35,497 bases of DNA from Sphingomonadaceae bacterium. GTDB lineage: Bacteria; Chloroflexota; UBA6077. The notes under the pieces are model-generated. The model saw only the letters and a program-made list of their open reading frames with translations, was not told where the DNA came from and did no database searches. Shown one piece after another: positions 1 through 35,497 of this stretch (its first letter is position 1; each line of letters starts with the position of its first letter). The position numbers and the translations under genes are program-made. Where the stretch lies: contig JBLNDL010000053.1 of the NCBI GenBank assembly GCA_050261575.1, forward strand, positions 1 through 35,497. Direction: 5' to 3'.

Positions 1-161
1 TGCGCCCCTACCGCGGGCGTCCCCCACGCGCATCACGCGTCCCCCCTGCGGGTGCGCGTACCTCGTGGGGCGGGGTGGCGGTTGGCATCGTGGTACGCGC
101 GAGCGTAAAGCCTGCGCCCGCATGCGCAGGGGCCGGCATTGGAGCGGGAGCGATGGTGCGC

Positions 162-1079
162 CTACACCCTCAGGTAGGAGTCGGCGTAGATCACCTCGTT
201 CCGCAGCACCCGCACCGTCTTCCAGATGTCCACCTGCTCCGGATCCCCCATGTCCACCAGGTCCTGGCTCAGTCCCTCTCCGGCGGCAGCCGCATCGGCC
301 AGGGCGCACATCAGCTTGCCGACCCCGGTGCTGGTGTCGCGGCTCTCGACTATCCTGATCGCCTCGCGCAGCTTCTCGTCCAATGGGTCCACGATGGCGG
401 CATCAAGCCCCACACCCAGCAACATGACCAGGAACACTCGGTTGATGAGCCCCCGATTCTCGCTCGGGGCCCCATTCGACACGTTGCTCAACCCCACCAC
501 AGTCTTCACGGGCGGGTCGGCCAGCCCCTTGAACAGCCGAATGGCCTCCAGGGTCACCATCACGCCGGGCTGGTCGGCCGACACCGGCAGGGTCAGCGGA
601 TCGAGGAACAGCCGGTCGGAGTTCACCCCGTACTCGGCAGCCGCGTTCACTAGCTCGAAGCCCAGCTCCGCCCGGCCGTCGGCGGTGTTGGGGATACCCT
701 GCTCCGTCATCGTCAGGGCGATGATCGGCGCCCTGTACTCCGCAGCCAAGGGCATCAGCCGCTCCAGCCTGGCCCTCTCGGCCGAGGTGGAGTTGATGAG
801 AGGGGTCCGCTTGCACAGCCTCAGCCCCGCCTCAATGGCGTCGGCGTTGGTAGTGTCGAGGGAAAGGGGCACGTCGATCGCCTCCTGCACCGCCGGCACC
901 AGCCACTGCACGATCTCGACACCCCGTTTCCGGGATGGCCCGATGTTCAGCTCGACGTAGTCCGCGCCGGCATCGGCCTGTCGCCTAGCTAGCGACTGGA
1001 AGAACTCCCTGTCTACCGCTTCGATGGCCGCCTTCACCTTCGGAGAAATGATGTGGATGTTCTCTCCGATGACCAGCAT
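162..1079 (-). CDS. acsE: Methyltetrahydrofolate:corrinoid iron-sulfur protein methyltransferase (pterin-binding TIM barrel)
   Basis: MLVIGENI N-terminus, LSLDTTN, LINSTS, LDP, GLSNVSNG and GLDAAIVDP motifs; last gene of the acs operon; ATG at 1079 preceded by GGAGGA. Confidence 0.9.
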   Translation of the reverse strand: MLVIGENIHIISPKVKAAIEAVDREFFQSLARRQADAGADYVELNIGPSRKRGVEIVQWLVPAVQEAIDVPLSLDTTNADAIEAGLRLCKRTPLINSTSAERARLERLMPLAAEYRAPIIALTMTEQGIPNTADGRAELGFELVNAAAEYGVNSDRLFLDPLTLPVSADQPGVMVTLEAIRLFKGLADPPVKTVVGLSNVSNGAPSENRGLINRVFLVMLLGVGLDAAIVDPLDEKLREAIRIVESRDTSTGVGKLMCALADAAAAGEGLSQDLVDMGDPEQVDIWKTVRVLRNEVIYADSYLRV

Positions 1080-1094
1080 TCCCGTTCCTCCCAC

Positions 1095-1865
1095 TTATTG
1101 CCTTTCGTCCAGCAGCTTGTCGAGGATCCTCCGAACCGCCACGTACGCGGCTGAGTCCTCTGGGAGCTCCACCAGCGGCCTCCCCTCCGCGTCGAAGGCC
1201 GCCACACTCGGATCCGACGGGACCGTTCCCACCAGCTCCACCCGCTGCCTGCGGATCTCCTCCAGTAGCTCTGGATTCAGTTGGCCGTGAACGCGGTTCA
1301 CCACCAGGCAAACCCTGCCCACACGGGTCCGCAACTCCTCCACCAGTCCCGCTATCCTGCCGGCCGCCACCAATCCACGCACGGTGGGGTCGGACACCAC
1401 CAGCAGGAAATCGATGTCTCTCGTGGTTCGCCTGCTCAGATGCTCCAGGCCGGCTTCGTTGTCGATCACCACCCAGCGGTAGCTTCCGGCGATCCGGTCG
1501 ACACACTCGCGCAGGACGTGGTTCGCGGCGCAGTAGCAGCCGGGCCCCTCCGGTCTCCCCATGGCAATCAGGTCCAGTCCCTGCCCCTCGACCAGCGCCT
1601 CGTTGATGCGATACTCCAGGTAGTCTCGTTTCGCCATCCCCGCCGGCATCGTCCCCGCCCCGACCTTCGAGGCCGTCTCCTCACGGACATCCCCTATCGT
1701 GGATTCCAACTCCAACCCGACGACGGCGTTCAGGTTGGCACTGGGGTCGGCATCGATGGCCAGGACCGGTCCGCCGCCCCGCCGCCGCAGTTCCCTGAGA
1801 ACCATGGCCGCCAGAGTGGTCTTGCCCGTACCCCCCTTGCCCGCCATGGCGATAGTGATGGTCAA
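1095..1865 (-). CDS. cooC: CooC/AcsF-type nickel-insertion ATPase (CODH maturation)
   Basis: GKGGTGKTT Walker A, IDADP, GPGCYC metal motif, DNEAGLEHLSR; lies inside the acs operon. Confidence 0.9.
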   Translation of the reverse strand: MTITIAMAGKGGTGKTTLAAMVLRELRRRGGGPVLAIDADPSANLNAVVGLELESTIGDVREETASKVGAGTMPAGMAKRDYLEYRINEALVEGQGLDLIAMGRPEGPGCYCAANHVLRECVDRIAGSYRWVVIDNEAGLEHLSRRTTRDIDFLLVVSDPTVRGLVAAGRIAGLVEELRTRVGRVCLVVNRVHGQLNPELLEEIRRQRVELVGTVPSDPSVAAFDAEGRPLVELPEDSAAYVAVRRILDKLLDERQ

Positions 1866-1886
1866 GCTGAATTCCCCTGTCTAGCA

Positions 1887-1970
1887 AGTGATGAGCAACA
1901 AGTTATGAGTGATGAGTCGCGAGCAACTGTGCACTCGCTACTCATCACTCTTCACTCATGACTCGTGACT
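1887..1970. repeat. Degenerate 7-nt tandem repeats arranged as an inverted pair (STRR-like)
   Basis: AGTGATG AGCAACA AGTTATG AGTGATG AGTCGCG AGCAACT, then ACTCGCT ACTCATC ACTCTTC ACTCATG ACTCGTG. Confidence 0.75.
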
Positions 1971-3322
1971 TAGTTCCGCGGAATGCTCTTCAGATAGCCC
2001 TGCAGGTCCACAGCTTCGCGAGGCCCGACCGCGACCTTCCAGCCCGGCAGCTCCTCCTCCAGCTCACCGGACAGGGTAGCCACCAGCCCGGGAAGGGTGA
2101 GCACCTTCCTCTCTACCTGGTCTTCGAGGCCGCTGCCCTTGATGGTCTTGGCGATGCTCTCGGCGCTGAACTTCCCTGCGGCCCAGGCCGTCAGGACCGA
2201 CAGCCCCTCGGCGTCCGCGATCACCAACCAGGTGGGCACGTTGCTCGTCTCCACCTCTCCCGCAACCGAGAAGTAGGTCAGGGAGAAGTTGGTGGTGATG
2301 AGCACCGGCGAGTTGGGCCCAGGTTCGTTGAACCTGTACACGCCGGGTGTCACCTGGATCGGCTTCTGCGGATCGGTGTAAATGTTCTGCCGGAGGGTCA
2401 GCAGGGGGTAGACAGTGCTGGGGCCGAAGTGGTCCAGCACCACCAATCCCGCGTACTTGGCGATGTGCTGGGCCGCCGCGATCGCCTCCTGCTCCACCGA
2501 CTCTGCACCCTCGCCCGGGAAGGCGATGGTGGGAAAGCCCAGAGGGCGGAAGTTCTTCTTGATGGCCAGCCTGCGGACCTGGGTTGCATGCGCCAGGGAA
2601 CCGGCGAGGTCCCGAGCGCCCGAATCCAGCACCAGGTCGTTCACCCCGGCCTTCACGAGTTGGTCCGCCAGGGTGGCCAGCTCCTGCAGGTCGCCCCTTG
2701 CGCGCACGGCCAGGGGACACTGGTACTTCTTGGACAGCGCCGCCATCGCCTCCCAGTTCTCGCGGTCGGCGGCGTAGATGAGCGGCCTGTCCCCAGCCCC
2801 TACCGAGAGGGCCGCCTCCATCGAAGTCGGGTTGCGCGACATCAGGATCAGCGGCTGCTGGGCGTTGGCCCTCACCGTCTCGACGCACTTGGCGAAGGGG
2901 CCGGGCTCACCAGAGGCGTTTTCCACGGCGATGAGATCCAGGGCGAGGCACATGCCCACCCTCTCCACAGCGTAGTCCCCCGCCTCCTTGACTGCGGCTG
3001 CCACCTCCTGCGCGGGCTGACTGTCCTTGACCCGAAACGCCAGACCCGGCTGATGGTAGAAGGTCTTATCGTGGCGGAAGAGCACGATCTCGTTGCCGAT
3101 CTCGACCTTGCGGTCCCCGGCACCGATAGTGACCAACCGTATGGGTGGGGCCGAGGCCGACTCGAGGGCGGCCTTCGACTCCTCGGAGACGTGAGGGCAG
3201 GCGCTCAGCTCGGCACCCTTGGCGGCCAGCTTCAACGCAAAGGCCAGGCAGGTGGGAAAGCCGCACTCCTTGCAGTTGGTCTTGGGGAGCAGCTTGTAGA
3301 TCTCGAGTCCGGTCAGTGCCAT
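1970..3322 (-). CDS. acsC: Corrinoid iron-sulfur protein large (gamma) subunit
   Basis: MALTGLEIYKLLPKTNCKECGFPTCLAFA Fe-S domain, LRQNIYTDPQKP, TTNFSLTYF, LTAWAAGKF, VGPREA. Confidence 0.96.
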   Translation of the reverse strand: MALTGLEIYKLLPKTNCKECGFPTCLAFALKLAAKGAELSACPHVSEESKAALESASAPPIRLVTIGAGDRKVEIGNEIVLFRHDKTFYHQPGLAFRVKDSQPAQEVAAAVKEAGDYAVERVGMCLALDLIAVENASGEPGPFAKCVETVRANAQQPLILMSRNPTSMEAALSVGAGDRPLIYAADRENWEAMAALSKKYQCPLAVRARGDLQELATLADQLVKAGVNDLVLDSGARDLAGSLAHATQVRRLAIKKNFRPLGFPTIAFPGEGAESVEQEAIAAAQHIAKYAGLVVLDHFGPSTVYPLLTLRQNIYTDPQKPIQVTPGVYRFNEPGPNSPVLITTNFSLTYFSVAGEVETSNVPTWLVIADAEGLSVLTAWAAGKFSAESIAKTIKGSGLEDQVERKVLTLPGLVATLSGELEEELPGWKVAVGPREAVDLQGYLKSIPRN

Positions 3323-3337
3323 CTCACTTCACCTCCC

Positions 3338-4306
3338 CTACGCCTTCATCAGCTTGTCGATGGCGAGCTTCACCTGCTCCACGGATCTCGGATGCCGCAG
3401 CACGAGGATGTCCGCACCCGCTTGCAGGAGGGTGGTGGCGGTCAGGATCTCCCACATGACCGATCGCCCCTCGATGTCACCCCATGCAGCCGGAAGACCC
3501 TCCAACGGCTTGGACTCCTTCTGCCGCCAGGACTCCTCCCCGACCGTGCAGATCATCGGAAACTGGGTCATGGGATCGTTCTGGAAGGCGCTCAGCCGAA
3601 GCCTTTCCATGACGGAGTAGGTGTACTCCAGCCCGTAACCGAGGGCGCCCGTCGTCGGATCCATCAGCAGCCGATCGGGTGGCAACCCCATTTCGGTCGC
3701 CAGGATGTTGCACTGCTTCGCCATGTTCACGTCGATGGGGGACTGGGCTATCACGACGTGGCCGCTGCCCAACGCCGCGGCCACTATCGTCCTGTAGTTG
3801 GTGTTCTCGATGTCACCGAGTGCGAGCCGTTCGCCGGCAGCCGCCTCGGCCACTTTGAGCATCACCTGGTTGTCCTTCTCGGCCTGGCCGGGGCCGTAGA
3901 CGATCAGCGGCACTCCGACCGCCTCGAGCACAGCCTTCACGGTCTCCGCCCCCTCCTCGGCCGATCGGTTCTTGTCGTCCGGGTGAGTGCTGGAAAGCTT
4001 CAGGCATACCAGCTCCGCACCAGCCTTCACCGCCGCCTTCGCCCATTCGGTGGGATCGTCCATCACGTCGCCCCACGCCGATTTGAGATGCGGCGGCCAG
4101 TCCGAAGGGTTCTGGTCGTGGATTTCGACGGCCACCGCAGTCCTGTGGGGCATCGGGGCATCGAAGTGCAGGTAGGGCAGAGCGCTCTCACCGCCCACCG
4201 TGACGGTGCTGGTCCGCGTGCCGCCCTCGGCGGCCGTGGCCCCCAACGTCACCTCTCGCACTCGCCCGGCCGCTGTCTCGGTCGGGATCTGGACCGTCAC
4301 TCCCAT
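3338..4306 (-). CDS. acsD: Corrinoid iron-sulfur protein small (delta) subunit
   Basis: SPIDVNMAKQ, MDPTTGALGYGLEYTYSVMERLRL, GADILVLRHP; GGAGG RBS. Confidence 0.96.
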   Translation of the reverse strand: MGVTVQIPTETAAGRVREVTLGATAAEGGTRTSTVTVGGESALPYLHFDAPMPHRTAVAVEIHDQNPSDWPPHLKSAWGDVMDDPTEWAKAAVKAGAELVCLKLSSTHPDDKNRSAEEGAETVKAVLEAVGVPLIVYGPGQAEKDNQVMLKVAEAAAGERLALGDIENTNYRTIVAAALGSGHVVIAQSPIDVNMAKQCNILATEMGLPPDRLLMDPTTGALGYGLEYTYSVMERLRLSAFQNDPMTQFPMICTVGEESWRQKESKPLEGLPAAWGDIEGRSVMWEILTATTLLQAGADILVLRHPRSVEQVKLAIDKLMKA

Positions 4307-4401
4307 AGTGCATAACCTCCCTCAAGTGGGCCAAACGCCACGCCGCACCGGCACGCACGCGCGTCCGGCAGGCGAGTCGCGGCCGATCGTGACCGCTAAG
4401 G

Positions 4402-4432
4402 GGGTGGGGACGCGGCGCTCGCGTCCCCACCC
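4402..4432. repeat. Perfect 13-bp stem-loop just after the acsB stop (REP-like or mRNA-stabilising hairpin)
   Basis: GGGTGGGGACGCG-gcgct-CGCGTCCCCACCC. Confidence 0.6.
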
Positions 4433-4434
4433 AT

Positions 4435-6618
4435 CTAGAAGATGGGATCCATCGTCAAGGCCGGATGCCCGTGCTCTTCCAGGAAGGGCAGCAGCTCCTC
4501 TACCGTCGTGGCCACCCGCTCGTCGGCGATTTTCTCGAGCAGGTCGGGCTCGCCGATCCGCTCGCACACTTCCTTGAGCTCTTCGGCCATCGACTCCTTC
4601 AGGTAGGAGGACATCCAGACGACCCGCTTGAAGCCCCCCTCTGCTTGGATGAACTTCTTGCTGGTCAGGTAGTACTTGCCCACTCCCATGAGGCCCGGAG
4701 TCTGGATGCCGCCGCCAGCGGTGCCCGCCAGCGTGGTGAAGGTCATCCCGGCGGGTGTCATGCTGGGGTCCTCCCGAGAGACCACCATGACTCCGTTGGC
4801 CTCTGGGATCACCATGATGATGCATTCGAAGCAGCCGCAGGAGGTCATGGACGCATCCATGAAGGAGTACATGGTGACCCGGGGCACCGTCTGGTTGGAC
4901 TTCTGGTAGACGAACTGGTTTATGGACTCCCACTCCCCCTTGATGGGATCTATGCAGAGCCCCTTCGGGACGGGTTGATTGGGGCCGACGGGGTTGATCT
5001 CGAAGGATGCCTTCGAGTCCAGCCAGTTCACCGAGCCGCACAGCCCCAGCCGCTCGGGAGAGACGATGCACACGTGGTTCGGGGCGAAGCTCTGGCAGAG
5101 GGTGCAACTGTAGAAGGTATCCACCGACTCGTCGGTCAAGTTGGCGACACGGATGTTCCGCTCGTGGTAGACCTGCCGAGCCGTCGCCAGCAGCTCCTCC
5201 ACCTTCTCCTCGGTCGTGTAGAGGTTGACCGCCACCTTGTCCACGATGGCGGGGAAGTCGCTCTTCAGCTTGGCGTACAGGATTTCGCCCAGGTGCTTGA
5301 TCCTGAAGCCCCGTTGGGCCGCGGCCGTGCTTATGCGGATCCACGCGATGTCCCGCTGGCCGATGTGCTGAACCCCCTCGGCGCCGTTCACGAAGTCGTG
5401 AATCTTCCGCTCCAGCACCGGCTCGAAATCCTTCTGCATCTTCCGGCCGGCCACATCCACCACGATCCCCAGGGGCAAGGCCCCGCCCTCGGGCACGTCG
5501 TCCAGCTCCGGGCCGTGGACGGTGATCTTGCCGTCCTCCACCTCGCTCATCTCACACATGCGGAGATACTCGAAGCAGGGTCCCCGACGGCCCCCGAATT
5601 CGATCCTGAGGTTCTCCTTGCGAACCCGCTCGCCCTCGAAGGCCGGCCCGTAGGCTACCGGGATCGGGATCTTGGTGATCACGATCTTCAGGCCGCGCAC
5701 CTCGATCGCCTTGGCCACGATCTCCTCACATGGGACGTTGCTGACCACGTGCTCGTAGGTCGTGACGCCGCGAGGCAGGATCTGCGGGATAGCGGTGTGG
5801 GCGATGGTGGGGAAGCCGTAGCTGATCGCGCCAGCCGCAGTGGCGTACTTCTCCCGATCCACGTGATCGAGGGCCAGTACGAAGGCGAAGATGCGGTACT
5901 TGTTGTAGCGCAGCATCCTCTTGTAGTCGCCGGGGGTCACGCCACCGAAGGAGAGCGCGGCCCGGGTGGCGAAGCCCAGGGAGTAGATGTGGGCCGACAC
6001 CTCCTTCCCGAATGGCACCAGCCGCGTCTCCCAGCCCAGTTGCACGCCCTCTTCGTTGAGCTGATCGGCGAAGGTACGGCCATTCGCGTCGCAGCCGGCG
6101 ATGAAGACGTAGAGGTTCTTCTCCTGCATCTCCCGGGCAAGCCGAACGGCCAGCTCGTTGGTGGGGGCAGGTCCCACCACCGCCGCGAAGCCCGGAGCCG
6201 TGCCATCTACGAACTCCACGCCCCGCTGCCGCATGATCACGTCGTCGGCCGCCCCCAGGTAGATCCCGTCCACCGGGTTGGGCCCGACGACGTACTTCAG
6301 GGCCTCGATCGTCTCCTGCGCGAACAGAGTTGCCACGCCGGCATCCAGGGTCTCCCCCAGGTATGGAAGCCACCGCCTGTCGGCGGGCACGGGGGGTAGC
6401 AGTTCCTTGGCCAGATCGATCACCGGCTCCAGATCGGAGAGCTTCGTCACCTTGCGGCCAGTGAAGCCGTAGATCACAGGCAGGAAGTAGCCGGTGTTGG
6501 GCAGCACCACCGGTTCGTTGGGACCCTTGGCGTCGATGGCCTCGTGCAGCTTGGCCTCGGCCCTGGCGACGAACCCATGCGCCCCCTCAATGGCAGCGGC
6601 AGCAATGATCCTAGACAC
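4435..6618 (-). CDS. acsB: Acetyl-CoA synthase, bacterial-type ACS subunit
   Basis: A-cluster motifs FYSCTLCQSFAPNHVC, PERLGLCG, TSCGCFEC; HIGQRDIAWIRI; start overlaps the cooS stop. Confidence 0.97.
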   Translation of the reverse strand: MSRIIAAAAIEGAHGFVARAEAKLHEAIDAKGPNEPVVLPNTGYFLPVIYGFTGRKVTKLSDLEPVIDLAKELLPPVPADRRWLPYLGETLDAGVATLFAQETIEALKYVVGPNPVDGIYLGAADDVIMRQRGVEFVDGTAPGFAAVVGPAPTNELAVRLAREMQEKNLYVFIAGCDANGRTFADQLNEEGVQLGWETRLVPFGKEVSAHIYSLGFATRAALSFGGVTPGDYKRMLRYNKYRIFAFVLALDHVDREKYATAAGAISYGFPTIAHTAIPQILPRGVTTYEHVVSNVPCEEIVAKAIEVRGLKIVITKIPIPVAYGPAFEGERVRKENLRIEFGGRRGPCFEYLRMCEMSEVEDGKITVHGPELDDVPEGGALPLGIVVDVAGRKMQKDFEPVLERKIHDFVNGAEGVQHIGQRDIAWIRISTAAAQRGFRIKHLGEILYAKLKSDFPAIVDKVAVNLYTTEEKVEELLATARQVYHERNIRVANLTDESVDTFYSCTLCQSFAPNHVCIVSPERLGLCGSVNWLDSKASFEINPVGPNQPVPKGLCIDPIKGEWESINQFVYQKSNQTVPRVTMYSFMDASMTSCGCFECIIMVIPEANGVMVVSREDPSMTPAGMTFTTLAGTAGGGIQTPGLMGVGKYYLTSKKFIQAEGGFKRVVWMSSYLKESMAEELKEVCERIGEPDLLEKIADERVATTVEELLPFLEEHGHPALTMDPIF

Positions 6619-8587
6619 GGAGATCCCTCCTCGCCTCCATATCGAAGAGCACGCGTTCCTTCTTCGTGTCGATTCCGAGAGCCCTTCTCTTCTTCTGAAT
6701 GTGGTCCACCGACTTCTCGTAGATCCTGGCCGGGTCGGACTCGAACTCCAGCTTGCCGCCGAACTTCTCCTCCCAACCGCTGGAAAGGAGATCCACCACG
6801 GCCTTGCTGGCCTTGACCGGCGACGTGACCCCGAACAGGACGTACGCCCCGCTCGCCGCGAAGTAGGTGCCGATGGCCAGCGCCTTCTCGCTCATCCACT
6901 CGGGGGCTATGCCCACCACCGGGAGGTCGCTGATGTCGTCGCCCAGACCGCCCTCCTCCACGACGGCTGTGAGGACGGTGAGGACGCGGGAGTTGTCCAC
7001 GCAGGAGCCCAGGTGCAGCACGGGAGGCATTCCGGTAGCCTCGCATATGGACCTGAGGCCGTCGCCCGCATACTCCATGGCCTCGCCCAGCAGCATCCCG
7101 TACTTGGCACTCGCCAGGGAGCCGCAGCCGGTCTGGACCACCAGGTAGTCGTTGGCGATGAACTCCTTGACGAGGTCGAGGTGAGCCTCGTCGTGGACCG
7201 TTCTGGGGTTGTTGCACCCCACGATCCCCACCGCCCCCTGAATGCGCCCATCGATGATGGCATCGTTCAGCGGGCGGAAGGATGCCCGGTAGCGGCCCCC
7301 CAACATGTACTCGATGTACTCGTGGGAGAACCCGGCCACGACGTCGGAGGTGTGATCGGGGATCCTCGGATTGCTGGTTCGATTGGGGTAGTTGTCGATG
7401 GCAGTGCGTATGATCAGCCTGGCAACAGCCAGCGCATCGTGTTCGTTGAACTGGATGTGGGTGGCGCCCTCGATCCTGGCCTTGGGCGAAGTGGTGATCA
7501 CCTTCGTGTGGAACCGCTGGGATAGAGGAACCAGCGCCTGCATCACGCACTGGATGTCCACCACCATGGCATCTACGACACCGGTCAGTATCGCGAGTTC
7601 CTGGTCCAGGAAGTTGCCCGCGGGTGGAACGCCGTGGCGCATCAGGATCTCGTTGGCGGTGCAGCAGATGCCCGCCAGGTTGATCCCCTGCGCCCCTTTC
7701 GACTTGGCGTAGGCGACCAACTCCGGATCCATGGCCGCCACCACGATCATCTCGGAAAGGGTGGGTTCGTGGCCGTGGACCACTACGTTGACTTCGTCTT
7801 CTTTCAGGACACCGAGGTTGACCCTGCTGAGGAGTGGTTTGGGGGTTCCAAAGAGGATGTCGGAAATGTCTGTGGCCAGCATACTGCCGCCCCACCCGTC
7901 GCCCAGGGCGGTTCGGACGGCCTGCGTCAGGATGTGGTCCGCCTCCTGATCCGCTCCCATGTGGGTGGCGTGCATGCTCTGGACGATCTCCCGGTCGATG
8001 CCCCGCGGCACCACCCCGAGTCGTCGCCATAGCTCCTGCCTCTTCTTGGGAGCCCTGGAGGCGTAGATCAGTTCGCCTGTCTGTTGGCCGAAGTTGGAGA
8101 GCGCCCTATTCGCCACGTCCTCGGCGATCTGCTCCGGGGTACGGCCCTCCACCGGTATGCCCATCAGCGCAGCCACCGACATCAGCTTGCGCACGTCCTT
8201 GATCCGGTAGCTGGGCGCCTCCCCCTTGGCTGCTGCCAGCAGGGTCATCGCCAGATCCCGGCCGTGGTCGGAGTGAGCTGCTGATCCGGCGGCCACAGCC
8301 CGGGACAGGTTCCGGGCCACGATGGTCGGGAGGGTAGCCCCACAAATGCCGGACATCGAGTCTGGGTCCTTGCCCACCAGGCGACATGGACCCATGTAGC
8401 ATACACGGCAGCACGCGCCATCCTGCCCGATCGGGCAGGGCTTCATCTGATCGACCCGGCTGAAGGCCGTGGAGTGCCCTTCCACCCCGGCGATCTCCAA
8501 CATCACCGCTGCGGCTGGATCGATGGTCTTGCCGCTCCCTTGTCCGGCCCTCCCAGACGGGGGAACGCTTGTGCCTAGATCACCCAT
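6611..8587 (-). CDS. cooS: Anaerobic Ni-Fe carbon monoxide dehydrogenase catalytic subunit (AcsA/CooS)
   Basis: CPIG..G.CCRVCYMGPC (D/B clusters), HSDHGRD, HGHEP, GICCTANE, GCNNP, TGCG, GSCVDN, EWMSEKA; ATG at 8587 after AAGGAG. Confidence 0.97.
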   Translation of the reverse strand: MGDLGTSVPPSGRAGQGSGKTIDPAAAVMLEIAGVEGHSTAFSRVDQMKPCPIGQDGACCRVCYMGPCRLVGKDPDSMSGICGATLPTIVARNLSRAVAAGSAAHSDHGRDLAMTLLAAAKGEAPSYRIKDVRKLMSVAALMGIPVEGRTPEQIAEDVANRALSNFGQQTGELIYASRAPKKRQELWRRLGVVPRGIDREIVQSMHATHMGADQEADHILTQAVRTALGDGWGGSMLATDISDILFGTPKPLLSRVNLGVLKEDEVNVVVHGHEPTLSEMIVVAAMDPELVAYAKSKGAQGINLAGICCTANEILMRHGVPPAGNFLDQELAILTGVVDAMVVDIQCVMQALVPLSQRFHTKVITTSPKARIEGATHIQFNEHDALAVARLIIRTAIDNYPNRTSNPRIPDHTSDVVAGFSHEYIEYMLGGRYRASFRPLNDAIIDGRIQGAVGIVGCNNPRTVHDEAHLDLVKEFIANDYLVVQTGCGSLASAKYGMLLGEAMEYAGDGLRSICEATGMPPVLHLGSCVDNSRVLTVLTAVVEEGGLGDDISDLPVVGIAPEWMSEKALAIGTYFAASGAYVLFGVTSPVKASKAVVDLLSSGWEEKFGGKLEFESDPARIYEKSVDHIQKKRRALGIDTKKERVLFDMEARRDLRV

Positions 8588-9146
8588 AATCGTCTCCTTC
8601 AACTAGCCCCCGCCTACTGCCGAGCGAAGACAGACTCCGGCTCGATGCGGGCAAAGTGAGGAAAACAGCGGAAAACGACGGTCATGAGACCTGTGAGGTC
8701 CCCAGTAATCGTCTCCATTGACGGATTGGGGTAATCTGAGTGGCCTCTTCGGTTGTGGGTTCTCTCCCGCGCCCCTCGTCCGCCGCCCACCATCGGGCAG
8801 CCGAGGGAGCTTCTACGCTACTCACCCCCCTTGGCAAGCAACACTCAACGTGGTCCGACCGCTTTGGACGGCCATCGCCCCAGCCTCGAACTCCGATCGA
8901 ACCGCCGTTGGCATAGGGCACTATGGTGCCAGCAAGCTGGGGTTAGACAGGTTCAGTATATGTTGGCTACCTACGATGTCAAGGCCGCAATTGTTCGGCG
9001 AGCCGGTTGGTGCTATCATCCAACGGTACGGGGCCTGCACGAGCGGCGCTGCTGGGCCCCTGCTGAGAAGAACCCACGGTCGCAGCCACATCCTCGGCGC
9101 TGTCGGCGAGGGGCTCGGCGGCCATCGCAGCAGGCCGGAGGATTGG

Positions 9147-9623
9147 ATGTCCTTCAAAGCTCGCCTCTGGGCAATGACGATTGTCTGTTTCGGCGCGTTC
9201 ACACTGTGGATCTTCGTGCACGACGAGGCGCTGCCCGGGCTGAGCGACCAAGCCTACCAGATACTCCTGGCCATCACGGTGTGGATCTTCGGCCTCGCAG
9301 GCACGGTGCTCATCAACAGGCTGCACCACCGAGCCGAGAAGCTTGCCGAGAGGGCGGCCCGGGACGACACCGTGATCCAGCTAGCTGGTGGCATCGCCCA
9401 CGAGTTGAATCAGCCCCTGACCATCATCATCAGCACCGCGGAACTGCTCAGCCGAAGGGACCCTACCAAGGACGATATCCGCCCCTATCTCCAGCAGTTG
9501 ATCCAGGCGTCGGAGCGAACGTCCGACATCGTGCACAAGCTGGAGAAGGTAACCAGCTACCGCAGCAAGCCCTACGTGGGCGGGGTTTCGATAGTCGATC
9601 TGGACGAACGAAGTGACGAGTAG
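9147..9623 (+). CDS. Small 2-TM protein with a HisKA phospho-acceptor domain and no ATPase domain
   Basis: GGAGGA RBS before ATG at 9147; two hydrophobic helices; LAGGIAHELNQPLTII H-box; ends about 70 aa later without N/G boxes. Confidence 0.75.
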   Translation: MSFKARLWAMTIVCFGAFTLWIFVHDEALPGLSDQAYQILLAITVWIFGLAGTVLINRLHHRAEKLAERAARDDTVIQLAGGIAHELNQPLTIIISTAELLSRRDPTKDDIRPYLQQLIQASERTSDIVHKLEKVTSYRSKPYVGGVSIVDLDERSDE

Positions 9624-9648
9624 GGCAGGGGACAAGTCCCCGCCTTAC
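9620..9648. terminator. Hairpin between convergent genes (GTAG-type palindrome)
   Basis: GTAGGGCAGGGGAC-AA-GTCCCCGCCTTAC spans both stop codons. Confidence 0.45.
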
Positions 9649-11540
9649 TTCTCGCTGAGCAGCTTCTGCACCGAGGGAAACGCGGCCAGATTGGTGTGCG
9701 GGAGGAAGAGCCCGGAGACGTACTCCTCCATGAAGCGATTGTCAGCCGACAGCTCCAGGTAGGTCATCTTCCTCGCCACTTCCTCCATAACCGCCCTGGC
9801 TTCCCGCGAGACCAGGGCGGCGTAGGCGCCAAGTGCAGAGGTATTCCCCAGGTACTGGAAGGTCTCCCAAGGTAGATCCGGCAGCAGACCGATCTGAATC
9901 GCCTTCTCCACGTTGATGTACCGCCCGAAGCCGCCGCCGATGAACACCTGCTCGATGTCGTCGAAGGTGAGCCCCACGCTGTTGACCAGCACCGAGAAGC
10001 CCGCATAGATCGCCGCCTTGGTCCTCAAAAGATTGCTGATGTCCACCTCGGTAATGACGATGTCTCTCCCGTCGGCGGCCTCTCCCCCCCAAGCGACAAC
10101 GTACTCGCCCCCGTGATCGCCCCGCCTGATCCGAGGTGTCCCGAGGTTGAAGTTCATGCGGCCGGCCCTGTCTACGATACCGGACAGAAACATCCCCGCC
10201 ATCAGGTCTATCATGGCGGAGCCGCAGATCCCCTTGGGAGCCACGTCTCCTATCACATGGAAGCGGGGCTCGAAGTCGGTCCGGTCTATCTCCACCTTCT
10301 CGATGGCGCCGACTGTCGCCCTCATCCCGTGCTGAACCCCCGCCCCCTCGAAAGCCGGGCCCGCCGAGCAGGCGCAGGTGATCAGCCATTCGGCGTTCCC
10401 CAGAACTATCTCCCCGTTGGTCCCCACGTCGATGAACAGAGTCAGCTTGTCGGCCTTCCAGAGCCCTGAGCTGAGCACGCCAGCGGTGATATCCCCCCCC
10501 ACGTAGCTCGCCACGCCTGGAACCACCAGCACCCGGGCGTTGGGGTTCACCTCGATGCCGAGTTCTCGGGCGGACACGGGCGGGTAGTGGTTCACCGCAG
10601 GGATGTACGGCTGCTCCCGGAGATAGCGGGGGCTGATCCCCAGGAAGAGGTGGCTCATCGTGGGGTTGCCGGCGGCGACCACCTGCAGAACCTCCTCCGC
10701 CCGCACCCCGGCCTTCCGCAGCACTTCCCGGAGGAGACCGTTGATGGTGGAGATCACCAGCCGTCGAAGCTCTTCCAGGTGGTCCCCTTTGAGGGAGTAG
10801 ATGATTCGGGAGATGACATCCTCGCCTCGTGCGATCTGCTCGTTGTAGGCGGAGGCCACTTCCAGCACCTTCGACGTCCGAAGATCCACGAGGTACACCA
10901 CCACGGTGGTGGTACCTATGTCCACCGCAACGCCGAACTGCCGGTTCACACGGTCTCCAGGTACCACGGAGATGAGGCGGCGCGCGCCGTCGCCCGCCGC
11001 GGTATCGAAGTACACGGTCACCCGCCAGTCTGCGGCGCGGAGAAGATCGGGGAGGTCACGGAGCGAGGAGAGATCCGCCGCCAGGTCGTTCTGGCCCAGA
11101 CGGGCCATCTCTCGCCTGAGGCGGCTGAAGTCGTCGGTATTGTCCTCCAGACTCGGGGGGTCGATGGAGAGCGCCACGGCCCCCACCGACGGGTCGATCC
11201 GCCCCTGCCATCCCGCCGGCAGAGCGATGCGGTCAGCCCTGGACTCACCCACGGGGACCTCGCGCCCCGCCTGCGGGGGCACGAAGACTGTGACATCCCC
11301 GTGCACCGTGCTCTGGCACCCAAGAACCCAGCCCTCGCGCACTGCCGAAGGCGAGAGGAGGGCGGTTGGAGGCGTGGTGACCTCACCGAGGATCAACTGC
11401 ACTCTGCAGCGTCCACAGCGTCCCTGCCCCCCACATGGGATGCTGAGGTCGATCCCTGCGAACCTGGCGGCCTCCATCAGGCTCGACCCGGGCGCGACCT
11501 CCACGGACGTATTCTGGGGGAGAAACCTTACGAAAGGAAT
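9645..11540 (-). CDS. acsV: ASKHA-domain 2Fe-2S reductive activator of corrinoid protein (RACo/AcsV, DUF4445 family)
   Basis: PCGGQGRCGRC...LGCQ ferredoxin domain, VDIGTTT, GEDVISRI, VGGDITAG, IDVGTNGE, CSAGPAFEG, GICGS; start is either GTG 11504 or ATT 11540 (see findings). Confidence 0.9.
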   Translation of the reverse strand: MPFVRFLPQNTSVEVAPGSSLMEAARFAGIDLSIPCGGQGRCGRCRVQLILGEVTTPPTALLSPSAVREGWVLGCQSTVHGDVTVFVPPQAGREVPVGESRADRIALPAGWQGRIDPSVGAVALSIDPPSLEDNTDDFSRLRREMARLGQNDLAADLSSLRDLPDLLRAADWRVTVYFDTAAGDGARRLISVVPGDRVNRQFGVAVDIGTTTVVVYLVDLRTSKVLEVASAYNEQIARGEDVISRIIYSLKGDHLEELRRLVISTINGLLREVLRKAGVRAEEVLQVVAAGNPTMSHLFLGISPRYLREQPYIPAVNHYPPVSARELGIEVNPNARVLVVPGVASYVGGDITAGVLSSGLWKADKLTLFIDVGTNGEIVLGNAEWLITCACSAGPAFEGAGVQHGMRATVGAIEKVEIDRTDFEPRFHVIGDVAPKGICGSAMIDLMAGMFLSGIVDRAGRMNFNLGTPRIRRGDHGGEYVVAWGGEAADGRDIVITEVDISNLLRTKAAIYAGFSVLVNSVGLTFDDIEQVFIGGGFGRYINVEKAIQIGLLPDLPWETFQYLGNTSALGAYAALVSREARAVMEEVARKMTYLELSADNRFMEEYVSGLFLPHTNLAAFPSVQKLLSEK

Positions 11541-11618
11541 GTCTGGCTCCTCTGACTAGCCGGAAACCGGAACCGAGGCGGACCCATGTCGGGGATGGTA
11601 CCAAAACGGCAAGATCGT

Positions 11619-11663
11619 TTGCAAGCTACAATGCTGGTGATATACTAACCGCAACTAAGTTGC
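11619..11663 (+). promoter_or_regulatory. Putative sigma70 promoter followed by an operator-like palindrome
   Basis: TTGCAA-N16-TATACT with extended -10 TG, then GCAACT-A-AGTTGC at 11651-11663. Confidence 0.5.
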
Positions 11664-11823
11664 TAGTACCCCCTGGACCTTTCCCTGTAGTCGGTAGACT
11701 ACCAAGCGCCGGGATATCCTGCCTGCTTGCCGGTGGCCTATTGCCCCAAGCCGCAGCCGGCAGGTGCGCAACCCGTGGCCCGGTGACAACCGCTTCCTGA
11801 GCGCCGGGGGTCGTAGCCGGTTC

Positions 11824-14800
11824 ATGGATCGCCCCGCCTTTCTCACTAAGATCAGATTGCCGCAGCGACGCCAGGACGTGTTGCGTCGCGGCAGACTGGT
11901 GGATTTCCTCCACCAGCACGTGGACAAGCGGCTGATAATCATCTCTGCCGCCGCTGGTTACGGCAAGACCACCCTCCTGGTAGACTTCGCCCACGACGTG
12001 GACCTCCCCATCTGCTGGTACTCCCTGGATGCCTCGGACGCCGATCCACGGAGCTTCTTCGAGTACCTGCTACTCTCGCTCCGGCAACGGTTTCCCGGAT
12101 TCGGGCGGCACACCGAGGCCCTCCTCCAGTCGGTGGGGGACGTCGGGAGAGAGGTCAACTCGATCGTCGCGTCCCTTACCAACGAGATCCAGACGGACAT
12201 CCCAGACTACTTCCTGTTGATCCTGGACGACTTCCACTGGGTTGACAACAGCGAAGTGGTCCACTCCGCCCTCGATCTCCTGATCTACTACCTGCCTGAC
12301 AACTGCCACCTGCTGCTGTCCTCCCGCACTCTGCCCCAACTCACCTATTCCCGCTTGGCCGCCCAGCGCCAGGTCGCCGGACTCGGCACCATCGACCTCC
12401 GGTTCACCCCGGAGGAACTCTCCCGCCTGCTGCGGGACAACTACAAGCTGGTGATGCCTGCCCGCCAAGCAGAGGAGTTGACCGAAGCCGCGGAGGGGTG
12501 GATCACCGGAATCCTACTCACCACACACACCCTTTGGATGGGCCTGGTCGAGAACCTCGTGAAGGCGAAAGGAGCCGGCAGCCCGCTGTTCGACTATCTG
12601 GCCAACGAAGCCTACCGACACCAGCCTCCGGAAGTCCAGAGCTTTCTGCTCCGCTCCTCGGTTCTTCGCCAGATGTCCCCGGAGCTGTGCGACCGGCTCT
12701 TCGCCCAGGGAACGGCCTCGGAGATGCTCGCCTATCTAGTGCGGGCAAACCTGTTCGTGGTCGCGCTGGAAGGGCCCGACGAGTGGTATCGCTACCACAA
12801 CCTGTTCCAGGAGTTCCTCCAGGCGAAGCTGAAGGCAGAGGATCCCAGCCTGTACTTCGACCTGCATCGCAGATCAGCGAAGATGTCCGAGGAGCAGGGG
12901 GACTGGGACTCGGCCATCGGCCACTACCGTGAGGCGAGAGAGTACGATGGTGCCGCCAGGTTGGTGGAGAGGGTTGGCGAGGAGATGATCCACTCTGGCA
13001 AGTGGCGCACCCTCTACAGGTGGCTGGATTCCCTGTCCCCGTCCTCGTTCGATGACATGCCAAGGCTCTCCCTCTTCCGCGGCCGAACCTACTTATGGTC
13101 CGGAGAGGTCGACCGGGCAATAGACTACATGGAGCGTGCAGCGAAGCGGTTCCTCGCTCAGGATGACCCCGACGGCGCGGCGACCTCGCTTACCCTCAAG
13201 AGCGTCGGACTGCGCTTCAAGGGCCGGACGGTCGAGGCCTTGGAGGCGTGCAGGGAGGCCTTGGCGCTCCCAATCGACCCCGCCGGCAGATCAGCCGCCG
13301 ACGCCTATCGAGACACGGGGATATGCCTGGCCTCCCTGGGCAGACTGGCGGAAGCCGAGGTAGAACTCCACCGGGCACTGGAGATCTACGACCGCATCGG
13401 CGACGAGCCGGGGGTCGCCACGATCTGCCAGTCCATAGGGATCCTCTCGGTGCGAATGGGCAACCTGGCGAAGGCGATGATGCACTACCGGAGGGCCCTC
13501 GGCACGTGGCAGAAGTCCGGCAGCGCAGCCTACACCGCGCACGTTCTCAACTGCATCGCCCTCATCCACTACTACACTGGGGAGTATCAGCAGGCCCTGC
13601 CGATCCTGGAGGATGCACTAGCCAAGGCGCAGAGTGGGGGTTATCTGCGGGTCGAGGCATTCGTTCTGGGAAGCATCGGCGACCTCCGGCGAGACTCCGG
13701 GGATCTTCGCGCGGCCACGGAGGCATACGAGAGCGCGCTCGAGATCGCACAACGAGTCGACGAACTTCCCCTCGTGAACTACCTCCTCGATGCCCTGGCC
13801 AACACCCATCGACTGCTTGGTGACTACGCCACCGCGGAGCGGCTCCTCCGCCAGGCTCTCCAGCAGGCGGAGGAAACGCAGTCGGACTACGAGATCGCAA
13901 CCTACTCCATCTCTGCGGGCGTCTTGGCCGAGGAACAGGGCGACCTCGATCGAGCGGAGCAGTTTCTCCGTTCGGCGCTCGACGTCCTGGTTGCCTCGGG
14001 CGCCAAACGGGATGTCGCGCGAGCCCGCTTTCACCTCGCGCGCACCCTCTTCGCCCTCGACCGCAAGGAGGAAGCCAGGCAAGAGCTGGAGGGGTGTCTC
14101 GAGCTGTGCCGCCAACTGGGATACGATGCCTTCCTCGTTGCAGAGGGCCAGCGCGCAGGCCGGTTGATCTCCTGGGCAGTCTCCCAGGAGATCGGAGGCA
14201 GAAGGCTGGAGCTGGTCGCCCAGCGGCTCGAACTCCCCAGGCAGCCCCTGCAGGAGATGCGCCGTCCGAGGATCCGTGTCGAGTCCAGCGGTCCAAATCG
14301 GATCGAGGTCTTCTCCCTCGGGCAGGCGAGAGTGCTCGTGGATTCCCGCCCCATCACGAGCAGCGACTGGGCAGTGGAGAAGACCAAGGAGCTGTTCTTC
14401 TACCTGCTTCAGCAGGCCCACCCCCTGCGCAAGGAGCAGATAGTGGACGACGTGTGGCCGGAGGTGGACATGGCGAAGAGCAATAGCCAGTTCCACTCCA
14501 CCATGTACCGGCTGCGCAGGGCACTCTTCCCGCAGTGTGTGATCTACCGAGACGGCCGATACCAACTGACGCTCGGCAACGCCTTGTGGTACGACATGGA
14601 GGAGTTCGTCCGGCTTCTGGACGCCGCCGAGCAGCCAGATGTTCCCGGCTCCCAGCGGATCGAGCTGTACACGCAGGCGCTGAAGCTCTATCAAGGGCCA
14701 TTTCTAGACGAGTTGTACGCCGACTGGGCTGCAACTGAGAGAGAGGAGCTGGAGCTGCGCCACCTTCAGGCGCTGAACCGGCTCGCTCGGCTCAAGGCGG

Positions 14801-15045
14801 AACAGGGGGACATGGAGCAGGCCGTGGAGCTACTGCGCACCGCCGTGGCCAAGGACCCATTCCAGGAGGAGACCCACTACGGGCTGATTCACTACTCGGC
14901 CCTCATGGGAGACAGGGCTGCCGCCCTGAGACACTACCGCAGCTACGTCGAGTTGCTGCGGGACGAACTGAGCGCCAAGCCCAGCGCCGGAGTGTCTGCC
15001 CTGGCTGAGCGCATCGCCAGCGGCCAGTCTATCCCCTCGCTGTGA
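11824..15045 (+). CDS. MalT-like STAND ATPase-TPR regulator with C-terminal winged-helix/BTAD (SARP-type) domain
   Basis: TKIRLP..R..LRRGRL, AAAGYGKTT Walker A, LILDDFH Walker B, EGW, WYRYHNLFQEFL, many TPR-like helices, KTKELFFYLL..MYRLRRAL, YQGPFLDELYADWA..DPFQEE BTAD. Confidence 0.88.
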   Translation: MDRPAFLTKIRLPQRRQDVLRRGRLVDFLHQHVDKRLIIISAAAGYGKTTLLVDFAHDVDLPICWYSLDASDADPRSFFEYLLLSLRQRFPGFGRHTEALLQSVGDVGREVNSIVASLTNEIQTDIPDYFLLILDDFHWVDNSEVVHSALDLLIYYLPDNCHLLLSSRTLPQLTYSRLAAQRQVAGLGTIDLRFTPEELSRLLRDNYKLVMPARQAEELTEAAEGWITGILLTTHTLWMGLVENLVKAKGAGSPLFDYLANEAYRHQPPEVQSFLLRSSVLRQMSPELCDRLFAQGTASEMLAYLVRANLFVVALEGPDEWYRYHNLFQEFLQAKLKAEDPSLYFDLHRRSAKMSEEQGDWDSAIGHYREAREYDGAARLVERVGEEMIHSGKWRTLYRWLDSLSPSSFDDMPRLSLFRGRTYLWSGEVDRAIDYMERAAKRFLAQDDPDGAATSLTLKSVGLRFKGRTVEALEACREALALPIDPAGRSAADAYRDTGICLASLGRLAEAEVELHRALEIYDRIGDEPGVATICQSIGILSVRMGNLAKAMMHYRRALGTWQKSGSAAYTAHVLNCIALIHYYTGEYQQALPILEDALAKAQSGGYLRVEAFVLGSIGDLRRDSGDLRAATEAYESALEIAQRVDELPLVNYLLDALANTHRLLGDYATAERLLRQALQQAEETQSDYEIATYSISAGVLAEEQGDLDRAEQFLRSALDVLVASGAKRDVARARFHLARTLFALDRKEEARQELEGCLELCRQLGYDAFLVAEGQRAGRLISWAVSQEIGGRRLELVAQRLELPRQPLQEMRRPRIRVESSGPNRIEVFSLGQARVLVDSRPITSSDWAVEKTKELFFYLLQQAHPLRKEQIVDDVWPEVDMAKSNSQFHSTMYRLRRALFPQCVIYRDGRYQLTLGNALWYDMEEFVRLLDAAEQPDVPGSQRIELYTQALKLYQGPFLDELYADWAATEREELELRHLQALNRLARLKAEQGDMEQAVELLRTAVAKDPFQEETHYGLIHYSALMGDRAAALRHYRSYVELLRDELSAKPSAGVSALAERIASGQSIPSL

Positions 15046-15129
15046 GAACGAGTACTCACGCGTCGTAAGCCTTCGTGGCAGGAGGCCCGCACCCTTCCAG
15101 TATTCTTCTCTCAGAAACCCCTTTGAGCG

Positions 15130-15203
15130 CTAAGCAGGTATCTCCAGATGGAGTACACGCGTCCCGCCAGAAAAGTCCACATGAACTGGTGATTCCCGCC
15201 CAG
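15130..15203 (+). mobile_element. 74-bp TIR-bounded dispersed element (MITE-like), copy A
   Basis: CTAAGCAGGTATCTCCAG...CTGGTGATTCCCGCCCAG; aligns without gaps to three other copies. Confidence 0.75.
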
Positions 15204-15298
15204 CACTGTGAGAGATTTGCGAGAATCGGTCCGTATACTCCCCCGCAGTTGAGGGTTCCTCGGGGAACCCGCCAGATGATGAGGAGGGAGTTGAAGAG

Positions 15299-15403
15299 AT
15301 GAAGACCGTGCGACACATCTACGTGAAGGTCCTGTACGCTGTCCTCGCCATCGCTGCGCTGGCCATGGCTGCGGGTGCGCCCGAGGGCTGGCCGATGCCG
15401 TAA
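15299..15403 (+). CDS. 34-aa signal-peptide-like small protein MKTVRHIYVKVLYAVLAIAALAMAAGAPEGWPMP (not in the ORF track)
   Basis: Strong RBS GAGGAGGGAG 8 nt before ATG; TATACT at 15234-15239; basic N-terminus, hydrophobic core, short polar tail; stem-loop at 15422-15447 after the TAA. Confidence 0.75.
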   Translation: MKTVRHIYVKVLYAVLAIAALAMAAGAPEGWPMP

Positions 15404-15521
15404 CTTCAGCCGCGCGCACCGCCCGCGACCATCGGTTGAGTCGCGGGGAGGGGCAGCGAGCCTTGCGGCTCGACACCGACGGCACTCCCAGGACAACCAG
15501 ACTATCTTCAGGGGCTTTTCG

Positions 15522-16121
15522 TTGATACTGGTTTTTGCTGTCATCATCGGCGTCGGCGTGGCACTGCTTCGAGGGGGAGCGTTAGGTAGACTGGCTCACC
15601 TGCAGCTTCGACTCGGGTGGCTGGCACTTCTCGCGCTGCTGGTGCAGATGTACGTCATCTACTATCCGGCAGAGCGGGTCCAGATGGAGCGCTCCCTCCA
15701 CGCCGCGCTGATGATGGGGTCGTACGTCGTTCTGACGGTCGTCGTGCTGGTTAACGGGCGAATACCGGCGATGCCCATCATCGGACTGGGGCTGATCCTC
15801 AACCTGCTGGTCATGGGCAGCAACGGAGGCTTCATGCCCGTCAGCCGCGAAGCGATCCTCACCACTGGGACCCGAACGGTCGACCAGTTGCCAGCGGATG
15901 GGGAGAGGCTTCCCAGGTCCAAAGACGTGTTGCTTCCCGCCGATCAGACGCGGCTCTGGATCCTCTCCGACATAATCACAGCACCCGATTCGGTGCCCCT
16001 AGCGAGGGTCTACAGCATCGGCGATCTTGTAGTCGCCGCCGGCACCTTCCTCCTGCTCCAGGCTGCGATGGTGCCCCCCAAGAAGAGGCGATACCTGGGT
16101 GAAGAGATCGGGGTCGCCTGA
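15522..16121 (+). CDS. DUF5317-like multi-pass membrane protein
   Basis: TTG start after AGGGG; ALLRGG.L.RL, G..LNLLV..SNGGFMPV, LSDII...YSIGD signature. Confidence 0.75.
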   Translation: MILVFAVIIGVGVALLRGGALGRLAHLQLRLGWLALLALLVQMYVIYYPAERVQMERSLHAALMMGSYVVLTVVVLVNGRIPAMPIIGLGLILNLLVMGSNGGFMPVSREAILTTGTRTVDQLPADGERLPRSKDVLLPADQTRLWILSDIITAPDSVPLARVYSIGDLVVAAGTFLLLQAAMVPPKKRRYLGEEIGVA

Positions 16122-16156
16122 CCAAACCCGCAGACGTTCGCCCTTCAGGAGGAACG

Positions 16157-16429
16157 ATGGGGCCACACAAGGAACTGGAGAGACTCATCGGCGCCGCGAT
16201 CGTTGATGGCGAGTTCCGGGCGAGCCTCCTCGAGTCACCATTGGCTGCCGCCGCGGGCTTCGATCTCGCGGAGGACGAGCTAGCCGTCCTGGATTCTGCC
16301 GGCGCCGACTCATTGGAGGAGTTGGCAGCCCACATCTACGCTTGGATCACCAAAGCTACCACTCCCAAGCGAGTTACCGCCGCCCGGTGGAGCCTGGACG
16401 GCCATCAAGCAGCGCGCATCGCGGTGTAG
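16157..16429 (+). CDS. Small NHLP-leader-like protein (Os1348/Franean1_4349-like)
   Basis: AGGAGG RBS; LERLIGAAIVDGEFRASLLESP....GFDLAEDE pattern typical of nitrile-hydratase-leader-like domains. Confidence 0.65.
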   Translation: MGPHKELERLIGAAIVDGEFRASLLESPLAAAAGFDLAEDELAVLDSAGADSLEELAAHIYAWITKATTPKRVTAARWSLDGHQAARIAV

Positions 16430-16489
16430 GCGCTTCCTTCACGGCACCAACGGGCCCGCCCGACTTCCCAGACGGGTTGGCCCAGGTGT

Positions 16490-16539
16490 TCGGCGGCCGG
16501 CGCTCAGTGATGTGCCCGCGGCTGAGCGCCGGCCGCCGA
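16490..16539. terminator. Perfect 18-bp inverted repeat between convergent genes
   Basis: TCGGCGGCCGGCGCTCAG (16490-16507) pairs with CTGAGCGCCGGCCGCCGA (16522-16539). Confidence 0.6.
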
Positions 16540-16552
16540 GTCTCTCCTGCCC

Positions 16553-16626
16553 CTGAGCAGGTGTCTCCAGATAGAGTGCGCGTTGCCCGCGAGAGTAGTT
16601 GACATGAGCTAGGAATACCTGACTAG
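16553..16626 (+). mobile_element. 74-bp TIR-bounded dispersed element, copy B
   Basis: CTGAGCAGGTGTCTCCAG...CTAGGAATACCTGACTAG; right end overlaps the aldehyde dehydrogenase TAG stop. Confidence 0.75.
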
Positions 16627-18113
16627 CCGATCCCCTCCACCAGGTCGATCTGCGCCCTCTGCAGCCTCCCCGAGTAGTCCACGTACACCGTCTTCCACTC
16701 GGTGAACACGTCCAGCGCCGTCCACGCGGCCTCGCGGTGGCCATTGCCGGTCCCTCGGGTGCCGCCGAACGGAAGCTGGACCTCGGCCCCTATGGTGCCG
16801 GCGTTGACGTACAGGACGCCGGTCGTCACGTCTCTCGAAGCGGTGAATGCCTTGTTCACGTCCCGAGTGTAGATCGAACTCGACAGTCCGAACCTGGTAT
16901 CGTTGTTCACTCGGATCGCCTCCTCCAGGCTATCCACCGCTATGATGCCCAGGGTGGGGCCGAAGATCTCCTCCTGGGCTATCCGCATGTGCGGCCGCAC
17001 TTCCGCAAAGATGGTTGGAGGATAGAAGTTGCCCCTCGCGAGCTCTCCCTCACGGGCGATCTCGCCGCCGCACAGCAGCCTGGCCCCCTCCTGCACACCG
17101 ACCTGCGTGTAGCCGTGGATTCTCTCCAACTGCCGAGCGTTGATGACCGGCCCCACATCGGTCTGAGGATCTAACCCGTGGCCCAGCCGCATCTTGCGGG
17201 CGCGTTCCACCAGTCGATCGGTGAGATCCCTCTCCACCGCCCGATGCACTATCACCCGGCTGGCCGCAGTGCACCGCTGGCCGGCGGTCCCGAACGCGCT
17301 CCATAGGATTCCCTCCACCGCCAGGTCGAGATCCGCGTCCTCCATCACCATGATGGCGTTCTTGCCGCCCATCTCCAGCGACACGCGTTTGATCCGTCCA
17401 GCCGTCTCCGTGAGGACGGAGCGGCCCGTCTCGGTAGAGCCGGTGAAGGAGACGACGTCCACCCGCGGGTGGTTGACCAGGGCGTTGCCCGCTTCGCCAC
17501 CGCCACCGATCACGAGATTCAGCACTCCGCCGGGCAAGCCGGCCTCTTCGTACAGCTTTACCAACTCCGCCGCGAGGACCGGCGTATCGCTCGCGGGCTT
17601 GAACACCACCACGTTGCCACAGATCAGCGCAGCGGTCAGCTTCCAGCTCGGAATGGCGATGGGGAAGTTCCACGGCGTTATGGCAGCAACCACCCCCACC
17701 GGATCTCGCATCGAAGTGCCGAATTTGTTCGGGAGCTCCGAGGGCACCGTGTGTCCGAAGAGACGTCGCCCCTCCCCGGCCATGTAGTAGGTCATGTCGA
17801 TCGCCTCTTGCACGTCGCCACGGCCCTCGGCGATCACCTTCCCCATCTCTCGTGTGACCAGTCGAGCCAGTTGCTCTTTCCGCTCCTGCAGCAACTGCCC
17901 CACCCTGAAGAGGATCTCACCACGCTTGGGAGCCGGCGTAAGCCGCCAACTCCTGAAAGCGACCTCGGCAGCCTCCACCGCCCGCTCGACGTCGGCAGGT
18001 GACGATCTGGGCACTATGCCCACCACTTCGCCCGTCGCCGGATCCAAGCTCTCGAAGCTCCTGTCGCTCTCAGAGTCGACCCACTTGCCTCCGATGTAGT
18101 TCTTGTACTGCAC
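16623..18113 (-). CDS. NAD(P)-dependent aldehyde dehydrogenase
   Basis: ITPWNFP, FKPAS, FTGSTETG, LEMGGKN, GQRCTA catalytic Cys, EEIFGP, PFGG; GTG at 18113 after GGAGGT. Confidence 0.93.
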   Translation of the reverse strand: MQYKNYIGGKWVDSESDRSFESLDPATGEVVGIVPRSSPADVERAVEAAEVAFRSWRLTPAPKRGEILFRVGQLLQERKEQLARLVTREMGKVIAEGRGDVQEAIDMTYYMAGEGRRLFGHTVPSELPNKFGTSMRDPVGVVAAITPWNFPIAIPSWKLTAALICGNVVVFKPASDTPVLAAELVKLYEEAGLPGGVLNLVIGGGGEAGNALVNHPRVDVVSFTGSTETGRSVLTETAGRIKRVSLEMGGKNAIMVMEDADLDLAVEGILWSAFGTAGQRCTAASRVIVHRAVERDLTDRLVERARKMRLGHGLDPQTDVGPVINARQLERIHGYTQVGVQEGARLLCGGEIAREGELARGNFYPPTIFAEVRPHMRIAQEEIFGPTLGIIAVDSLEEAIRVNNDTRFGLSSSIYTRDVNKAFTASRDVTTGVLYVNAGTIGAEVQLPFGGTRGTGNGHREAAWTALDVFTEWKTVYVDYSGRLQRAQIDLVEGIG

Positions 18114-18176
18114 CGCAACACCTCCAAGCGGAAAGAAGGAGGTGGATGGTTTCCCATGGGAGACCACCCACCTCCT
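18114..18176 (-). promoter_or_regulatory. Long leader hairpin containing an anti-Shine-Dalgarno segment upstream of the ALDH gene
   Basis: Minus strand reads AGGAGGTGGGTGGTCTCCC-AT-GGGAAACCATCCACCTCCT, then TCTTTCCGCTT GGAGGTG TTGCG GTG. Confidence 0.45.
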
Positions 18177-18290
18177 CGTGGTGATGCCATTCCGGGGCTT
18201 CCTAGACCGCAAGGGGTCGGGAGGCCTCCTCCGCCGCTCCGGCGACGATGTACTGCACGGATCGTTCCCCTCGCGCCATCCGGCCATCCC

Positions 18291-20096
18291 TTACGGCCCG
18301 ACAAGACCGTTGCTCTGCTTTGCCTGGAGGGCGTCCAGCCTCTGCTGGACCCTGCCCGTGACCTCGATGGTCAGCCCCTGCAGATCGGCGCGGAGCCGGT
18401 CTATTCGTGCTCGCAAACCCTCCCGAACCTCGTTCTGCAACCCCTCCAGGGGAGAACGCAACCGTTGGGATAGCTCCTGCTGCAGCGCGTCGACCTGGGC
18501 CTGCAGCCCCTTCAACTCCCGCTGCCACCGGCTGCTTAGCTCAGCCTGCAGCGCCCAAACGTCGCCCTGCACGCCCTCCAACTGCTCGTGCACCTCTTCG
18601 AGGTGCAGTTGGAGCCGTGACGCCAGCTCGATCTGCACCCCCTCCACATCGGCCTGCAACCTCTCCAATCCCCGCTGGGCTTCGGCCAGCCGGGTCTGGA
18701 TCCGCTCCCGCAGGTCGACGTGGAGCGTGTCCAGGTAGGAAGCGGGATCGGTCACCTGAGCCAACATCGCCTTGGCCCGCTGCAACCCGCGCCTCGGGAT
18801 GCGCCCCTGCCGAATCATCTCCTTCATCTGGGAGAAGCTCATCACCGTCTCGCGATAGAGGTTCGCCATCTGCTCGTAGAAGCGCTCCGGCGGCAGCTTG
18901 GTCGGCAACACGCTGTGGAAGAAGTCGAACTTCTCCCATCCGCCCTTGATCAGGTGCTTGGTCTCCTCGTACAACTGAGTGCCGGGAAGAGGCGTCAGGA
19001 TCGTGAACTGAAGGAATTGGATCCGCTTCCGCTTGACGTACTCGATCAACCCCTCGAAATCCCGCTCCTCCCAATTGGGATTGACCAGGAACGCGCCCCA
19101 GATGTCTATCCCGTTGGCGTGCATGATATCGATGGCCTTGTCGTTGACGGCCACCGAAGCATCCTTCCCCTTGTTGAAGTTGCCAAACTCCTCCTCTCGG
19201 TAGGCCTCCAGCCCCATCAGCACCGTCGACAGCCCCGCGCGCGCCGCCAGCGCGATGCCCTCCGGATCCCTTACCATGGCGTCCGCCCGTCCCTGGATCC
19301 AGAACTTCTTCCGAATGCCGCGCTCAAGCATCATCTGGGCTATCCGTCGGGTCCGTGGCATCGAGGCGAGGAAGTTGTCGTCAACGATGCAGAAGTAGTC
19401 GCAGTCACGGGGAAGTGCGCTCACCTCGTCCAATACCCGCTCAGGCGACTTGAAGCGCACCTTGCCGCCGAAGAAGCGCCAGACCGAGCAGAAGTTGCAC
19501 CGATAGGGACACCCTCTGGTGGTCTCGATGGAGTACACGTTGTCCCAGAAGCGGAAGAAGTAGTCGTCTCGGTACTGCGCGACTAGGTCGCGCCTGGGCA
19601 GCGGCAGCCGATCCAGATCCTTCACCGGCGCGCGAGCGGGAGTGACGCGCAGGCGCCCACCCTCCCGATAGCCGATGCCAGGCACAAGAGAGGGGTCGCC
19701 CCCAGTCTCCATCGTCCGGACCAGCTCGGGGAAGGACACCTCCCCTTCACCGAACACCACGTAATCCACTTCCTCGGCGTCGAACTCCGTGGGGCTCACG
19801 GAGACGTGGTGACCGCCTACCACCACCTTGGCTTCGGGGCGAACACGCCGGACCGTTCGGCAGATCTCTTGGGCATGGGGCACCTCAGCGGTGTAGCTCG
19901 TGGTCCCCACCAGGTCCGGCTGGAAGCTCTCCAGCGCACCCTCCAGGTTGGGATCGCACCGCATATCGAGAATGCGCACCTCGTGATCCGAAACCGAACC
20001 CGCCACCATCTCCAGAGCCAGCGGTTCCGGACGAGCCAGTCGCTTGAAACCGATGCAGGTCTTGTTGGAATCGGGCTGGACCAGCAGTATCCGCAT
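18291..20096 (-). CDS. Cobalamin-dependent (class B) radical SAM enzyme, HpnR/BchE-like, with a C-terminal amphipathic-repeat extension
   Basis: B12-binding N-terminus (EPLALE, VVGGHH, GEGE), TRGCPYRCNFC CxxxCxxC motif, DDNF, LTPLPGT; ATG at 20096 after AAGGGGA. Confidence 0.88.
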   Translation of the reverse strand: MRILLVQPDSNKTCIGFKRLARPEPLALEMVAGSVSDHEVRILDMRCDPNLEGALESFQPDLVGTTSYTAEVPHAQEICRTVRRVRPEAKVVVGGHHVSVSPTEFDAEEVDYVVFGEGEVSFPELVRTMETGGDPSLVPGIGYREGGRLRVTPARAPVKDLDRLPLPRRDLVAQYRDDYFFRFWDNVYSIETTRGCPYRCNFCSVWRFFGGKVRFKSPERVLDEVSALPRDCDYFCIVDDNFLASMPRTRRIAQMMLERGIRKKFWIQGRADAMVRDPEGIALAARAGLSTVLMGLEAYREEEFGNFNKGKDASVAVNDKAIDIMHANGIDIWGAFLVNPNWEERDFEGLIEYVKRKRIQFLQFTILTPLPGTQLYEETKHLIKGGWEKFDFFHSVLPTKLPPERFYEQMANLYRETVMSFSQMKEMIRQGRIPRRGLQRAKAMLAQVTDPASYLDTLHVDLRERIQTRLAEAQRGLERLQADVEGVQIELASRLQLHLEEVHEQLEGVQGDVWALQAELSSRWQRELKGLQAQVDALQQELSQRLRSPLEGLQNEVREGLRARIDRLRADLQGLTIEVTGRVQQRLDALQAKQSNGLVGP

Positions 20097-20315
20097 GCGA
20101 TTCCCCTTTCTAGATGCGGAACAGTGAGTACACCCGCCCCGGCAAGCCGATCCGCCAACCTGACCGCTCATCGAGCACCACAAAGGCTGAAAGTCCTTTG
20201 CGAAGTCACGAATTCGGCAAGGCCACGGCGCCCTTCGACTCGCCCAGACGTAGTAAGCAATGACAGCTTACAGGCTGCTCAGCAGGGAATCAACAAGTGC
20301 AGTACTTCGCTTGGT

Positions 20316-20348
20316 AAGAAAAGGGGGGCGGCCGATGCGCCGCCCCCC
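20316..20348 (-). terminator. Intrinsic terminator
   Basis: 10-bp GC stem (20323-20332 with 20339-20348) followed by TTTTCTT on the minus strand, downstream of the DUF1646-like gene. Confidence 0.6.
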
Positions 20349-20415
20349 AGCAGGGACCGATTCGAGAGAGGGACCGGTCCGGGGTATCCCGGATCGGCGT
20401 CCCGGTTGGTAAGCG

Positions 20416-20489
20416 CTATGCGCGGATCTCCAGTTCACGTCAACCTCTCTGGAGGAAGACGTGTACTCTTCCCACAGACACCGGTTTAG
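20416..20489 (-). mobile_element. 74-bp TIR-bounded dispersed element, copy C (most diverged)
   Basis: Minus strand CTAAACCGGTGTCTGTGG...GTTGACGTGAACTGGAGATCCGCGCATAG; overlaps the TAA stop of the upstream gene. Confidence 0.7.
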
Positions 20490-21565
20490 AGCCCCACCCT
20501 GGGGTTGAAACCGAGCACGAAGATGAGGACGAAGAACACTGCGTTCAGGACCAGCCCCATCGGCACCCCCAGCCTGGCCCACTCGCTGCTGGTGATACCC
20601 AGCTTGCCCGCGGAGATGATGTTGGGGATGTTGCCGGGGATCAGCATGCCGCCGGAAACAAGCAGCCCCATCAGGGCAGCGTTGATCTGATTCTGGCTCA
20701 GCGCCGGCCCGATCTCCGCCGCGGTCAGAGTTGCGTTATCCAGTATGGCGGACACCATGTTGACCCAGTAGAGCACCTCGGCAGGCACCTGGATGAAGTA
20801 CTTCTCGATGATCACCTCCATGCCGGCACCCAGCAGGAAGAGCGCCGCCACGAAGGCGTACACCTTCACGGCCCTCATGAACACATCCTTCACACCGCCC
20901 GCCTCGGCCTCGGCGTCGACCTCCACCTCCCGGCGTACAGCCCGCTTACTCATGTAGAGGACACCGAACAGCCCGCATGCCACCACACCGGGGACGATCA
21001 ACAGCGCCAATTGATCGAAGAGGTACCAGAAGCCGGCGTGGTACGGAGGGCCAGAGAGCTTGGCGACGGCGATGGTGGAGAGGGGCTCCCCCAGAGGGGT
21101 CAGCACGGCACCCAGGCCAATGGAGAAGCACGAGATGATGACGAGGTTGATCTTGTCCCTGCGCTCCAGAGGCAAGAGGTTGACGGACTCCACCAGGAAT
21201 AGCGAGGCGATGATGGCCGTGATGACGCTCGACAGCAGACCCAGCACCACCACGATCCCAAAGATCACCACACTGAGAGGAATGGCCTTGAGCAAGCGGT
21301 ACATTGCGTTCTGGAAGAAGCCCTTGCCGTAGTAGAAAAGGAGTCCCGCCACCAGGACTGCGGGCACGATGCCCTTCACAACCGGCTCCTCGATCGCCGT
21401 CATCACCAACTTGAGGTCCCACTTGCCAGTGACGGTCACGGCGAGGGCTCCCATCACGAACAGGAAGACCTCCAAGTTCTCCTCGACCAGCTTGATCTTG
21501 AAGGGAAAGATAAGCACCACGAGGAAGATCGCAAACAAGGCCAAGTCAACCGGGGTAGGCTGCAT
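20486..21565 (-). CDS. DUF1646-family membrane protein (putative transporter)
   Basis: VEENLEVFLF, GAVLTPLGEPLSTIA, SAILDNATLTAAEI, GGMLIPGNIPNII; many hydrophobic helices. Confidence 0.8.
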   Translation of the reverse strand: MQPTPVDLALFAIFLVVLIFPFKIKLVEENLEVFLFVMGALAVTVTGKWDLKLVMTAIEEPVVKGIVPAVLVAGLLFYYGKGFFQNAMYRLLKAIPLSVVIFGIVVVLGLLSSVITAIIASLFLVESVNLLPLERRDKINLVIISCFSIGLGAVLTPLGEPLSTIAVAKLSGPPYHAGFWYLFDQLALLIVPGVVACGLFGVLYMSKRAVRREVEVDAEAEAGGVKDVFMRAVKVYAFVAALFLLGAGMEVIIEKYFIQVPAEVLYWVNMVSAILDNATLTAAEIGPALSQNQINAALMGLLVSGGMLIPGNIPNIISAGKLGITSSEWARLGVPMGLVLNAVFFVLIFVLGFNPRVGL

Positions 21566-21653
21566 TTCTCGACTACCTCTTCAGTCCTCGAAGATCGGTT
21601 TCGCCCAATTGGCCAGCGATGCTGCGCGCCGCCAAGCACCCACTGACATCTGC

Positions 21654-22367
21654 CTACACGTACGGATAGGCTTCGGGGGGAAGGGATATGCCGGCCGCAG
21701 ACAAATCCTCGGGCTGGCAGGCCGCCATCTCCACCCCCAAGACGCGCGTGAAACTGCGCACGAGCATTGGACGGACCTCCGAGACCGTGACCGGCCGCCC
21801 AAGCAATCGTGCCACCGAGGTCACCCCCCTATCGGTTATGCCACAAGGGTTGATCAGCCGGAAGTGGGAGAGGTTGGGATCCACGTTCAGCGCGAAGCCA
21901 TGAGTTGTAACGCCGCCTGATACGGCCACCCCGATGGCTGCCACCTTCTGGTCGCCCACCCAGACTCCGATGTAATCCGGGTCCTGTCTTCCCTCCAAGC
22001 CGAACTGCCCCAGGAGGTCGATGAGCACTCTCTCCAGGCTGTGCACGTACGAGGAGACACCGAGCCCGAGTCCACGCAGCCCCAGGATGGGGTATCCCAC
22101 CAACTGCCCCGGGCCGTGATATGTCACGTCCCCTCCGCGAGTGCTCTGATGCACCGCCACACCCTCACGCTGAAGCAGCTCCCTCGGCGCGATGATGTTC
22201 ATCTGGTTGGCCTTCCGGCCGAGCGTGATGACGGGCGGATGCTCAAGGAGGATGAGGGTATCGGGGAGCGCACCCTCCTGCCGGGCCGAGGCAATGGCTC
22301 GCTGCAAACGAAACGCCTCGCCGTACTCAACGAGGCCCATCTCGAGAAGAAGACATCGTCTATCCAT
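21654..22367 (-). CDS. lipB: Lipoyl(octanoyl) transferase
   Basis: LLEHPPVITLG, RGGDVTYHGPGQLVGYPI, KVAAIG, HGFALNV, INPCG. Confidence 0.95.
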   Translation of the reverse strand: MDRRCLLLEMGLVEYGEAFRLQRAIASARQEGALPDTLILLEHPPVITLGRKANQMNIIAPRELLQREGVAVHQSTRGGDVTYHGPGQLVGYPILGLRGLGLGVSSYVHSLERVLIDLLGQFGLEGRQDPDYIGVWVGDQKVAAIGVAVSGGVTTHGFALNVDPNLSHFRLINPCGITDRGVTSVARLLGRPVTVSEVRPMLVRSFTRVLGVEMAACQPEDLSAAGISLPPEAYPYV

Positions 22368-22451
22368 GACGTCGACTCACCATCGAGCCATTTCGCGACC
22401 CGCCCCAGGATTGCGCCCGTGCGCGGCTCTCAACAGGAGACACTGGCTGGG

Positions 22452-22501
22452 ATTGTACTCGACGTCCCTCTTTTGTCAACCACCGAGGCGCGATGTATAC
22501 T
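22452..22501. promoter_or_regulatory. Overlapping divergent sigma70 promoters for lipB and moeA
   Basis: + strand TTGTCA(22473)-N17-TATACT(22496); - strand TTGACA(22479)-N16-TACAAT(22457). Confidence 0.6.
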
Positions 22502-22616
22502 TTCGTAACCCGACGCCGGCCATCGACTGTCAGCCCACAGCTCGATGCCGGCTCCTTCGAAGCGTTAGCCAGCGGGTGCTGGACGGATACAGAGGATGTC
22601 ACAGGAGCATCGGCAA

Positions 22617-23846
22617 ATGTTGTTGGACGTTGTAGTCGAGCAGGCGCTCAGCCTGGTCCTGGGCACGGTGTCCCCCCTGGAGAGCGAGACTCGGCCCTTG
22701 CTGGATTGTCTCGGGTACGTGCTCGCCGAGGAGGCGTCTGCCGACATCGACATACCTCCCTTCGACAACTCCGCCATGGACGGCTACGCCGTCATCGCGG
22801 CCGACACGGCCGCCGCCGGCCCCGATAGGCCGATCGTCTTGCGCGTCATCGCAGACCTCCCCGCCGGCTATCCTCCCCCATCGTCGGTTCGGTCGGGGGA
22901 AGCCGTCCGAATCATGACGGGCGCCCCGATGCCCCGAGGCACCGACGCGGTGGTGCGAACGGAGGACGTGGAGCAGGGCGAGGGGACCGTCCGCATCTCC
23001 AGGCCCGTGTCGCCTGGCGACGATCTCAGGAAGGCGGGCGAGGACGTACGGAAAGGCGAGGTGATCTTGCGCCCCGGCACCGTCCTGCGACCAGGGGAGA
23101 TCGGGATGCTGGCGTCCCTGGGCCGAACGCGGGTCCGTGTGATCCGAACCCCACGGGTAGCGGTGCTCACCACCGGTGACGAGCTTGTGGCCCCAGACGA
23201 GCCAGTGACCCCCGGGAAGATCCGAAACAGCAACCTCTACAGCATCTGCGCCCAGGTTAGGGCCTGTGGCGGCGAGCCGGTCCCGCTGGGCGTGGCCCGA
23301 GACACCGCGGGAGAACTCGAGGCGAAGATCCGCGACGGCATCGCGAAGGCGGACATGCTGCTGACGTCCGGCGGGGTGTCGGTGGGCGACTACGACGTCG
23401 TCAAGACCGTCCTGGCGAAGGTGGGAGAGATCCTCTTCTGGCGGGTAAAGATGCGCCCCGGCTCCCCCGTGACCTTCGGGAAGATCGATGGCAAACCCAT
23501 GTTCGGGCTGCCGGGCAACCCCTCCGCGTCGATGGTGGCCTTCGAGCAGTTCGTGCGCCCCGCGATCCTGAAGATGTCCGGCCGCACTCGCCTGCGGCGG
23601 CGCGAGGTCGAGGCCACGGTGCAGGAGACGATCAAGAACAGGGTGGGTGTCCGGAACTTCATTCGCGCCGTCGCCACCGAACGGGATGGCGAGTGGTCGG
23701 TCAGGACCGCGGGAGCCCAGGGATCGGGCATCCTCCGCACCATGGTCCAGGCCAACGCCCTCCTGGTGGTTCCGGAGAACGTCGGAAAGCTCCAACCGGG
23801 AGAGAGGGCAAAGGTCCAACTCCTGGACCTGCCGGAAGTGGAGTAA
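22617..23846 (+). CDS. moeA: Molybdopterin molybdenumtransferase (gephyrin-like)
   Basis: [52 protein letters not shown] before ATG at 22617 (alternative start 22596). Confidence 0.95.
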
Positions 23847-23868
23847 CGAGTGCCGAGTAATGAGTCAC
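23841..23868 (+). repeat. Degenerate 7-nt tandem repeat
   Basis: GAGTAAC GAGTGCC GAGTAAT GAGTCAC. Confidence 0.6.
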
Positions 23869-23892
23869 TCGGAACCGTTTAAGGAGACCTCG

Positions 23893-24969
23893 TTGAGCGA
23901 ACTGAGCCACTTCGATGCCGACGGTCGGGCGCGTATGGTCGACGTGACCAGTAAGGAGCCCACAGTACGCGAAGCCACTGCGAGGGGCCGCGTGCTGATG
24001 AAGCCGTCCACCCTTGCGATGATCGATGAGGGCCGGATGGCTAAGGGAGACGTCCTGGCGGTTGCGCAGGTCGCGGGCATCATGGCTGCCAAGCGCACCC
24101 CTGACCTCGTGCCCATGTGCCACCCCCTTCCCATTACTGGCGTGGAGATGCAGTTCCAGCTCAACCGCGAGGAGTCCTCGGTGGAGATTGCCGCCACCGT
24201 GCGGCTGGCTGGGAGAACCGGTGTGGAGATGGAGGCGCTCACCGCGGTCTCCGTGGCGGCGCTCACCGTCTACGACATGTGCAAAGCAGTGGATCGGGAG
24301 ATGGTGATCGACAGGGTGCGGCTGGTCCACAAGTCGGGCGGCAAGAGCGGCGATTTCACCCGCCAAGGTGAGGATTCAGGGCTGGGGACTGAGTATCAGC
24401 ACTCGGCACTCGGCGCTGAGAGTCGGCCTCAGCATCCAGGGTGCAGAACTCAGAACCAGGAGCTTGGCATGGGCAGCAAGGGGCGATACGCGATACTGAC
24501 CGTAAGCGATAAGGGCTCGCGAGGCGAGAGGGAGGACAGGGGCGGGCCCGCCATTCGACAGTTCGTGGCCGACCTGGGCGGCGAGGTGGCCGCATACGAG
24601 ATCGTCCCCGACGAGAAATCGTTGATCCAGGCACGCATCGTAGCCTGGGCGGACCAGTTGGGAGTCGACGTGGTGCTGACCACGGGGGGGACCGGGCTGG
24701 CCCCTCGCGACGTGACCCCGACCGCCACCCTCGAGGTCATCGACTACGAGGTCCCGGGAATTGCCGAGGCGATGCGCGCGGAGAGCCTCACGAAGACCCC
24801 TCACGCAATGCTCTCGCGCATGGTCGCCGGAGTGCGAGGCCGAACCCTGGTGATCAACCTACCAGGAAGCCCTCGTGCCGTTCGAGAGTGCCTGGAAGTA
24901 GTCAAACCCGCTCTTCCTCACGCGGTGGCGACCCTTCGGGGGGAAGTAGGCGACCACCCTGGGGCCTGA
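23893..24969 (+). CDS. moaC: Cyclic pyranopterin monophosphate synthase MoaC fused in frame to a MogA/MoaB molybdopterin adenylyltransferase
   Basis: [46 protein letters not shown]; then ILTVSD, TTGGTG..PRDVTP, INLPGSP; TTG start after AAGGAG; the Mog part has its own AGGAG RBS and ATG at 24469. Confidence 0.9.
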
Positions 24970-24973
24970 TCGC

Positions 24974-25348
24974 CTACCTCCCTATGTAGCGTCTGACCGT
25001 ATCCACAAGTTGGTTGATGTCGAAGGGCTTGGGCATGAACCCATCGGCCTTGGCCTCGGTCAGGTCGGGGTTAGGAGCCGCGCTGAACAGCAGCACGGGT
25101 ATCGCAGCAGTATCCGGATCCTCTTTCAGCCTTCGGGATACCTCCCGGCCGTCTAACCCCGGCATCATCACGTCCACCATGGCTAGGTCGGGGCGCTCCT
25201 CCTTGGCCAAGCGGACCGCCTCAGGGCCATCGGGTGCCTGGATGACCTGGAACCCCTCGAGTTCCAAAGCGAAGGCCACCAGCTCGGTGATGGCCTCCTC
25301 GTCATCTGCCACGAGCACCTTCTTGTCGGAACCGTCTCCGGTCGTCAT
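24974..25348 (-). CDS. Single-domain response regulator (CheY-like receiver)
   Basis: VLVADDE, MVDVMMPGLDG, KPFD; ATGA overlap with the upstream gene. Confidence 0.9.
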   Translation of the reverse strand: MTTGDGSDKKVLVADDEEAITELVAFALELEGFQVIQAPDGPEAVRLAKEERPDLAMVDVMMPGLDGREVSRRLKEDPDTAAIPVLLFSAAPNPDLTEAKADGFMPKPFDINQLVDTVRRYIGR

Positions 25349-26793
25349 TGGGCACGCCTCCCCCGCCAATGGCCGATGCCGGTCAGCACTGCCTCGGCGC
25401 TACCAAAGGTGTTGGCCACATGCAACCCCCCTTCCGAGATGGTGAACTCCCGAATGGAGGGGTCGAAGTCGCTGTCGCGGACCTTGAGGATCGAGATCAA
25501 CCGGTGCAGCTCGGACCGGAGCTCCACGTACTGCAGGGTGATGATGTTGTCTATGGCCGGTCCGAGTTGATCGTAGGCCGTGTCCAGGTTGATCGCCGCC
25601 AGTCGCGGCAACTCGTGCGTTACTATGGCCGTGATACCCTTCGCGCGCAGCGCGGCAGCCAGAGCCGCCATGAAAGGCTGCACCCGATCCATGCTCTCCA
25701 GCCCTACCGCTATCCTGTCGATCCCGTCGATGACGAGCCTTTGGGCGCCACTTTTCTCCACCGTTTCCAGCACTTGCCAGGCGATCCTATCAGGAATCAC
25801 CTCCAGGGGAGGCAGCCAGTGGATGTGTTGCGTCCCCTCCTGGACCATCCTTCCGAGTTCCAACCCCAACGACTCAGCTTTACTGATGAGCCGACTGGGC
25901 GCCTCCTCCATACTGAAGTATTCGCCCCTCTCTCCCTGGCTGCCACCCTCGGCGAGGAAGCCCAGAGCGAGCGTCGTCTTGCCGGCGCCGGGAACCCCCG
26001 TGACGAGAGTGACGGACCCGGAGGGAATCCCGCCTCGAACCATCTGGTCCAGCCCGGGCGAGCCGGTCTTCACTCGGGTCCACTGATCCGGAGGTTGACC
26101 CACCCCTTCGGCGCTCAGGGTGGACTCCAGCCTCGGAAAGACCGATACCCCATCCTCGTTGATGACAAAGGCATGGCGGCCGAGCAGATGCCCCGAACCC
26201 CTGAGCTTCATCACCTCGAGGTGCCGCTGCGCCCCATGAGTCTCAGGCTTCATGGTGAGGGTCAGAATCCCCTCGGCAACGGCGAACTCCGGATCCGACG
26301 CCTCTCGTTCGGCCCAAGGCCCCAGGATCAGAGTGGTCGCCCCCAGGGAGCGAAGTTGCGCATTGAAGTCGAAGACGAACCGCCGGAAGTCCAGTGCAGT
26401 CGGCGCTACCGACTTCAACGCCGAGATGCCGTCCAGGCACACCAGCGATGCCTTGTGCTCGAGGGACAGCATCCTGATCTCGTCAAGGACGGCCGGGAGC
26501 CCACCCTCCTCCAGCTTGCTATAGATACTGATGTAGTAGATGCGATGCGCCACCATAGCCGGATCGAAGAAGGTGAAGCCTCTGGCGTGGCCTACCAGCC
26601 GCTCGGCTGTCTCCGACAGCGCGCCGAGGTAGAGCACCCGCCCGCCCGACCTGGCGTGGTGGTAACTGATCTGCTGGGCAAGAGTGGTCTTGCCCGTACC
26701 GGGCAACCCGCCCACGATATGCAGCGCCCGGGGTCTTAGCCCGCCATGGAGCACACGGTCCAGTCCGGGAACCCCAGTGGAAATCGGCTCCAT
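25345..26793 (-). CDS. KaiC-like double-domain RecA-superfamily ATPase
   Basis: STGVPGLD..L.GG, GLPGTGKT, MKLRGS; second domain TGSPGLD, GVPGAGKT, SMEE, LKVRDS; RBS GGGAGG. Confidence 0.9.
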   Translation of the reverse strand: MEPISTGVPGLDRVLHGGLRPRALHIVGGLPGTGKTTLAQQISYHHARSGGRVLYLGALSETAERLVGHARGFTFFDPAMVAHRIYYISIYSKLEEGGLPAVLDEIRMLSLEHKASLVCLDGISALKSVAPTALDFRRFVFDFNAQLRSLGATTLILGPWAEREASDPEFAVAEGILTLTMKPETHGAQRHLEVMKLRGSGHLLGRHAFVINEDGVSVFPRLESTLSAEGVGQPPDQWTRVKTGSPGLDQMVRGGIPSGSVTLVTGVPGAGKTTLALGFLAEGGSQGERGEYFSMEEAPSRLISKAESLGLELGRMVQEGTQHIHWLPPLEVIPDRIAWQVLETVEKSGAQRLVIDGIDRIAVGLESMDRVQPFMAALAAALRAKGITAIVTHELPRLAAINLDTAYDQLGPAIDNIITLQYVELRSELHRLISILKVRDSDFDPSIREFTISEGGLHVANTFGSAEAVLTGIGHWRGRRAQ

Positions 26794-26979
26794 CGGTCCC
26801 TCCCATTCTGAAGAATCCCGCAACCAGCAACCCGCCATCAGCAAGATGCGGACACAGGACATACGTGCCTCGCGCGCCCTTCGCTTCTGCCCCGTGGCCG
26901 TCCATCCGCCGTCACATCTCCACGGGCCGCGGAGTCCCCACCACAGCCGTGGTCGCGCATCTGACAACCATCTTCCTCC

Positions 26980-26995
26980 TGCAAGTCTCGAACCA
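26980..26995 (-). promoter_or_regulatory. Possible sigma54 (-24/-12) promoter for the kaiC-like operon
   Basis: Minus strand TGGTTCG-AGAC-TTGCA (GG-N10-GC). Confidence 0.4.
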
Positions 26996-27185
26996 GCCGG
27001 GATGGTTCCCGCTGCGGTGAGACAGGGTGACGGTAGCGAGGGCGAAGCCCTGTGGGAGTGCGGCGCTGGCGCCGCCTGCCCGAAGGGCGAGGCTCACGGC
27101 GAGACCCCCGAACAGGGGAGCGTGGCCACGAACCATCCGGGTGGGGGTGCAGCAGGAGAGGCGGAAGGAGAGGGACAGCCTGCCT

Positions 27186-27259
27186 CTAAGCAGCCATCTC
27201 TAGTTCATGTCAACTTCTCTGACGGGAAACGCGTACCCTATCTGGAGATACCCGCCTAG
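27186..27259 (-). mobile_element. 74-bp TIR-bounded dispersed element, copy D
   Basis: Minus strand CTAGGCGGGTATCTCCAG...CTAGAGATGGCTGCTTAG; overlaps the MFS gene TAG stop. Confidence 0.75.
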
Positions 27260-28446
27260 ATCCTGCGCCAGAGCATCAGCACCAACAGGGAGCACGTGAT
27301 GGCGATGCCCGCCACGATAGTGAAGCCGTTGGCAACCCCGTACTGGTCCATCATCCAGCCGAGCACCGGCGTTGCCACCCCGGTGGTCTCCTGCGCCAGG
27401 AAGTAGTAACCCCCCAGCACCGTGGCCCGCCTGCGAGCGGGTACCAGGTCGGCGATCAGCGACTCGATGGCGGGCAATCGGCAGGCGATGACAACCCCGT
27501 ACGCGCAGATCACAGCGGTCATAGCCAGCCCGAGTGGCAGGACCGTGAGGAGGACGATCAGGGGACCCAGACTGGCCACTGAGAGCAGGATCACGGGTTT
27601 GCGGCCCAGCCGGTCGGAGATGGCCCCGCCTAACGGCGCGCCTGCCAGCCCCGCCCCGAACACGATCGCCATCACCAGGCCGGCCACATCCTGCGGTGCA
27701 CCGTGCCTATCCACCAGGAAGAGCGGAAGGAAGGAGTTGATGGAGGACACCAGTAGCTGTGTGATCATCGCGATCATCACCAGCAGCCCGAGCAACCGAA
27801 GCAGTTCGACCCACTTCAACGGCTCCGCGTTCTCCCGAGCGGTCTCCTTCAGGTTGGCCCTCTCCTGGGCACCGGCCAACGTCCAGACGAGGAGGCCAGC
27901 GACGAGGACCGGGATCCCCAGCACCACGAGTGAGTTTCGCCAACTGCCGGTCGCGCCAGCCACCAGGATCGCGGCCACGGGCGCAGCCATCAGCCCCGCG
28001 CTACCGCCTATGATGTGGATACCGAGGGAGCGCCCCCGGGCCTCTTTGCCGAATGTCTGCGAGAGGAATGCAGAGGCAGGGGCGTGATAGGTCGATCCCG
28101 CGATCCCCATCAGAATCAGACAGGCCATAAGCTGGGCGTAGGTGCTGGAAAGCCCCATACCGATACAGGCAGCGCCGGTGCCCACCAACCCCACGGACAC
28201 CACGAGCCGCTTGCCCAGACGATCCGAGATGGCCGCCATCGGTAGCTGGGCGAAGCCGTAGGTGAGGCTGAACGCAGACAGCAGCAGGCCGGACAGGAGA
28301 TAGTCCAGCCCGAAAGTGTCGCGGATCATCGGGAGGAGGGGCACGGTCGCCGCCGTGCACAGATGATGGCCGAAATGCCCCAGCATGAAGGCCAAGAGCG
28401 TGGCAAGCCGATTGGGGCTGCTTGAAGCGGAAGTCGAACTCTGCAT
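27256..28446 (-). CDS. MFS transporter (Fsr-like)
   Basis: About 12 TM helices; A-motifs ISDRLGKR and ISDRLGRK; GSTYHAPA; ATG at 28446. Confidence 0.88.
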   Translation of the reverse strand: MQSSTSASSSPNRLATLLAFMLGHFGHHLCTAATVPLLPMIRDTFGLDYLLSGLLLSAFSLTYGFAQLPMAAISDRLGKRLVVSVGLVGTGAACIGMGLSSTYAQLMACLILMGIAGSTYHAPASAFLSQTFGKEARGRSLGIHIIGGSAGLMAAPVAAILVAGATGSWRNSLVVLGIPVLVAGLLVWTLAGAQERANLKETARENAEPLKWVELLRLLGLLVMIAMITQLLVSSINSFLPLFLVDRHGAPQDVAGLVMAIVFGAGLAGAPLGGAISDRLGRKPVILLSVASLGPLIVLLTVLPLGLAMTAVICAYGVVIACRLPAIESLIADLVPARRRATVLGGYYFLAQETTGVATPVLGWMMDQYGVANGFTIVAGIAITCSLLVLMLWRRI

Positions 28447-28549
28447 GGCGCCCATTATAGGCCATCGTCTGTAATTCATCATCAGCCGCTTGGCGTTCGA
28501 GCAGGGCCGAGGTAGTACGTGGCGCCTCGCCCGTGGGGCCACCCCGAAA

Positions 28550-28564
28550 TGGCATGCATCTTGC
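28550..28564 (+). promoter_or_regulatory. Sigma54 (-24/-12) promoter upstream of the BON gene
   Basis: TGGCATG-CATC-TTGC. Confidence 0.65.
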
Positions 28565-28753
28565 CGCCATCCACCGATCGGCACATGGCCGTCAGCCCTC
28601 TGCCTCCCGCGCAACGGCGGCGGGAATGGCAGCCGCAAGACTGGGGACAGGATCGAAGCAGGCACGCCCAGGCGAACCCTGGCAAGATGGAAAAGCAGGA
28701 CCCCCAGCGGCTCGACTGCTGACGGCTGATAGCTCAAAGGGGAGGGGCGTCGA

Positions 28754-29407
28754 ATGGTCGACCAGGATGAGAGGATCAGGCGCGAGGTGTTGCGGGCAGC
28801 CTCCCAGCTCGGCGAGCCCTCGGTCGCCTGCACGGTCGACAACGGGCAGGTCATCCTCGAAGGGGTTGTGTCCTCCGATGAGCAGGCATATCAGTTGGAG
28901 GCAGCGGTGCGAGCCATTCCCGGGGTCCAATCCGTCGCCAACAGCCTCCTCTCCGAGGGGTTCACCGCCACGGTCGGCAACGTGGTGGAGGGAATCGATC
29001 TCACCCCGGACTTCACCTCGGAGGTGGGTACGGACGACTTCTTCGAGTCGGTGTCCGAGGCCGAGCCCTACACCCCACCCACCGATCCGGTGGTCAAGTC
29101 TGACCGCAGCACGGACGGTGTGGCAATCATCAACGGCTTCGCGGAGACCGCCGGAGACGACGCAGCGACGGCTGGCCTGCCGGGCATGCCCAGGGGAGAC
29201 GACGAGATCCGGGACGCAGTACTGGCGGCCCTGCAATCCGACGCCGCCACGACCGATCTAACCATGGAGGTGGAGGTGCAGGACGGGGTCGTCTACCTCC
29301 GCGGCGTTGTCCCCTCTCTCGACGATGTCGATCTGGCCGAGTCGATAGCGGCAGGGGTTCCGGGAGTCGAAGAGGTCCAGGAAGAGCTACAAGTGGATGG
29401 TATGTAG
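28754..29407 (+). CDS. Two-BON-domain protein with an acidic linker
   Basis: DERIRREV...V.LEGVV....A...IPGVQSV.NSL and DDEIRDAV...GVVYLRGVV...VPGVEEVQEEL; GGAGG RBS. Confidence 0.85.
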   Translation: MVDQDERIRREVLRAASQLGEPSVACTVDNGQVILEGVVSSDEQAYQLEAAVRAIPGVQSVANSLLSEGFTATVGNVVEGIDLTPDFTSEVGTDDFFESVSEAEPYTPPTDPVVKSDRSTDGVAIINGFAETAGDDAATAGLPGMPRGDDEIRDAVLAALQSDAATTDLTMEVEVQDGVVYLRGVVPSLDDVDLAESIAAGVPGVEEVQEELQVDGM

Positions 29408-29423
29408 TTCTTGATCCGCTCGC

Positions 29424-29438
29424 TGGCACGTGTTTTGC
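29424..29438 (+). promoter_or_regulatory. Sigma54 (-24/-12) promoter
   Basis: TGGCACG-TGTT-TTGC matches the consensus exactly. Confidence 0.7.
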
Positions 29439-29510
29439 CTTATGGGCACCGTGGCTGACCCGGTGTGGGTCGGCGACGCCGACCTCCGTTGTGCCAGGTG
29501 AGGACCATCC

Positions 29511-31049
29511 TTGCACCCAATAGTCAAGCATTCCGTTGACCTGTCGCTGCCCATCAGACAAAGCCTCGCGCGGTCAGGCAGGCTCGCCCCTCTGGCCCTA
29601 CGAGCGGCAATGGTAATCACCATCGCCGTCGGCAGCGCGCTCGTGGTCGATCGGTGGAACGACGTTCCGGCGCTATGGCAGTTCGTCGGCACGGCCTCTT
29701 TCGTGGTGCTGGCATACGCCCTCGCCGATGGCCTCATCTCACGAAGAACCACCAGGGGAGGAGAGAGTGCCATCGAGTCCCCCGGATACCCATCCCCCGA
29801 GCCTACCGAGGGGCAGGAACTGGAGCCGCTGGCCTGCCCGATGGGCCAGTCAGACTGTTGGGCGGTAGCCACCGCGAAAGGTCTGATTGAGGCTGCCACG
29901 GATGTGACAGCAGGGTTGGACGTGTCACAGGCGACTACTACCCTGGTCCATCGCGCCTGCGAGATGATTGGAGCCGATGCGGCGTGGGTGTACCACAATC
30001 CAGCCAGCAGCAGAGCGCTCACCCTGGTGGCCAGCCACGTTCAGCCGCAGGCCATCGGCCGTTGGGAAGCACTGACGGCGCAGGCGCGCAGAGCGGCCGA
30101 GATGGTGATGCCGTCGGTCCTCCGGTACGACCTCCGAGGAGGGCAAAGAGTCTCAGGGCCGGTGGAGGTGGGGGAATACTTGGCCGTACCCCTGGTCCAC
30201 GGCCAACGGCTCCTCGGGATGCTGGTGGTTCACCATCCCGTGACGGCGACGGAGGCCGATGGGCCGAAAACAGAGCTGCTCGTCTCCCTGTCCGCGCAAG
30301 CGGCCGTGATCTTGGAGAACGGGATCCTGCACGAATCCCATCGGGACGTACAGGCGAAGCTTAGGCAGCTCGAGCACCACAGGGCCGACTACGTGTCCAC
30401 CCTGTCCCACGAACTGCGAACTCCGCTCACCTCCATCAAGGGTTTCGCCCAACTCCTGGCACGAGACCCGGGCGTATGCGGAGACGGGGCAAGGGCTTAC
30501 GCTGCAACCATCGTGTCCGAGGCCGATAGGCTGGCCCTGATCGTCAACGACATCGTGGACCTCACCCGCATGGAGACCGGCCTCCTGGAACTGCACCGCC
30601 GGGCAGTGGCCTTCGGGCCGTTGGTTAAGGCCGTCGGCCAGAGGGTACAGGCGATGGCACCGACCCGACGGGTGATAGTTAGCCTGCCGGAGCGCCTGCC
30701 GACCGTGCGCATCGATCCCGACCGGATGGAGCAGCTCTTCGAGAGGCTTCTGGTAGAGGCGGTCGGCCAGTCCTCGCCCTCGAATCCCATCCTGCTGGCC
30801 GTGGAGTCTGGAGACGATGGTGTCACGGTCCGATTGGAGTACCGGACCAGCGAGGAGCAGATCGAGGGTCTCTCCGAGGCTCTCAAGGGGTTTGGGCAGT
30901 CCGGTGGCGATGGACAGGCCACGCAACTCGGCAGGGGGAGGCTGGGCCTGTACATCTGCAGAAACTTCATCGAAGCTCACGACGGGAAGATGTGGATCGA
31001 ACACCCCGAGGAACAGCTTGCCAGGGTGGTGTTCACCCTGCCCTACTAG
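29511..31049 (+). CDS. Membrane GAF-HisKA sensor kinase with a degenerate HATPase domain
   Basis: 2 TM helices, GAF (LAVPLVHGQRLLGML), SHELRTPLTSIKG H-box, LGLYIC..IEAHDGKMW; N and G1 boxes degenerate; start uncertain. Confidence 0.82.
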   Translation: MHPIVKHSVDLSLPIRQSLARSGRLAPLALRAAMVITIAVGSALVVDRWNDVPALWQFVGTASFVVLAYALADGLISRRTTRGGESAIESPGYPSPEPTEGQELEPLACPMGQSDCWAVATAKGLIEAATDVTAGLDVSQATTTLVHRACEMIGADAAWVYHNPASSRALTLVASHVQPQAIGRWEALTAQARRAAEMVMPSVLRYDLRGGQRVSGPVEVGEYLAVPLVHGQRLLGMLVVHHPVTATEADGPKTELLVSLSAQAAVILENGILHESHRDVQAKLRQLEHHRADYVSTLSHELRTPLTSIKGFAQLLARDPGVCGDGARAYAATIVSEADRLALIVNDIVDLTRMETGLLELHRRAVAFGPLVKAVGQRVQAMAPTRRVIVSLPERLPTVRIDPDRMEQLFERLLVEAVGQSSPSNPILLAVESGDDGVTVRLEYRTSEEQIEGLSEALKGFGQSGGDGQATQLGRGRLGLYICRNFIEAHDGKMWIEHPEEQLARVVFTLPY

Positions 31050-31170
31050 CGTCTCGCGGGCACCGCCCCCCAACCGTGGCGCTTGCCAGTTCGGCATAAC
31101 GGCCATAGCTGGATTTAGTCCGCCACTGCCGGTATAATTTGGAGATGTCAGGCACAGGGGAGTAGCCCAG

Positions 31171-32589
31171 ATGGATATGGATTTGGACGCCATTCAGGAA
31201 CAACTGCCGCAGCAGACAATGAGGGTCTCGCCGAGGTTGGTGGCGGCGAACCACATCCTCCAGCTATCCTCCATGGAGTTGCAGCAGGCGATCTCCTCGG
31301 AGCTGGCGGAAAACCCGGCGCTCGAGCTGATCGATATTCCCACGTGCCCGACCTGCGGCACCCAACTCCAGGGGAGCATCTGCCCCCAATGCCTCAGACG
31401 CCAGAAGCCGGACAACGCCCTACTGGACGGTCCGGATGCCAACGACGAGCCCTACTACGGGCAGAACCTCCGCACCAACGACGAAGAGTTCGATCCGATC
31501 ACTCAGGTGGCCGCCGAGGTGAGCCTGCCGGAAAGGCTGCTGACGGAGCTGCGCGCGGTGGTGCAGCCTTCGCTGATGCACGTGGCCGAGTTCCTGGTGG
31601 GCAACCTGGACGAGAAGGGGTATCTCGGCTGCACGATCGAGGAGGCGGCCTACGAGTGCGGAGTGGACGAGCAGGACGTCGACCTCGTGATGAGGGTGCT
31701 GCAGAGCCTCGAGCCGCCCGGCATCGGAGCCCGCAATCTCAGGGAGTGCCTGCTGATCCAGTTGGAGTACCTGGAATCTCTCGGCATACACCAGCCGTTC
31801 GCCAAGGAGATCATAGGCACTCATCTCACCGAGCTTGGCGAACACAAGTTCAGCAAGATAGCCCAGGATCTCCGCATCTCGACGGACGTGGTGAGCGACG
31901 TATGGGAGTTCATCAAGCGTGAGCTCAACCCCCACCCCGCCCACGAGTTCGCCTCTTCGGCCGGCCAGCAGGACGGAAGGGAGGCGCGATCGTCCTACGT
32001 CCTGCCGGACGTGATCATCACGGAGCGAGATGGGCAGTTCGACGTAGAGGTCGTGGAGTCCAAGCGGTTCCTCTTGAGGGTCTCGCCCGTCTACTCCCAG
32101 ATCAGCGCCGATCTGGAGCGCGACGGCGATCGCTACTCCGACGAGGAGAAGCGGCACATCCAGCAGTACGTGGCCCGCGCAAAGCTGTTCATCGCCAACA
32201 TCAATCAGCGACGGCAGACGATCCACCGCATCACCACCTGCCTGGTGGAGTGCCAGAAGGACTTCCTGTCCCTGGGTGTGCGCCATCTGAAGCCGCTGAC
32301 ACGGGCCGCGGTTGCCAGCAAGCTAGGCATCCACGAGTCCACCGTCAGCCGCGCCACCGCCGCCAAGTTCGTGATGCTGCCCAACGGCGAGGTCATTCCC
32401 TTCAGCAACTTCTTCACGGCCTCCCTCAGCATCAAGGACGTGATCGAGGAGCTCATAGCCAACGAGAAGGCGCCTCTCACCGACGCGGAGATCGCTGAGA
32501 GATTGGCCCAGCGGGGCATTCACGTCGCGAGGCGCACCGTGGCCAAGTACCGGATGCAGTTGAAGATCCTACCCTCTTCGCTGCGCTAA
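31171..32589 (+). CDS. rpoN: RNA polymerase sigma-54 factor
   Basis: Gln/Leu-rich region I (ILQLSSMELQQ..ENPALE), NLDEKGYL, PGIGARNLRECLLIQL, HESTVSRA, RpoN box ARRTVAKYR; TATAAT at 31133. Confidence 0.96.
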   Translation: MDMDLDAIQEQLPQQTMRVSPRLVAANHILQLSSMELQQAISSELAENPALELIDIPTCPTCGTQLQGSICPQCLRRQKPDNALLDGPDANDEPYYGQNLRTNDEEFDPITQVAAEVSLPERLLTELRAVVQPSLMHVAEFLVGNLDEKGYLGCTIEEAAYECGVDEQDVDLVMRVLQSLEPPGIGARNLRECLLIQLEYLESLGIHQPFAKEIIGTHLTELGEHKFSKIAQDLRISTDVVSDVWEFIKRELNPHPAHEFASSAGQQDGREARSSYVLPDVIITERDGQFDVEVVESKRFLLRVSPVYSQISADLERDGDRYSDEEKRHIQQYVARAKLFIANINQRRQTIHRITTCLVECQKDFLSLGVRHLKPLTRAAVASKLGIHESTVSRATAAKFVMLPNGEVIPFSNFFTASLSIKDVIEELIANEKAPLTDAEIAERLAQRGIHVARRTVAKYRMQLKILPSSLR

Positions 32590-32780
32590 CAAACGGCTCC
32601 ATGGTCGGGACCACCGGCCGTTCTGGTCGACCACGGGGGCACGGAGACCACGCAGTCTTACCGCGGGCTACTCCGTGTCTCCGGGGTTCTCTTGACGCCG
32701 CACCCACCTAGGTTCCATCATTCGGCAACCGCGACCCGACACACCGCACTCATCATCCTCGTACGACTGGAGAACTGAGA

Positions 32781-34025
32781 ATGGACAAGGTAGTCTTAGC
32801 GTACTCGGGCGGCCTCGACACCTCCGTTGCGATCCGCTGGCTCCAAGAGAAGTACAACATGGAGGTCGTCGCCGTCACAGTCGACGTCGGCAGCGAAAGG
32901 AACCTCGATGCCATCCGCGAGAAGGCCCTCAAGATTGGAGCCATCAAGGCACTGGTCGTCGACGCCAAGGACCTCTTCGTCAAGTACTTCGTCTTCCCCG
33001 CCCTCCAGGCCGGCGCCATCTATGAAGGCACCTATCCCCTGGCCACGGCGCTGGCTAGGCCACTCATTTCCAAGATCATGGTGGACGTGGCCCGCGAGGA
33101 GGGCGCCTCGGCGGTCGCCCACGGTTCGACCGGTAAGGGCAACGATCAGGTGCGGTTCGACGTGTCGGTGGCCGCGCTGGCACCCGATCTCAAGATCATC
33201 GCCCCAGTGCGCGAGTGGCGGATGACCCGAGACGAGGAGATCGAGTACGCGCAGAAGCACGACATACCCATCCCCGTCACCTCGGCCAGCCCCTACAGCA
33301 TCGACGTGAACCTCTGGGGGCGGAGTATCGAAGCCGGCATCCTGGAGGATGCCTGGATCGAGCCCCCCGAGGACGCTTTCCTCTGGACCGTGGATCCGCG
33401 CCACGCCCCCGACGAGCCTGCCTACGTGGACATCGAGTTCCGACAGGGTATTCCCGTCGCCTTGAACGGCCAGGAGATGGGCGGCGTGGAGTTGATCGGT
33501 CGCCTGAACGACCTGGCGGGCGCGCACGGCGTGGGACGGATCGACACGATCGAGAACCGCCTGGTGGGCATAAAGTCGCGCGAGGTCTACGAGGCTCCCG
33601 CCGGTGTGGTCCTCCACATGGCGCATAGAGAACTGGAGAAGATGACCCTCACCAAGGAGCAGATCCGCTTCAAAGAGAAGGTCGCCGCCGAGTTCGCTGA
33701 CATGGTGTACAACGGCCTCTGGTTCTCCGCCCTGCACCAGGACCTGGCTGCGTACGTCGCGAGCTCCCAGCGCCACGTGACGGGCACCATCCGGGTGAAG
33801 CTGCTGAAGGGCGTCGCGCGGGTGACGGGGCGGCAGTCCCCCAAGGCCCTCTACGACACGGCATTGGCCACCTACGAGCGAGGCGACGCCTTCGACCACT
33901 CGGCGGCCGTTGGCTTCATCCAGCTCTGGGGTCTGCAACTGCGAACCCAATCGCGGATCCAGTGGATCGGCCAGTCCTCCGACGAGATCCTGCGGCTGAC
34001 GGCTCCCGAGGTCGAGGAGAGGTAA
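32781..34025 (+). CDS. argG: Argininosuccinate synthase
   Basis: VLAYSGGLDTS, LATALARP, HGSTGKGNDQVRF, ENRLVGIKSREVYE. Confidence 0.97.
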   Translation: MDKVVLAYSGGLDTSVAIRWLQEKYNMEVVAVTVDVGSERNLDAIREKALKIGAIKALVVDAKDLFVKYFVFPALQAGAIYEGTYPLATALARPLISKIMVDVAREEGASAVAHGSTGKGNDQVRFDVSVAALAPDLKIIAPVREWRMTRDEEIEYAQKHDIPIPVTSASPYSIDVNLWGRSIEAGILEDAWIEPPEDAFLWTVDPRHAPDEPAYVDIEFRQGIPVALNGQEMGGVELIGRLNDLAGAHGVGRIDTIENRLVGIKSREVYEAPAGVVLHMAHRELEKMTLTKEQIRFKEKVAAEFADMVYNGLWFSALHQDLAAYVASSQRHVTGTIRVKLLKGVARVTGRQSPKALYDTALATYERGDAFDHSAAVGFIQLWGLQLRTQSRIQWIGQSSDEILRLTAPEVEER

Positions 34026-35420
34026 TGAGCGGAACCAGAGACAAGCTGTGGGGTGGGCGCTTCGAGCGGGAGATGGACGCGGAGGTCTTCGCCTTCGGCG
34101 CCTCCATACCCATCGATCGGCGTCTCTATCGGGAGGACATCGCCGGCAGTATCGCCCACGCGACGATGTTGGGGCAGCAGGGCATCCTCTCCGAGGCCGA
34201 GGCGGCCACCCTCGTGCGTGGGCTCGAGCAGATTCGGGAGGAGATCGAGTCCGGCGCGGCCGTGCCCGATCTGCGATGGGAGGACATCCACTCCTTCGTG
34301 GAGAGCAGGCTGCGCGAACTGGTCGGCGACGTTGCAGGCAAGCTGCACACCGCCCGCAGCCGCAACGACCAGGTGGCGCTGGACTCACGCCTCTTCGCCC
34401 GCGCCAGCCTCAAGGAGATCGTCTCTCGGCTGGCAGTCCTCCAGGCGACGTTGCTCGACCTGGCAGAGGCGAAGCTGGGCGCAGTGATGCCGGGGTACAC
34501 CCACCTCCAACGAGCCCAGCCCGTCCTCCTCTCGCACCACCTCCTGGCCTACTTCGAGATGTTCCAGAGGGACGTGGAGAGGCTCCAGGACTGCCATCGC
34601 CGCACGAACGTGATGCCGCTCGGCTCGGGCGCCCTGGCGGGGGTCACCTACCCCATCGATCGGCAGCGCGTGGCCGGACAACTGGGGTTCCCCCTTCTGA
34701 CCCGCAACAGCATGGACGCGGTCTCAGATCGCGACTTCATGGTGGAGGAGGTCGCGGCGCTCAGCCTGGTGATGGCGCACCTCTCCCGTCTCGCCGAGGA
34801 GGTGATTCTCTGGTCCACCGAGGAGTTCGGTTTCCTGGAGCTGGACGACAGCTACTCCACCGGCAGCAGCATCATGCCCCAGAAGAAGAACCCTGACGTG
34901 GCCGAGCTTATCCGTGGCAAGACAGGCCGGGTCTACGGCTCCCTGATCGCGCTGCTGACCACACTCAAAGGGCTGCCCCTCACCTATAACAAGGATATGC
35001 AGGAGGACAAGGAGCAACTGTTCGACGCGGTGGATACCGTGTCATCCTGCCTGCAGATGTTCGCTGGAATGCTGGCGACTGCCAGATTCCGGGAGGATCG
35101 GATGCGCGAGGCGGCGGGGGGAGGGTTCTCCACCACCACAGATGTGGCGGACTATCTGGCCCGCAGGGGTTTGCCCTTCCGCCAAGCTCACGAGGTGGTG
35201 GGACGCCTGGTGCGTCACTGCATAGAGCGACGCTGCCAGATCGCCGATCTGCCTCTGTCGGAGCTCAAGGCCTTCTCCCCACTGTTCGAGGAAGACGTGT
35301 ACTCCATCGACGTGGAAAGCTCCGTCCAGGCCCGGGACGTGCCTGGAGGCACGTCCCCCAACCGGGTCCGAGACGCCCTGGCCGAGAGCCGGCATCTGCT
35401 GGCAGCCACGATGGAGTGGT
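34025..35420 (+). CDS. argH: Argininosuccinate lyase (3' end lost in the poly-G tail; absent from the ORF track because it has no stop)
   Basis: ATG at 34025 gives MSGTRDKLWGGRF; KLHTARSRNDQV, MPGYTHLQRAQP, TGSSIMPQKKNPD, KGLPLTYNKDMQEDKE. Confidence 0.95.

Positions 35421-35497
<77 letters not shown>

Follow-up and report, generated by a model that had tools for sequence, protein, structure and literature searches.

DUF5317, a membrane protein with an LspA-like local motif encoded beside a Cys-free, precursor-like mini-protein in Chloroflexota: a possible outer-face aspartyl peptidase

RESULTS

Organization and conservation of the DUF5317 locus

The window (the whole stretch of 35,497 nt analysed here) carries the four genes of the locus on its forward strand. 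The first, at positions 11764 to 15045, encodes a STAND-type regulator of 1093 aa in which HMM matches delineate an AAA/MalT-like ATPase, a TPR array and a C-terminal AfsR/SARP-like DNA-binding region with a BTAD domain. That is, Pfam returned TPR_12 (2.7e-41), BTAD (1.5e-22) and AAA_16 (3.4e-05), and NCBIfam returned MalT (3.1e-84) and AfsR (3e-23), these last two both falling under their cut-offs. Next comes an ORF at 15299 to 15403 for a precursor-like mini-protein of 34 aa, preceded at a distance of 8 nt by a ribosome-binding site, AGGGAG. The third gene, at 15522 to 16121, begins with a TTG codon preceded by AGGGG, and its 199-aa product is a DUF5317 membrane protein (Pfam PF17248; E 5e-33), the match scoring 114.7 bits where the family gathering score is 25, and spanning profile positions 2 to 151 of 151; no NCBIfam model matched the protein. 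The fourth gene, at 16157 to 16429, encodes a 90-aa small protein of the Os1348/Frankia_peptide family of the NHLP clan, which passes both curated cut-offs (PF14407: 9.4e-14, 51.9 against 48 bits; NF038399: 1e-14, 54.4 against 40 bits). A perfect 18-bp inverted repeat at 16490 to 16539 (forward strand) lies after this last gene and may mark a transcript end; it has no T-run and was not called in a terminator scan. No sigma-70-like promoter was called, and an Rfam search of the region 14900 to 16700 gave nothing near any gathering score. A 75-nt direct repeat flanking the cassette was considered as a regulator site and proved to belong to a repeat dispersed over the whole genome.

The arrangement was followed across 114 DUF5317 loci, made up of 80 public Chloroflexota contigs (best tblastn matches), 33 loci from a genome scan and the window itself, all of which are mutual relatives and not independent samples. 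A homologue of the regulator is encoded on the same strand 250 to 1400 nt upstream of DUF5317 in 79 of the 114 loci, and in 68 of 111 loci DUF5317 is directly followed by a homologue of the 90-aa Os1348-like protein, detected with an iterated HMM; the window is counted in both tallies. Together with the mini-peptide gene described below, the AAA-TPR-BTAD regulator, DUF5317 and the Os1348/NHLP-like protein constitute a conserved cassette. For the genes further downstream, we surveyed the 66 loci whose downstream sequence extends to 2.5 kb or more. From each locus we took no more than two same-strand ORFs of 150 aa or longer, skipping the small Os1348-like gene if there was one. Among these ORFs, 30 loci have an HD_5 (HD-GYP) protein with GAF/PAS domains, 9 have a response regulator and 3 a histidine kinase. 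The cassette of the window lacks such an HD-GYP or regulator element and is followed by an aldehyde dehydrogenase gene on the opposite strand.

Os1348 itself, from Pseudomonas sp. Os17, is described in the available text of PMC7726476 as a dimeric protein that resembles a RiPP precursor and is linked to antibiotic activity, and its partners in the OS3 cluster are given there as putative modification enzymes and efflux genes. Unlike in Os17, the Os1348-like gene is accompanied here by DUF5317, the mini-peptide and the STAND regulator.

Sequence conservation and distribution of DUF5317

The original prediction had singled out two motif blocks in DUF5317 and two Asp residues 18 residues apart before the last transmembrane helix, and the translation of 15522 to 16121 bears this out. 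The first block reads G90-LIL-N94-LLVMGS-N101-GG-FMP (positions 15789 to 15839, forward strand), with G90-x3-N94 in helix 4 and N101-G-G-F-M-P at the outer end of that helix. The second comprises W146-ILS-D150-II and R162-VYSIG-D168, then the last helix (residues 166 to 183), D150 lying in an LSD motif of the outer loop (codon at 15969 to 15971) and D168 in an S-x-G-D motif at the outer start of helix 5 (codon at 16023 to 16025).

Conservation was assessed in 213 aligned homologues of 150 to 280 aa, collected from 68 matches and the best 150 of the 6405 cluster representatives that a profile search recovered at E up to 0.001. Both Asp proved near-invariant (D150 and D168 each in 211 of the 213), as did N78, G90 and N94 (212 each), N101 (211), G103 and M105 (213 each), and P106, S165 and G167 (212 each). 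Since these homologues are the best-scoring relatives, we also examined 35 more divergent members found by scanning 301 Chloroflexota genomes, including six fusions to MFS transporters, and D150, D168, G90, N94, M105, P106, G167 and G174 were kept in all 35. The conservation of these motifs lies far above chance.

DUF5317 is present in 91 of the 301 sampled Chloroflexota genomes (a tally that includes the unpublished genome G219), and occurs outside the phylum as well, for instance in Thermus thermophilus and Thermotoga maritima. In many genomes it is fused at the N-terminus of MFS transporters, in open frames of 612 to 753 aa; examples are locus L032 (2821 to 4839) and ESM Atlas clusters with MFS_1/MFS_3 in Actinomycetota. 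A literature search returned nothing on DUF5317 or on Franean1_4349.

Predicted structure and topology

AlphaFold2 modelling of DUF5317 gave a mean pLDDT of 80 with 38 aligned sequences and of 93.4 (pTM 0.87) with 148. In the latter model the protein has five long helices (residues 2 to 16, 32 to 47, 54 to 77, 84 to 100 and 166 to 183), of which helices 4 and 5 are joined by a 65-residue loop containing only short strands and turns; polar residues N78, N94 and Q42 lie inside the helices. Averaged over the 213 sequences, the net charge is +2.9 in loop 1, +1.3 in loop 3 and +0.9 in the C-terminal tail of about 16 residues, and about neutral in the N-terminus, loop 2 and the long loop 4. According to the positive-inside rule, these loop charges orient the protein with its N-terminus out and its C-terminus in, and thus place D150 and D168 at the outer surface of the membrane. 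Between the two Asp, strands 152-153 and 163-164 pair in the model; to judge from this secondary structure, the pairing should bring D150 and D168 together.

Among PDB chains, the single sequence met with just one chance match (E 2.7), the DUF5317 profile had no match among all PDB sequences at E up to 10, and Foldseek against the PDB gave nothing better than E 0.88 for either model. In the ESM Atlas, a structure search returned only DUF5317 clusters, and a feature search excluding PF17248 gave no usable match.

A Cys-free precursor-like peptide is encoded upstream of DUF5317

The mini-protein encoded at 15299 to 15403, delineated from its ORF, ribosome-binding site and a motif scan, has a K/R-rich N-terminus, a hydrophobic helix, the sequence A-M-A-A-G-A-P and a short tail, EGWPMP. 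In agreement with the original prediction of a lipobox-like junction without Cys in the adjacent peptide, the ORF ends in ALAMAAGAPEGWPMP and contains no Cys. Reading of the sequence points to the codons of G26-A27-P28 (15374 to 15382, forward strand) as the conserved junction and candidate processing site. No family in Pfam or NCBIfam matched the 34-aa peptide, and tblastn detected relatives of it upstream of DUF5317 in six loci.

We scanned the loci having at least 400 nt of upstream sequence for same-strand ORFs of 18 to 80 aa, located at most 1.3 kb upstream of DUF5317, in which a hydrophobic 12-residue window is followed by G-A-P and then by at most 25 more residues. Of 107 loci, 71 carry such a mini-ORF, whereas the reverse complement of the same stretches yielded it in 0 of 107 and downstream stretches of equal length in none. 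Among the 36 misses, four have G-A-P in ORFs above the length limit, six carry near variants of the motif (GAL, GAD, AGD, TAP, AAP, SAP), and 26 loci show no such peptide within 600 to 1300 nt upstream, including all five MFS-fused forms tested (L032 to L036). The invariance of G-A-P in an alignment of these peptides follows from their having been selected for that motif; the contrast with the controls is unaffected by this. The gene also occurs in tandem, with five copies in L110 and two each in L039, L041, L067 and L082. These results establish the mini-peptide gene as a genuine, conserved partner of DUF5317.

The 75 distinct peptides share a common layout. Their N-terminal part has at least two K/R and is followed by an uncharged stretch of 15 to 19 residues (median 15) before the junction Gly, which is itself preceded by L/I/A/V/M, then A/G, then A/S/G. 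The lipobox of lipoprotein signal peptides is defined in the available text of PMC8689077 as [LV][ASTVI][GAS]C. None of the 75 peptides has a Cys between positions -6 and +4 of the junction, and Gly stands at the position of the Cys. The mini-peptide thus has the layout of a lipoprotein signal peptide (n-region, h-region and box) with Gly replacing Cys. After G-A-P the tail is variable, with 5 to 18 residues (median 8), a mean Gly fraction of 0.39, and W, F or Y in 46 of the 75 peptides. Some tails have only 5 residues and many are Gly-rich, which is odd for a signal.

When DUF5317 and the mini-peptide were submitted together to complex prediction, the pair scored 0.37 and the best of three controls 0.00. 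Contacts agreed between runs to at least 93%, with a partner pLDDT of 60 or more. Of 157 solved complexes, 116 pass the mark used for this score, as do 2 of the 215 mismatched pairs; only 18 of the 157, and both of the mismatches that pass, do so at 0.60 or under. The prediction weakly favours a pairing of the two proteins.

Comparison of DUF5317 with LspA

DUF5317 had been proposed to be a divergent LspA-fold protease, on the strength of the motifs and catalytic Asp of signal peptidase II. The motifs attributed to LspA are indeed those of the canonical enzyme encoded in the same genome (G000:C16; PF01252 at 2.6e-37), which shows GGATGNLIDR, VFDF and FNVAD; the two catalytic Asp are 14 residues apart in this LspA and 18 in that of Staphylococcus aureus (Asp118/Asp136; available text of PMC6952399). 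Canonical LspA is present in 40 of 41 sampled genomes of the phylum, this one included (the tally also includes the unpublished genome G038). Given this distribution and the presence of DUF5317 in 91 of 301 genomes, DUF5317 is an addition to LspA and not a replacement for it.

Conventional searches did not connect the two families. In Pfam, DUF5317 was the sole match for the 199-aa protein at E up to 0.01, Peptidase_A8 being absent. An LspA HMM built here, which recovers the LspA of the genome at 3.5e-84 with hmmsearch, did not match the DUF5317 ORF, nor did the reverse search give a match, at E up to 100 among the 20,814 six-frame ORFs of the genome.

Profile-profile comparison with hhalign detected a local resemblance. 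Against three LspA alignments (115 close relatives of the genome's own LspA, 30 phylum-wide sequences, and both merged), DUF5317 scored 27.5, 24.8 and 23.8, with P values of 0.004 to 0.014 and probabilities of 3 to 8%. Overall, the scores ranged from 23.8 to 28.2 and P from 0.0002 to 0.014, the probability reaching only 3 to 28% over 21 to 80 columns, and the robust part of the match comprises about 21 to 37 columns around D168. By comparison, reversed LspA scored 19.0, and neither 100 column-shuffled LspA profiles (mean 13.9, maximum 21.8) nor 100 shuffles of 12-column blocks (mean 15.4, maximum 21.9) reached the observed score, that is, 0 of 200. Other membrane proteases also scored lower (Peptidase_A24, 23 sequences, 18.4; Rhomboid, 28 sequences, 14.1; Rce1-like, 20 sequences, 13.8), and the six pairings among the four known families gave 15.8 to 19.3. 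With residues 140 to 199 of DUF5317 alone, LspA scored 24.7 to 27.4 and the other families 10.0 to 14.3. Two comparisons fell short of this: the DUF5317 profile against the single LspA sequence of the genome scored 19.7 over 28 columns, inside the control range, and global alignment of the two families was meaningless (probability 0.1).

The piece common to both families is the start of the last helix, where the DUF5317 consensus aFSxGDvlIaxG is laid on vFNvADSaIvvG of LspA. In every run against an A8 alignment in which the alignment was shown, D168 fell on the second catalytic Asp of LspA (FNxAD). The register of D150 shifts, from the catalytic Asp of VFDF in one run to the non-catalytic Asp of NLIDR in the run with the loop deleted. 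The idea that the two proteins would align collinearly once the insertion in DUF5317 was removed was dropped, since deletion of the loop left the score at 24 to 28 and moved D150 to a different Asp.

LspA (MEROPS A8, PF01252; structures 5DIR, 6RYO and 6RYP) is, like DUF5317, a small polytopic membrane protein. The available text of PMC6952399 describes four helices, a beta-cradle and the Asp118/Asp136 dyad near the outer surface, with the signal peptide packed against H2-H4, and gives as conserved in the S. aureus enzyme Asp21, Lys25, Asn52, Gly54, Gly102, Asn106, Asp109, Arg110, Val116, Asp118, Phe132, Asn133, Ala135 and Asp136. Only about five to seven of these 14 residues have plausible counterparts in DUF5317, namely Gly102/Asn106 (G90/N94, matched by eye), one or both Asp, and Phe132-Asn133-x-Ala135-Asp136 (F/Y164-S165-x-G167-D168). 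No counterpart was found for Asp21, Lys25, Asn52, Gly54, Asp109, Arg110 or Val116. Both LspA structures place H2-H4 on DUF5317 helices 3-5, with identities of 12 to 14%, the highest in the list.

Two invariant Asp at the outer surface flank the last helix with the spacing of 18 residues seen in S. aureus LspA, a last-helix motif F-[NS]-x-[AG]-D-x2-[IV]-x2-G is common to both families, and the candidate mini-peptide resembles an LspA substrate in its positive N-region, h-region and [LIV]-[AG]-[ASG] box. Unlike LspA, DUF5317 has five helices instead of four, its N-terminus out and about 45 extra residues before the first Asp; and unlike an LspA substrate, the mini-peptide has Gly-Ala-Pro in place of a diacylglyceryl-Cys and a 'mature' part of only 5 to 18 residues. 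The original proposal is thus supported in part. For it speak the placement of both invariant Asp on the outer face, a last-helix motif scoring above the controls and a conserved partner gene with a Cys-free, lipobox-like junction; against it speak the lack of a Peptidase_A8 HMM match, one helix too many and an unstable alignment of the first Asp. DUF5317 shares with A8 the dyad-like pair and its placement, perhaps also G-x3-N, and not the rest, so that it cannot be filed in that family: judged by its sequence, it has an LspA-like local arrangement and is no demonstrable member of A8.

DISCUSSION

A possible outer-face aspartyl peptidase

The reading that we prefer, with a probability of about 0.45, is that DUF5317 is a new aspartyl peptidase acting at the outer face of the membrane to release the tail of the mini-peptide, a proteolytic activity that we infer from the features described above. 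According to this model, the mini-peptide would insert with its K/R-rich N-terminus in the cytoplasm, its uncharged helix of about 15 residues would cross the membrane, and the lipobox-like junction [LIV]-[AG]-[ASG]-G-A-P would come to lie at the outer surface. D150 and D168, which are predicted to flank a short hairpin ahead of the last helix at this outer surface, would then form a catalytic dyad in the fashion of LspA, DUF5317 working like LspA from outside family A8. A cut at or next to G-A-P would free the variable tail of 5 to 18 residues, in the present case (G)APEGWPMP. Signal peptidase I cannot cut where a small-x-small site is immediately followed by Pro, and this would explain the need for a dedicated enzyme. 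The freed tail could serve as a signal, for which the co-encoded AAA-TPR-BTAD regulator is a candidate receptor, a role suggested by gene order. The Os1348-like protein belongs to the same putative operon, as would HD-GYP enzymes or response regulators in relatives.

Such a cassette may be compared with known peptide-signalling systems. One is the AgrB-AgrD system, in which the cysteine protease AgrB generates a thiolactone. As there, a small precursor gene adjoins the gene of a polytopic membrane protein, regulators are linked, and the peptide combines a variable, signal-like part with a conserved recognition part. The differences are that DUF5317 has no relation to AgrB in sequence or fold, and that the output partners are a STAND/TPR regulator and an NHLP-like protein here and HD-GYP enzymes in relatives. 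In RRNPP quorum sensing (PlcR-PapR, Rap-Phr, NprR-NprX), secreted peptides of 5 to 10 residues act on a cytoplasmic TPR transcription factor, and a TPR-containing regulator is encoded beside the peptide gene in the DUF5317 loci too (79 of 114, a likeness of adjacency). Unlike the RRNPP proteins, however, the 1093-aa AAA-TPR-BTAD STAND regulator is MalT/SARP-like and lacks the RRNPP fold, a signal-anchor is part of the precursor, which also has a membrane protein of its own, and no import system was identified; peptide sensing by the DUF5317 cassette is something that we infer wholly from its genes.

Alternative explanations

The gene linkage speaks for a pairing of the two proteins and says nothing for cleavage, and it would be explained equally well if DUF5317 were a non-catalytic membrane partner or receptor and the mini-protein an uncut, single-pass subunit or regulator, comparable to MgrB or other small membrane regulators. 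The pair would then modulate HD-GYP proteins or response regulators in relatives, or the STAND regulator, and the invariant Asp and Asn would bind an ion or small ligand. No protease fold was recognized for DUF5317 in the structure searches, the downstream genes include just such proteins (HD-GYP in 30 of 66 loci, response regulators in 9, histidine kinases in 3), the constant helix of 15 to 19 residues also suits a fixed packing interface within the membrane, and the complex score of 0.37 against 0.00, with the calibration given above, would be in keeping with stable binding. This is the main rival, which we consider less probable than cleavage, for a hypervariable tail, an invariant junction and tandem copies are the usual pattern of processed precursors and not of structural subunits; it would leave unexplained why two invariant, outward-facing Asp lie in an LspA-like local motif, and the C-terminal tail of about 16 residues provides almost no cytoplasmic mass for signalling. 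That DUF5317, as a small protein acting without hydrolysis, might instead transport or export the peptide, or confer immunity to it, would suit the N-terminal fusions to MFS transporters seen in many genomes and the polar residues N78, N94 and Q42 within the helices. Five helices with one long outer loop correspond to no known transporter layout, though, and no transporter fold matched DUF5317. A fusion to a pump would suit a cleave-and-export arrangement equally, a precedent for which exists in the peptidase-domain ABC exporters, and we consider hydrolysis-free transport or immunity very improbable.

If DUF5317 does cleave, the question arises whether it belongs to a known class of aspartyl protease. 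It could be a true, very divergent A8 homologue with an extra N-terminal helix pair and an insertion of about 45 residues between H3 and the first catalytic Asp; the hhalign score above all controls would agree with this, as would the elements that can be matched by eye in both families (G-x3-N in the penultimate helix, an Asp, and the last-helix motif) and the alignment of the LspA structures with helices 3-5 at the top identities. A true A8 homologue seems improbable all the same: the hhalign probability is 3 to 28% only, the register of the first Asp is unstable between runs, the greedy alignment left G90/N94 unpaired with the Gly/Asn of LspA, the HMMs do not cross-match, and 40 of 41 genomes of the phylum also encode canonical LspA. 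A GxGD-type intramembrane protease, like prepilin peptidase or presenilin, is brought to mind by the second Asp, which stands in S-x-G-D at a helix start; yet the first position of that motif is Ser and not Gly in 212 of 213 homologues, the modelled Asp pair is 18 residues apart at the surface and not on two mid-membrane helices, and the score against Peptidase_A24 (23 Chloroflexota sequences; 18.4 over 9 columns) came from an unrelated helix and fell to 12.5 to 14.3 with C-terminal DUF5317 profiles, so that relationship to this class is the least credible of all the explanations weighed here.

Significance

Returning to the outer-face peptidase as the preferred reading, we may tentatively, and at less than even odds, take it one step further. 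DUF5317 would then represent a new family of outer-face 'signal-anchor peptidases', independent of LspA or diverged from it beyond recognition, that cut Cys-free, lipobox-like junctions of dedicated mini-precursors, setting free peptides of 5 to 18 residues, in an undescribed form of envelope or cell-cell signalling. The signal would be read by STAND AAA-TPR-BTAD regulators in Chloroflexota and elsewhere by c-di-GMP enzymes, or be exported through fused MFS pumps.

A literature search on quorum sensing, signal peptides and SARP in Chloroflexi showed nothing relevant among the papers listed. Should DUF5317 be a peptidase, its cassette would provide a peptide-signalling system for Chloroflexota, a phylum without one in the literature searched. 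A large family that has no assigned function would in that case become a new family among the few known membrane aspartyl proteases, and the LspA-type solution, that is, two Asp at the outer leaflet acting on a signal-peptide-like substrate, would serve non-lipidated substrates as well.

Sequences surrounding the DUF5317 cassette

The window contains copies of a dispersed intergenic repeat of ~70 nt, at positions 15130-15204, 16553-16627 and about 27196-27259 (−). When the contigs of the source genome were searched with blastn, well over 100 copies with 70-90% identity were found, in both orientations and on most contigs. The repeat, by appearance an element of the REP or MITE type, has no specificity for the DUF5317 cassette. 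The Os1348-like gene is followed by a perfect inverted repeat (16490-16539; 18-bp arms, 14-nt spacer), which was not called as a terminator because it lacks a T-run.

Further along, the reverse strand encodes an HpnR-like B12-binding radical SAM protein (18291-20183; 231 bits, below the 650 cut-off), the C-terminal tail of which, an apolipoprotein-like repeat or coiled-coil of ~130 residues, is unusual for the family. Elsewhere, in four Chloroflexota genomes, LspA is represented by a tandem pair of neighbouring paralogues (G036:C5:2412412-2413352; G024:C5:21249-22195; G011:C1:149927-150861; G019:C14:151662-152647).

DUF5317 fusions and partner peptides

At one related locus, a 672-aa fusion protein combines DUF5317 with a 12-helix MFS-type transporter (L032:2821-4839) and is encoded directly downstream of a gene for a membrane-anchored HD-GYP-like protein (L032:1264-2808). 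In some Chloroflexota families, DUF5317 matches commonly lie within open frames of 612-753 aa, and the same fusion is present in Actinomycetota (ESM Atlas).

On some Anaerolineae contigs, near-identical mini-peptide genes form tandem arrays upstream of DUF5317, with five copies at L110:5137-5869 and two each at L039:5659-5970, L041:5148-5385, L082:5651-5977 and L067:702-1677, an arrangement that recalls the multi-copy genes for precursors of pheromones or bacteriocins. Among 75 partner peptides (loci L005-L117), the uncharged stretch, counted from the last charged or polar residue to the Gly of the G-A-P motif, is almost constant in length (15-19 residues, median 15). This suggests that a length ruler operates between the cytoplasmic anchor of the peptide and the G-A-P junction.
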